Source: a phage. From it: DNA of 64,000 nucleotides. The first letter of the stretch is position 1. Every line of letters starts with the position of its first letter. Location of the stretch: the sequence record PZ019086.1; one strand, 5' to 3'. Below are positions 1 to 64,000 of the stretch, in pieces. Made by a program: the position numbers and the translations under genes. Under the pieces are notes generated by a model that saw nothing but the letters and a program-made list of their open reading frames with translations, was not told the DNA's origin and did no database searches.

Positions 1-2314
<2,314 letters not shown>

Positions 2315-2342
2315 TATTAAAGCATATTAAAGAGGATTAAAA

Positions 2343-4322
2343 ATGACTTTATTATCTCCGGGCATTGAGCTCAAAGAAACTACGGTTCAAAGCACCGTGG
2401 TTAATAACTCTACTGGTACAGCAGCTTTGGCCGGTAAATTCCAGTGGGGTCCTGCTTTTCAAATCAAACAGGTTACAAATGAAGTAGATTTAGTTAATAC
2501 TTTTGGTCAACCTACAGCTGAAACTGCTGATTATTTTATGTCTGCAATGAATTTCTTACAATATGGAAATGATTTGCGAGTTGTGCGTGCTGTCGATAGA
2601 GATACCGCTAAAAACTCATCTCCGATTGCTGGTAATATTGAATACACTATTTCTACCCCAGGTAGTAACTACGCGGTTGGAGATAAGATCACAGTTAAGT
2701 ATGTTTCAGAAGACATTGAAACGGAAGGTAAAATTACCGAAGTAGATGCTGATGGAAAAATTAAGAAAATTAATATTCCTACTGCAAAAATTATCGCTAA
2801 AGCGAAAGAAGTCGGTGAATACCCAGAACTAGGTTCTAACTGGACCGCGGAAATTTCTTCGTCTTCATCTGGTTTAGCTGCAGTAATAACTCTTGGAAAA
2901 ATTATTACTGATTCTGGTATTTTATTAGCTGAAATTGAAAATGCCGAAGCTGCTATGACAGCGGTTGAATTTCAAACAAATCTCGAAAAATATGGAATTC
3001 CAGGAGTAGTAGCTCTTTATCCAGGCGAGTTGGGCGATAAAATCGAAATTGAAATCGTATCTAAAGCTGACTACGCAAAAGGTGCTTCTGCATTACTTCC
3101 AATTTATCCAGGCGGCGGCACACGCGCATCTACTGCCAAAGCAGTGTTTGGATATGGACCACAAACTGATTCGCAATACGCTATTATAGTTCGTCGTAAT
3201 GATGCTATTATTCAAAGCGTTGTTCTTTCAACAAAGCGTGGTGAAAAAGATATTTACGATAGTAACATCTACATTGATGACTTTTTCGCAAAAGGTGGTT
3301 CAGAATATATTTTTGCAACTGCACAAAACTGGCCAGAAGGCTTCTCTGGAATTTTAACTCTGTCTGGTGGATTATCATCAAATGCTGAAGTAACAGCAGG
3401 AGATTTGATGGAAGCTTGGGACTTCTTTGCTGACCGTGAATCTGTTGACGTTCAGTTGTTTATTGCGGGTTCTTGCGCCGGCGAATCTTTAGAAACAGCA
3501 TCTACTGTCCAAAAACACGTCGTTTCAATTGGTGATGCTCGCCAAGATTGCTTAGTACTGTGCTCACCACCGCGTGAAACTGTAGTTGGAATTCCTGTAA
3601 CTCGTGCTGTTGATAACTTAGTCAATTGGAGAACTGCAGCAGGTTCATACACTGATAATAACTTTAATATCAGTTCAACCTACGCAGCAATTGATGGTAA
3701 CTACAAGTATCAGTACGACAAATATAATGATGTGAATCGTTGGGTTCCATTAGCAGCTGATATTGCTGGTTTGTGTGCAAGAACTGATAACGTTTCTCAG
3801 ACTTGGATGTCTCCAGCCGGTTATAATCGTGGCCAAATTTTGAACGTTATTAAACTTGCTATTGAAACTCGCCAGGCGCAGCGCGACCGTTTATATCAAG
3901 AAGCTATCAACCCAGTAACTGGTACAGGTGGTGATGGTTACGTATTGTATGGTGATAAAACAGCTACTTCTGTTCCTTCTCCATTTGATCGTATTAACGT
4001 TCGTCGTCTGTTTAATATGTTGAAAACGAATATCGGACGTAGTTCAAAATATCGTTTGTTCGAATTAAACAACGCGTTTACTCGTTCATCATTCCGCACA
4101 GAAACTTCCCAGTACTTGCAGGGAATTAAAGCTCTCGGTGGAATTTATGAATATCGTGTAGTTTGCGATACAACAAATAACACTCCGTCAGTAATTGATA
4201 GAAATGAGTTTGTTGCAACATTCTACATCCAACCGGCGCGCAGTATAAATTATATTACTTTGAATTTCGTCGCAACTGCTACTGGTGCAGATTTCGATGA
4301 GTTAACTGGTCTTGCAGGTTAA
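2343..4322 (+). CDS. 18: Tail sheath protein (gp18), 659 aa
   Basis: 659 aa ORF, same length as T4 gp18; position after terminase. Confidence 0.96.
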   Translation: MTLLSPGIELKETTVQSTVVNNSTGTAALAGKFQWGPAFQIKQVTNEVDLVNTFGQPTAETADYFMSAMNFLQYGNDLRVVRAVDRDTAKNSSPIAGNIEYTISTPGSNYAVGDKITVKYVSEDIETEGKITEVDADGKIKKINIPTAKIIAKAKEVGEYPELGSNWTAEISSSSSGLAAVITLGKIITDSGILLAEIENAEAAMTAVEFQTNLEKYGIPGVVALYPGELGDKIEIEIVSKADYAKGASALLPIYPGGGTRASTAKAVFGYGPQTDSQYAIIVRRNDAIIQSVVLSTKRGEKDIYDSNIYIDDFFAKGGSEYIFATAQNWPEGFSGILTLSGGLSSNAEVTAGDLMEAWDFFADRESVDVQLFIAGSCAGESLETASTVQKHVVSIGDARQDCLVLCSPPRETVVGIPVTRAVDNLVNWRTAAGSYTDNNFNISSTYAAIDGNYKYQYDKYNDVNRWVPLAADIAGLCARTDNVSQTWMSPAGYNRGQILNVIKLAIETRQAQRDRLYQEAINPVTGTGGDGYVLYGDKTATSVPSPFDRINVRRLFNMLKTNIGRSSKYRLFELNNAFTRSSFRTETSQYLQGIKALGGIYEYRVVCDTTNNTPSVIDRNEFVATFYIQPARSINYITLNFVATATGADFDELTGLAG

Positions 4323-4979
4323 TTGATTATGGGGCTTCGGCCCCTATTCTCGAGGAAACAAGTGATTATTTCTAAGTTTGTTAAAGTGAAAATTGTACCA
4401 TCAAATTTTAAACATTATCAATCAAAGGGTTATAAATTAACACCTCTTGGAGCGGTTAAACATGGATTTAGGTATTATGAAATTGATGTTAAAGTTGAAG
4501 ACATTAAAGGTAATACCGCGTATGTAAAATGCCGTTGCGATAAATGTGGAATTGAATATAACCAACGCATTGGAAGAAACACTGATATTTGTCGTGATTG
4601 CCGTCATAAAGATAAAATGCGCAATAATTCATATGGTTCCGCGAATAAAGGAAAAACAGTAGAATGTATGCATGGCGTAAATCATCCAAGATGGAACCCA
4701 AATAAATCTGAAATGCGTGAATATATTTCATTGGTATATAAAGAAACTCGTAAGCATAAGAAAATTTGGTCAAAATGGCCAAATGCTGATAAAATAGGAG
4801 TGTGCGGTACAAAAGGTGCTTACCAACTTGATCATAAAGTATCTATCAAATACGGTTTTGATAATTTAATTCCTGCTGAAATAATTGGCGGTATTAATAA
4901 TTTAGAAATAATCACTTGGGAATCTAACCGAGAAAAATCAAAAAGAAATAGTGTAGATCTTTGGGATTTACTAGAATGA
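4323..4979 (+). CDS. Free-standing HNH-family homing endonuclease-like protein (start uncertain; in-frame GTG at 4362 preceded by AGGAAA)
   Basis: C-terminal HNH-like motif (YQLDHK ... NNLEIITWESNREK) and Cys-rich CRCDKCG ... CRDCRHK segment; sits between sheath and tube genes; ORF-track start is TTG and overlaps a GGGGC-TTCG-GCCCC hairpin. Confidence 0.7.
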   Translation: MIMGLRPLFSRKQVIISKFVKVKIVPSNFKHYQSKGYKLTPLGAVKHGFRYYEIDVKVEDIKGNTAYVKCRCDKCGIEYNQRIGRNTDICRDCRHKDKMRNNSYGSANKGKTVECMHGVNHPRWNPNKSEMREYISLVYKETRKHKKIWSKWPNADKIGVCGTKGAYQLDHKVSIKYGFDNLIPAEIIGGINNLEIITWESNREKSKRNSVDLWDLLE

Positions 4980-5005
4980 TTCTAAAGGCCTGTTTCGGCA
5001 GGCCA

Positions 5006-5013
5006 TATAAATA
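5006..5013 (+). promoter_or_regulatory. Late promoter-like TATAAATA (distal) upstream of gene 19
   Basis: Exact TATAAATA in the 18/19 intergenic region. Confidence 0.5.
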
Positions 5014-5064
5014 CACTATATCCTTAATTCTTTAATTCTATATGCCCTAGGTTAAACATAGGGA

Positions 5065-5072
5065 TATAAATA
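5065..5072 (+). promoter_or_regulatory. Late promoter TATAAATA (proximal) upstream of gene 19
   Basis: Exact TATAAATA about 15 nt upstream of gene 19 start, followed by AGAGG RBS. Confidence 0.65.
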
Positions 5073-5086
5073 CTACAGAGGCTAAT

Positions 5087-5578
5087 ATGTTTGTAGATGA
5101 TGTAACACGAGCGTTTGAATCTGGTGATTTTGCTCGACCTAACTTATTCCAAGTAGAAATTTCTTATCTTGGACAAAATTTTACGTTTCAATGCAAAGCC
5201 ACTGCTTTACCAGCTGGTATTGTAGAAAAAATTCCAGTCGGATTTATGAACCGTAAAATTAACGTAGCAGGCGATCGTACATTTGATGACTGGACTGTTA
5301 CAGTAATGAACGATGAGGCACATGATGCTCGCCAGAAGTTTGTTGATTGGCAAAGCATTGCTGCTGGGCAAGGGAACGAAATTACTGGTGGAAAACCAGC
5401 AGAGTATAAAAAGAGCGCTATTGTTCGCCAATATGCTCGTGACGCTAAAACTGTAACAAAAGAAGTCGAAATTAAAGGCCTGTGGCCTACTAACGTGGGT
5501 GAACTTCAATTAGATTGGGATTCAAACAATGAAATCCAAACATTTGAAGTAACTCTTGCTCTCGATTATTGGGAATAA
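5087..5578 (+). CDS. 19: Tail tube protein (gp19), 163 aa
   Basis: 163 aa ORF matching T4 gp19 length and N-terminus MFVDDVTRAFESGDF. Confidence 0.95.
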   Translation: MFVDDVTRAFESGDFARPNLFQVEISYLGQNFTFQCKATALPAGIVEKIPVGFMNRKINVAGDRTFDDWTVTVMNDEAHDARQKFVDWQSIAAGQGNEITGGKPAEYKKSAIVRQYARDAKTVTKEVEIKGLWPTNVGELQLDWDSNNEIQTFEVTLALDYWE

Positions 5579-5610
5579 AATGAATGGGGAGAAATCCCCA
5601 TCCTGCTTAA

Positions 5611-7235
<1,625 letters not shown>

Positions 7236-7236
<1 letters not shown>

Positions 7237-7472
7237 TGGAAGGTTTAATTGAAGCTATTAAATCAAACGACCTCGTAGCCGCTCGTAAATTATTTGCTGA
7301 AGCCATGGCTGCAAGAACGATTGATTTAATTAAAGAAGAAAAAATCGCTATCGCTCGTAATTTCTTAATCGAAGGTGAAGAACCTGATGATGAGGATGAC
7401 GAAGACGAAGATGGTGATGATAAAAAAGACAAAGACTCTGACGAAGATGACGAAGACGAGGATGATGAATAA
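7236..7472 (+). CDS. 67: Prohead core protein gp67 with acidic D/E-rich C-terminus
   Basis: 78 aa ORF with start overlapping gene 20 stop; D/E-rich tail as I recall for T4 gp67. Confidence 0.88.
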
Positions 7473-7897
7473 TGCTTCTGATCCCTGAAACTCATGAATT
7501 AGTTCTCGAGAATGTCGAAGCACTTATTCCTGAAGCACAGGGTCGCTTTGACGAATTGTCTTCTGCTTTAAATAAAGACGATATAAATACAATTGTCGAG
7601 AATATGCTTGATGATGAAACTGATTTAGCAATTGCATTAGCTTCTATTAATGAAGATATGCCGCTAAATGAATTCATCGTTAAACATGTTTCTGCTCGTG
7701 GTGAAATTACACGTACTAAAGACCGCAAGACGCGTGAACGTAATGCATTTCAAACCACCGGGCTGTCTAAAGCAAAACGTAGACAAATTGCTCGTAAAGC
7801 TACCAAAACGAAGATTGCCAATCCAGCAGGTCAATCTCGTGCTCAGCGTAAGCGTAAAAAAGCTCTTAAACGCCGTAAAGCATTAGGATTAAGCTAA
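7472..7897 (+). CDS. 68: Prohead core protein gp68, 141 aa
   Basis: 141 aa ORF, coupled start/stop overlaps with 67 and 21; synteny. Confidence 0.88.
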
Positions 7898-8535
7898 TGA
7901 ATGAACCCCAATTACTAATTGAAACTTGGGGTCAACCTGGCGAAATTATTGATGGCGTGCCAATGCTTGAATCTCATGATGGAAAAGACCTCGGTTTAAA
8001 ACCTGGTTTATACATCGAAGGAATATTCATGCAAGCGGAAGTCGTCAATAGAAATAAACGTCTTTATCCAAAACGCATATTAGAAAAAGCGGTAAAAGAC
8101 TATATCAATGAGCAAGTTTTAACTAAACAAGCTCTCGGAGAATTAAATCATCCTCCACGCGCTAATGTTGACCCGATGCAAGCCGCTATCATTATAGAAG
8201 ATATGTGGTGGAAAGGAAATGACGTATACGGACGAGCTCGTGTTATTGAAGGTGACCATGGTCCTGGAGATAAATTAGCAGCTAATATTCGTGCCGGATG
8301 GATTCCAGGAGTTTCTTCTCGTGGATTAGGTTCATTGACTGACACAAATAAAGGTTATCGTATCGTAAACGAAGGATTCAAATTAACTGTAGGTGTTGAT
8401 GCAGTATGGGGTCCAAGTGCTCCAGATGCATGGGTAACTCCTAAGGAAATTACCGAATCACAGACGGCGGAAGCCGATACAAGTGCCGATGACGCCTATA
8501 TGGCTCTCGCAGAGGCCATGAAAAAAGCGTTATAA
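7897..8535 (+). CDS. 21: Prohead core scaffold protein and protease (gp21), 212 aa
   Basis: 212 aa as T4 gp21; position between 68 and 22. Confidence 0.94.
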   Translation: MNEPQLLIETWGQPGEIIDGVPMLESHDGKDLGLKPGLYIEGIFMQAEVVNRNKRLYPKRILEKAVKDYINEQVLTKQALGELNHPPRANVDPMQAAIIIEDMWWKGNDVYGRARVIEGDHGPGDKLAANIRAGWIPGVSSRGLGSLTDTNKGYRIVNEGFKLTVGVDAVWGPSAPDAWVTPKEITESQTAEADTSADDAYMALAEAMKKAL

Positions 8536-8538
8536 ATA
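8531..8538 (+). promoter_or_regulatory. Late promoter TATAAATA upstream of gene 22
   Basis: Exact TATAAATA about 28 nt upstream of gene 22 ATG. Confidence 0.65.
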
Positions 8539-8565
8539 TTATTATCTAAACAACAGGACTACAAA

Positions 8566-9375
8566 ATGCTTAAAGAACAACTGATTGCTGAAGCGCAAAA
8601 AATTGATGCTTCCGTTGCTCTTGATAGTATTTTCGAATCAGTTAATATTTCTCCGGAAGCAAAAGAAACTTTCGGCACTGTATTCGAAGCTACCGTCAAG
8701 CAGCACGCCGTTAAATTAGCTGAATCTCATATCGCTAAAATTGCTGAAAAAGCAGAAGAAGAAGTAGAAAAAAATAAAGAAGAAGCCGAAGAAAAAGCTG
8801 AGAAGAAAATCGCTGAGCAAGCTTCTAAATTCATCGACCATCTTGCGAAAGAATGGCTCGCTGAAAATAAATTAGCAGTTGATAAAGGCATCAAAGCCGA
8901 ACTGTTTGAATCCATGCTCGGTGGATTAAAAGAGCTCTTTGTTGAACACAACGTTGTTGTTCCAGAAGAATCAGTTGATGTTGTAGCTGAAATGGAAGAA
9001 GAGCTGCAAGAACATAAAGAAGAATCAGCTCGTCTGTTCGAAGAACTCAATAAGCGTGACGCATATATCAATTATGTGCAGCGTGAAGTGGCATTGAGCG
9101 AAAGTACTAAAGATCTGACTGAGTCTCAAAAAGAAAAAGTCTCTGCTCTGGTCGAAGGTATGGATTATTCAGATGAATTCTCAAGTAAATTGAGTGCCAT
9201 CGTAGAAATGGTGAAGAAGTCTAATAAAGATGAAAGCACTATTACTGAGGGTATAAATACTCCTGATACTGAAGCAGCCGGACTGAATTTCGTCACTGAA
9301 GCTGTAGAAGATAAAACTGCACCTGGTGCAGAAGATATTGTAAGTGTATATGCGAAAGTCGCATCTCGTTTCTAA
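8566..9375 (+). CDS. 22: Prohead core scaffold protein (gp22), 269 aa
   Basis: 269 aa acidic ORF; T4 gp22 length and position. Confidence 0.93.
   Translation: MLKEQLIAEAQKIDASVALDSIFESVNISPEAKETFGTVFEATVKQHAVKLAESHIAKIAEKAEEEVEKNKEEAEEKAEKKIAEQASKFIDHLAKEWLAENKLAVDKGIKAELFESMLGGLKELFVEHNVVVPEESVDVVAEMEEELQEHKEESARLFEELNKRDAYINYVQREVALSESTKDLTESQKEKVSALVEGMDYSDEFSSKLSAIVEMVKKSNKDESTITEGINTPDTEAAGLNFVTEAVEDKTAPGAEDIVSVYAKVASRF
9252..9259 (+). promoter_or_regulatory. Candidate late promoter TATAAATA for gene 23, inside gene 22
   Basis: Exact TATAAATA about 135 nt upstream of gene 23 start. Confidence 0.45.
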
Positions 9376-9393
9376 TTTTAAAGGTTAACACAA

Positions 9394-10959
9394 ATGACTA
9401 TCAAAACTAAAGCTGAACTTTTGAACAAATGGAAGCCATTACTGGAAGGTGAAGGTTTACCGGAAATTGCTAATAGCAAACAAGCGATTATCGCTAAAAT
9501 CTTTGAAAACCAGGAAAAAGATTTCCAGACAGCTCCAGAGTACAAAGACGAAAAAATCGCTCAGGCGTTCGGTTCTTTCTTAACAGAAGCTGAAATCGGT
9601 GGTGACCACGGTTACAACGCTACTAACATCGCTGCTGGTCAGACTTCTGGCGCAGTAACTCAGATTGGCCCAGCTGTTATGGGTATGGTACGTCGTGCTA
9701 TTCCTAACCTGATTGCTTTCGATATTTGCGGTGTTCAGCCGATGAACAGCCCGACCGGTCAGGTATTCGCACTGCGCGCAGTATATGGTAAAGACCCAAT
9801 CGCTGCCGGTGCTAAAGAAGCATTCCACCCAATGTATGGTCCAGATGCAATGTTCTCTGGTCAGGGTGCTGCTAAGAAATTCCCAGCTCTGGCTGCTAGC
9901 ACACAAACTACAGCAGGTGATATCTATACTCACTTCTTCCAGGACACTGGTACTGTGTATCTGCAGGCTTCTGCTCAAGTAACAATTAGTGCAAGCGCAA
10001 CCGATGCAGCTAAATTAGATGCTGAAATTAAAAAACAAATGGAAGCTGGTGTACTGGTAGAAATCGCTGAAGGTATGGCTACTTCTATCGCTGAACTTCA
10101 GGAAGGTTTCAACGGTTCTACCGATAACCCATGGAATGAAATGGGCTTCCGTATCGATAAACAAGTTATCGAAGCTAAATCTCGCCAGCTGAAAGCTGCT
10201 TACTCTATCGAATTAGCACAAGACCTCCGCGCTGTTCACGGTATGGATGCTGATGCTGAACTGTCTGGTATTCTGGCTACCGAAATCATGCTGGAAATCA
10301 ACCGTGAAGTTGTTGATTGGATTAACTACTCAGCTCAGGTTGGTAAATCTGGTATGACCCTGACTCCGGGTTCTAAAGCTGGTGTATTTGACTTCCAGGA
10401 TCCGATTGATATTCGTGGTGCTCGCTGGGCGGGTGAATCCTTTAAAGCTCTGTTGTTCCAGATTGACAAAGAAGCAGTTGAAATTGCTCGTCAGACCGGT
10501 CGTGGTGAAGGTAACTTCATTATCGCTTCCCGTAACGTAGTTAACGTTCTGGCTTCAGTTGATACTGGCATTTCTTATGCTGCACAGGGTCTGGCTACCG
10601 GCTTTAACACTGATACTACCAAGTCAGTATTTGCTGGTGTTCTGGGTGGTAAATACCGTGTATATATCGACCAGTATGCTAAACAGGATTATTTCACTGT
10701 AGGTTATAAAGGTCCGAACGAAATGGATGCTGGTATTTACTACGCTCCATATGTAGCTCTGACTCCGCTGCGTGGTTCCGATCCGAAGAACTTCCAACCA
10801 GTAATGGGATTCAAAACTCGTTACGGTATCGGTATCAACCCATTTGCAGAATCCGCTGCTCAGGCTCCGGCTTCTCGCATCCAGAGCGGTATGCCTTCTA
10901 TTCTGAATAGCCTTGGTAAAAACGCTTACTTCCGCCGCGTATATGTTAAAGGTATCTAA
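9394..10959 (+). CDS. 23: Major capsid protein (gp23), 521 aa
   Basis: Near-identical to remembered T4 gp23 (MTIKTKAELLNKWKPLLEGEGLPEIANSKQAIIAKIFENQEKDF...); strongest codon bias in the window. Confidence 0.98.
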   Translation: MTIKTKAELLNKWKPLLEGEGLPEIANSKQAIIAKIFENQEKDFQTAPEYKDEKIAQAFGSFLTEAEIGGDHGYNATNIAAGQTSGAVTQIGPAVMGMVRRAIPNLIAFDICGVQPMNSPTGQVFALRAVYGKDPIAAGAKEAFHPMYGPDAMFSGQGAAKKFPALAASTQTTAGDIYTHFFQDTGTVYLQASAQVTISASATDAAKLDAEIKKQMEAGVLVEIAEGMATSIAELQEGFNGSTDNPWNEMGFRIDKQVIEAKSRQLKAAYSIELAQDLRAVHGMDADAELSGILATEIMLEINREVVDWINYSAQVGKSGMTLTPGSKAGVFDFQDPIDIRGARWAGESFKALLFQIDKEAVEIARQTGRGEGNFIIASRNVVNVLASVDTGISYAAQGLATGFNTDTTKSVFAGVLGGKYRVYIDQYAKQDYFTVGYKGPNEMDAGIYYAPYVALTPLRGSDPKNFQPVMGFKTRYGIGINPFAESAAQAPASRIQSGMPSILNSLGKNAYFRRVYVKGI

Positions 10960-10974
10960 TCTTTGACGATTTAA

Positions 10975-11004
10975 GGGACCTTCGGGTCCCTTTAGTTGTT
11001 TTTA
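10975..11004 (+). terminator. Rho-independent terminator after gene 23
   Basis: GGGACC-TTCG-GGTCCC hairpin followed by TTTAGTTGTTTTTA. Confidence 0.75.
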
Positions 11005-11007
11005 TGG

Positions 11008-11015
11008 TATAAATA
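11008..11015 (+). promoter_or_regulatory. Late promoter TATAAATA upstream of gene 24
   Basis: Exact TATAAATA about 28 nt upstream of gene 24 ATG, just after the gene 23 terminator. Confidence 0.65.
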
Positions 11016-11042
11016 AATCATATAAACCAAAAGGAAAGCGCA

Positions 11043-12326
11043 ATGGCTAAAATCAACGAACTTCTGCGCGAATCAACCACAACGAATAGCAACTCAATCG
11101 GTCGCCCAAATCTCGTTGCTTTGACTCGCGCTACCACTAAATTAATATATTCTGACATTGTAGCAACGCAAAGAACTAATCAACCTGTTGCTGCTTTTTA
11201 TGGTATCAAATACCTTAACCCAGATAACGAATTTACATTTAAAACTGGTGCTACTTACGCTGGCGAAGCTGGGTATGTAGACCGAGAACAAATCACAGAA
11301 TTAACAGAAGAGTCTAAATTAACTCTCAATAAAGGCGATTTATTCAAATATAATAATATCGTTTATAAAGTATTAGAAGATACACCATTTGTTGATATTG
11401 AAGAAAGCGATTTAGAATTAGCTCTTCAGATTGCAATTGTTCTTTTAAAGGTTCGTCTATTTTCTGATGCTGCAGTAACAAGCAAATTTGAAAGCTCTGA
11501 TAGTGAAATTGCGGATGCTAGATTCCAGATTAATAAATGGCAAACCGCGGTTAAATCTCGTAAACTTAAAACTGGCATCACAGTTGAATTAGCACAAGAT
11601 TTAGAAGCAAACGGATTCGATGCTCCTAATTTCTTGGAAGATTTGCTTGCAACTGAAATGGCGGATGAAATCAATAAAGATATTCTGCAGTCTTTGATTA
11701 CAGTATCAAAACGCTATAAAGTTACAGGAATTACTGATACTGGATTCATTGATTTGAGTTATGCATCTGCACCTGAAGCTGGTCGTTCATTATACCGAAT
11801 GGTATGTGAAATGGTTTCGCATATCCAAAAAGAATCAACTTATACTGCAACGTTCTGTGTTGCTTCAGCTCGTGCCGCTGCGATTCTTGCTGCATCAGGT
11901 TGGTTAAAACATAAACCAGAAGATGATAAATATCTTTCACAAAATGCCTATGGGTTCTTAGCTAATGGTTTACCGCTTTATTGCGATACTAACAGCCCAT
12001 TAGATTATGTAATCGTTGGTGTAGTAGAAAATATTGGTGAAAAAGAAATTGTTGGATCAATTTTCTATGCTCCGTATACAGAAGGTCTTGACTTAGATGA
12101 CCCTGAACATGTAGGTGCATTTAAAGTTGTAGTTGATCCAGAAAGTTTGCAGCCATCTATCGGTTTATTGGTTAGATATGCTTTATCTGCAAATCCTTAT
12201 ACTGTAGCAAAAGATGAAAAAGAAGCAAGAATAATTGATGGTGGAGACATGGATAAAATGGCGGGTCGTTCAGATTTGTCTGTTTTATTAGGTGTTAAGC
12301 TACCAAAAATTATCGTCGATGAATAA
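11043..12326 (+). CDS. 24: Capsid vertex protein (gp24), 427 aa
   Basis: 427 aa, paralogous to gp23, as in T4. Confidence 0.95.
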   Translation: MAKINELLRESTTTNSNSIGRPNLVALTRATTKLIYSDIVATQRTNQPVAAFYGIKYLNPDNEFTFKTGATYAGEAGYVDREQITELTEESKLTLNKGDLFKYNNIVYKVLEDTPFVDIEESDLELALQIAIVLLKVRLFSDAAVTSKFESSDSEIADARFQINKWQTAVKSRKLKTGITVELAQDLEANGFDAPNFLEDLLATEMADEINKDILQSLITVSKRYKVTGITDTGFIDLSYASAPEAGRSLYRMVCEMVSHIQKESTYTATFCVASARAAAILAASGWLKHKPEDDKYLSQNAYGFLANGLPLYCDTNSPLDYVIVGVVENIGEKEIVGSIFYAPYTEGLDLDDPEHVGAFKVVVDPESLQPSIGLLVRYALSANPYTVAKDEKEARIIDGGDMDKMAGRSDLSVLLGVKLPKIIVDE

Positions 12327-12332
12327 AACAAA

Positions 12333-12357
12333 GGGACCGAAAGGTCCCTTTTTATTT
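12333..12357. terminator. Bidirectional hairpin terminator between convergent genes 24 and rnlB
   Basis: GGGACC-GAAA-GGTCCC stem-loop flanked by T-runs on both strands. Confidence 0.7.
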
Positions 12358-13360
12358 AACTTACCAATTCAATCCAAGCCGGGCGAAGTACATCTTGTAC
12401 CATTTTAACTAATTCCTTTTTAATCAAAGAAGGATTATCCGCTTGAGTTAGAGTAATACCTTCACGAGAAGTTTCTTCCAAAATATCTTGAACAGTTAGT
12501 CCCATCACCTTTCCAAAATCCTTCGGACCAATTTCGCCAATTTTAGAAATAACGTTATTTACTCGGTTCAGTGTAACGTAACAAGCTAAAATTCCCAGCA
12601 ATTTATTATCAGCTTCTGACAGCTCAACTTTAGCTTTAATAGGCTTATCAGACTTTTTCTTTTCACTAAATTTAGAGTTCTTGCATTTAATAGCTACACG
12701 ATTGCCATTAGGCATCCAAGAAGGATAACAAGGTTTCAATACATATCCTTCAGCAGTAAATACTTCGCCTTTTGCTTCGGCATTCCAAACGCATTTATTT
12801 GCATCAACTAATCCAGCATGGTCTACTGTAAAATTATAATCCTGGACGACAGAATCTAAATCATTTGGCAATTTAATAAGTTCTTCAAATTTACCACGAC
12901 CCAAAAGTGGAGCCATTTTAAATTTAAATGTATTACAGAATGATTCCATCATATAATCATCGACATAAGTCACATCACCACTTTCGGTAGTAACAATAAT
13001 GTCAAATACATAAAAATCTTTATCACCATAATCGACATTCTTCTGAATGCCAGGTCCAGCGAATTCGCCAAAGACTTGATAAGATACAACTGCCGAAGTT
13101 TCCATAATATCTTGTACTGCTTTAATGGAATCAGCGTAATTCTTTAGAATAATTTCATACCCAAAGAAATCTTCAGCAGGAAGAATCGGTCCAGTACGTT
13201 TAGCACAAGTTGCTTTATCGCGTTCAATAATCAGTGAGAAATTTGTGCCATGAATCTTTTCACGAGCTACCCATTCGCCGCCAGTCAATCCTAAACTGTA
13301 GAGTTTTTCAATGAATTTAGAATTGTAATGATTTTCAAGACTGCTATACTTTTTAAACAT
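12356..13360 (-). CDS. rnlB: RNA ligase 2 (Rnl2), 334 aa
   Basis: 334 aa; ligase motif I KIHGTN (KxxG); matches remembered T4 Rnl2. Confidence 0.93.
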
Positions 13361-13369
13361 AATTAATCC

Positions 13370-13648
13370 TCAAAATGTAATTTCTAACCAATCACCATCA
13401 CGCCGATCACTATTGACTTTAAAGCTAAATTCTTCTTTTCTCAGCCAATCACCAATTTCTTCAGTAATCAATTTATCGCGAGCAGTACAATAATAACTAA
13501 AATATGTTTTACCTTGCTCAGCTGCTTTATTAGCAAGTTCCGAAAAATCTTTAATAAAACACTCTAGTTTAAACTGTTTACTTTTAAGTGCTTTTTCGCG
13601 TAATTGATTAGCAAAAGATTCATTTTCATAAAGATCATACTGTTCCAT
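13370..13648 (-). CDS. Hypothetical protein (T4 24.2 position)
   Basis: 92 aa ORF, tight spacing with neighbours on the same strand. Confidence 0.6.
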   Translation of the reverse strand: MEQYDLYENESFANQLREKALKSKQFKLECFIKDFSELANKAAEQGKTYFSYYCTARDKLITEEIGDWLRKEEFSFKVNSDRRDGDWLEITF

Positions 13649-13850
13649 TTTTCACCTTTTTATTAATATGTCTTTTTCTATAGACAACTTTTTCTCGAGT
13701 CTCAAATTTATTTTTAGCAGTCATAGCTCGAGCCCATAATACAGCCACTTCTTTCGCCTGTAAGTTCAATTCACGAGCAATTTCAATGAATGACTTTCCA
13801 GACTCATGGAGTGTAAACACCACAACCTCAGTTCTCATAATCAATCTCAT
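13635..13850 (-). CDS. Hypothetical small protein (T4 24.3 position)
   Basis: 71 aa ORF overlapping the next gene start; no recognised domain. Confidence 0.5.
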   Translation of the reverse strand: MRLIMRTEVVVFTLHESGKSFIEIARELNLQAKEVAVLWARAMTAKNKFETREKVVYRKRHINKKVKNGTV

Positions 13851-13904
13851 GTTATCGAGTTGGTGCCATTATATACATCATTTTCTGAGTGTGTTTTGTG
13901 TGCT

Positions 13905-13933
13905 TTCAAAATGAAGAAAGGGGCCGAAGCCCC
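13905..13933 (-). terminator. Candidate terminator after hoc (minus strand)
   Basis: GGGGC-TTCG-GCCCC hairpin followed on the minus strand by a T-rich run. Confidence 0.55.
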
Positions 13934-13943
13934 TTATGATTGA

Positions 13944-15074
13944 TTATGGATAGGTATAGATGATACCAGTTTCTAAAGCAGTTTTATGAATGATGTATCC
14001 ATTGCGCGATTCTTGAACATCAACTTCTGGATAGTCTTTCATCATCTTCTGAAGAGTGTAACGATGCAAGTAGTACTTACTATCTGGGTCGTCAGTTTTC
14101 CAATCTTTACCTTCTTCAGTCATTTTTTGGATTTCATCCATAACCCACCAACCGCACCAGATGTAAGCTGAAGTGCGATGTGGAAGAGGATGAACATAAG
14201 GTAATTCACCTTCTGGTTCAGGAGCAACTTTATCAGTTACCTGAACTTGACCTTCTGCTGTGATAGTTTTGCTATCATAATCAGTAGCGGTAACAGTTGC
14301 AGTAACTTCAATAGTTTGACTTCCAACAGATGAGGTATCAACGGTGTATACGTTAGTTGACCCTTCTACAGGAGAAGAATCTTTCTTCCATGAATATTCG
14401 ATTTGCGCTTCTTCAGGAGCATCAGTGACATTAGCAGTAAATGTAGCCGAAGCATCTTGCTGAACGTTAATAGAAGGAGGAGTCAATGTAACCTGTGGAT
14501 TCATTGTCTTCTTATTAACAGTCAGTGATACTTCATTAGAAGTAACTTCTTTTGTATCGTAATCTGTCGCTGTTACTTGAGCTACGCATTTAATTCTTTT
14601 TACTCCACTTGTAGTTGGAGTATAGCTAAATGTAGCGGAAGTTGCTTCACTAACAGGAGAATCATCTACATGCCACTGATACGTAGCAGATGCGCCTGAT
14701 GGTTGAGAAGCTAAAGCAGCAGTAAATTCAACAGGAGTTCCAATCACTCCAGCAGCAGGACTATCAGGAGTTACAGCTAAGGTAGTTGTCTGTGTCTTAT
14801 TTTGAACTGTGATAGTTGTAGTAGCTTCTGCTGTTTCAGCATCAGTATCTGGAACTGTGTTTGTTGCAACTACTTTAATAGTTTTTTGACCGGCAGGTCC
14901 TTTTAGTACATAACTAAAAGTTGCTTCAGTTCCATCTTGTGGAACATCGTCTACAGTCCAAGCATATGTAATAGGTCCATCTCCAGTTTGACCACTGGGT
15001 GTAGCAGTAAACTGCTGAGTCTGATCTATAACTCCAGTAGGTGTTTTAGGAGTTATATCAACTGTAAAAGCCAT
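13944..15074 (-). CDS. hoc: Highly immunogenic outer capsid protein Hoc, Ig-like repeats, 376 aa
   Basis: 376 aa; repeated Ig-like segments and C-terminal capsid-binding region matching remembered T4 Hoc. Confidence 0.93.
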   Translation of the reverse strand: MAFTVDITPKTPTGVIDQTQQFTATPSGQTGDGPITYAWTVDDVPQDGTEATFSYVLKGPAGQKTIKVVATNTVPDTDAETAEATTTITVQNKTQTTTLAVTPDSPAAGVIGTPVEFTAALASQPSGASATYQWHVDDSPVSEATSATFSYTPTTSGVKRIKCVAQVTATDYDTKEVTSNEVSLTVNKKTMNPQVTLTPPSINVQQDASATFTANVTDAPEEAQIEYSWKKDSSPVEGSTNVYTVDTSSVGSQTIEVTATVTATDYDSKTITAEGQVQVTDKVAPEPEGELPYVHPLPHRTSAYIWCGWWVMDEIQKMTEEGKDWKTDDPDSKYYLHRYTLQKMMKDYPEVDVQESRNGYIIHKTALETGIIYTYP

Positions 15075-15083
15075 AAGTTATCC

Positions 15084-15764
15084 TTATTTTAATGTTACGA
15101 AAGAAGAATTACGTGTTTCACGAATTAGAACTGATCCGTCACGATTAATGTAGTAAATTAAGCTAAATAAAGTTTGGTGTGCCGACGCATGTTCAAAACT
15201 AGTTGGGTGAGATTTCCAATCCGGAGTTTCAGCAATCCATTGATAAATCCACCAAGGAACAGTGCAGAATCCTGGATTTTTTCCAATCAGCTGAAGATTC
15301 GGGCTAAAGTTTTCCGGAAGAGTAAATACAGACGGCTTTTCAGATTCAATAATCTTAGCTACAGCCTGCTCGAATTTTTCTTCAACAAAAGGAGTATCTT
15401 CAATCAAAACATCGGTATTTTCAGGAATTTTATCCATTTCTACTACTTCAATTTTAATGTCAGATTTAACCGGAGAATCAATCAGAAGTGCTGCCTCTGG
15501 ATTGACTTCTTCATCGTCATATTTTAATCCGTCTGCAGCATCAGCAGCATTAATTAAGTCTTTAATAGATAACCCATCAGTCTCTGGCATAGGTTCACTA
15601 GCGAGCTTCTGGAGGGCTTCTTCAATATCAATAACGATATTATCAAAAGATTTATTCTTTTTGACCTTTATACCAAACTGTTCAGCATATTCAGCTAATT
15701 TAGCCTTAGCTTCTTTATTATCATCAAGAGCCTTCAGCTCTGCAATATAATCTTTATCTATCAT
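15084..15764 (-). CDS. inh: Inhibitor of prohead protease (Inh), 226 aa
   Basis: 226 aa ORF next to hoc, as in T4. Confidence 0.85.
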   Translation of the reverse strand: MIDKDYIAELKALDDNKEAKAKLAEYAEQFGIKVKKNKSFDNIVIDIEEALQKLASEPMPETDGLSIKDLINAADAADGLKYDDEEVNPEAALLIDSPVKSDIKIEVVEMDKIPENTDVLIEDTPFVEEKFEQAVAKIIESEKPSVFTLPENFSPNLQLIGKNPGFCTVPWWIYQWIAETPDWKSHPTSFEHASAHQTLFSLIYYINRDGSVLIRETRNSSFVTLK

Positions 15765-15777
15765 AATATTTCCTCAG

Positions 15778-15785
15778 TATAAATA
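15778..15785 (+). promoter_or_regulatory. Late promoter-like TATAAATA upstream of uvsW
   Basis: Exact TATAAATA about 30 nt upstream of uvsW ATG in the divergent inh/uvsW gap. Confidence 0.55.
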
Positions 15786-15814
15786 TAGATATATTTATTA
15801 CATGGTATTTAGAC

Positions 15815-17326
15815 ATGACTGACATTAAAGTACATTTTTATGATTTTAGTCACGTGAGAATTGATTGTGAAGAAAGTACATTTCATGAACTCCGTGATTT
15901 CTTTAGCTTTGAAGCTGATGGGTATCGGTTTAATCCTCGCTTCAGATATGGCAACTGGGATGGACGAATCCGTCTTTTAGATTATAATCGTCTTCTTCCG
16001 TTTGGTTTAGTCGGGCAAATTAAAAAGTTCTGTGATAACTTTGGCTATAAAGCTTGGATTGACCCACAGATTAACGAAAAAGAAGAATTATCAAGAAAAG
16101 ATTTTGATGAATGGCTTTCTAAGTTAGAAATCTATTCAGGAAATAAAAGAATTGAACCACACTGGTATCAAAAAGATGCAGTGTTCGAAGGATTAGTTAA
16201 TCGTCGTAGAATTCTTAATCTTCCAACATCCGCAGGTAAATCTTTAATTCAAGCTTTGCTTGCACGTTATTATTTGGAAAATTATGAAGGTAAAATTCTT
16301 ATCATTGTTCCAACAACTGCTCTGACAACTCAGATGGCTGATGACTTTGTTGACTATCGTTTATTCAGTCATGCAATGATAAAGAAAATTGGTGGTGGAG
16401 CATCAAAAGATGATAAATATAAAAATGATGCACCGGTAATTGTTGGTACATGGCAAACTGTAGTAAAACAACCGAAAGAATGGTTCTCACAGTTTGGAAT
16501 GATGATGAATGATGAATGTCATCTTGCTACAGGAAAAAGTATTTCATCTATCATATCAGGTTTAAATAACTGTATGTTCAAATTCGGTTTGTCCGGTTCA
16601 TTACGTGATGGCAAAGCTAATATCATGCAGTATGTTGGAATGTTTGGTGAAATATTTAAGCCAGTAACGACCTCTAAATTAATGGAAGATGGACAAGTAA
16701 CTGAGTTAAAAATTAATAGCATTTTTCTTCGCTATCCCGATGAGTTCACTACTAAATTAAAGGGAAAAACTTACCAAGAAGAAATAAAAATTATTACTGG
16801 GCTCAGTAAAAGAAATAAATGGATCGCTAAATTAGCTATTAAGCTTGCGCAAAAAGATGAAAACGCTTTTGTCATGTTTAAACATGTATCACATGGTAAA
16901 GCTATTTTCGATTTAATTAAAAATGAATACGATAAAGTTTATTACGTATCAGGGGAAGTTGATACCGAAACCCGCAACGTAATGAAAACCTTAGCTGAAA
17001 ACGGTAAAGGAATAATTATAGTAGCTAGTTATGGTGTGTTTTCTACTGGTATTTCAGTTAAAAATCTGCATCACGTTGTTTTAGCACACGGCGTTAAATC
17101 TAAAATTATCGTATTGCAAACAATAGGTCGCGTATTACGTAAGCATGGTTCCAAAACAATCGCAACGGTCTGGGACCTCATAGATGATTGCGGTGTTAAG
17201 CCAAAATCTGCTAATACGAAAAAGAAATACGTTCATTTGAACTATCTTTTAAAACACGGCATTGATCGTATTCAGCGCTACGCAGATGAAAAATTTAATT
17301 ACGTAATGAAAACAGTTAATTTATAA
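15815..17326 (+). CDS. uvsW: UvsW DNA/RNA helicase (SF2), 503 aa
   Basis: Helicase motifs (PTSAGKS Walker A, DECH box); length and position as T4 uvsW. Confidence 0.93.
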   Translation: MTDIKVHFYDFSHVRIDCEESTFHELRDFFSFEADGYRFNPRFRYGNWDGRIRLLDYNRLLPFGLVGQIKKFCDNFGYKAWIDPQINEKEELSRKDFDEWLSKLEIYSGNKRIEPHWYQKDAVFEGLVNRRRILNLPTSAGKSLIQALLARYYLENYEGKILIIVPTTALTTQMADDFVDYRLFSHAMIKKIGGGASKDDKYKNDAPVIVGTWQTVVKQPKEWFSQFGMMMNDECHLATGKSISSIISGLNNCMFKFGLSGSLRDGKANIMQYVGMFGEIFKPVTTSKLMEDGQVTELKINSIFLRYPDEFTTKLKGKTYQEEIKIITGLSKRNKWIAKLAIKLAQKDENAFVMFKHVSHGKAIFDLIKNEYDKVYYVSGEVDTETRNVMKTLAENGKGIIIVASYGVFSTGISVKNLHHVVLAHGVKSKIIVLQTIGRVLRKHGSKTIATVWDLIDDCGVKPKSANTKKKYVHLNYLLKHGIDRIQRYADEKFNYVMKTVNL

Positions 17327-17351
17327 GGGCTTCGGCCCTTTGGAGAAAAAG

Positions 17352-17582
17352 ATGTTACTAGAATTTAAACAATTTCTTTATGAAGCTTCTATTGATGAAT
17401 TTATGGGTAAAATTGCCTCTTGTCAAACATTAGAAGGTCTAGAAGAACTTGAAGCTTATTACAAGAAAAGAGTTAAAGAAACTGAATTAAAAGATACTGA
17501 TGACATCTCTGTGAGAGATGCTTTGGCGGGAAAAAGAGCTGAATTAGAAGATTCAGACGATGAAGTAGAAGAAAGCTTTTAA
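17352..17582 (+). CDS. uvsW.1: UvsW.1 small acidic protein, 76 aa
   Basis: ATG at 17352 preceded by GGAG; ORF-track start is an upstream TTG; separated from uvsW by a short hairpin. Confidence 0.7.
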   Translation: MLLEFKQFLYEASIDEFMGKIASCQTLEGLEELEAYYKKRVKETELKDTDDISVRDALAGKRAELEDSDDEVEESF

Positions 17583-17637
17583 ATTAAAAAAGGCCCAACC
17601 AAAAAGGAAGGGCCAAAACTATAGACTAAAGGTCACA

Positions 17638-17805
17638 CTATAGCAAAAGTTGTGTTTCATTTAATTGTTCTTCCGAACTTTCTGAAACTGGTAGTTCTTT
17701 AATGTAATTATAACAAGGCCCAGGATGTACAGGACCTTTGTCTGTTTCAACAACCAATGCAGAATCGATTGGAGTTTTACAGACAACGCAAATCTTATCT
17801 GACAT
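17638..17805 (-). CDS. Small Cys-containing protein, 55 aa, absent from the ORF track (<60 aa)
   Basis: Minus-strand ATG preceded by GAGGAGA; translation MSDKICVVCKTPIDSALVVETDKGPVHPGPCYNY...; T4 has small uvsY.-1/-2 ORFs here. Confidence 0.45.
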   Translation of the reverse strand: MSDKICVVCKTPIDSALVVETDKGPVHPGPCYNYIKELPVSESSEEQLNETQLLL

Positions 17806-17833
17806 GATTGTCTCCTCTAAATTATATATCTAT

Positions 17834-18058
17834 TTATATAACTCTCATATGCATATCAATGCCCATATCTTTAGAATAAAAATATTCATCAAGATATCCG
17901 GCAAATTTTCCTTTAATATAAAGGACATCTTCACCACATGGGTGATCGGCCAGGATACGAATATCCTGACGCTTAAGATTATGCTTTTTCATTAAGAATT
18001 GAATTTCCGTTTCAAATTCTTCTTCATAATTAAAAGCATCATCAATGCTATATCTCAT
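17834..18058 (-). CDS. Hypothetical protein (T4 uvsY.-2 position), 74 aa
   Basis: ORF whose start overlaps uvsY stop. Confidence 0.55.
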   Translation of the reverse strand: MRYSIDDAFNYEEEFETEIQFLMKKHNLKRQDIRILADHPCGEDVLYIKGKFAGYLDEYFYSKDMGIDMHMRVI

Positions 18059-18471
18059 TATTTTCCAGCCTCAAATGCTCGCATGTCTTGAATATGCTTA
18101 ATAGCAAATCCGCGTGATTTAATAGCATCAAGAGCTCCGCTACAGAAATCCAATAAAATTCCCCAATATTGTAATGAAGTATCAACTTTTAAAACATCCT
18201 TATCAGCTGATAGAACTGTCTTCATTTCTGATTTCTCATAACGGTCCATACTAAATTCATCACCATCTCCTCGTCCCGAGTAGTAGTCTAATTTAGCTTT
18301 AAGAGCAACTTTTTTCTGTGCTTCAATTCTAAGCATTTCCTTTTTAATACTTGAATGCTTATTAAGCCATTTACTATATAACATCACATTATTAGCTGCT
18401 TCATACTGTAATTTAGTCGAATCTATAAACACATCTTTCTTCAATTCTTCTTGAAGATCTTCTAATCTCAT
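18058..18471 (-). CDS. uvsY: UvsY recombination mediator, 137 aa
   Basis: 137 aa, matches remembered T4 UvsY. Confidence 0.93.
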   Translation of the reverse strand: MRLEDLQEELKKDVFIDSTKLQYEAANNVMLYSKWLNKHSSIKKEMLRIEAQKKVALKAKLDYYSGRGDGDEFSMDRYEKSEMKTVLSADKDVLKVDTSLQYWGILLDFCSGALDAIKSRGFAIKHIQDMRAFEAGK

Positions 18472-18510
18472 ATTGTTCTCTATTCAATTGTTATTGGATG
18501 GACTTAGATT

Positions 18511-18540
18511 CATTATACCACGTTTATACGTGAAGCATTA
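18511..18540 (-). promoter_or_regulatory. Candidate MotA-dependent middle promoter for uvsY
   Basis: Minus strand reads TAATGCTTCA (MotA box-like) then 13 nt then TATAAT, about 40 nt upstream of uvsY. Confidence 0.45.
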
Positions 18541-18936
18541 TACTCTATTACTGGAAGCCAGTTGCAGTTTTATCTGCTCAATATCATCAGGGTTATCGAT
18601 GACCGAAAAGCGTATTTCTACTATCAGAGTATAATCATCATAAACTGGTATTACATTAACTGCTAATTTATCAATACGCGGCTCGTAGTTTCTTACTGCG
18701 CTTTCGATGTTACGCTCAACTGTATCAGCAGTAAGAGGAGTCATATTCTCAAAAAGTTGATCAGATAAATCGCATCCAAATTCTGGGTCAAAAGGCCTCG
18801 ACCCTTTTCTGGTTGTAATAATTCCTAAAAGACTATTTTTAATTGACCTTAATCCAAGAGACCTGGAAACGTCTTTGTCCCAATCCATTTTCATTTCTGG
18901 GTCAATGTCAGAATAAAGCTTATTAATATTTGCCAT
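18538..18936 (-). CDS. 25: Baseplate wedge protein gp25, 132 aa
   Basis: 132 aa; position before uvsY as in T4. Confidence 0.93.
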   Translation of the reverse strand: MANINKLYSDIDPEMKMDWDKDVSRSLGLRSIKNSLLGIITTRKGSRPFDPEFGCDLSDQLFENMTPLTADTVERNIESAVRNYEPRIDKLAVNVIPVYDDYTLIVEIRFSVIDNPDDIEQIKLQLASSNRV

Positions 18937-19562
18937 TACAATAGCTCAAAGAATTCTTTGAGTCCTCTTATTACATGAGCGTGAGTTTTTCCACACTCTG
19001 GACACTTAATTGGAACAGCCAAATAAACAGTAGGCTTTAAAAGCATATCTTTTATAGCTACAATATCTGACTCTGTGATGATAGAATATAAATCTTCCAA
19101 CTCTTTTTCATTCAAGTCTTCAATTGGAATGCTTTCACCGTTAGCATGAATTGTTTCTATACATGATACTATCATGTGGGCTATGTTTTTATCATCAAAA
19201 ATTTTAGGGTAATGGAACTTAATTTTAATGTCACCCAGTGTATACCAGAGGTCTTCTGGTGCATCTATTTGTGTATGTAATAGATTTATATGGGTTGGTA
19301 TTTCAGTTCCACAGGTGCACTTCCAGGAGTTTTCGTGATTAACTTCTCCAAGAGAATGCGCCCATAAATGAATCAACAACAGTTCTGATTCTTGGCGGTT
19401 TAAATCTTTTGCATTTGTACAGTCTTTAATTAGCTTTTTAACGATCTCTTCTACTGAACCGTTCTTTTTAGCAGTAATAAGTTCTAGATATTCTTTAAGA
19501 GTAAATGCGCGACAGTTGATTATTTTAGAACCAACTCTCACGTCAAATTTGTATTCATACAT
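18936..19562 (-). CDS. 26: Baseplate hub protein gp26, 208 aa
   Basis: 208 aa; divergent from gene 51 as in T4. Confidence 0.9.
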
Positions 19563-19584
19563 ATTTAGCTCCTTTATTTATCAT

Positions 19585-19595
19585 ATTTATAAATA
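19585..19595. promoter_or_regulatory. Bidirectional late promoter: overlapping TATAAATA on both strands between genes 26 and 51
   Basis: Plus-strand TATTTATAAATA: TATAAATA at 19588-19595 for gene 51; its reverse complement at 19585-19592 gives TATAAATA for gene 26. Confidence 0.65.
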
Positions 19596-19612
19596 GAATA
19601 AAAGGAGCATCT

Positions 19613-20362
19613 ATGGCAAACATTATTCGTTGTAAATTACCAGATGGTGTTCATCGTTTTAAACCATTTACGGTAGAAGATTATCGAGATTTTTTGTTAG
19701 TTCGAAACGATATAGAACATCGGTCACCACAAGAACAAAAAGAAATAATTGCTGATTTAATTGCCGATTATTTTGGAGACTATCCGAAGACTTGGCAACC
19801 ATTTATATTTTTGCAGGTATTTGTAGGGTCAATAGGTAAAACTAAAGTACCGGTCACATTTGTATGTCCAAAATGTAAAAAAGAAAAGACAGTTCCATTT
19901 GAAATATATCAAAAAGAATTAAAGGAACCTGTTTTTGATGTAGCTAATGTTAAAATTAAATTAAAGTTTCCTTCTGAGTTTTATGAAAATAAAGCAAAGA
20001 TGATTACTGAAAATATTCATTCTGTTCAAGTAGATGAAACATGGTATGATTGGAAGGAAATTAGCGAATCGAGTCAAATAGAACTTGTTGATGCCATCGA
20101 GATAGAAACATTAGAAAAAATTCTCGATGCAATGAATCCTATTAATTTAACATTGCATATGTCATGTTGTAATAAGTATGTAAAAAAATACACTGATATA
20201 GTAGATGTGTTTAAGCTATTAGTTAACCCAGATGAAATATTTACTTTTTATCAAATTAATCACACACTCGTAAAAAGTAATTATAGTTTAAATTCAATAA
20301 TGAAAATGATTCCTGCCGAGCGCGGATTCGTATTAAAACTGATTGAGAAGGATAAACAATAA
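19613..20362 (+). CDS. 51: Baseplate hub assembly catalyst gp51, 249 aa
   Basis: 249 aa; position and length as T4 gp51. Confidence 0.9.
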
Positions 20363-21537
20363 TGAGTATGTTGCAACGCCCAGGATATCCAAATCTCAGC
20401 GTTAAATTGTTTGATAGTTACGACGCTTGGAGTAATAATAGATTTGTTGAATTAGCTGCTACTATTACCACATTAACTATGCGGGATTCTCTTTATGGCC
20501 GAAATGAAGGAATGCTGCAGTTTTATGATTCTAAAAACATTCATACAAAAATGGATGGAAATGAAATAATTCAGATTTCTGTAGCTAATGCAAACGATAT
20601 TAATAATGTTAAAACAAGAATTTATGGATGTAAGCATTTTTCCGTGTCAGTAGATTCAAAGGGTGATAACATCATTGCTATTGAATTGGGAACTATTCAT
20701 TCCATAGAAAATCTTAAATTTGGCAGACCGTTTTTCCCTGATGCAGGTGAATCTATAAAGGAAATGCTTGGCGTCATTTATCAAGATCGCACATTATTAA
20801 CTCCAGCAATAAATGCTATAAATGCTTATGTTCCTGATATTCCGTGGACTAGTACATTTGAAAACTATTTATCGTATGTTAGAGAAGTTGCTCTAGCTGT
20901 AGGAAGTGACAAATTTGTGTTTGTGTGGCAAGACATCATGGGAGTTAACATGATGGACTATGATATGATGATAAATCAAGAACCATATCCAATGATTGTC
21001 GGTGAGCCATCTTTAATAGGTCAATTCATCCAAGAATTAAAATATCCATTAGCATATGATTTCGTTTGGTTGACTAAATCGAATCCTCACAAACGTGACC
21101 CAATGAAAAACGCTACTATCTATGCGCATTCATTTTTAGATTCTTCATTGCCAATGATTACTACAGGAAAGGGAGAAAACTCTATTGTAGTGTCAAGGTC
21201 AGGTGCTTATTCTGAAATGACTTATAGGAATGGATATGAAGAAGCTATTCGTCTTCAAACTATGGCACAATACGATGGTTATGCTAAATGTTCTACTGTC
21301 GGTAATTTTAACTTGACACCTGGCGTTAAAATTATTTTTAACGATAGTAAAAACCAATTTAAAACAGAATTTTACGTTGATGAAGTTATCCACGAATTAT
21401 CCAATAATAATTCAGTAACTCATCTATATATGTTCACTAATGCAACGAAACTGGAAACAATAGACCCAGTTAAGGTTAAAAATGAATTTAAATCTGATAC
21501 TACCACTGAAGAAAGTAGTTCTTCCAATAAGCAATAA
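20362..21537 (+). CDS. 27: Baseplate hub protein gp27, 391 aa
   Basis: 391 aa; synteny 51-27-28-29. Confidence 0.93.
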
Positions 21538-22015
21538 AGAAGTTTCTATTCCTAAAATGGGTCTTAAACATTATAACATTTTAAAAGATGTTAAAGGTCC
21601 TGATGAAAATTTAAAACTTCTTATTGATTCTATTTGTCCGAATTTATCACCGGCAGAAGTTGATTTCGTTTCCATTCATTTATTGGAATTTAATGGAAAG
21701 ATTAAATCTCGTAAAGAAATAGATGGTTATACTTATGACATTAATGATGTTTATGTATGCCAAAGATTAGAATTTCAATACCAAGGAAATACATTTTATT
21801 TTAGACCTCCTGGAAAATTTGAACAATTTTTAACAGTGAGCGATATGTTATCCAAATGCTTGCTTAAGGTCAATGATGAAGTTAAAGAAATTAATTTTCT
21901 TGAGATGCCAGCATTCGTTTTAAAATGGGCAAATGATATTTTTACAACTTTAGCAATTCCTGGCCCTAATGGTCCAATAACTGGAATTGGCAATATTATT
22001 GGATTATTTGAATGA
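21482..22015 (+). CDS. 28: Baseplate hub distal protein gp28, 177 aa
   Basis: 177 aa; overlaps gene 27 end in another frame. Confidence 0.9.
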
Positions 22016-23784
22016 AAAAGCCACAAGAAATGCAAACGATGCGTAGAAAAGTTATTTCAGATAATAAACCAACACAGGAAGCGGCTAAATCCGCTTCTAA
22101 CACTTTATCTGGACTTAACGATATATCTACGAAATTGGATGATGCTCAAGCTGCTTCTGAATTAATTGCTCAAACTGTTGAAGAAAAATCGAATGAAATA
22201 ATTGGAGCAATTGACAATGTAGAAAGCGCAGTGAGTGATACTACTGCTGGTTCTGAGTTAATTGCTGAAACTGTCGAAATTGGTAATAATATTAATAAAG
22301 AAATCGGTGAATCGCTCGGGAGCAAATTAGATAAATTAACAAGTTTACTAGAGCAAAAAATTCAGACAGCTGGAATTCAACAAACAGGAACTAGTTTAGC
22401 TACGGTTGAAAGCGCTATTCCTGTTAAAGTTGTTGAGGACGATACAGCTGAATCTGTGGGTCCTTTATTACCGGCTCCTGAAGCAGTTAATAATGATCCT
22501 GATGCTGATTTTTTCCCTATCCCTCAGCCAGTTGAACCCAAACAAGAATCACCAGAAGAAAAACAGAAAAAAGACGCATTTAACTTAAAATTATCTCAAG
22601 CTTTAGATAAATTAACAAAGACTGTTGATTTCGGATTTAAAAAATCTATTTCAATTACTGATAAAATATCAAGCATGCTATTTAAGTATACCGTCAGTGC
22701 TGCTATTGAAGCTGCTAAAATGACAGCAATGATATTGGCTGTTGTTGTCGGAATAGACCTGTTGATGGTTCATTTCAAATATTGGTCAGATAAATTTTCA
22801 CAGGCTTGGGATTTGTTTAGTTCAAACTTTACTAAATTCTCTAGCGAAACCGGAACATGGAGTCCTTTATTACAGAGCATCTTTAGTTCTATTGATGAAA
22901 TTAAAAAATTCTGGGAAGAGGGAGATTGGGGCGGTTTGACGGTAGCTATTGTAGAAGGGCTTGGAAAGGTTCTTTATAATTTAGGAGAACTTATTCAGCT
23001 TGGAATGGCTAAATTATCTGCTGCAATTCTTCGAGTCATTCCTGGCATGAAGGATACTGCTGATGAAGTAGAAGGAAGAGCGCTAGAAAATTTCCAAAAT
23101 TCTACTGGTGCATCTCTCAATAAAGAAGACCAGGAAAAAGTTGCAAATTATCAAGATAAACGAATGAACGGAGACCTTGGTCCGATAGCAAAAGGATTAG
23201 ATAAAATTGCTAATTGGAAAACTCGTGCATCTAACTGGATTCGTGGGGTTGATAATAAAGAAGCACTAACTACCGACGAAGAACGTGCAGCAGAAGAAGA
23301 AAAATTAAAGCAACTTTCACCAGAAGAAAGAAAAAATGCTTTAATGAAGGCTAATGAAGCCCGTGCCGCGATGATTCGTTTTGAAAAATATGCTGATTCT
23401 GCTGATATGAGTAAAGACTCAACGGTTAAATCAGTTGAAGCTGCCTATGAAGACCTTAAAAAACGGATGGATGACCCGGATTTAAATAATTCACCGGCAG
23501 TTAAAAAAGAGCTTGCTGCTAGATTTTCTAAAATTGATGCTACTTATCAAGAGCTCAAGAAAAATCAGCCTAATGCCAAACCTCAAACTTCTGCTAAATC
23601 GCCAGAAGCAAAACAAGTCCAGGTAATAGAAAAGAACAAAGCACAGCAAGCTCCTGTTCAACAAGCATCTCCTTCGATCAATAATACTAATAATGTTGTT
23701 AAGAAAAATACTGTCGTTCATAATATGACACCCGTAACGAGCACGACTGCTCCTGGTGTATTTGATGCGACTGGAGTTAATTAA
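22012..23784 (+). CDS. 29: Tail tape measure / tube-associated baseplate protein gp29, 590 aa
   Basis: 590 aa, as T4 gp29. Confidence 0.93.
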   Translation: MKKPQEMQTMRRKVISDNKPTQEAAKSASNTLSGLNDISTKLDDAQAASELIAQTVEEKSNEIIGAIDNVESAVSDTTAGSELIAETVEIGNNINKEIGESLGSKLDKLTSLLEQKIQTAGIQQTGTSLATVESAIPVKVVEDDTAESVGPLLPAPEAVNNDPDADFFPIPQPVEPKQESPEEKQKKDAFNLKLSQALDKLTKTVDFGFKKSISITDKISSMLFKYTVSAAIEAAKMTAMILAVVVGIDLLMVHFKYWSDKFSQAWDLFSSNFTKFSSETGTWSPLLQSIFSSIDEIKKFWEEGDWGGLTVAIVEGLGKVLYNLGELIQLGMAKLSAAILRVIPGMKDTADEVEGRALENFQNSTGASLNKEDQEKVANYQDKRMNGDLGPIAKGLDKIANWKTRASNWIRGVDNKEALTTDEERAAEEEKLKQLSPEERKNALMKANEARAAMIRFEKYADSADMSKDSTVKSVEAAYEDLKKRMDDPDLNNSPAVKKELAARFSKIDATYQELKKNQPNAKPQTSAKSPEAKQVQVIEKNKAQQAPVQQASPSINNTNNVVKKNTVVHNMTPVTSTTAPGVFDATGVN

Positions 23785-23792
23785 GGAATAAT

Positions 23793-24887
23793 ATGGCAAT
23801 TGTTAAAGAAATAACTGCTGATTTAATTAAAAAGTCCGGTGAGAAAATTTCAGCCGGACAGAGTACTAAATCAGAAGTAGCAACTAAAACATACACTGCC
23901 CAGTTTCCAACTGGGCGTGCTAGTGGTAATGACACTACAGGGGACTTCCAGGTAACAGATCTATATAAGAATGGATTATTATTTACTGCATACAATATGT
24001 CATCTAGGGATTCTGGAAGTCTTAGATCGATGAGATCTAACTACTCTTCTTCATCTTCGAGTATTTTAAGTACAGCTAGAAACACTATTAGTAGTACAGT
24101 ATCAAAACTGTCAAATGGATTAATATCAAACAATAATTCAGGAACAATAAGTAAAGCTCCTGTCGCAAATATTCTTTTACCGAGATCTAAATCTGATGTT
24201 GATACATCATCACATAGATTTAATGATGTTCAAGAAAGTCTTATCAGTAGAGGCGGAGGTACTGCTACTGGTGTGTTAAGTAATATTGCTTCAACTGCAG
24301 TATTTGGGGCACTGGAAAGTATAACACAGGGTATAATGGCTGATAATAATGAACAGATTTATACGACAGCCAGAAGTATGTATGGCGGTGCTGAGAATAG
24401 AACTAAAGTGTTTACATGGGATTTGACTCCACGTTCAACAGAAGATTTGATGGCTATTATCAATATCTATCAATATTTTAACTATTTTTCTTATGGTGAA
24501 ACGGGCAAATCTCAATATGCTGCTGAAATAAAGGGGTATTTAGATGATTGGTATCGTTCTACATTAATTGAACCTTTATCTCCGGAAGACGCGGCTAAAA
24601 ATAAAACACTATTTGAGAAAATGACATCGAGTTTAACTAACGTTCTAGTAGTTTCAAACCCGACAATTTGGATGGTGAAAAACTTTGGTGCAACATCTAA
24701 GTTTGATGGAAAAACGGAAATATTTGGTCCATGCCAAATACAGAGCATCAGATTTGATAAAACACCTAATGGTAACTTTAACGGATTAGCTATTGCTCCA
24801 AACCTCCCTAGTACATTTACTCTTGAGATTACTATGAGAGAAATTATCACGTTAAACCGTGCTTCTTTATATGCGGGGACTTTTTAA
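23793..24887 (+). CDS. 48: Baseplate tail tube cap gp48, 364 aa
   Basis: 364 aa; synteny. Confidence 0.93.
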   Translation: MAIVKEITADLIKKSGEKISAGQSTKSEVATKTYTAQFPTGRASGNDTTGDFQVTDLYKNGLLFTAYNMSSRDSGSLRSMRSNYSSSSSSILSTARNTISSTVSKLSNGLISNNNSGTISKAPVANILLPRSKSDVDTSSHRFNDVQESLISRGGGTATGVLSNIASTAVFGALESITQGIMADNNEQIYTTARSMYGGAENRTKVFTWDLTPRSTEDLMAIINIYQYFNYFSYGETGKSQYAAEIKGYLDDWYRSTLIEPLSPEDAAKNKTLFEKMTSSLTNVLVVSNPTIWMVKNFGATSKFDGKTEIFGPCQIQSIRFDKTPNGNFNGLAIAPNLPSTFTLEITMREIITLNRASLYAGTF

Positions 24888-25807
24888 TGTATTCTTTAGA
24901 GGAATTTAATAATCAAGCAATAAACGCAGATTTCCAACGTAATAATATGTTTAGCTGCGTTTTTGCGACAACTCCATCAACTAAAAGCTCTTCGTTGATA
25001 AGTTCAATTAGCAACTTTTCTTATAATAACTTGGGTCTAAATTCAGATTGGTTAGGATTGACTCAAGGCGATATTAATCAGGGAATTACCACGCTAATTA
25101 CTGCTGGCACACAAAAACTGATAAGAAAATCAGGGGTTAGTAAATATCTTATTGGTGCCATGAGTCAACGTACAGTTCAAAGTTTATTGGGCTCATTTAC
25201 AGTTGGTACATATTTAATTGACTTCTTTAACATGGCATATAACTCATCTGGATTGATGATATATTCTGTAAAAATGCCAGAGAATAGATTATCCTATGAA
25301 ACTGACTGGAACTATAATTCTCCTAATATTCGTATAACTGGGAGAGAATTAGACCCTTTGGTTATTTCATTTAGGATGGATTCAGAAGCATGTAATTATC
25401 GTGCGATGCAAGACTGGGTTAACGCTGTTCAAGACCCAGTAACTGGATTGCGTGCTTTGCCACAAGATGTCGAGGCAGATATTCAGGTTAATCTTCATGC
25501 TCGTAATGGATTACCTCATACTGCGGTGATGTTCACCGGATGCATTCCAGTGTCAGTGAGCGCTCCTGAGTTATCATATGATGGAGATAACCAAATAACT
25601 ACATTTGATGTTACTTTTGCGTATAGAGTCATGCAGGCTGGGTCGGTTGATAGACAAGCTGCGCTTGAGTGGCTTGAATCTGCTGCTATAAACGGTATTC
25701 AAAGCGTTCTCGGAAATAGTGGAGGTGTTACTGGATTATCTAATTCGCTTTCACGACTTAGTAGATTAGGGGGAACTGCTGGAAGCATTTCCAACATTAT
25801 ACTATGA
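24887..25807 (+). CDS. 54: Baseplate tail tube initiator gp54, 306 aa
   Basis: Follows 48 with ATGA overlap; paralog-like to gp19/gp48. Confidence 0.92.
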   Translation: MYSLEEFNNQAINADFQRNNMFSCVFATTPSTKSSSLISSISNFSYNNLGLNSDWLGLTQGDINQGITTLITAGTQKLIRKSGVSKYLIGAMSQRTVQSLLGSFTVGTYLIDFFNMAYNSSGLMIYSVKMPENRLSYETDWNYNSPNIRITGRELDPLVISFRMDSEACNYRAMQDWVNAVQDPVTGLRALPQDVEADIQVNLHARNGLPHTAVMFTGCIPVSVSAPELSYDGDNQITTFDVTFAYRVMQAGSVDRQAALEWLESAAINGIQSVLGNSGGVTGLSNSLSRLSRLGGTAGSISNIIL

Positions 25808-25855
25808 CGGGAATTGTCAATTCGCAAAGTAAAATATTAGGAGCAATATAACAAT

Positions 25856-25885
25856 GGGGACCTTTCGGTCCCCATGTTTTTATTT
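25856..25885 (+). terminator. Rho-independent terminator after gene 54
   Basis: GGGGACC-TTTC-GGTCCCC hairpin followed by ATGTTTTTATTT. Confidence 0.7.
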
Positions 25886-26170
25886 ACGGAATGAAATAAA
25901 AGCAGCAACTGAAGCAACTAAACTGTCTTCAATATAAACTTCAATTTTTACCGGAGCTTCTGACTCAAATTTGCCTGTTACTACACCTTGGAAAATGCTT
26001 TCAGTCTGTTCTGGCTTTGAAAAATTTTCAGAAGGAAAAATTCCGAACTTTTTATCTGTTCCAAAAATTTTGATAAATTCATCATAAACTGCTTCATTAA
26101 AAGCATTATCAGCAGGAATAACGCCTTCAACTACAAGTTCTTGACCTAAAAAGCGCAAAGAAGATTTCAT
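25880..26170 (-). CDS. Hypothetical protein, 96 aa (54/alt intergenic position)
   Basis: ORF with GAGGA RBS; preceded by an early promoter. Confidence 0.6.
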   Translation of the reverse strand: MKSSLRFLGQELVVEGVIPADNAFNEAVYDEFIKIFGTDKKFGIFPSENFSKPEQTESIFQGVVTGKFESEAPVKIEVYIEDSLVASVAAFISFRK

Positions 26171-26195
26171 TTTGTGTTCCTCATGTTATGTCAGT

Positions 26196-26231
26196 AAGAT
26201 TATTATAACACAACACGAGGGACTTGTAAAC
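26196..26231 (-). promoter_or_regulatory. T4-type early promoter: GTTTACA-N17-TATAAT
   Basis: Minus strand reads GTTTACAAGTCCCTCGTGTTGTGTTATAAT; 53-nt region near-identical to 42093-42145. Confidence 0.7.
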
Positions 26232-28288
26232 TACATCTTGAACTTTTTAGACATTCCGTCGATGTTAACCAAAGAAGCTAAGATTTGAGAAACTTCGTTT
26301 TCCTCTTCTTTTGATTCTTCTACAAGGAATTGATTAAATCCAGCCATTGGACGAACTTCACCAGTTTCCATTAGATGGTCGCCATCATATACCGATTCTT
26401 CTAATTGTTCAGAAGGAGGAACGATTGTGCCTTCGATTAGATACTTGTTATAAGCAGTTTCTTTCATCATGTACGTGCTTACTTTATTAATCTTCAACAA
26501 AATTCCACGCGGTAAAATAACTTCAGCTTCTGATGGAAATCCTGATAAATGACCTGGAACGATAACTTTAATTCGCTCAGCCCCTTTAATTACCATACCT
26601 ACGCTAGTTTCAGCATCTTCATTCGCATAAGCAGAGTGACTACCCATATGCATTAAATCTTCAGCATCAACAGAACCTTCTCCTTCACCAGAAAATACTG
26701 CGCCGGAATCATCTAGAGCCATATAGTTTTTACCATGCTCACCGAAGATATTTGGTTTAAGCGATGTTGATACGAAGTTCTTGAAATAGAACATTTTATT
26801 TTCAATATTATGGCGTAAAGTTTTAAAGGTAACTTCTTGTCCACGATAAAGCGTAGTTCCTGGAGGAAGAACTGAACCTTTAGCGAATGCAGAATCCATT
26901 GTCTCGATGTGTTTAATAGCTCGTTCCATGTATTCTTCACGGGTAGAATCTGGTTTACCCAAGAGGAACGAGTTCATTTCAACATATGAATCTGCACAAT
27001 AATCTTCAATTACATCAGACTCAGCCTGAGTCAGTCCTTTTGGAGTTACTTCGGTGCTTGCATATTCATATGCCTGAGCAGCAGATTCATTAATCAATTT
27101 ATAAATGCCATTCATGACAAATTGAATAATAGCTACTTTTTCGTCTGGTGTGGCTTTAGAACCTTTAACTAAATCATTGATAATTTTCTTAATAACATCA
27201 AAGCTATTAGAAATATTAATGTCAGCGAGATCGCTCAAAATTTTATCGGTTTTATAATCAAAAAATTCTTTATTCTTTAAATATTCTTGAGAACCTTGAT
27301 ATGTTATATCGCTCTGCAGCTTGATAGACGGATCACGTAAACGCGCATGGGCCAATGCAATATGATTTCGGAAGCTTTCTAGTTCATAATCGTTAGATTT
27401 AAAACGAGAAGCACTTCTCATACCACCGATAGCTCCTTTGCCGAAGTTTGAACCAATCTGAATAACACCAGAGTTCATTGGTCCTTCTGCTTTATATACC
27501 GGAACTTTAGATTCAAACTCTTGATATTTCTTAGCGGCGAAGCTATCACCCTGAAGTGAAGCATCGACAGTAGAATATTGAGCTTGTGCTGCTAATCGAC
27601 GACTAATTTTAGTTTTCTGAATAACAGCTTGATCCGTACGCTTATCATTTTCTAAAGCAATAGAAGCGGCAACAGCAACAGCTTTAGGAACAGCATTACC
27701 TGTTTTAACGTCTACATAAACATCACCAACCTTTGATTCAACTTTTGTGAATAACTCAGTTGAAATAGGAGGTACACCTGGAATGTCTTCTAAATTGGCA
27801 TTTTTACGGTAAACCATAATATATGCATACTTTTTATCATAATCCCAGATTTCCTTTAAAAGAACATATCGACCTGCTCCTTTAGTACGTACTAAACGGT
27901 CAGCGATAACTTGCATTTGACGAGCTGCACCGTTTGTTTTACTCTTTAGTACGCGGAATAAGCATGCATCAATTTTATACTGTTTCATTGTCTGAAGAGC
28001 GGTATCAAAAACCGCATTAATGACACCAATTGGATTTCCACCTAAATTTTTAAGTTTAACTAATGATAGCTTTTCATTGACACCTATCATTACGATATGC
28101 ATCATTTTATCGCCTGGCTTAACGTTTTTATTTGTATCACCGCCAGAGGTGTATGTACAAAATCTAAATCCAGGAAGCACACTTTCTTCGCCGGCTTGAA
28201 TAGCAAAAATTTGAGGTATTTTATGCTTAGGATTTAAGTTAACAACCGGCGCCGAAGCGCCGTCAAATAATTCTGTAATAAGTTCCAT
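26231..28288 (-). CDS. Alt-like ADP-ribosyltransferase paralog, 685 aa
   Basis: N-terminus MELITELFD shared with Alt; C-terminal R (TLYRGQ), S-T-S (VSTSL) and E-x-E (EAEV) motifs. Confidence 0.85.
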   Translation of the reverse strand: MELITELFDGASAPVVNLNPKHKIPQIFAIQAGEESVLPGFRFCTYTSGGDTNKNVKPGDKMMHIVMIGVNEKLSLVKLKNLGGNPIGVINAVFDTALQTMKQYKIDACLFRVLKSKTNGAARQMQVIADRLVRTKGAGRYVLLKEIWDYDKKYAYIMVYRKNANLEDIPGVPPISTELFTKVESKVGDVYVDVKTGNAVPKAVAVAASIALENDKRTDQAVIQKTKISRRLAAQAQYSTVDASLQGDSFAAKKYQEFESKVPVYKAEGPMNSGVIQIGSNFGKGAIGGMRSASRFKSNDYELESFRNHIALAHARLRDPSIKLQSDITYQGSQEYLKNKEFFDYKTDKILSDLADINISNSFDVIKKIINDLVKGSKATPDEKVAIIQFVMNGIYKLINESAAQAYEYASTEVTPKGLTQAESDVIEDYCADSYVEMNSFLLGKPDSTREEYMERAIKHIETMDSAFAKGSVLPPGTTLYRGQEVTFKTLRHNIENKMFYFKNFVSTSLKPNIFGEHGKNYMALDDSGAVFSGEGEGSVDAEDLMHMGSHSAYANEDAETSVGMVIKGAERIKVIVPGHLSGFPSEAEVILPRGILLKINKVSTYMMKETAYNKYLIEGTIVPPSEQLEESVYDGDHLMETGEVRPMAGFNQFLVEESKEEENEVSQILASLVNIDGMSKKFKM

Positions 28289-28291
28289 GAT

Positions 28292-30340
28292 TTATCCTTG
28301 AACGAACTTGTAAGGCATGTTTGCGATATCTATGCAAGACGCAATAATTCCAAGAGATGATTCTGCTTTTTGTTTAACATTTGATGAAACAAATGATGCA
28401 AAGTCAACTCTATCTTCTATATCACCTGTCATTGTAACCAATTCACCAGTTTCCATTAAACGGTCACCGTCATAAATTACCGATTCGGTGAGTTCTTCTG
28501 TGGTCATAACTTCAGCTTGAATAAGCTTGTTGTTAGTTCTAACTGTTCCATCGTTGTAAGATGCATCAGTTATTTTATTGACTTTGACCATTAATCCACG
28601 TGGCAAAATGACTTCCATTTCATTTGAAGGTGCTAAACTTCCACCGGGTAAAACAACATTGACTTTATCAGCTCCAGTAATAACCCATCCAATTCCAACT
28701 AAATTATCGCTAGAATTAACAAGCCCTTCATCATTTTTATCGACAGAAATGCTTAGACGCTTTTCATCTGGTAAAACACCCACAGCTGAATCAGTCATCC
28801 AAGTACCAAAAATGTTTGGATATAATGATGTTGATACAAAATTTCTAAAATAAAAAACTCGATTTTTTACCAGTGCTTCATATATTGAAGGTAACATTCG
28901 TTGTGAACGATACAAAGTAATACCTTTTGGTAATCGTTCACCATTTTTAAAGGCTGAATCTAAATTATCAATGGCTTGTTCTATTTCAGGTGCTGTTAAA
29001 ATACTTGTACGCTCATCTGGATTATATAATCCCAAAAGAGCATTATTCATGTCTACATATCCTGAACCTACATATTCACGAATTCCGCGTTTTTGCGCTG
29101 GTGTGTATTTAGATGAATCTTTATTTTCGACTATAGGATGTAATGACCATCCAGCGGTAAGAGCATATCCACGTAATTCTCTTCGAATAATCTTTGTTTT
29201 TATTGCATTCCAAGAATTTTGTACTAACTCATTTGCAGCATCTTGGTTTAAATGCGAATGTCTGTTAATATTTCTTTCAAACCAAGCACCTTTATATTTT
29301 TCTAAAGTATCATCGACGATAGAAGCAATAGTTTCTAAAGTTTTTATTGAAGTAATAGATTCTTTTCGTAATTTTTCTAAAGCTTTATTTTTTATTTCTG
29401 CATTAACGTCAGATTCTTTATCTTCAGGAATTATAGAAGCTTCTCTGAATGCCATTCCAGCTGTAACACTATTAAGAGCATTCTCTAATGCAAATCCTGA
29501 AGTAGAAATAACAGTTAATTCGTTAGCATCAGAAATTAAAGGCGCGTCGGCGGGTTTATTTAATTCTGCTGCTGAAGCCTCAAATTTTTGAAACATTGGT
29601 GTTTCAAATCTAGAAGATTCTAATGATTGACTTTGTGCAATTGCTCTACGGGAAATTTTAACTTTAACGATTACAGCTTGGTCAGAACGCTTATCATTTT
29701 CTTGTGCAATAGATGCTGCAATTGCCTCATTTTTAGTTACTTGAGCTCCAGTATCTTTATTGATATAAACATCACCGACCTTCGATTCAACTTTAGTAAA
29801 GAGCTCGGTACTAATTTCCGGAACTCCTGGAATGTCTTCTAGTGATACATTTTTGCGATGTATAAGAATATATGCATACTTTTTATCATAATCCCAGAGT
29901 TCCTTAAGAAGGACGTATCTGCCACCTGAACGACTACGGATAAGTCTATCAGCAATAACTTGAATTTGTCGAGCTTGACCAGCAGTTTTAGACTTAAGAA
30001 TACGAAGCATGCAGGCATCAATTTTATACTGGCGCATCGTCTGCATTGCAACAGTAAAAACTGAATTGATGTAATTAATTGGGCTTGGACCGAGACCTTT
30101 TAATTTAGCAATTGAACCTTTAGCAGTTAATGTAAAAGGAACAATATGCATCATTTTATCACCCATTTTTAAATCGCGATTAGTATCACCTCCAGATGTA
30201 TAGGTACATAAACGAAAGCCTGGTTGTTCAATTGCATCATCAACGTGAACTGAAAAAATTTGTGGTATTTTCTTCTTTGGATTTAAGTTTGTAATCGGAA
30301 GAGTAGTATCTTCGTCAAATAATTCTGTAATAAGTTCCAT
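28292..30340 (-). CDS. alt: Alt ADP-ribosyltransferase, about 682 aa
   Basis: Matches remembered T4 Alt N-terminus MELITELFDEDTTLPITNL; R/STS/ExE motifs (TLYRSQ, VSTSL, EMEV); minus-strand late promoter just upstream. Confidence 0.93.
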   Translation of the reverse strand: MELITELFDEDTTLPITNLNPKKKIPQIFSVHVDDAIEQPGFRLCTYTSGGDTNRDLKMGDKMMHIVPFTLTAKGSIAKLKGLGPSPINYINSVFTVAMQTMRQYKIDACMLRILKSKTAGQARQIQVIADRLIRSRSGGRYVLLKELWDYDKKYAYILIHRKNVSLEDIPGVPEISTELFTKVESKVGDVYINKDTGAQVTKNEAIAASIAQENDKRSDQAVIVKVKISRRAIAQSQSLESSRFETPMFQKFEASAAELNKPADAPLISDANELTVISTSGFALENALNSVTAGMAFREASIIPEDKESDVNAEIKNKALEKLRKESITSIKTLETIASIVDDTLEKYKGAWFERNINRHSHLNQDAANELVQNSWNAIKTKIIRRELRGYALTAGWSLHPIVENKDSSKYTPAQKRGIREYVGSGYVDMNNALLGLYNPDERTSILTAPEIEQAIDNLDSAFKNGERLPKGITLYRSQRMLPSIYEALVKNRVFYFRNFVSTSLYPNIFGTWMTDSAVGVLPDEKRLSISVDKNDEGLVNSSDNLVGIGWVITGADKVNVVLPGGSLAPSNEMEVILPRGLMVKVNKITDASYNDGTVRTNNKLIQAEVMTTEELTESVIYDGDRLMETGELVTMTGDIEDRVDFASFVSSNVKQKAESSLGIIASCIDIANMPYKFVQG

Positions 30341-30363
30341 CATAGCCTCTCTAGTGTTTATTC

Positions 30364-30371
30364 TATTTATA
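30364..30371 (-). promoter_or_regulatory. Late promoter TATAAATA (minus strand) upstream of alt
   Basis: Plus-strand TATTTATA, i.e. TATAAATA on the minus strand, about 20 nt upstream of alt start. Confidence 0.6.
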
Positions 30372-30392
30372 AAATTAAAGGCCCGAAGGCCT

Positions 30393-30581
30393 TTAATAAT
30401 CTATTGGTAAGAGAGTACGGTATATTTCAAACTTTGGGCCTTTTTCGTAGGCATCAAATGTTTCTGTAAATTTATTATAAGCATATGCATCTACAAATTC
30501 GAGAACGATTTGTGATACAGAAGTAGAAACATCTCCACCTTCTTTTTGAGCAACGACAATTGTTTCTAAGTAAGCTTTCAT
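30393..30581 (-). CDS. Hypothetical small protein, 62 aa, coupled to gene 30 stop
   Basis: ATG overlaps gene 30 TGA (ATGA); no domain recognised. Confidence 0.45.
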   Translation of the reverse strand: MKAYLETIVVAQKEGGDVSTSVSQIVLEFVDAYAYNKFTETFDAYEKGPKFEIYRTLLPIDY

Positions 30582-32041
30582 AGACCAGTTACCTCATGAA
30601 AATCACCAAATACATCCTCGAATGTATTAGCTTTAGTTTTATCTTCACGTAAACGAATCGCAATTGGAAGAAATAATTTTACGTAATCAGTGCGGCCATC
30701 AGATTTTAACCAACCATTGCATTCGCACTCTAGAATTTTTCCAATATAATAATTTTGGTTTTCCATAATGCGAGTACGGTCAAGTTCATGCGATTTTACA
30801 CCGGCTTTATCTTTTAAGCCTGAACCAGCATTTACTTTAATTTTTCCACACTCTGATTCAAGAATAAATCCACCTGCTTTAGTAGGGTCTTTACGATGAG
30901 GATAAATTCCTACAATTTTTAAATCAACATCAATTACTTCTTTAAATTTATAGAGATTTTTTGAACGAGAATTTTCCCATAATCCATCGGTATTTTTGAG
31001 AATAATACCTTCAAGACCTTGGTCAATATACTTTTTATAAATTACCTTAGCTTCATCTAGGTTATTTACTACCTGGTTTTCAATTAAAATTACTTTATCA
31101 TATCCTGATGTCATTTGTTCTAGTTTAGAAAAACGTACATCATATTTTAAACGAAACGCCGGAAGACCATATATTTCTACCAACGGGACATAATCCCAGA
31201 CCTGAAACTTCATGCATTGAGCTTCTTTTTCAGAAATGGTTCCTTTTAAGGATTTATTGGCGATTCCATTAGAAGTAGTACGAGATTCTGCTACTTCGGC
31301 GAATTCTTTAGCTTTACTAATTTCAGGATAAGCATCAAAAAGAAAATCTAGGCCTTCTGGTTCCTTTTCAACTTGCTCATGGTATACCAATTCGCCATCA
31401 ATTAACACACCTTCTGGATGAATCTGGCGGGCTTCAGCAGTCATTTTGATTAACTCTTCCTTGAGAAGATCTAATCCTAGATATTCATTACCGGCTCGTG
31501 ATAAAAGACGAACATCATCTAATTCATCACCTCGGACTTCAGCAAAACACCGAGCTCCATCTGCTTTTAACTGCGCGAAGGCTGGAAATTTGATATTCTT
31601 ACTAATGCCTTTTTCATCATAAGAACTTGCCAGCATTTGAGGTTGTTCAGGAATTAAACCTGGCCAAACTTTGTTTGCAATAGATACTGAAGCACCGCAT
31701 TCAAGGTCTCGCATCATAACTCGACGCAAAACTTCAACATCATCCTTTTTACCATCAGTGATATATCCAGTTAATTCCTCAATTGCAGCATTTCCAGTCA
31801 ATTTCCGAGTAGCTAACGTGAATTCAATGAAGTCAAGCATATCGGTAATAGTCAGCATTCCAAAACTCTGGGTAGCAATACCAGGCTTAGGCCATTTCTT
31901 AATATAATACTGTAACCCACGAGAATAAGTCAGACGATATACCCGTTTAAGCAATTCATTATCTTTATTCTTTTCAAGAATTGCTTGCTTCTGCTTAGTT
32001 GATCCAATAGATGCTATTTCATTCAGAATTTTAAGAATCAT
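30578..32041 (-). CDS. 30: ATP-dependent DNA ligase (gp30), 487 aa
   Basis: 487 aa; adenylation motif KADGAR; matches T4 ligase length. Confidence 0.95.
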   Translation of the reverse strand: MILKILNEIASIGSTKQKQAILEKNKDNELLKRVYRLTYSRGLQYYIKKWPKPGIATQSFGMLTITDMLDFIEFTLATRKLTGNAAIEELTGYITDGKKDDVEVLRRVMMRDLECGASVSIANKVWPGLIPEQPQMLASSYDEKGISKNIKFPAFAQLKADGARCFAEVRGDELDDVRLLSRAGNEYLGLDLLKEELIKMTAEARQIHPEGVLIDGELVYHEQVEKEPEGLDFLFDAYPEISKAKEFAEVAESRTTSNGIANKSLKGTISEKEAQCMKFQVWDYVPLVEIYGLPAFRLKYDVRFSKLEQMTSGYDKVILIENQVVNNLDEAKVIYKKYIDQGLEGIILKNTDGLWENSRSKNLYKFKEVIDVDLKIVGIYPHRKDPTKAGGFILESECGKIKVNAGSGLKDKAGVKSHELDRTRIMENQNYYIGKILECECNGWLKSDGRTDYVKLFLPIAIRLREDKTKANTFEDVFGDFHEVTGL

Positions 32042-32307
32042 TGTTCATCCTTCAGAGTTTGATTTACAGCTCTATTATAAATCAATTCATCATTAAGCTC
32101 AGTTAAAGACCTATGATATGTAGTTCTAACTTTATTTCCTTGCATCCAGTGCTTGATATAAATGAAACCTTGCTCTACACATTTTTTAAAAATTCGTTCG
32201 TCTTTTTGAGCTCGGAATTCTGGATTACATCTAAAGAATTGATTTACGTGACCGTAATCACGTGTAGTATTACCTTCATTTTCATAAATAGTGTGAACGA
32301 CAAACAT
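32038..32307 (-). CDS. Hypothetical protein (T4 30.1 position), 89 aa
   Basis: ORF coupled to neighbours on the same strand. Confidence 0.6.
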   Translation of the reverse strand: MFVVHTIYENEGNTTRDYGHVNQFFRCNPEFRAQKDERIFKKCVEQGFIYIKHWMQGNKVRTTYHRSLTELNDELIYNRAVNQTLKDEQ

Positions 32308-33146
32308 TAGAATGCTCCTTGGAAAATATTATCACCGCTAGTAGGTCTATTATACAAATACTCTATGCCACCAGGTTTAATATAGTTCCATGTCTGAAAC
32401 GGATGTGTCTGATATGGATGATATAGATGATTATAAGGATTAAATCCAGGCGTTCTCCAGGTAGTGTTCCAAGGAAAAGAATCGTTTTTAACCATCTTCT
32501 CAATTAAATCTTTTATAGCTTTTTCACTATCAAAACTTTCTTTATTTTCCTTTGGTGAAAAAAGCTTATTTTCTACATCATTCCATGTATAAACTCGCTG
32601 CGCAGTTTTTGGAATATTGTCACGCTCTCCTCGAGCCATCCAATAAACCGGAACATTTAATATTTCACTCGCATGATCGCAGTGGTGAGCAAGATCGTCA
32701 ATATAACAAATTACGTTATATTTCTCTTTTGCCTTTTTAAACAACTCTTCTTTTGAAGAATCATGACCACACATCATTACTTCTGAGAAGGCACCAGGAA
32801 AAAGAGCATTCAAATTAAATTGACGATTCAACAGAGCGTCAATAGAATCACCCAATGCTGTAACAGCTACAAAATTATAATCTTCTTTTAATTTGTTAAT
32901 TACACACAGGGCATCTTTATATGGAGACAAGTAACGAATAAAATCTGATCGATTGTATTTTTCAATTAGCTTGACACCGAGTTCTTCATCGCAATTAAAG
33001 AGTTTACCTGGAGAAATAAATTTCTCATCTTGGATCATTTTTAAAATATGTTCTAACGGAAGATTATATTTCTGAGCAAAATAAGGAAGGCCTGATTGCC
33101 AGCTTAAACATACTCCATCAATATCAGTTAAAATAGTAGGCTTCAT
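32307..33146 (-). CDS. HAD-superfamily phosphatase-like protein (T4 30.2 position), 279 aa
   Basis: N-terminal DxDGV motif (LTDIDGV) typical of HAD hydrolases and 5-prime nucleotidases. Confidence 0.7.
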   Translation of the reverse strand: MKPTILTDIDGVCLSWQSGLPYFAQKYNLPLEHILKMIQDEKFISPGKLFNCDEELGVKLIEKYNRSDFIRYLSPYKDALCVINKLKEDYNFVAVTALGDSIDALLNRQFNLNALFPGAFSEVMMCGHDSSKEELFKKAKEKYNVICYIDDLAHHCDHASEILNVPVYWMARGERDNIPKTAQRVYTWNDVENKLFSPKENKESFDSEKAIKDLIEKMVKNDSFPWNTTWRTPGFNPYNHLYHPYQTHPFQTWNYIKPGGIEYLYNRPTSGDNIFQGAF

Positions 33147-33607
33147 AGAGAGTCTCTTAATAGATTTAACACATCAATAAATTCAGCTTCGGTTAGTATT
33201 GTATCATCTTTTGTTAGACCACTAGCCATGCTGTGCTTCAAAACTTTTCCTTTTGAGGCTTGTAATGCATCACGAAAGCCCCTGTTTTGGATCGCTGCTT
33301 CAAAATATGCATTTGTGTATAATTCTTTCCATGCTTCGGAATATCTTGAAAACGGAGTTCCAAGCCAGAACAACGTGCCACGGTCCTGAGCTCTAGCATA
33401 AGACCTTCCAGCTTGTTGGGCGGCAATCCCGGATAACCTAAATATACGTCTTTGCTGTTCAACATTTTTCACCTTACATCCTTGTAGGAATCCTTCGAGA
33501 CCTCCAAATTGAATGCCATCCATGACGAAAGGCCATTGGGCGAAATTACTTAATGCGCATGATGGCCATCTAAAATTGCTTCTTATCTCTAACTCAGACA
33601 TTTTCAA
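33143..33607 (-). CDS. NADAR (YbiA-like, DUF1768) domain protein (T4 30.3 position), 154 aa
   Basis: LSNFAQWPFVMDG ... GFLQGCK resembles the YbiA FSNFAAWP ... EHYFQAQKF core. Confidence 0.72.
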   Translation of the reverse strand: MKMSELEIRSNFRWPSCALSNFAQWPFVMDGIQFGGLEGFLQGCKVKNVEQQRRIFRLSGIAAQQAGRSYARAQDRGTLFWLGTPFSRYSEAWKELYTNAYFEAAIQNRGFRDALQASKGKVLKHSMASGLTKDDTILTEAEFIDVLNLLRDSL

Positions 33608-33800
33608 TACTTATAATTTCAACATCAGCCCAATGACCATAGCAAGGAAGACGAAATTCAACTGGCCAGTTAGGGTCCTTTTCTAATATAATAGACTGAA
33701 CTTGTGGCTCTTCATATTCATCGGTATACGGACCTTTATACGTTACTTTATATGTGACCTTAATATACTGAATTCCAAAAATCTTATTAATTATATTCAT
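33594..33800 (-). CDS. Hypothetical protein, 68 aa
   Basis: ORF in tightly coupled series. Confidence 0.5.
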   Translation of the reverse strand: MNIINKIFGIQYIKVTYKVTYKGPYTDEYEEPQVQSIILEKDPNWPVEFRLPCYGHWADVEIISIENV

Positions 33801-33994
33801 ACTAATTCCTTTAATCCATAGATAGGAGATAATTCATCGCCCATGCGAAGGTCTTCATTTCCATCTACCCAGGAAACAATATAAGCTTCTTTTATTTGAA
33901 CGTCTCTCCATTTAAATGGAGGTAGAACCTTAGAAATTAATCCAGGTATACCGACTCCCTTTAATTCAACAGTTTGACCTAAAAAGAATTTCAT
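33797..33994 (-). CDS. Hypothetical protein, 65 aa
   Basis: ORF in tightly coupled series. Confidence 0.5.
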   Translation of the reverse strand: MKFFLGQTVELKGVGIPGLISKVLPPFKWRDVQIKEAYIVSWVDGNEDLRMGDELSPIYGLKELV

Positions 33995-34281
33995 TAGAAC
34001 CTCATCTGAAAACCGTGCGATTTAACATTACCGCCGCCAATGTCAGAAATGTTAATTTCACGCGCAATTGAAGGGTCAATGTCAATTTCACGATTGAGTT
34101 TAGTGATAGCTAAAGTATCGCGCCCATTTACAGTACGGAACTCTAAAGGACATACTACATTAACGTAGTTTTTAATCGATTCGCTGGTAGGTTGCAAATG
34201 AGCAGGAAGGTCTTTAGGTGCCTTAGAGAAAACCACTTCACAGAAATTTTTGCGGGTATCAAAATAAGTAGTCATAAACAT
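33994..34281 (-). CDS. Hypothetical protein, 95 aa
   Basis: ORF in tightly coupled series. Confidence 0.55.
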   Translation of the reverse strand: MFMTTYFDTRKNFCEVVFSKAPKDLPAHLQPTSESIKNYVNVVCPLEFRTVNGRDTLAITKLNREIDIDPSIAREINISDIGGGNVKSHGFQMRF

Positions 34282-34322
34282 AGTATTTTCCTCAGTAAGG
34301 GGCCGAAGCCCCTCATTTTATT

Positions 34323-34688
34323 TTAAATATCAAATTCGTTAAGAACTACATCAAAGATTGCTTCAAGATGCTCAGGTTTAGCTCTGTTACTCAGAATATG
34401 ACGAATCCAAGTTTTAACCAGAAGCTTGCGATTAACGCCATTCCAACAAGGATGAGTCCCTAAATCGCGTTGACGAAAATCATCATCCAATGCGATTTTA
34501 AAAGAAGAACCTTCTTTCGTGATTGAAACCGTGATGCCATTTTCAAATCGCATATAAACGTAGTTAGGAGTCATATACTGTTCAATTTCGCATACTGATC
34601 CGTTTTGATGTTTCCAAAGGCAAATAGTATCAATAGAACCTGCAATACCATTAGAAACATATTTACGTTCAAAGTTGATGTAGTTCAT
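34323..34688 (-). CDS. Hypothetical protein, 121 aa
   Basis: ORF with upstream early promoter-like element. Confidence 0.6.
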   Translation of the reverse strand: MNYINFERKYVSNGIAGSIDTICLWKHQNGSVCEIEQYMTPNYVYMRFENGITVSITKEGSSFKIALDDDFRQRDLGTHPCWNGVNRKLLVKTWIRHILSNRAKPEHLEAIFDVVLNEFDI

Positions 34689-34725
34689 TTTTATTCTCCG
34701 AGATGTTTAATTGCGGTACAGGTAT

Positions 34726-34753
34726 ATAATATCATATCCTGTACCAAAGTAAA
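34726..34753 (-). promoter_or_regulatory. Candidate early promoter GTTTACT-N16-TATTAT
   Basis: Minus-strand GTTTAC motif with -10-like TATTAT, about 40 nt upstream of ORF start 34688. Confidence 0.5.
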
Positions 34754-34756
34754 CAA

Positions 34757-35089
34757 TTATTTTACTACTTTCCAGTGCTGCATGTCAAGTTTACCAACTT
34801 TTTTCATCTTCTCAATTAAGCGTTCGGCACGTTGGCGAGCTGTAACATAATACCATTCACCTAATTCATTTTGTTCAATTTTTCCAACGATTACTGTATT
34901 CAATTCATAAATCCAACCAGTAAAGAAATTATGAACTTGAATTGTAAAGGTGAAATCTGTTCCCATACCTTCTGTTGTTTCTACTTCAATAACATCACCT
35001 TCAACTGCCATTAAGAACCACATAGTTTCATCATATTTACCATTGAAGCATTTAGTTTTAACTGTGGCGTTCAGATTAATCGTTTTCAT
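34757..35089 (-). CDS. Hypothetical protein, 110 aa
   Basis: ORF with GGAGAA RBS and upstream early promoter. Confidence 0.6.
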   Translation of the reverse strand: MKTINLNATVKTKCFNGKYDETMWFLMAVEGDVIEVETTEGMGTDFTFTIQVHNFFTGWIYELNTVIVGKIEQNELGEWYYVTARQRAERLIEKMKKVGKLDMQHWKVVK

Positions 35090-35116
35090 TTTATTCTCCT
35101 TTGTTTGTGTAAGATA

Positions 35117-35145
35117 ATACTATCACAAAGGAACTATACTGTAAA
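35117..35145 (-). promoter_or_regulatory. T4-type early promoter GTTTACA-N17-TAGTAT
   Basis: Minus strand GTTTACAGTATAGTTCCTTTGTGATAGTAT, about 30 nt upstream of ORF start 35089. Confidence 0.6.
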
Positions 35146-35165
35146 CAACTTTATGCAATCTTTGG

Positions 35166-35194
35166 AAAATAAAAAAGGACTCCCGAAGGAGTCC
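35166..35194 (-). terminator. Rho-independent terminator (minus strand) after the small basic ORF
   Basis: GGACTCC-TTCG-GGAGTCC hairpin followed by TTTTTTATTTT on the minus strand. Confidence 0.7.
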
Positions 35195-35199
35195 TTAAC

Positions 35200-35376
35200 T
35201 TATGCTTTCTGCTTACCAAAACGAGAAGCATCATCTCGAAGAACCGCACGTGCTCGGCGCATGATCTTCTCAACAGTTTGATTGATACGAGAGTTCGACC
35301 CACGCTTGTAACCAGCGCGTTTAGAATCACCAACTTTCTTTTCAACTGCTTTCTTTGCTTTAGCTTGTTTTGCCAT
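35200..35376 (-). CDS. Small highly basic protein, about 57 aa
   Basis: ATG at 35376 (MAKQAKAKKAVEKK...); Lys/Arg-rich; ORF-track N-terminal extension not preferred. Confidence 0.55.
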   Translation of the reverse strand: MAKQAKAKKAVEKKVGDSKRAGYKRGSNSRINQTVEKIMRRARAVLRDDASRFGKQKA

Positions 35377-35774
35377 TATAAATTCTCTTTTAAATGAAAA
35401 TGCAGGACTTATTGGCATTGCCTGCGCAAGCCCTCAAGGGGAACATAGGTTTTTGAATATTTAACGACCAGGATAACCATAAACCCGTCATCATACCTTA
35501 TAGCTCTTATCTGTTGCACACCGTTAGCTTAAAGGTTCCGGGTCCGATTTCTCGAGGATAAGATATATACTGATGGATATATAGGCCTTGAGGCGTACTC
35601 CCGATTAGCCATCACCTCGGGGTAGCATGCACTTGCCGCTATAAGAATAACATTCAAGAGGTACACCGTAAAACTGCCGGGGTCTTAAAACTATAATGAT
35701 TCGCAAATCATTAATCAGACAGTTCGACGGCTCCTCGATTTTAGCTCACACTAAGGCAGTGAATCTCCAATAAA

Positions 35775-36023
35775 TTACTTCAGTGTTACCACAAAGTGAC
35801 GAACTGCTTTTCGTGCAGCAGAAGCCAGAGGCTTAGCATATTTAAGTTCATCTTTTTCCTGAAGCTCAGCAGCTAATGCAGTTTGAGCAGGATTCAGATG
35901 TTTGAAATAACGCAGGATTTCAAGAGCTTCGGCTTCAACATCAATAGATGCGCCATAGTTTTCGTGACCATTATTCCATGCGTTTCGTTGCAGTTCAAGA
36001 GCGTGTTGTAATTGTTTAATCAT
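35775..36023 (-). CDS. rIII: rIII lysis-inhibition accessory protein, 82 aa
   Basis: 82 aa; matches remembered T4 rIII (MIKQLQHALELQRNAWNNGHENYG...). Confidence 0.9.
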   Translation of the reverse strand: MIKQLQHALELQRNAWNNGHENYGASIDVEAEALEILRYFKHLNPAQTALAAELQEKDELKYAKPLASAARKAVRHFVVTLK

Positions 36024-36162
36024 TTAAAAATTCTCGTTAGAGATTAAAACTCGGTAGTCACGTTCTTCTGAATTTCATCTTCTTTCGACAGATCTCTCAG
36101 TTGTAGACTACCACATAGAATTGTTCGGTTAACTTATTATTCCGACACCCAATTCATATTAT

Positions 36163-36170
36163 TATTTATA
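36163..36170 (-). promoter_or_regulatory. Candidate late promoter TATAAATA (minus strand) between 31 and rIII
   Basis: Plus-strand TATTTATA gives minus-strand TATAAATA about 140 nt upstream of rIII. Confidence 0.4.
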
Positions 36171-36506
36171 TCACTTATAAAGACACGGAATAGCTTTATA
36201 GTGACAGGTAACGAATTTTTGTTTAATTTCTTTTGGCTGCTTAAGACCCAGAGCTACAAAAGGATGCGGAACGTTTCGAATTTGACCAACTGGAAGAGAA
36301 GTCAAATCACCAACTTCGCAGAAACCTTCAGGAACATCAGGACCAACAGAGTGAACTACACACAGTTCAGGAACTTCACCTTGAACACGTTTACCGATAA
36401 TAAGTCCTGATTCTGTAACTTCTTCATCACCGGCTTGTGCAGGTTCAGAAACTAAAATAACATATTCACCGACAGCACGAATTGGTAGCTGTTGTACTTC
36501 AGACAT
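36171..36506 (-). CDS. 31: Co-chaperonin gp31 (GroES analogue), 111 aa
   Basis: 111 aa; matches remembered T4 gp31. Confidence 0.93.
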
Positions 36507-36562
36507 CGTTTTTCCTTTTTGTTAACAGATGAATTAATAATAACAAATAATTCTTAAAGCAT

Positions 36563-36871
36563 TTATTTACCAATAAATTGAAGCAAATGCTCAACTTTCA
36601 TACCATTAACGGAAATCAATTTGTCAATAGAAAAACCTCGCCATGCACCAAGCTCAACATCAAATACTGGAATCATATCAGTAGATTCTTTCCGAGTAGA
36701 TTCAGTCAATTTACCGGTTTGCATAGTTGGCATAAAGTCAGCATCACGAGTGCCTTTCATAGTACGAATAGTACCATCAGACTTTTCAAAAACCACGTTT
36801 GAAATACCCATGGACAATTTAGTTTTCAAAATTTCACGAATTGCTACTTTCTGTTCAGTTGTCAGTTTCAT
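36563..36871 (-). CDS. Hypothetical protein (T4 31.1 position), 102 aa
   Basis: ORF between 31 and cd. Confidence 0.6.
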   Translation of the reverse strand: MKLTTEQKVAIREILKTKLSMGISNVVFEKSDGTIRTMKGTRDADFMPTMQTGKLTESTRKESTDMIPVFDVELGAWRGFSIDKLISVNGMKVEHLLQFIGK

Positions 36872-37108
36872 TTATTTACCTATTACAGTTTTAATATGAG
36901 TTGTTCCACGTTCTTTAAGAGTGGAAAGCAACTTTTGGCATTTTTCTAAATCAGATTTCCAACTATACGTTCTATCAATACAAACCCATTCTGACTTATA
37001 ATACTGCTTCCATTTAGAGAAAAAATACTTCTTATACTCTACAGCAAATGAAATGTTCTCGTTAGAATAAGAACTAATTGCTGTAAGCTGTACCAAACGA
37101 AATTTCAT
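36872..37108 (-). CDS. Hypothetical protein (T4 31.2 position), 78 aa
   Basis: ORF coupled to cd start. Confidence 0.55.
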   Translation of the reverse strand: MKFRLVQLTAISSYSNENISFAVEYKKYFFSKWKQYYKSEWVCIDRTYSWKSDLEKCQKLLSTLKERGTTHIKTVIGK

Positions 37109-37689
37109 TATTCACCACAGAATTCGTTGATATTTTCCCAGTTTAACTTATTCAAGTTTTTCTTAGGAACATTAAACACTTCAATACCCGCATTTCGCAG
37201 AATATCATCCCAGCCAGGTTTATTTTTATCGTATGTTTCGCAATAAACCAGCTTTTTAATACCAGATTGAGCTATCGCTTTTGCACAATCTGGGCAAGGA
37301 GAAAGTGTTACATACATAGTAGCACCTTCAATTGAAGAACCGTTTCGTGCAGCAAACAAAATCGCATTTAGTTCAGCATGAATTTCATTTTTAGACGACC
37401 ATTCAGAGTGAGCACTGCGGTGTTCTTTCGCCAAGACAAAACGATCAGTTGAACCAAACGATACACATTCGGGCTTATGACCTTGAATGATAGTATGTTT
37501 AGGTTTATTCAGCAACCAACCTTGCTCAGCAGCATAATCACAACAGTTCACACCCCCGGCAGGTGAACCATTATATCCGGTAGAAATAATACGTCCATTC
37601 TTTTCAATTACTGCTCCTACCTTCCAGGAGCAGCATTTTGATTCTTGTGATACTAAATATGCAATTTGAAGTACTGTACTCGCTTTCAT
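37108..37689 (-). CDS. cd: dCMP deaminase, 193 aa
   Basis: Zinc-binding deaminase motifs HAELNA and SPCPDCAK; 193 aa as T4 Cd. Confidence 0.95.
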   Translation of the reverse strand: MKASTVLQIAYLVSQESKCCSWKVGAVIEKNGRIISTGYNGSPAGGVNCCDYAAEQGWLLNKPKHTIIQGHKPECVSFGSTDRFVLAKEHRSAHSEWSSKNEIHAELNAILFAARNGSSIEGATMYVTLSPCPDCAKAIAQSGIKKLVYCETYDKNKPGWDDILRNAGIEVFNVPKKNLNKLNWENINEFCGE

Positions 37690-38024
37690 TTCATAATCAC
37701 CAGATAAGCAGATTTAGCAGTTTCAACACGATAAATTTCGTGACGAAGTTTAGTTATACTTTTAATAACAGAACTAATTATATTCTGCCCATCTTTAAAG
37801 CGGTTTTTCTTATCAATAAAAATTGCACCAACCATCTTTTTGTGAAGCTCAACTGGATACTTCGTCACAATAATAGCATCATACACAGAAGGATGAATAC
37901 TATTCACTAGAGTATCATTCATTAAAGTTATTCTAATGAACTGTGCTGTTTCAGAATCAAGCGCTCTATGATCGCCAGTATCATTTTCAAGACAATTATC
38001 AATTATATCAGTTAAATTCATCAT
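37686..38024 (-). CDS. Hypothetical protein, 112 aa
   Basis: ORF coupled to neighbours. Confidence 0.6.
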   Translation of the reverse strand: MMNLTDIIDNCLENDTGDHRALDSETAQFIRITLMNDTLVNSIHPSVYDAIIVTKYPVELHKKMVGAIFIDKKNRFKDGQNIISSVIKSITKLRHEIYRVETAKSAYLVIMK

Positions 38025-38257
38025 AGTACGCCATACACCCTTTGTGCTTCAACTAATCCATCAAAATCCAGTTTAAGATGTGTTATTTGATCACCATCAC
38101 CTGGATTCACAATTACTAATACTGAACGAGGAGTTTCGGTAATAACACGAACCGATGTTTCTGGAAATCGTTCAGAAACCTTATTTACCAATTCCTGAGC
38201 AAATAGTTTAACTTTTTCTTGGAATTCTTTAACAGTAATTGGTTTTTCGCTTAGCAT
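38021..38257 (-). CDS. Hypothetical protein, 78 aa
   Basis: ORF coupled to neighbours. Confidence 0.55.
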   Translation of the reverse strand: MLSEKPITVKEFQEKVKLFAQELVNKVSERFPETSVRVITETPRSVLVIVNPGDGDQITHLKLDFDGLVEAQRVYGVL

Positions 38258-38793
38258 GTTGATCCCAGCTCCTTACTTTCAACGTTTTTAACTAATTTGA
38301 CAGAAACTAATTCGGCATCTTGGGTAATCATTACCGGGCCTTCTTCATACTCTTCAAGATATTCTAGAGCTTTCTTTTTAGCTTCTTCCTTCGTATCAGT
38401 TTGAGCATAGATATAAAACATACAACCAGTAATACCTACTACTTTCCACTTAATTTCTTTATCAGTTTTAATTTCAAATTTACTGATAGAGTCATCTTTT
38501 TGAACTTCTTCGAAAAAATAATATTCTGACATATAAGTAATTGAAAATAGCGGGCTATCTTTATAGCATTCACCCATTACATCAACAGCTTTATACCAGC
38601 AGTCATCAATTTCGCGTTTAATGCTAATAACATTTTTCGCAGGATCTATTTTTACTTTAAATGAATTTTCCCCAATAAACTGAGCAATTCGTTTATTAGC
38701 CCCGCAAGTTTCATTAAAAATATCTTTATATCCAGCTTTAAAGCGATAAACCTTATCTTCTTCAAACCATTCGCTCATTTTCAATTTCCTCAT
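38251..38793 (-). CDS. Hypothetical protein, 180 aa (start may be the internal ATG at MSEWF)
   Basis: ORF with upstream early promoter and GAGGAAA RBS. Confidence 0.65.
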   Translation of the reverse strand: MRKLKMSEWFEEDKVYRFKAGYKDIFNETCGANKRIAQFIGENSFKVKIDPAKNVISIKREIDDCWYKAVDVMGECYKDSPLFSITYMSEYYFFEEVQKDDSISKFEIKTDKEIKWKVVGITGCMFYIYAQTDTKEEAKKKALEYLEEYEEGPVMITQDAELVSVKLVKNVESKELGSTC

Positions 38794-38809
38794 TTGTTTT
38801 GGTAGAGCT

Positions 38810-38838
38810 ATAATATCACAACTCTACCGTAAAGTAAA
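38810..38838 (-). promoter_or_regulatory. Candidate early promoter GTTTACT-N17-TATTAT
   Basis: Minus strand GTTTACTTTACGGTAGAGTTGTGATATTAT upstream of ORF start 38793. Confidence 0.55.
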
Positions 38839-38841
38839 CTA

Positions 38842-39117
38842 TTAAATTGCTTTGAATTCTGATGTCTGTGATTCAAAGCGAATATCGCCTTTGATGACTA
38901 GCTCAGCATCAAGACCGAATACGACAATGATATGTGCGGAACCTGGATACAGCGTAATGGCAATAGAATCAACCTGGTCTGGAAGCAAAGTGTTCAATAC
39001 ATGAGTCACTTGAGCATGAATTCGAAGCTCGGCTGCGTTATCAAGCTTTTCAAACATATTATTAGCGATAATTTGGCTAAACACTACTTCTACGATTTTA
39101 GAATAAGTCGGAAACAT
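38842..39117 (-). CDS. Hypothetical protein, 91 aa
   Basis: ORF in cd-pseT interval. Confidence 0.55.
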   Translation of the reverse strand: MFPTYSKIVEVVFSQIIANNMFEKLDNAAELRIHAQVTHVLNTLLPDQVDSIAITLYPGSAHIIVVFGLDAELVIKGDIRFESQTSEFKAI

Positions 39118-39119
39118 AT

Positions 39120-39312
39120 TTACCTCACATAATTTTCTTCAAGCCAATCAATAACATCCAACGCATTATCAAAAGTTGAACCATCTACTCTGTCTTCTGT
39201 TTCATAATCAAGAACATCTAAGCCTACTCTTCCATCAACAATAGGCCATAAACAAAATAGATATTTCTTTTCTTTTTCAATTTTATCACAAAGTTGATAA
39301 ATCTTTTCTATG

Positions 39313-39320
<8 letters not shown>
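39120..39320 (-). CDS. Hypothetical protein, 66 aa
   Basis: ORF in cd-pseT interval. Confidence 0.5.
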
Positions 39321-40713
<1,393 letters not shown>

Positions 40714-40717
<4 letters not shown>

Positions 40718-40944
40718 TTATTTTTCTCAACCAATGATTGAATATAATCATGCAGGTCTTTAGATGCTTTACCCCACTTATTTTGGTATTCATTTTTAAG
40801 ATTAGCACGTGATTGAGCTAATAAAACATCATTAGTTGGAGGTAAAGATTCTAACCGCTGAATCTGGCGTCCGTAAATCATTGCAGCCATCTCGGATTCA
40901 TAAATCAATCCTTTGAGATGTTCAAATTGATGCCATGAAATCAT
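40714..40944 (-). CDS. Hypothetical protein, 76 aa
   Basis: ORF coupled to neighbours. Confidence 0.5.
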
Positions 40945-41240
40945 TTACATTTATCCTCTTTTAACTCTTGACGATAATAACATATCATAGTTTTCTGGTC
41001 ATGTACATATCGTTTTACATCATTAAGCCAAATACGAAATTCCTGGGAATCTTCAAATGGCATACCGACCCAAGCTTTACCATCAATAACTTTAACTTGC
41101 CAAGATAGTTTAGCTTCATCATATGACTTTATTTGCACAGGCCAATTAGGATGAACTGTTTCTTTCTTTACTTCTAGAGGCTTTGTCGAACAACCAACTA
41201 GAAGACCAATAGATAATATTACTGCTGATAGTTTAATCAT
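40941..41240 (-). CDS. Outer-membrane lipoprotein, probable o-spanin, 99 aa
   Basis: Signal peptide with lipobox LLVGC; start overlaps the upstream TM/coiled-coil ORF by 4 nt; T4 spanins map to the pseT.2/pseT.3 locus as I recall. Confidence 0.65.
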   Translation of the reverse strand: MIKLSAVILSIGLLVGCSTKPLEVKKETVHPNWPVQIKSYDEAKLSWQVKVIDGKAWVGMPFEDSQEFRIWLNDVKRYVHDQKTMICYYRQELKEDKCK

Positions 41241-41590
41241 TTAGAAAGGTCCTGGATGTCTTCTGCGAACTTGTTGAAGGAGTTGTTGATTTGTTTTTCA
41301 ACCAATCCTGGCTTATGAGCCACCACATCCGCCTTCTTTGCGTCTTTGCGCAGTTTTTCATTTTCACGCTCAATAGCAGCAATTGCCTCACGATTTTTAT
41401 TATTCATCGCATCAATATAATTATACTGAATTCGCAAATTATTTAATGCTAAAGCGTTTTCATTGGCTGTTTTTGTAATTTCAGTAACCGATGTTTCTAA
41501 TCTTTCTACCTTATTTTTTAAAATAATAGATGTTCCGCCAAATGCTATTACAAGTAATAGCAATCCAGCTGTAAAATTACTTACATGCAT
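41237..41590 (-). CDS. N-terminal TM plus coiled-coil protein, probable i-spanin, 117 aa
   Basis: Hydrophobic helix LLLLVIAFGGTSIIL followed by a charged coiled-coil-like region; paired with the downstream lipoprotein. Confidence 0.65.
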   Translation of the reverse strand: MHVSNFTAGLLLLVIAFGGTSIILKNKVERLETSVTEITKTANENALALNNLRIQYNYIDAMNNKNREAIAAIERENEKLRKDAKKADVVAHKPGLVEKQINNSFNKFAEDIQDLSK

Positions 41591-42084
41591 AAAGTTTTAA
41601 TAACCTCTACAATATCGTCTTGAGAAAGACCGTTAATTAAAATATGATGTTCAGCCGGAGATTTAGAAATTTTAAAGCATGCCTCAACATCTTCTGCCAT
41701 ATCCGATGCGCTACGATTTGGATTACTAATTCCAAGACGATGTTTTCCCGTTAAAGGATTAACGATGATATAGCATTTACAGTTGTTAATATGAACATTA
41801 GGTTGAGTCTGATTAATGAACACATCGCAATCATATTTCGCAAGCTGATTTTCTAAAAAGACTTTCATCTCCTCAACCGCATCAGGAAGCATATCGCGGG
41901 CTTGCTCAAGACGACGATTTCGATATTCTTTAATGGTCGTTTTCCGCTTGACTTGCTTAGCTAAATCTTTCTTAAGATCGGTGATATATCCAACTCGACG
42001 ATTTCCTTTAAATACAGAAATCCCATCTGTAGTATCACCGTATGCTTCAACGACCATCTCAGTAGTAATAAGCTGTAAATCCAT
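41581..42084 (-). CDS. alc: Alc (transcription termination on cytosine-containing DNA), about 167 aa
   Basis: Length and position between the pseT.x ORFs and rnlA as in T4; preceded by an early promoter. Confidence 0.8.
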   Translation of the reverse strand: MDLQLITTEMVVEAYGDTTDGISVFKGNRRVGYITDLKKDLAKQVKRKTTIKEYRNRRLEQARDMLPDAVEEMKVFLENQLAKYDCDVFINQTQPNVHINNCKCYIIVNPLTGKHRLGISNPNRSASDMAEDVEACFKISKSPAEHHILINGLSQDDIVEVIKTLCM

Positions 42085-42109
42085 CATAAAGTCCTCATGT
42101 TATGTCAGT

Positions 42110-42145
42110 AAGACTACTATAACACAACACGAGGGACTTGTAAAC
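42110..42145 (-). promoter_or_regulatory. T4-type early promoter GTTTACA-N17-TATAGT upstream of alc
   Basis: Second copy of the 53-nt promoter/leader element (51/53 identical to 26179-26231). Confidence 0.65.
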
Positions 42146-42148
42146 AGC

Positions 42149-43736
<1,588 letters not shown>

Positions 43737-43742
43737 AATAAA

Positions 43743-43763
43743 ATGGGCCCTTGCGGCCCACTC
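43743..43763 (-). terminator. Candidate hairpin terminator after nrdB (minus strand)
   Basis: GGGCC-GCAA-GGGCCC type hairpin followed by a T-run on the minus strand. Confidence 0.5.
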
Positions 43764-43764
43764 C

Positions 43765-44934
43765 TTAAAAATATTTTTTAAAACTCATCATAACTTTATC
43801 ATCAACATCATTATCAATCTGTGCTACAAGGTAAGATGACAGTTCTACTTCTTGTGGCGCGGATTGAACATTATCAGAATTAAGATATTCACGAATCCAA
43901 GGATACGGATGTTTAACCGGAGCATCAGTAATTGGGCATGGAAGACCGCACTGTTTCATACGAGATACAGTTAAGTAATCAATAAAGCTCCACATGCTAT
44001 TTGTATTTAATCCAGGAACATCGCCATCTTTAAATAAATGAACTGCCCAGTCTTTTTCTTGACGGTTAACTTCCATGAAAATATCAACTGCTTCTTGTTC
44101 ACACTCTTGGGCGATTTTAACCCATTCATCACCATCAGTGCCAAGTTGAAGTTGACGAATAATATATTGGGTGCCTTTAAGGTGAAGCTGCTCATCACGT
44201 GCAATAAACTTCATAATCTTGGCATTACCTTCCATGATTTCCATGTTCTTATGGAAGTTAAAGGTACATGCGAAAGATACATAAAAACGAATAGCTTCCA
44301 ATGCGTTGATTACATGCAAGCAGAGGTAAAGAGATTTCATTAGCGCTCGTTTAGTACATTCAACAACTTTGCCTAGCTCTTCTTTACGAAATCCTTCTGA
44401 TAAAATTCCTTCATAATCTTCAACCGCATTCTGGTATTCACGAGTCTTAACTAGAACATCATCGTAATAGCGACCAATGGACTCGGCACGTTTCATAATA
44501 GCTTTATCTAATACAATCTCATCAAACACCTTTGACGGATCAGTATAAAGATTTCGCATGATATGAGTATATGAACGACTGTGAATAGTTTCACTAAAAG
44601 TCCATGTAGCAACCCATGTATCAAGGCTTGGGTCTGAAATTAATGACATAAGTACAGCAGACGGTGCACGACCCTGAATGCTATCCAAAAGTGATTGATA
44701 CTTCAGGTTATTAGTAAAAATATCTTGCTGATATTGAGGAAGCTTGTTAAATTGTGCAGCATCCATCATTAAGTTTACTTCTTCAGGACGCCAGAAAAAT
44801 GACAACTGCTTTTCGGTTAAATCTTCAAAAACTTTATGACGTTGAATATCATAACGCGCAATACCAAGACCTGAACCGAAGAACATAGGTTCTTTTAAAA
44901 CATCAACTGGATTTGTATTAAAAACTGTAGACAT
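43765..44934 (-). CDS. nrdB: Ribonucleotide reductase small subunit NrdB, uninterrupted
   Basis: Continuous about 389 aa ORF from MSTVFNTNPV; ATG overlaps the stop of the upstream HNH gene (TGATG); no intron detected. Confidence 0.95.
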   Translation of the reverse strand: MSTVFNTNPVDVLKEPMFFGSGLGIARYDIQRHKVFEDLTEKQLSFFWRPEEVNLMMDAAQFNKLPQYQQDIFTNNLKYQSLLDSIQGRAPSAVLMSLISDPSLDTWVATWTFSETIHSRSYTHIMRNLYTDPSKVFDEIVLDKAIMKRAESIGRYYDDVLVKTREYQNAVEDYEGILSEGFRKEELGKVVECTKRALMKSLYLCLHVINALEAIRFYVSFACTFNFHKNMEIMEGNAKIMKFIARDEQLHLKGTQYIIRQLQLGTDGDEWVKIAQECEQEAVDIFMEVNRQEKDWAVHLFKDGDVPGLNTNSMWSFIDYLTVSRMKQCGLPCPITDAPVKHPYPWIREYLNSDNVQSAPQEVELSSYLVAQIDNDVDDKVMMSFKKYF

Positions 44935-45665
44935 CAATTTTTCCTCTTTAAAATTCTGCCGTGTTTCCAACCTGGCGGTATAATATCATCTTTACCTATA
45001 AGCGTGCATTCACTTCCATTATTAATCCATTTCTTACCGCGGATTCCTTTATAATCTCTTGGTTTTATTTTGTCAAACTTTGCATCAAGTTGATATGACC
45101 ATCTAAATCCATAAGCATATTGAAATTTACCCTCGGCACAATATTTGATATTTGACCCGTTTCCATTAACTGACCGGGACGCTGCTGCAATAGAGTGAAA
45201 AGTTTCTATGAAATCCCCATCTAATGAGAATTTATGTATTTCTACAGATGGGCACGCATATCTATTCACGTTAGATACATGTTGTTTAGTTTCGTTTTTA
45301 TGATGCTTACCTAGCATTCCTTTAGGATGAGGATTATTTTTCCAATATTTCTTAAAGAACTCAGAATTAGCTTTAGCAAATAATTTTCTGTGTAAGCTGT
45401 ACAATCTATTATTAATTCTATTGCCAGCTTTATCTGTTGCCATTAGCGTTAATGCAGAGGCAAGTCCAAAATGGCCTTCATTTATCTTACACAGTAATAG
45501 ATGTGCTATAAAATGTTCTCTAGCTGTTAATTCAACTAAATTTTCTTTATCATCAGAACCTCCCATGCATCTAGGGATTATATGATGTGTCTCTTTATAT
45601 TCTGATAAAGATTCCCGAGCCTGAGCTCGGGAAATTAGGTCGTTATAGATTTTTTGATAATTCAT
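44934..45665 (-). CDS. mobE: HNH homing endonuclease, MobE-like, 243 aa, between nrdA and nrdB
   Basis: HNH motif HHIIPRCMGGSDDKENLVELTAREH; same intergenic position as T4 mobE. Confidence 0.8.
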   Translation of the reverse strand: MNYQKIYNDLISRAQARESLSEYKETHHIIPRCMGGSDDKENLVELTAREHFIAHLLLCKINEGHFGLASALTLMATDKAGNRINNRLYSLHRKLFAKANSEFFKKYWKNNPHPKGMLGKHHKNETKQHVSNVNRYACPSVEIHKFSLDGDFIETFHSIAAASRSVNGNGSNIKYCAEGKFQYAYGFRWSYQLDAKFDKIKPRDYKGIRGKKWINNGSECTLIGKDDIIPPGWKHGRILKRKN

Positions 45666-47929
45666 TATAATTTACACGCTGCGCAATCATCGGCTTTTGG
45701 AGCTTCTATTTCATAATCATCAGTACCAGAACCATCGCGGGTATTATGATAATAGAAATTTTTAATGCCATAATACCATCCGTATAGCATGTCATCAATC
45801 ATTATTGACATTGGAACCTTTCCTTTTGGAAAAATCTGTGGGTCATAATATGTATTCGCTGAAGCTGATTGACATACCCATTTCAGCATAATAGCTACTT
45901 GCGTAAGATAAGGTTTATTACCTTTCTTAGCTAATTTCCATGTATAATCATAGAGGTCTATGTTATGTTCAATATTGGGCACGACTTGATTAAAGGAACC
46001 CTCTTTTGATTCTTTAACAGAGACTGGTCCACGTGGAGGCTCGATACCGTTTGTACTGTTAGAAACTTGGGAAGATGACTCACATGGCATAAGTGCTGAT
46101 AATGTGCTATTACGGATGCCAAAGAGCTTAAGGTCTTCCCGCAGCGACGACCAGTCACAAACGTATTTTGGAGCTGCGATTTGGTCAATCTTTTTATTGT
46201 ACCAGTCGATAGGTAATTCGCCTCGAGACCAACGAGTGTCTGAATAATATTCGCAAGGTCCTTTTTCTTTGGCGAGCTTAATTGATGCTTTAATGAGTCC
46301 ATACTGCAATCTCTCAAATAGTTCATGTGTTAAATCGTTAGCATCTTCGTAAGAAGCAAAATTACTTGCTAGCCAAGCTGCATAGTTAGTAACACCTACG
46401 CCAAGGTTTCGACGTTTTTTAGCTTTTTCTGCTTCAGGAACTGGATATCCTTGGTAATCCAAAAGATTATCAAGAGCACGAACTTGGACTTCTGCCAATT
46501 CATTAATTTTATCTTGGTCTTGCCAATCAAAGTTATCTAACACAAATGCAGATAACGTACACAATCCAATTTCAGCATCAGGACTATTCACATCATTTGT
46601 TGGAATAGCAATTTCACAACACAAGTTACTCTGACGAATAGGTGCCTTTTCACGAATAAATGGCGTATAGTTATTCGTATTATCAATGAACTGTACATAA
46701 ATCCTTGCTGTTCCTGAGCGTTCAGTCATGAGCAATTCAAACAGTTCACGGGCTTTAATGCGCTTTTTACGAATATTAGGGTCTTTTTCTGCGGCTTCGT
46801 ATAATTCACGGAAACGGTCTTGGTCTTTAAAATAAGAATAATAAAGTTCGCCACCCATTTCATGTGGACTGAACAAAGTGATGTAATCATTCTTTCCGAA
46901 TCGTTCCATCATTAGGTCATTCAGTTGAACGCCATAATCCATATGACGGATACGGTTTTCTTCTACACCTTTGTTATTTTTCAAAACGAGAAGATTTTCA
47001 ACTTCCAAATGCCAAATAGGATAATAAGCAGTAGCAGCGCCGCCACGAATTCCACCCTGTGAACATGATTTAACAGCAGTTTGAAAATGTTTCCAAAAAG
47101 GAATAACACCAGTATGACGTACTTCACCTGTGCCAATCTTAGAACCTTCGGCACGAATCATACCAACGTTAATACCAATTCCAGCACGTTTGGAGATATA
47201 TTCAACAATTGAAGCGGAAGCCTTATTGATAGACTTTAATGAATCACCCGCCTCAATAACAACGCATGAACTAAACTGTCGAGTTGGAGTACGGCAACCA
47301 GCCATAATAGGAGTTGGCAATGAAATCTGTCGAGTAGATACTGCTTCATAAAAACGAATAACGTGTTTTAATCTATCAACAGGTTCATCTTGATGTAATG
47401 CCATTCCAATAGTCATAAATGCAAACTGCGGAGTTTCATAAATTTGACCAGTGGTTTTATCTTTAACTAGATATTTTTCTTTTAATTGCATCGCCCCGGA
47501 ATAAGTAAATTCCATATCCCGCTCATGCTTAATTTTTGATTCTAAAAATGTAATTTCTTCAGCAGAATATTTTGACAACAATTCAGGGTCATATTTACCT
47601 TCATTTACACAGTAAGAAATATGGTCAATAAATGAACGTGGTTCATATTGCCCGTAAACATGCTTACGAAGAGCAAACATTAAACACCGTGCAGCTACAT
47701 ATTGATAATCAGGCTCTTCAACTGAAATAGAATTCGCAGCAGCCTTAATGACAATAGTCTGAATGTCATCAGTTGTCATTCCATCACGGAGATATGATTT
47801 AATATTTTCATATAATTCATAAGGATCTACAGATGTTCCTTCAGCTGCCCAGGATAAAACTTTAATAATTTTTTGCGGGTCAAAGCTCTGAGAAACACCA
47901 CTACTTTTGATAACATTAATTAATTGCAT
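45665..47929 (-). CDS. nrdA: Ribonucleotide reductase large subunit NrdA, 754 aa
   Basis: 754 aa with ATP-cone N-terminus and class I RNR active-site region; length as T4 NrdA. Confidence 0.97.
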   Translation of the reverse strand: MQLINVIKSSGVSQSFDPQKIIKVLSWAAEGTSVDPYELYENIKSYLRDGMTTDDIQTIVIKAAANSISVEEPDYQYVAARCLMFALRKHVYGQYEPRSFIDHISYCVNEGKYDPELLSKYSAEEITFLESKIKHERDMEFTYSGAMQLKEKYLVKDKTTGQIYETPQFAFMTIGMALHQDEPVDRLKHVIRFYEAVSTRQISLPTPIMAGCRTPTRQFSSCVVIEAGDSLKSINKASASIVEYISKRAGIGINVGMIRAEGSKIGTGEVRHTGVIPFWKHFQTAVKSCSQGGIRGGAATAYYPIWHLEVENLLVLKNNKGVEENRIRHMDYGVQLNDLMMERFGKNDYITLFSPHEMGGELYYSYFKDQDRFRELYEAAEKDPNIRKKRIKARELFELLMTERSGTARIYVQFIDNTNNYTPFIREKAPIRQSNLCCEIAIPTNDVNSPDAEIGLCTLSAFVLDNFDWQDQDKINELAEVQVRALDNLLDYQGYPVPEAEKAKKRRNLGVGVTNYAAWLASNFASYEDANDLTHELFERLQYGLIKASIKLAKEKGPCEYYSDTRWSRGELPIDWYNKKIDQIAAPKYVCDWSSLREDLKLFGIRNSTLSALMPCESSSQVSNSTNGIEPPRGPVSVKESKEGSFNQVVPNIEHNIDLYDYTWKLAKKGNKPYLTQVAIMLKWVCQSASANTYYDPQIFPKGKVPMSIMIDDMLYGWYYGIKNFYYHNTRDGSGTDDYEIEAPKADDCAACKL

Positions 47930-48246
47930 AAGTCCTCAACTTGAAAATCGTCTTTAAACAATCGGTTAACTATATGAGCTATTATATCACCATGACACGG
48001 CTTTGGTTTACATGTGCATCCTAGCCTCATTCCACGTAAAGGCTCTAAATGTGCTTTAGTTATTTCTCCGGATTTAATTCGACGTATAAAATCTTTTTTG
48101 AATAATTCAATGGCAGCCTCCCGGCTGCCAGCATCTTTACCGACGTAATTTCCCCAAAATGTACCACGGTGAATATTAACATCAAAGTCGGATTTATATT
48201 TATTCACTACCTGGCATAGACGGCCCGCGCGGTAATAATTCGTCAT
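47920..48246 (-). CDS. DUF4326-like small protein, 108 aa
   Basis: Motifs TFWGN and [13 protein letters not shown] resemble what I recall of the DUF4326 family. Confidence 0.6.
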
Positions 48247-48475
48247 ATTGTTGTTCCGTTAAAACAGTAATATCATAATAACAATCAGAAGAAGTTTTAA
48301 CTGTGGAAATTTTATTATCAAAATACTCACGAGTCATTTTATGAGTATAATACTTTTTACCATAAATGATAATAGGTTGTTCTGGTCCTGGAACTTCTAA
48401 CTCGCTTGGATTAGGAAGTGTAAAAAGAACGACACCAGAAGTATCCTTAAATCGTAAAATCATATATCCTCTCAA
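48200..48475 (-). CDS. Hypothetical protein, 91 aa
   Basis: ORF between td and nrdA; overlaps the next ORF by 47 nt in another frame. Confidence 0.55.
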
Positions 48476-48486
48476 TTAAATTAAAA

Positions 48487-49347
48487 TTACACCGCCATCT
48501 TTCCTTTAATTGGCGGGTGAGATACATAGTTGTTAAGAACAAAATTATGCGGCTTTGCGAATTGACTCAACCAAAATACCTGCGATTCTGTGTCCCATTC
48601 ATCAAATTCATCTGGAAATTTTAATTGTAATTCGCATAAATCCATAGGTTCACGACGCAAAATTTCTTTACATTGTTCTACGTGATTCATATAGATATGA
48701 GTATTACCACCAGAAAATATCAAATCTCCAGGAATAAGATTACACATCTTAGCTACAATATGAACTAACGCAGCATATGATGCAATGTTGAATGGCAAGC
48801 CCAAGAACACGTCAACACTTCTTTGATACCACTGCAAATCCAAATAGCCATTACGCACATTAAACTGATAGAACATATGACAAGGCGGTAATGCCATATA
48901 TTTAAGTTCAGCTGGATTCCATGCAGAAACAATTTGTCGCCTATCATTTGGTAGTTTTTTAATACGATCAATAACTTCTACAATTTGGTCTACACCACCA
49001 AAATCACGCCACTGTTTTCCATAAATTGGACCAAGTTCACCACTATGATATCCTAAATCTTTTGCTTGATTTTCGTAATTTTCATCCCAGACTGTTTTGC
49101 CTTGAATTAATGAATCATGTTGAATTAATCGTAAATCATTTACATTTGTGCTTCCCGATAAAAACCATATTAGCTCAGCAATGCAAGCTTTCCAGGCGAG
49201 CTTCTTAGTCGTTACTGCAGGAAAACCTTTAGTTAAATCCCAGCGTAATTTAGTACCGAACAAAGCAATTGTTCCTATGCCTGTTCGGTCATCGGTTTCA
49301 TAGCCATTTTCAAAAATGTCTTTAATTAAATCTTGGTATTGTTTCAT
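48487..49347 (-). CDS. td: Thymidylate synthase, 286 aa, uninterrupted
   Basis: Full-length continuous TS with active-site region ALPPCHMFYQF; no intron or I-TevI ORF. Confidence 0.97.
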   Translation of the reverse strand: MKQYQDLIKDIFENGYETDDRTGIGTIALFGTKLRWDLTKGFPAVTTKKLAWKACIAELIWFLSGSTNVNDLRLIQHDSLIQGKTVWDENYENQAKDLGYHSGELGPIYGKQWRDFGGVDQIVEVIDRIKKLPNDRRQIVSAWNPAELKYMALPPCHMFYQFNVRNGYLDLQWYQRSVDVFLGLPFNIASYAALVHIVAKMCNLIPGDLIFSGGNTHIYMNHVEQCKEILRREPMDLCELQLKFPDEFDEWDTESQVFWLSQFAKPHNFVLNNYVSHPPIKGKMAV

Positions 49348-49392
49348 TTAGTACCTTATATAAATTATAATACATTTTATGAAGCTAAATAA

Positions 49393-49752
49393 TCAATACG
49401 GTTTAGCATCAAATTTTCTTTCAATTTCAGGCGTGAAATATAATTCTTTACCACGTTTGGAAAAGCGACCAATAATATGATAATTATTCTCATCAAACGT
49501 GATATTGCCAATATCCATAGCTTTCAACCAAATATCAATATTTCTGTCAAGCTTTATATCAAAATTCCAATACGGAGAACTATTACCGAAAATACTGCAA
49601 GCGGATTCAGTGAAACAACTGCTATAAATCTTGTCTTTAGGAACTACTAATTGATAGACGCCTTTAATAAACTGAGGACCCTGCCATTTTGGCTGTTTCG
49701 CGTCTTTTTCTAATAGAATAGGATAATAATTAAAGTTCATATTTTCCGCCAT
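49393..49752 (-). CDS. Hypothetical protein, 119 aa, between frd and td
   Basis: ORF with no recognised domain; not expected at this junction in T4 as I recall. Confidence 0.6.
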   Translation of the reverse strand: MAENMNFNYYPILLEKDAKQPKWQGPQFIKGVYQLVVPKDKIYSSCFTESACSIFGNSSPYWNFDIKLDRNIDIWLKAMDIGNITFDENNYHIIGRFSKRGKELYFTPEIERKFDAKPY

Positions 49753-49760
49753 GCGTTATT

Positions 49761-50587
<827 letters not shown>

Positions 50588-50597
50588 ATTATTTTCC

Positions 50598-50840
50598 TTA
50601 AACAGACTTTTTCACAATTTTCCAATCAGCTTTAAACTGTTCAACATCAGAATGGTAAATCCAAAACCCTGCGCTTTCTCCATCCTCATAAAGAGGACAT
50701 CTATCGCATTCATCTTCCCATCCCATATCACGCAAAAGACGTTCAGCTTTTTCAACAAGTTCAGAATCTTTACCGATGATATTAAAATACCATTTACCTC
50801 TAACTTCTGAATCTTTAATGCTCTGGCGTTGTAATCTCAT
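50598..50840 (-). CDS. Hypothetical protein, 80 aa
   Basis: ORF with GGAGAA RBS and upstream early promoter. Confidence 0.6.
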   Translation of the reverse strand: MRLQRQSIKDSEVRGKWYFNIIGKDSELVEKAERLLRDMGWEDECDRCPLYEDGESAGFWIYHSDVEQFKADWKIVKKSV

Positions 50841-50865
50841 TTTATTCTCCTTAGTTGATAGGGTA

Positions 50866-50894
50866 ATAGTATCACACTACTACCCTTCTGTAAA
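50866..50894 (-). promoter_or_regulatory. T4-type early promoter GTTTACA-N17-TACTAT
   Basis: Minus strand GTTTACAGAAGGGTAGTAGTGTGATACTAT upstream of ORF start 50840. Confidence 0.6.
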
Positions 50895-51275
50895 CTACTT
50901 TTTGAAAGTTTTTCGCAAAAGTTCAATGATTTCATCTACATTGTTTTCGTCTACAATGCAGTGAATTTTTGTTACGCCAGAAACCTTGTCTTTAGCTTCA
51001 TCTTCTTCAGAAGTCGGTTCTTTATACTCACGAAAACAATGAAATTCGTCTTCACAAATTTCTAAAAGTCTATCTTTGAGGTAAAAATGCTTTCCATTAG
51101 CGCATTCAATGTGTTTTACCGCTTTAAATCCATTAGCAAAGAAAGCTTCTTTAACTTCAAACCATCCGCCATTTTCTTGAATAATTTTAACTATTGACGC
51201 GTTAGATCGTGGGCTATAATTAATAAATGTATCAATAAGTCTTGGAACAAGCTCATACTTTTTGCCAATATACAT
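50895..51275 (-). CDS. Hypothetical protein, 126 aa
   Basis: ORF between gene 32 and frd. Confidence 0.6.
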   Translation of the reverse strand: MYIGKKYELVPRLIDTFINYSPRSNASIVKIIQENGGWFEVKEAFFANGFKAVKHIECANGKHFYLKDRLLEICEDEFHCFREYKEPTSEEDEAKDKVSGVTKIHCIVDENNVDEIIELLRKTFKK

Positions 51276-51319
51276 TACGTTTTCCTCATTTTGATAGGGG
51301 CTTGATAGCCCCTTGATAA

Positions 51320-51547
51320 TTACTGCTCAATAAATCCTGTGTAAAATTCTACATCTTCATCATCCATACCGTCACAGTATTCATTAACCATAAACTGTTT
51401 AAGACGATTTAAAGGACCTTCAATAACAACTGAAACATTGCAATTAGGATCATTTAGTGCGCTTATGATATTAAGTTCAGGATAACGATTACGAATAATT
51501 TCTTCAAAATATTCAAAATCAATAACATCAATATCAACTTTAGCCAT
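51320..51547 (-). CDS. Hypothetical protein, about 75 aa
   Basis: ATG at 51547 (MAKVDIDV...) with AAGAGGA RBS; ORF-track N-terminal extension would run through the gene 32 terminator and an early promoter. Confidence 0.55.
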
Positions 51548-51590
51548 ATTGTTTTCCTCTTTAATCATCAGCAGTATTGCCGATAGTTGT

Positions 51591-51619
51591 ATAGTACCAT
51601 AGTCCTTGTGGCATGTAAA
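51591..51619 (-). promoter_or_regulatory. T4-type early promoter GTTTACA-N17-TACTAT
   Basis: Minus strand GTTTACATGCCACAAGGACTATGGTACTAT about 45 nt upstream of ATG 51547. Confidence 0.6.
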
Positions 51620-51630
51620 CCGTTTTGTGA

Positions 51631-51671
51631 AAAAATTTTTGAAATAAAAAAAGGGGACCTCTAGGGTCCCC
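51631..51671 (-). terminator. Rho-independent terminator after gene 32 (minus strand)
   Basis: GGGGACC-loop-GGTCCCC hairpin followed on the minus strand by a long T-rich run. Confidence 0.7.
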
Positions 51672-51693
51672 AATTAATTAGTAATATAATCTA

Positions 51694-52602
51694 TTAAAGG
51701 TCATTCAAAAGGTCATCCAGGTCCGTGTCATCAGCACTAGATGAACTGCCAGAGCTTGAGCTCATAAAATCATCTTCAGTTTTTGTTTTGAAGTCATCAA
51801 CATTAAATGCATCCAAATCATCAGCAACTTTATCAGCTTTCTTAGCGGCAGTTGCTGCGGCACCACCCATAGCAGCAGTTCCCATAACTTGACTGAACTT
51901 AGTGCTCAGTTCTTCAAACGATTTGAATTTATCTTTAGAAGTCATTTCAGAAAGGTCAACCATTTGTTCGAACAATTCTTTCTGGAAAGATTCATCATCA
52001 ATGTTTGGAATCGCAGATTGATTCAGGAATTTAGATTCGTCGTAGTTACTAAAACCAGAAACTTGTTTAACTTTCAGTACAAAGTTAGCACCTTCCCACG
52101 GACAAGTTACATCAACCGGAGTTTCACCCATTTCAACATCAACTGCAATCATTGCATTGATTTTATCCCAGATTTTCTTACCGAAACGATATTTAAATAC
52201 TTTACCTTCATTTTCTGGAGCAGCTGGGTCTTTTACAACAAGAATGTTAGCCCAGTAAGAAGTTTTACGTTTAACAAGACCGTACTCTTTATTGTCAGTG
52301 TTGTACAAATCATTTTTACTGATGTACTGACATACTGGACAAGAATCGTAATCACCGTAGGTAGATGAGCATGTTTCGATATACCATTTACCATTTTTCT
52401 TGAAACCGTGATTTACAAGAAGTGCAAATGGTGCTTGTTCATCATTTTTAGACGGAAGAAAACGAATTACTGCTTGACCGTTACCCGCATTGTCGAGTTT
52501 CAGTTTCCACTCGCCTTTATCTTCAGAAGAAAAACCACCTTTATTTCCAGCCAGTTTAGCCATTTGTGCAGCGAGTTCAGCAGTAGATTTACGTTTAAAC
52601 AT
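51694..52602 (-). CDS. 32: Single-stranded DNA-binding protein gp32, 302 aa
   Basis: Zinc-binding Cys/His region, acidic C-terminal tail; length as T4 gp32. Confidence 0.97.
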
Positions 52603-52680
52603 TTTATTTCCTTTTTGATTTAATTAATTAACAGTTGGTGCTATGACACTTTACCTCATAGCTGGCATAATTCGCAATAC
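52603..52680 (-). promoter_or_regulatory. Gene 32 5' leader / autoregulatory translational operator
   Basis: Minus-strand leader ends TTAATTAATTAAATCAAAAAGGAAATAAAATG, an unstructured A/U-rich tract preceded by a possible pseudoknot-forming segment, as described for T4 gene 32. Confidence 0.55.
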
Positions 52681-53288
52681 TCTGGGTCTTCGAGAGGTAT
52701 CCAACCTGAGTTGAAATACTTTACCATCGATTTAGCAGTTGTATCAGTTATATTTATATTACCTTTAACTCTTCGCCATCCAGGAGTTTTACCGTACAGA
52801 TTAGAGGATAATAATAACACATAATTCTCGTAAGCAATATGAGATAATTTCCAAGACTCTATATTAGCTCGTGATGTTTTCCAAGGTCTGAAATCGTCAC
52901 GGTTCATATAATTAGCCAATCTCATATGCTCTCTAACTTCCGGGTCTTTGGCTGGATGAGTTTCACCACTCACACCAAATCCACCACCAGCATATACCAG
53001 ATTGAAATAATCTGGATTATCTCTGGCATTTACTTCAAGTTGGTATTTTCGTTCTGCTTCAATAACATCCAAGTCATCATCAATTTGAATTATTTTAACG
53101 CTCGGTTTTTGAAGCATTACCGCATTCAAAAATCTTTTTTGTTTACATGAACTCCAATATTCCTTTCCGGAAGAGTCATATATTATTCCGTTCTCAAATG
53201 AGCAATTTAATTTACTACCGATATAGTAGTATGGCGGAGTTTTATTTTTGACACGGTCTTCAAATGTAAACCAATATACTATATTCAT
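52656..53288 (-). CDS. segG: GIY-YIG homing endonuclease-like protein (SegG-like), 210 aa
   Basis: N-terminal GIY-YIG-like motif IVYWFTF ... PYYYIGSK; between genes 32 and 59 like T4 segG. Confidence 0.78.
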   Translation of the reverse strand: MNIVYWFTFEDRVKNKTPPYYYIGSKLNCSFENGIIYDSSGKEYWSSCKQKRFLNAVMLQKPSVKIIQIDDDLDVIEAERKYQLEVNARDNPDYFNLVYAGGGFGVSGETHPAKDPEVREHMRLANYMNRDDFRPWKTSRANIESWKLSHIAYENYVLLLSSNLYGKTPGWRRVKGNINITDTTAKSMVKYFNSGWIPLEDPEYCELCQL

Positions 53289-53289
53289 A

Positions 53290-53943
53290 TTAATACTTGC
53301 AAGATTTCACAGTTTCAATGAAAACACTTTTAGCTTTCTGTGAATCAATATTTAAAATTTTTCTATAAGCCTTTAACTTTATAGAATAATTATTCCAGAC
53401 TAAATTATCAGTCTGTTCATCATGTTTATCAATTATATTTAAAAACGAATCAAGCAAGATAAACGTCTCAAACGAAATTATATTCGATTGAAGTAGTTTA
53501 AAAATATAACTTGATTGAACTTTTGGATTATATTCAAAAATTTCTTTAAAAGCAGAAACTTCAACTTTTTTACTAAAATAATAAATGTTGCGAATATCTT
53601 CTTCAAACTTAAATTTAATTTGCTTTAAGCGTCCGATATATTCACGATAAAACACAAGTGCATCAGCGTCAGAGATGTCACCAATCCAAGCATCCTGGTT
53701 AGCAACCAGATTGCTTATAAAGATTAAAGCAAGTTCCTTTAATTTATATTTTTCTGATAACTTCTGGAAAAAATACTTATCCCTTCGCTTTTGATAAGCG
53801 GCATCAGACACCCGCATGCACCAATTATACTTAATTACATCATACTTTCCATTCATATGTTGTTTTATCATTAAGTATAATTTATAAACTGATTTACCAT
53901 CAATGTATCTTTCACCACCAGCAGGCATGCGGAGTTTAATCAT
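53290..53943 (-). CDS. 59: Helicase loader gp59, 217 aa
   Basis: 217 aa; matches T4 gp59 length and position. Confidence 0.95.
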   Translation of the reverse strand: MIKLRMPAGGERYIDGKSVYKLYLMIKQHMNGKYDVIKYNWCMRVSDAAYQKRRDKYFFQKLSEKYKLKELALIFISNLVANQDAWIGDISDADALVFYREYIGRLKQIKFKFEEDIRNIYYFSKKVEVSAFKEIFEYNPKVQSSYIFKLLQSNIISFETFILLDSFLNIIDKHDEQTDNLVWNNYSIKLKAYRKILNIDSQKAKSVFIETVKSCKY

Positions 53944-54278
53944 AGTAGAAAATCTAATGTATTAGTTTTTTCACAACGAACAACAGAAGGACGTAAAAGA
54001 TTTTCGTCAATAGCTTCTGACTGAATTTTTTCAATTATACCCGAAGGAATAAATTTAGCAAATTGAGTTTCAGGAATAGAATTTTCTTCCAAGAATGCTG
54101 TTGTAGCTTCAAGATAACTCATTCCAAACTCTTCTACCATTTTTTCAATAATAAATCCATTTTCTTGGCGGTCAAGAAGCTTTGCAATTTCATCCTTTTC
54201 TTTCTTAATTGAAAGTTCTTTTTCTGAAAGACCGGTCTCATCGACCGGACGAATATCATTTAGAGAAAACTGTGTCAT
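53940..54278 (-). CDS. 33: Late transcription co-activator gp33, 112 aa
   Basis: ATG at 54278 (MTQFSLNDIRP); ORF-track start is an upstream TTG. Confidence 0.9.
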   Translation of the reverse strand: MTQFSLNDIRPVDETGLSEKELSIKKEKDEIAKLLDRQENGFIIEKMVEEFGMSYLEATTAFLEENSIPETQFAKFIPSGIIEKIQSEAIDENLLRPSVVRCEKTNTLDFLL

Positions 54279-54525
54279 AAAGTTCAACTACCTCTTCAGT
54301 TTCAGCTTCAAACACATCACGATTATCTTTATGATACAAAGCTAACAGACGATTAAACATCTTGCCATCAACGCCAAGTTCATCTTTGGCACGAATTCGA
54401 ATATCTTTAATCAATTCATTATAACCAGAAATTTTCAGTTTATGATCAGATGCTTCTTTAATAAATTTAGCCAAGTCTTCGCCATGGATAGCTTCATCAA
54501 ATTCAACCATTTCTTTTTTAGCCAT
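54256..54525 (-). CDS. dsbA: Double-stranded DNA-binding protein DsbA, 89 aa
   Basis: 89 aa ORF overlapping gene 33 start, as in T4. Confidence 0.9.
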   Translation of the reverse strand: MAKKEMVEFDEAIHGEDLAKFIKEASDHKLKISGYNELIKDIRIRAKDELGVDGKMFNRLLALYHKDNRDVFEAETEEVVELYDTVFSK

Positions 54526-54533
54526 TATTCACC

Positions 54534-55451
54534 TCAAAATTCATTAATGCTATTAGTTAATTTAGAAAGACCCGCTTTTACAAAATATGAATAAATTTTG
54601 CCACGCGGTGGTAATTTATATGAATTATAGTAATTCACGATGTTTGAAGCAATATTATCAGGAATATAATCAAAATCAATTAGAACTAAATTTTCTTTAT
54701 AACGATTATATTCAGATTCTGTGAGAAGCACCTTAGCTTGCTCGCGGTCATTAGCAATAGCTTCAACAATAGAGGTTTTCATTGAAGGAGTTCGTTCACC
54801 TTCAACTCTGGTAAACCAAAAGTCAGACCGTACTTTAACTGAAGCAACGTTATCCTTTTTGTCACCTTTAAGGATTTTAGTCATACAGTCAATTTCAGCA
54901 GAACCGCTTTTAATTTTAACCCATTTCTTGTGCATCGGTGACCATTGCTTAACATTTGGGTATTTGTGAAGTTGAGTAAAGTCACCATCCGATGAAATGA
55001 TTAAAATCTTATGTCCTTCTAAAGAGAACTTTTTAACAAGAACAGCAATATGGTCATCTGCTTCATACTTATCAATATCCATAACAATGTATGGCATATA
55101 AGCTTTCAATTCATCTATAACTTTATGACTGGATTCAAAATAACCTTCCCAGTCCCAAGTAGATTCTTCTCGTGCTTTTCCACGGTTTTTCTTATAATAA
55201 TAAGCGAAATCACGACGCCAATATCCTGATTTTGCGTTATCAATACACAATACAATTTTAGTGTATCCAAGAGTTTTTGCTTTTTTGACATTAAACTTAA
55301 TTGAGTTCAATATCAAATGACGAACCATTGATAAATTAATTTTTTCTTTATCTGGGAAGTTTACCAGAGCAGTTGAAAGCGCAATTTGACTAAAGTCAAT
55401 TAAGCAGATTCCTTCTTTGTAATCTTCATCCAGCATCATTTCTAAATCCAT
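54534..55451 (-). CDS. rnh: RNase H (5'-3' exonuclease / flap endonuclease), 305 aa
   Basis: From ATG at 55451 (MDLEMMLDEDYKEGICLIDF...) matches remembered T4 RNase H. Confidence 0.95.
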   Translation of the reverse strand: MDLEMMLDEDYKEGICLIDFSQIALSTALVNFPDKEKINLSMVRHLILNSIKFNVKKAKTLGYTKIVLCIDNAKSGYWRRDFAYYYKKNRGKAREESTWDWEGYFESSHKVIDELKAYMPYIVMDIDKYEADDHIAVLVKKFSLEGHKILIISSDGDFTQLHKYPNVKQWSPMHKKWVKIKSGSAEIDCMTKILKGDKKDNVASVKVRSDFWFTRVEGERTPSMKTSIVEAIANDREQAKVLLTESEYNRYKENLVLIDFDYIPDNIASNIVNYYNSYKLPPRGKIYSYFVKAGLSKLTNSINEF

Positions 55452-55513
55452 ATGAACCTCGTTCAATTAGTGAGATTTCTATTATATACCATCCGAATCT
55501 TAAAGTAAACAAG

Positions 55514-55521
55514 TATAAATA
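55514..55521 (+). promoter_or_regulatory. Late promoter TATAAATA upstream of gene 34
   Basis: Exact TATAAATA about 35 nt upstream of gene 34 ATG, with GGAG RBS between. Confidence 0.65.
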
Positions 55522-55555
55522 CTTATTATTGAAAACACAATAGGAGCCCGGGAGA

Positions 55556-58500
55556 ATGGCCGAGATTAAAAGAAAGTTCAGAGCAGAAGATGGTCTGGAC
55601 GCAGGTGGCGATAAAATAATCAACGTAGCTTTAGCTGATCGTGCCGTAGGAACTGACGGTGTTAACGTTGATTACCTAATTCAAGAAAACACAGTTCAAC
55701 AATACGATCCAACTCGTGGATATTTAAAAGATTTTGTAATCATTTATGATAACCGCTTTTGGGCTGCTATAAATGATATTCCAAAACCGGCAGGAGCTTT
55801 TAATAGCGGACGCTGGAGAGCATTACGTACCGATGCTAACTGGATTACAGTCTCATCTGGTTCATATCAATTAAAATCTGGTGAAGCTATTTCGGTTAAC
55901 ACTGCAGCTGGTAATGATATTACATTTACTTTACCATCTACTCCAATTGACGGTGATACTATCGTTCTCCAAGATATTGGAGGAAAACCTGGAGTTAACC
56001 AAGTTTTAATTGTAGCTCCAGTGCAAAGTATTGTAAACTTCAGAGGCGAGCAAGTACGTTCAGTACTAATGACTCATCCAAAGTCACAGTTAGTTTTAAT
56101 TTTTAGTAATCGTCTGTGGCAAATGTATGTAGCTGATTATAGTAGAGAAGCTGTAGTTGTAACACCAGCGAATACTTATCAAGCGCAATCTAACGATTTT
56201 ATCGTACGTAGATTTACTTCTGCTGCACCGATAAATATTAAACTTCCGAGATTTGCTAATCACGGCGATATTATTAATTTCGTCGATTTGGATAAATTAA
56301 ATCCTCTTTATCATACAATTGTTACTACATACGATGAAACTACTTCAGTACAAGAAGATGGAACTCATTCTATTGAAGGCCGTACATCTATTGATGGCTT
56401 TTTAATGTATGATGATAATGAAAAATTGTGGAGATTGTTTGACGGGGATAATAAAGCACGTTTACGTATTATAACAACTAATTCAAATATTCGTCCAAAT
56501 GAAGAAGTTATGGTATTTGGTGCGAATAACGGAACAGCTCAGACAATTGAGCTTAAGCTTCCAACTAATATTTCTGTTGGTGATACTGTTAAAATTTCCA
56601 TGAATTACATGAGAAAAGGACAAACAGTTAAAATCAAAGCTGCCGGTGAAGATAAAATTGCTTCTTCAGTTCAATTGCTGCAATTCCCAAAACGTTCAGA
56701 GTATCCACCTGAAGCTGAATGGGTGACTGTCCAAGAATTAGTTTTTAACGGTGAAACTAATTATGTTCCAGTTTTACAACTTGCTTATATAGAAGATTCT
56801 GATGGAAAATACTGGGTTGTACAACAAAACGTTCCAACCGTAGAAAGAGTTGATTCTTTAAACGATTCTACTAGAGCAAGATTAGGCGTGATTGCTTTAG
56901 CTACACAAGCGCAAGCTAATGTCGATTTAGAAAATTCTCCACAAAAAGAATTAGCAATTACTCCAGAAACATTAGCTAACCGTACTGCTACAGAAACTCG
57001 TAGAGGTATCGCGAGAATAGCAACCACTGCTCAAGTAAATCAGAACACCACATTCTCTTTTGCTGATGATATTATCATTACACCTAAAAAGCTGAATGAA
57101 AGAACTGCTACAGAAACTCGTAGAGGTGTTGCTGAAATTGCTACGCAACAGGAAACTAATGCAGGTACTGATGATACTACAATCATCACTCCTAAAAAGC
57201 TTCAAGCTCGTCAGGGTTCTGAATCATTATCTGGTATTGTAACCTTTGTATCTACTGCAGGAGCTACTCCAGCCTCTAGTCGTGAATTAAATGGTACAAA
57301 CGTTTATAATAAAAACACTAATAATTTAGTCGTTTCGCCTAAAGCTTTGGATCAGTATAAAGCTACTCCAACACAACAGGGTGCAGTAATTTTAGCAGTT
57401 GAAAGTGAAGTAATTGCTGGACAGAGTCAAGAAGGATGGGCAAATGCGGTTGTAACGCCAGAAACGTTACATAAAAAGACATCAACTGATGGAAGAATTG
57501 GTTTAATTGAAATTGCTACACAAAGTGAAGTTAATACAGGAACTGATTATACTCGTGCAGTCACTCCTAAAACTTTAAATGACCGTAAAGCAACTGAAAG
57601 TTTAAGTGGTATAGCTGAAATTGCTACACAAGTTGAATTCGACGCAGGCGTCGACGATACTCGTATCTCTACACCATTAAAAATTAAAACTAGATTTAAT
57701 AGTACTGATCGTACTTCTGTTGTTGCTCTATCTGGATTAGTTGAATCAGGAACTCTCTGGGACCATTATACCCTTAATATTCTTGAAGCAAATGAGACAC
57801 AGCGTGGTACACTTCGTGTAGCTACACAAGTTGAAGCTGCTGCAGGAACATTGGATAATGTTTTAATAACTCCTAAAAAGCTTTTAGGTACTAAATCTAC
57901 TGAAGCACAGGAAGGTGTTATTAAAGTTGCAACTCAGTCTGAAACTGTGACTGGAACGTCAGCAAATACTGCTGTATCTCCAAAAAATTTAAAATGGATT
58001 GTGCAGAGTGAACCTACTTGGGCAGCTACTACTGCGATAAGAGGCTTTGTTAAAACTTCATCCGGTTCAATTACATTCGTTGGTAATGATACAGTTGGTT
58101 CAACACAGAACTTAGAGCTATACGAGAAAAATAGCTATGCAGTATCACCGTATGAATTAAACCGTGTATTAGCAAATTACTTGCCATTAAAAGCAAAAGC
58201 TGCTGACACGAATTTATTGGATGGCCTAGATTCATCTCAGTTCATTCGTAGGGACATTGCACAGACGGTTAATGGTTCACTAACCTTAACCAAACAAACG
58301 AATCTGAGTGCCCCTCTTGTATCATCTAGTACTGCTACGTTTGGTGGTTCAGTTTCGGCAAATAGTACATTAACTATTTCTAACTCTGGAACAGCAACTC
58401 GTCTGATTTTTGAGAAAGGACCTCAAACTGGAACTAACCCAGCGCAGACGATGACTATCAGAGTTTGGGGAAATCAGTTCGGTGGCGGTTCAGATACAAC

Positions 58501-59425
58501 ACGTTCTACTGTATTTGAGGTTGGCGATGAAACGTCTAATCACTTTTATTCTCAACGCAATAAAGCTGGGAATATAACGTTTAGTATCAATGGTACTGTA
58601 ATGCCAATAAATGTCAATGCTTCGGGTTCTTTGAATGCGAATGGCGTTGCAACATTCGGTAGTTCAGTTACAGCCAATGGTGAATTCATCAGCAAGTCTG
58701 CAAATGCTTTCAGAACAATAAATGGCGACTATGGATTCTTTATTCGTAATGATGCTGCTAACACCTATTTTATGCTTACTGCATCGGGTGATCAGACTGG
58801 CGGATTTAATGGATTACGTCCTTTAGCTATTAACAATGCATCTGGTCAAGTAACGATGGGTGAAGGCTTAATCGTTGCCAAAGGTGTTACTATAAACTCA
58901 GGTGGCTTAACTGTTAACTCGAGAATTCGTTCTCAGGGCATTAAAACATCTGACTTATATACCCGTGCGCCAACATCTGATACCGTAGGATTCTGGTCAA
59001 TTGACATTAATGATTCAGCTACTTATAACCAATTCCCGGGTTATTTTAAAATGGTTGAAAAAACTAATGAAGTGACTGGACTTCCATACTTAGAACGTGG
59101 AGAAGAGGTTAAATCTCCTGGTACATTAACTCAGTTTGGTAACACACTTGATTCGCTTTACCAAGATTGGATTACTTATCCAACGACTCCAGAAGCGCGC
59201 ACCACGCGCTGGACGCGTACATGGCAGAAAACCAAAAACTCTTGGTCAAGTTTTGTTCAGGTATTTGATGGGGGTAACCCTCCTCAGCCATCTGATATCG
59301 GTGCTTTACCATCTGATAATGCTATAATGGGGAATCTTACTATTCGTGATTTCTTACGAATTGGTAATGTTCGCATTATTCCTGACCCAGTGAATAAATC
59401 TGTTAAATTTGAATGGATTGAATAA
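55556..59425 (+). CDS. 34: Long tail fibre proximal subunit gp34, 1289 aa
   Basis: 1289 aa, same length as T4 gp34; internal repeated motifs. Confidence 0.96.
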   Translation: MAEIKRKFRAEDGLDAGGDKIINVALADRAVGTDGVNVDYLIQENTVQQYDPTRGYLKDFVIIYDNRFWAAINDIPKPAGAFNSGRWRALRTDANWITVSSGSYQLKSGEAISVNTAAGNDITFTLPSTPIDGDTIVLQDIGGKPGVNQVLIVAPVQSIVNFRGEQVRSVLMTHPKSQLVLIFSNRLWQMYVADYSREAVVVTPANTYQAQSNDFIVRRFTSAAPINIKLPRFANHGDIINFVDLDKLNPLYHTIVTTYDETTSVQEDGTHSIEGRTSIDGFLMYDDNEKLWRLFDGDNKARLRIITTNSNIRPNEEVMVFGANNGTAQTIELKLPTNISVGDTVKISMNYMRKGQTVKIKAAGEDKIASSVQLLQFPKRSEYPPEAEWVTVQELVFNGETNYVPVLQLAYIEDSDGKYWVVQQNVPTVERVDSLNDSTRARLGVIALATQAQANVDLENSPQKELAITPETLANRTATETRRGIARIATTAQVNQNTTFSFADDIIITPKKLNERTATETRRGVAEIATQQETNAGTDDTTIITPKKLQARQGSESLSGIVTFVSTAGATPASSRELNGTNVYNKNTNNLVVSPKALDQYKATPTQQGAVILAVESEVIAGQSQEGWANAVVTPETLHKKTSTDGRIGLIEIATQSEVNTGTDYTRAVTPKTLNDRKATESLSGIAEIATQVEFDAGVDDTRISTPLKIKTRFNSTDRTSVVALSGLVESGTLWDHYTLNILEANETQRGTLRVATQVEAAAGTLDNVLITPKKLLGTKSTEAQEGVIKVATQSETVTGTSANTAVSPKNLKWIVQSEPTWAATTAIRGFVKTSSGSITFVGNDTVGSTQNLELYEKNSYAVSPYELNRVLANYLPLKAKAADTNLLDGLDSSQFIRRDIAQTVNGSLTLTKQTNLSAPLVSSSTATFGGSVSANSTLTISNSGTATRLIFEKGPQTGTNPAQTMTIRVWGNQFGGGSDTTRSTVFEVGDETSNHFYSQRNKAGNITFSINGTVMPINVNASGSLNANGVATFGSSVTANGEFISKSANAFRTINGDYGFFIRNDAANTYFMLTASGDQTGGFNGLRPLAINNASGQVTMGEGLIVAKGVTINSGGLTVNSRIRSQGIKTSDLYTRAPTSDTVGFWSIDINDSATYNQFPGYFKMVEKTNEVTGLPYLERGEEVKSPGTLTQFGNTLDSLYQDWITYPTTPEARTTRWTRTWQKTKNSWSSFVQVFDGGNPPQPSDIGALPSDNAIMGNLTIRDFLRIGNVRIIPDPVNKSVKFEWIE
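56984..57007 (+). repeat. 24-bp exact direct repeat, copy 1, inside gene 34 (encodes TATETRRG)
   Basis: ACTGCTACAGAAACTCGTAGAGGT recurs exactly at 57104-57127. Confidence 0.9.
57104..57127 (+). repeat. 24-bp exact direct repeat, copy 2, inside gene 34
   Basis: Identical to 56984-57007, 120 bp (40 codons) downstream, same reading frame. Confidence 0.9.
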
Positions 59426-59433
59426 GAGGTATT

Positions 59434-60549
59434 ATGGAAAAATTTATGGCAGAGTTTGGACAAGGATATGTCCAAACGCCATTTTTATCGGAAAGTAATT
59501 CAGTAAGATATAAAATAAGTATAGCGGGTTCTTGCCCGCTTTCTACGGCAGGACCATACGTTAAATTTCAGGATAATCCTGTTGGAAGTCAAACATTTAG
59601 CGCAGGTCTTCATCTAAGAGTTTTTGACCCTTCCACCGGAGCATTAGTTGATAGTAAGTCATATGCTTTTTCGACTTCAAATGATACTACATCAGCTGCT
59701 TTTGTTAGTTTCATGAATTCTTTGGCGAATAACAGACTTGTTGCTATATTAACTAGTGGAAAGGTTAATTTTCCTCCTGAAGTAGTATCTTGGCTAAGAG
59801 CCGCAGGAACGTCTGCTTTTCCATCTGATTCTATATTGTCAAGATTCGACGTATCATATGCTGCTTTTTACACTTCTTCTAAAAGAGCTATTGCATTAGA
59901 GCATGTTAAACTGAGCAACAGAAAAAGCACAGATGACTATCAAACTATTTTAGATGTGGTGTTTGACAGTTTAGAAGACGTCGGAGCTACGGGATTTCCT
60001 AAAAGAACATACGAAAGTGTTGATCAATTTATGTCGGCAGTTGGCGGAACTAATAACGAAATTGCGCGTCTACCAACTTCAGCTGCTATAAGTAAATTAT
60101 CTGACTATAATTTAATCCCTGGCGATGTTCTTTATCTTAAAGCACAGTTATATGCCGATGCCGATTTACTTGCGCTTGGAACTACAAATATATCTATCCG
60201 TTTTTATAATGCATCGAATGGATATATTTCCTCGACACAAGCTGAGTTTACCGGGCAAGCTGGGTCTTGGGAATTAAAAGAAGATTATGCGGTTGTTCCA
60301 GAAAACGCTGTCGGATTTACGATATATGCACAAAGAACAGCACAAGCTGGTCAAGGTGGCATGAGAAGTTTAAGCTTTTCTGAAGTGTCAAGAAATGGAG
60401 GTATTTCGAAACCCGCTGAATTTGGCGTCAATGGCATTCGTGTTAATTATATCTGTGAATCTGCTTCACCTCCGGATATAATGGTACTTCCTACGCAAGC
60501 ATCGTCTAAAACTGGTAAAGTGTTTGGGCAAGAATTTAGAGAAGTTTAA
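59434..60549 (+). CDS. 35: Long tail fibre hinge connector gp35, 371 aa
   Basis: Length and position between 34 and 36. Confidence 0.93.
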   Translation: MEKFMAEFGQGYVQTPFLSESNSVRYKISIAGSCPLSTAGPYVKFQDNPVGSQTFSAGLHLRVFDPSTGALVDSKSYAFSTSNDTTSAAFVSFMNSLANNRLVAILTSGKVNFPPEVVSWLRAAGTSAFPSDSILSRFDVSYAAFYTSSKRAIALEHVKLSNRKSTDDYQTILDVVFDSLEDVGATGFPKRTYESVDQFMSAVGGTNNEIARLPTSAAISKLSDYNLIPGDVLYLKAQLYADADLLALGTTNISIRFYNASNGYISSTQAEFTGQAGSWELKEDYAVVPENAVGFTIYAQRTAQAGQGGMRSLSFSEVSRNGGISKPAEFGVNGIRVNYICESASPPDIMVLPTQASSKTGKVFGQEFREV

Positions 60550-60554
60550 ATTGA

Positions 60555-60581
60555 GGGAGCCTTCGGGTTCCCTTTTTCTTT
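60555..60581 (+). terminator. Hairpin terminator after gene 35
   Basis: GGGAGCC-TTCG-GGTTCCC hairpin followed by TTTTTCTTT. Confidence 0.7.
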
Positions 60582-60588
60582 ATAAATA
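60581..60588 (+). promoter_or_regulatory. Late promoter TATAAATA upstream of gene 36
   Basis: Exact TATAAATA directly after the terminator T-run, about 25 nt upstream of gene 36 ATG. Confidence 0.65.
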
Positions 60589-60611
60589 CTATTAAAATAA
60601 AGGGGCATACA

Positions 60612-61274
60612 ATGGCTGATTTAAAAGTAGGTTCAACAACCGGAGGCTCTGTCATTTGGCATCAAGGAAATTTTCCATTGAATCCAGCCGGTGACGATGT
60701 ACTCTATAAATCATTTAAAATATATTCGGAATACAATAAACCACAAGCTGCTGATAACGATTTCGTTTCTAAAGCTAATGGTGGTACTTACGCCGCGACT
60801 GTTCGATTTAATGGAGGCGTACATGTTCCTACTATAGGTAGTAGTCAACAGTGTGGCGTTTATCCAGGCAACGGTGATGCAGCTACTTTTGCTATGGCAA
60901 ATATTGACATCGTTTCGTGGAATGGTATCGGTTTTAAATCATCGCAGGGTTCAGCAGACCGAACTGTTGTAATTAATGCACGTAATGGTGATATTAGTAC
61001 AAAAGGCGTCGTGACAGCAGTAGGTCAAATAAGAAGTAATGCAGTTTCTCCTGTAGCAGCTAATGACCTTACTAGAAAAGACTATGTTGATGGAGCAATA
61101 AATACTGTTACGGCAAATGCGAACTCTAGAGTGTTACGATCTGGTGACACTATGACGGGTAATTTAACCGCACCAAACTTTTTCTCGCAGAATCCTGCAT
61201 CTCAACCTTCACACGTTCCACGATTTGACCAAATCGTAATTAAGGATTCTGTTCAAGATTTCGGCTATTATTAA
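60612..61274 (+). CDS. 36: Long tail fibre distal connector gp36, 220 aa
   Basis: Length and position as T4 gp36. Confidence 0.93.
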
Positions 61275-61282
61275 GAGGACTT

Positions 61283-64000
61283 ATGGCTACTTTAAAACAA
61301 ATACAATTTAAAAGAAGCAAAACCGCAGGTGCACGTCCTGCTGCTTCAGTATTAGCCGAAGGTGAATTGGCTATAAACTTAAAAGATAGAACAATTTTTA
61401 CTAAAGACGATTCAGGAAATATCATTGATCTGGGTTTTGCTAAAGGCGGGCAAGTTGATGGAAATGTAACTATTAATGGTCTTTTGAGGTTAAACGGTGA
61501 TTATGTACAAACTGGTGGAATGACTGTAAATGGACCTATTGGTTCTACTGATGGCATAGCTGCAAAAGTTTTCAGATCTACACAAGGTTCATTTTATACA
61601 AGAGCCTCAAATGATACTTCCAATGCCCATCTTTGGTTTGAAAATGCCGATGGCACTGAACGAGGCGTTATATATGCTCGTACTCAAACTACAACTAACG
61701 GTGAAATACGCCTTAGGGTTAGACAAGGAACAGGAAGCACTACTAATAGTGAATTCTATTTCCGTTCTATAAACGGCGGCGAATTTCAAGCTAACCGTAT
61801 TTTGGCATCAGATTCGTTAGTAACTAAACGCATTGCGGTTGATACTGTTATTCATGATGCCAAAGCCTTTGGACAATATGATTCTCAATCTTTGGTCAAC
61901 TATGTTTATCCTGGAACCGGTGAAACAAACGGTATAAACTATCTTCGTAAAGTTCGAGCTAAATCAGGTGGTACAATTTATCATGAAATTTGTACTGCCC
62001 AATTAGGGCTGGCTGATGAAGTTTCTTGGTGGACTGGTAATACACCATTATTTAGATTATATGGTATTCGTAATGACGGCCGAATGATCGTCCGCAATAG
62101 CGTAGCCATCGGGACTGTGACTGCAGGATACCCGGCAAGCGATTATGGAAGTACCGGGGTAATGGGAGATAAGTATCTTGTTCTCGGTGACATTGTAACT
62201 GGTCTGAAATATATTAAACAAGGTGTTTATGATTTAGTTGGTGGGGGTTATTCAGTTGCTTCTATTACTCCAGATAGTTTCCGTAGCACCCGTAAAGGTA
62301 TATTTGGACGTTCAGAAGACCAAGGCGCTACATGGATTATGCCTGGAACCAACGCCGCTCTTTTATCAGTTCAAACACAAGCTGATAATAACAATGCTGG
62401 AGACGGACAAACCCATATTGGGTACAATGCTGGCGGTAAAATGAACCACTATTTCCGTGGTACAGGACAGATGAATATCAATACCCAACGAGGTATGAAA
62501 GTTAACCCTGGTATTTTGAAATTGGTAACTGGCTCTAATAACGTACAGTTTTATGCTAATGGAACAGTATCTTCAATACAAAGAATTAAATTTGATAACG
62601 GATTAGTTCTTACTGGTGCTAGACCTGACGGTATTCAACTTGACGCTCCTACATCAGCAGATGGCACTAAAACTATACTGTGGGCTGGTGGTACTCGCGC
62701 AGGTCAGAATAAAAGTTATGTATCTATTAAAGCGTGGGGTAATTCATTTAACGCATCTGGTGACCGTAATCGTGAAACAGTTTTTGAAGTAGCTGACGGG
62801 CAGGGATATTATTTTTATGCACAACGCACTACTCCTGCATCAGGTCAAACAGTAGGTCCGGTTAACTTTAAATTTAACGGAACTGTCGAAACAGGCCATA
62901 TCATAGGCCTTGGAAATATAAGTGCCTCTGGTACAGGTTCTTTTGGTGGCAATGTTACCATGTCTAATGGTTTGTTTGTCCAAGGTGGTTCTTCTATTAC
63001 TGGCCAAGTTAAAATCGGCGAAACTGGCGACGCATTAAGAATTTGGAATGCCGAATATGGTGCTATTTTCCGCCGTTCAGAAAGTAGCCTTTATATTATC
63101 CCGACTCCTAAAGATGCCGGAGAATCGGGTGGTATAAGTAATCTTAGACCATTTAGAATAGAACTGGACACCGGCACAGTTAAAATGTCGCATGATGTTC
63201 ATTTAGGAGATTCTGGATCCGGTACAGGATTATTACAAGTAAGTAATAGTCTTAAAACTATTAAAATGATATGTCCAGTAACTATTAATGAACGTAATGC
63301 AGCGCTTACTCTAGATTCTCCTTCATCTTCTTCTGCTAATTATTTACAAGGTTCTAAAGCTGGAATTAGATCGTGGTATGTTGGTCTTGGTGGCGCTGGA
63401 AGTGATTTATCGCTTTATAGTCAATCTTATGGACACGGTCTTGTTATAAGCGATAATTTCGTGTCAATCAGTAAACCTCTTAAAGTCGGAAATGCCCAAC
63501 TAGGAACTGACGGTAATATTACTAGCGGTTCAGGAAACTTTGCTAACTTAAACACCACGCTAAATCGTAAAGTTAATTCTGGATTTATTACTTATGGAGC
63601 AACTGCTGGATGGTATAAGTTTGCAACAGTAACAATGCCACAATCCACTTCTACGGTCTTCTTTAAAATAGCCGGTGGTTCTGGATTTAATAGTGGATTA
63701 TTCACACAATGCAATATTGCTGAAATTGTTTTACGTACTAGTAATGAAAGACCTGCTGACTTAAATGCTGTATTATACACAAGAACAATTGCAGCTGCAT
63801 TTAAAAATATTGCAGTTAATAACGTCTCTGGAGATACATATGACATTTATGTTTATGCCGGAACATATTGCAATCAATTAACTTGTGAATGGTCATGTAC
63901 CGAAAATGCTACTGTTAGCGTTATTGGTATTAACTCATCGACCCAATCACCTGTGGATGCTCTTCCAGATACAGCAGTTGATGGGCAAGTTGCTAATGTT
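61283..64000 (+). CDS. 37: Long tail fibre distal subunit gp37, N-terminal 906 codons; 3' end beyond window
   Basis: ATG at 61283 ([22 protein letters not shown]...) open in frame to the window end; absent from the ORF track because no stop is reached. Confidence 0.93.

Follow-up and report, generated by a model that had tools for sequence, protein, structure and literature searches.

What lies between the dihydrofolate reductase (frd) and thymidylate synthase (td) genes in T-even phages other than T4? The original prediction, made on a 64-kb stretch of phage DNA (the window), stated that the two genes overlap directly in T4 and noted that here they are parted by a 119-aa open reading frame on the same strand, with a separate 45-bp gap ahead of td. 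It described the frame as an extra ORF and a candidate accessory insertion, and proposed protein and profile searches, structure prediction, alignment of the frd-td junction across T-even phages and a codon-usage comparison with the flanking genes. The underlying observations are correct. The ORF listing places the frame, in its longest form of 119 codons from an ATG, at 49393..49752 on the minus strand, and the interval ahead of td (49348..49392) is 45 nt long. In the T4 record (NC_000866), frd spans 145109..145690 and td ends at 145112, giving a 4-nt ATGA overlap with no gene between.

td.1 and its surroundings

The window is part of a T-even (Tequatrovirus) genome in which frd, the ORF and td follow one another on the minus strand. 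The upstream neighbour, frd (193 aa), lies at 49761..50342, with 8 nt separating its stop codon from the 119-codon ORF; the downstream neighbour, an intronless td (286 aa), lies at 48487..49347. The same strand carries nrdA (45665-47929), separated from td in the gene list by nrdA.1 and nrdA.2, and gene 32 (51694-52602), separated from frd by frd.1-frd.3-type small ORFs. Many Tequatrovirus genomes match the 2-kb frd-td segment at 95-97% identity, and Frd of the window shares 95% amino acid identity with that of T4.

The td gene is uninterrupted in the window, whereas td of T4 and T6 carries a group I intron with I-TevI; an Rfam scan returned no RNA family and no group I intron match anywhere in the 64 kb. 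An acidic 81-aa ORF (50342-50587, minus strand; PHROG 3183) has a stop codon that overlaps the frd start. At this site T4 has just a 71-nt non-coding gap from frd to frd.1, so the 81-aa ORF is a second T4-absent small gene beside frd. Td itself contains a hypervariable C-terminal patch (residues about 235-268; 48544-48645, minus strand) that exists as distinct alleles, of which one is common to the window and AugustSocin, a second belongs to T2H and a third to RB69 and SF. Td is nearly invariant outside this patch, and the window and T2H proteins are only 90.5% identical overall.

The ORF between frd and td is td.1, an already named but uncharacterised T-even gene, and is thus not new. GenBank entries AY262132.2 (T2H) and AY262134.2 (T6), both partial, annotate it as 'td.1, hypothetical protein'. 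These copies (protein ABI48932.1) share 99-100% amino acid identity with the window gene, and have the same frd-td position and the same 45-nt spacer. The window gene differs from that of T2H by synonymous substitutions only (12 synonymous, 0 nonsynonymous). The sequence matches the PHROG 1928 profile (phrog_1928, E 9.5e-36, residues 8-115), and tblastn against 50,697 phage records detected td.1 in 590 of them, 363 at an amino acid identity of at least 90%. Carriers include T2, T6, RB3, RB18, RB27 and PP01.

The usual database name for td.1 is 'hypothetical protein', although several arbitrary-looking labels are also in use: 'glucose-1-phosphate adenylyltransferase', 'reductase' and, in the BASEL phages AugustSocin, AlbertHofmann, WilhelmHis and FelixPlatter, 'putative homing endonuclease'. 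A literature search using td.1, the accessions, the PHROG identifier and frd-td phrases returned no paper discussing the gene. Wilson and Edgell 2009 (PMC2790892) give the T2H and T6 accessions as sequence sources and do not mention td.1.

The translated form of td.1 is likely to be shorter than the longest ORF. The ATG at 49752 reads GTG in T2H, where it lies 12 nt upstream of the td.1 start, and it is this difference that extends the ORF to 119 codons in the window. The ATG at 49740 is conserved in T2H, SF, AlbertHofmann, AugustSocin and the metagenomic contig L019. In the Mosigvirus SF, td.1 begins MNFNYY with an ATG that overlaps the frd stop codon (ATGA), and has no upstream extension. 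Database entries for td.1 are mostly 115 aa in length, and homologues align from residue 5-9 onward. Because the ATG at 49752 is not conserved and database entries are mostly 115 aa, the real coding sequence is likely to be 49393..49740 (minus strand), starting at the conserved ATG and specifying a protein of 115 aa (MNFNYY...AKPY), 13.6 kDa and pI 8.5. The four additional N-terminal codons (MAEN; 49741..49752, minus strand) are probably an untranslated leader containing a weak GGA Shine-Dalgarno sequence for the ATG at 49740.

Judged by its substitutions, td.1 is under strong purifying selection. The window and AugustSocin copies differ at 12 nucleotides, all of them synonymous, and comparison with two Mosigvirus copies gave dN/dS values of 0.04-0.05 (0.07-0.09 in the td comparison). 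The proposed codon-usage comparison revealed no foreign signature: the GC content (32.5%), GC3 (28%) and CAI (0.669) of td.1 equal the frd and td values, while its other two frames have CAI values of 0.47-0.52 and are full of stops. A foreign origin of td.1 was rejected on the match of GC, GC3 and CAI to the flanking genes. At approximately 36% GC, about 7% of random codons are stops, such that 119 open codons would be expected with an estimated p of ~2e-4 per start. Composition and substitution pattern together thus carry no foreign compositional sign and lend no support to a chance ORF.

The genes frd, td.1 and td appear to be co-transcribed, since they share a strand and no terminator-like site interrupts them. 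A consensus scan of 48400-50700 found no such site, a negative that speaks only against an evident interruption of the transcript. In KP17, SF, L019 and VAC36, stop/start overlaps suggest that translation of the td.1 family is coupled with that of Frd and Td. The td.1-td spacer (49348..49392, minus strand) contains the td Shine-Dalgarno sequence AAGG at 49354-49357, together with promoter-like hexamers (TTGATT-N18-TATTAT) and, 10 nt ahead of TATAAT, a MotA-box-like TTTAGCTTCA. Mosigvirus alleles lack 30 nt of this spacer. The spacer elements could constitute a td promoter that T4 lacks; the consensus scan found 12 promoter-like sites in the region against 10.2 expected, which is not above chance.

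Alleles of the frd-td slot

Comparison of genomes reveals the frd-td junction to be a polymorphic cassette slot. Sixty of the 515 phage records matching the T4 junction were sampled in even steps down the ranking, with the td.1 allele recognised by two query halves lying 617 nt apart. Within Tequatrovirus, td.1 was present in about 39 of the 60 records (~65%) and a 68-aa ORF in 14 (~25%; for example IME537, with BYEP01 likewise), while the junction was empty, as in T4, in six (~10%). The tblastn counts roughly agree (363 records for td.1 and 135 for the 68-aa ORF, each at an identity of at least 90%). The frd-td junction of RB69 is also empty. Pattern scans of IMG/VR, where T-even contigs are few, yielded no empty and four occupied junctions, numbers from which allele frequencies are not derivable.

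These data bear directly on how the ORF had been described. It is no unusual 'extra': most sequenced Tequatrovirus genomes carry td.1, among them T2, T6, RB3, RB18 and RB27. The absence of a T4 counterpart is confirmed, and with it the view of the ORF as a variably present accessory gene within the frd-td-nrd nucleotide-metabolism cluster; it is not a gene common to T4 and all its relatives, T4 being without it.

The 68-aa ORF is basic, belongs to PHROG 9550 and is carried by JS98 and by roughly one in four Tequatrovirus records. It was located at L017:3100-3306 (Escherichia phage IME537), L018:1300-1506, L019:3670-3879 and L020:2148-2354. Versions with 79-81% identity are found in VAC36 and contig L019, placed after two td.1-family ORFs, and homologues at 43% identity exist in Phapecoctavirus. 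In one record it goes by the name 'flagellar biosynthesis protein'. The idea that it is a relative of td.1 was rejected, the two being unrelated on comparison.

Homologues of the td.1 family are also found in the frd-td slot of Jiaodavirus, Mosugukvirus, Karamvirus, Gelderlandvirus, Winklervirus, Marfavirus and Bragavirus. Divergent copies, at 28-48% identity, separate frd from td in phages KP17 (a Jiaodavirus of Klebsiella), PM2 (Pectobacterium), ZX14 (Enterobacter), Kc304 (Kosakonia), CF1 (Citrobacter) and NP4 (Salmonella), the KP17 gene overlapping both frd and td. Homologues are likewise found between frd and td in CC31, Melville, X20, SJ_PmiM, VAC36 and contig L019.

Several of these slots hold more than one gene. 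PM2, CC31, Melville and X20 have two ORFs, a short copy and a longer paralog with an insertion of 20-30 residues; the Proteus Bragavirus slot has two long copies; and Klebsiella Marfavirus VAC36 and metagenomic contig L019 have three ORFs, one short, one long and one of 68/69 aa. The paralogy of short and long copies is supported by hhalign probabilities of 98.2% and 98.9%, and PHROG 1928 matches the long copies too. These long paralogs (PM2 gp192, CC31p238, Melville_235, X20 gp177 and Proteus SJ_71/SJ_72) share with td.1 the PHROG, the slot and the C-terminal motif (I/V)GRFxKxGxxxxF, but differ from it in the 20-30-aa insertion, which follows the Q..W motif, and are only about 20-25% identical to it. 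No td.1 paralog was found in the 64-kb window. Because td.1, the 68-aa ORF and the paralog co-occur in the VAC36/L019 array, a Marfavirus-like array of three ORFs could have given rise to all three Tequatrovirus alleles by nested losses.

Alignment of the frd-td junction across T-even phages, as had been proposed, resolved the difference between the window and T4 into a 417-bp indel between two copies of the 9-bp direct repeat TAAATGAAA. The left copy (49759..49767, minus strand) extends across the final sense codon of frd and its TGA stop, and the right copy (49342..49350, minus strand) lies across the td ATG-AAA. The copies are 417 bp apart, the exact length missing in T4, and both are also present in T2H. 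The empty sites of T4 and RB69 have a single copy, reading TATAAATGAAACAATA, and the T4 junction is exactly as a deletion between the two repeats would leave it. The repeat could, however, be coincidental, being built from codons that both genes need anyway. The corresponding repeat in SF is AAATGAA, the IME537 junctions read AAATGAG and CTAATGAAAC, and contig L019 has an ATGA overlap at three of its four junctions and ATGC at the fourth.

The T4 junction could reflect either a deletion or an ancestral empty site that recombination later filled, and does not of itself prove the direction of the event. Loss in the T4 lineage, rather than insertion in the window phage, is the simpler reading, because homologues hold the same slot in many genera. 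The ATGA overlap of frd and td in T4 would then be the derived, empty allele. Accordingly, one half of the term 'accessory insertion' is upheld: the gene is accessory, whereas insertion is the less simple reading relative to T4, given the homologues across genera, and has support, in a limited sense, in the SF background. More generally, slot junctions take the form of ATGA-type stop/start overlaps or near-overlaps, which may provide microhomology for precise loss or replacement. Such microhomology would let a whole ORF be lost or swapped while its neighbours remain undamaged.

SF is an RB69-like Mosigvirus in which frd and td are 92-100% identical to those of RB69. Relative to the window, SF td.1 is 89% identical, as against 61% for frd and 75% for td, and dS is 0.67 for td.1 and about 2 for td. 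The borders of the SF cassette are sharp, falling at the frd stop codon on one side and inside the initial 40 nt of td on the other. Since SF td.1 is far closer to the window than are the SF flanks, and its borders are sharp, td.1 appears to have passed between Tequatrovirus and Mosigvirus since these genera diverged. In principle, the low synonymous divergence of td.1 between the genera could result from RNA constraint instead of lateral transfer. For contig L019, amino acid identity to the window is 48% for frd, 63% for td.1 and 79% for td; here td.1 divergence lies between the frd and td values, as expected for vertical descent.

A plausible vehicle for the exchange between Tequatrovirus and Mosigvirus is ordinary recombination in mixed infections. 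The site of the td intron is about 600 bp from td.1, and co-conversion during I-TevI homing of that intron may therefore aid td.1 exchange.

In AlbertHofmann, a Mosigvirus, frd (L007:906-1523) is 85% identical to that of the window, compared with 61% for SF frd, and reads 36 nt further into the spacer. This mosaic frd indicates recombination between the genera around the frd-td slot.

The Td.1 protein

The protein and profile searches returned a known family, PHROG 1928, and no domain of known function. Td.1 had no match in Pfam or NCBIfam, PADLOC defence-system models produced 0 families at E values up to 10, and PDB sequence searches with the single sequence and with a profile yielded nothing credible. 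A word-indexed protein search returned three matches when queried with the single sequence and 11 when queried with the profile of the family; no match bore a domain annotation. Exhaustive HMMER searching of 1.84 billion representative proteins recovered 17 clusters of 99-116 aa, with one spurious exception, from phages of Enterobacterales only. The exception, a match of 838 aa, was discarded, its sequence having the appearance of a tetratricopeptide (TPR)-type repeat protein. A comparison of Td.1 with gp32 found no relation between the two.

Alignments of the family reveal five invariant residues (W, G, G, K and G), together with a near-invariant Gln and Phe. The family motifs, Q..W near the N-terminus and GRFxKxG near the C-terminus, are both present in Td.1 of the window. 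On reading of the same alignments, no column of invariant His, Asp, Glu or Cys was found. The basic pI of Td.1 is typical of its family, in which values are mostly 8.5-9.4 with a median near 8.9; the products of neighbouring genes are acidic, with the exception of the basic NrdA.1 (pI 9.2).

Structure prediction, also proposed at the outset, produced a confident AlphaFold model (pLDDT 89, pTM 0.82) with the element order b-b-b-helix-b-b. No significant structural relative of this model was found. OB folds dominate its weak structural matches, with a similarity to the OB superfamily that is not significant by structure or profile. We infer from the model that Td.1 is a single-domain, beta-barrel-like protein with an OB-like element order. 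Given that the modelled protein is small, basic and OB-like, and that the invariant residues of the family are Trp, Lys and three Gly, Td.1 is probably a binding protein rather than an enzyme, with a nucleic acid, nucleotide or protein as its partner.

Possible functions and related systems

Taken together, we are largely confident that td.1 is a genuine accessory gene residing in a cassette slot, that the T4 allele is derived, that the gene has been exchanged between genera and that its product is likely a non-enzymatic binder. T4 and RB69 do without the gene, so it is not required in the laboratory, and its slot beside frd and td may merely reflect the generally conserved gene order of T-even phages.

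Absence from T4 and RB69, and the non-conserved first ATG (49752), could be taken to mean that the ORF has no function, being either a remnant or a spacer sequence left open by chance. This is effectively refuted by the substitution pattern (dN/dS 0-0.05); the 363 intact near-identical copies, the intact divergent orthologues down to 28% identity, the confident AlphaFold model and a codon usage that is genome-typical in the td.1 frame only likewise oppose an idea that we regard as barely credible. The homing-endonuclease label of several BASEL phage records would instead make td.1 a free-standing homing endonuclease, or the remnant of one, inserted between frd and td. Its presence/absence polymorphism between two conserved genes resembles that of the seg and mob genes, the cassette borders in the RB69-like background of SF are sharp, and the nrd-td region has been described as a hotspot for endonuclease insertion (PMC2790892). 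Every testable defining feature failed, however, and we rate this explanation as very improbable. No LAGLIDADG, PD-(D/E)xK, HNH or GIY-YIG motif or domain was recognised in Td.1, the Pfam, NCBIfam and PADLOC searches were equally without a match, and the PDB sequence and fold searches returned no nuclease. On reading of the alignments, the invariant residues of the family are W, G, G, K and G, with no His, Asp, Glu or Cys among them, and a 115-aa protein offers too little room for a nuclease domain in addition to one for DNA binding. Moreover, divergent members in the same slot across genera, with tandem paralogs, are atypical of homing endonuclease genes.

A thymidylate or folate accessory subunit or regulator could take the form of a Td/Frd partner in the T-even dNTP-synthesising complex or of an RNA-binding regulator of the frd-td message. 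The frd-td position is conserved across at least eight genera, the stop/start overlaps described above imply coupling to Frd and Td, and a basic protein with a predicted OB-like order would be compatible with RNA, DNA or nucleotide binding. Nevertheless, the nucleotide metabolism of T4 and RB69 is fully functional without td.1, an unrelated 68-aa ORF fills the slot in a quarter of Tequatrovirus records, and linkage is weak evidence where gene order is conserved throughout, such that we consider a metabolic role unlikely. Alternatively, Td.1 might serve in host interaction, counter-defence or inter-phage competition, as a small binding protein that inactivates a protein of the host or captures a signalling nucleotide, and whose retention or loss depends on the hosts encountered. 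The gene is polymorphic within two genera and laterally exchanged, yet under strong purifying selection, a combination typical of accessory early genes in T-even phages. The family is also confined to phages of Enterobacterales and diverges fast between genera (31-48% identity, against about 80% for Td). Conversely, searches conducted without a dedicated anti-defence library found no similarity to a known anti-defence protein, the literature search revealed no link, and a fixed position inside a metabolic cluster is atypical of known anti-defence islands. We therefore treat a host-directed role as a possible but doubtful assignment.

Beyond the reading of td.1 as an accessory gene encoding a probable binder, we offer one more speculative proposal, to which we attach little confidence. 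PHROG 1928 may represent an unrecognised small fold that has long co-evolved with phage Frd and Td, acting as a nucleic-acid- or nucleotide-binding modulator, and that T4 deleted. If so, the family would tune thymidylate supply or block a host response to phage nucleotide metabolism, and the deletion in T4 would explain why td.1 has never been studied.

As a sequence feature, td.1 is an ordinary, named hypothetical gene common to most T2/T6-like phages, and its value is contextual. Of the three alleles of the cassette slot, the textbook frd/td overlap of T4 is the least common, which makes T4 the odd one out. The analysis also flags a strongly constrained, confidently folded, phage-only family beside two well-studied enzymes, and corrects the misleading labels 'putative homing endonuclease' and 'glucose-1-phosphate adenylyltransferase'.

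Like the seg and mob homing endonuclease genes, of which mobE in the nrdA/nrdB interval is an example, td.1 is a small variable gene with sharp borders set between conserved genes of the nrd-td region. Unlike them, it lacks any nuclease motif, domain or fold, GIY-YIG and HNH included, and its family forms tandem divergent paralogs in the slot across genera. The predicted Td.1 structure, meanwhile, has the same element order (b1-b2-b3-helix-b4-b5) as the OB domains of RPA, SSB, Cdc13, Teb1, the RecO N-domain and RuvA domain I, and small size and basic charge are common to Td.1 and the OB-fold domains that bind nucleic acids.
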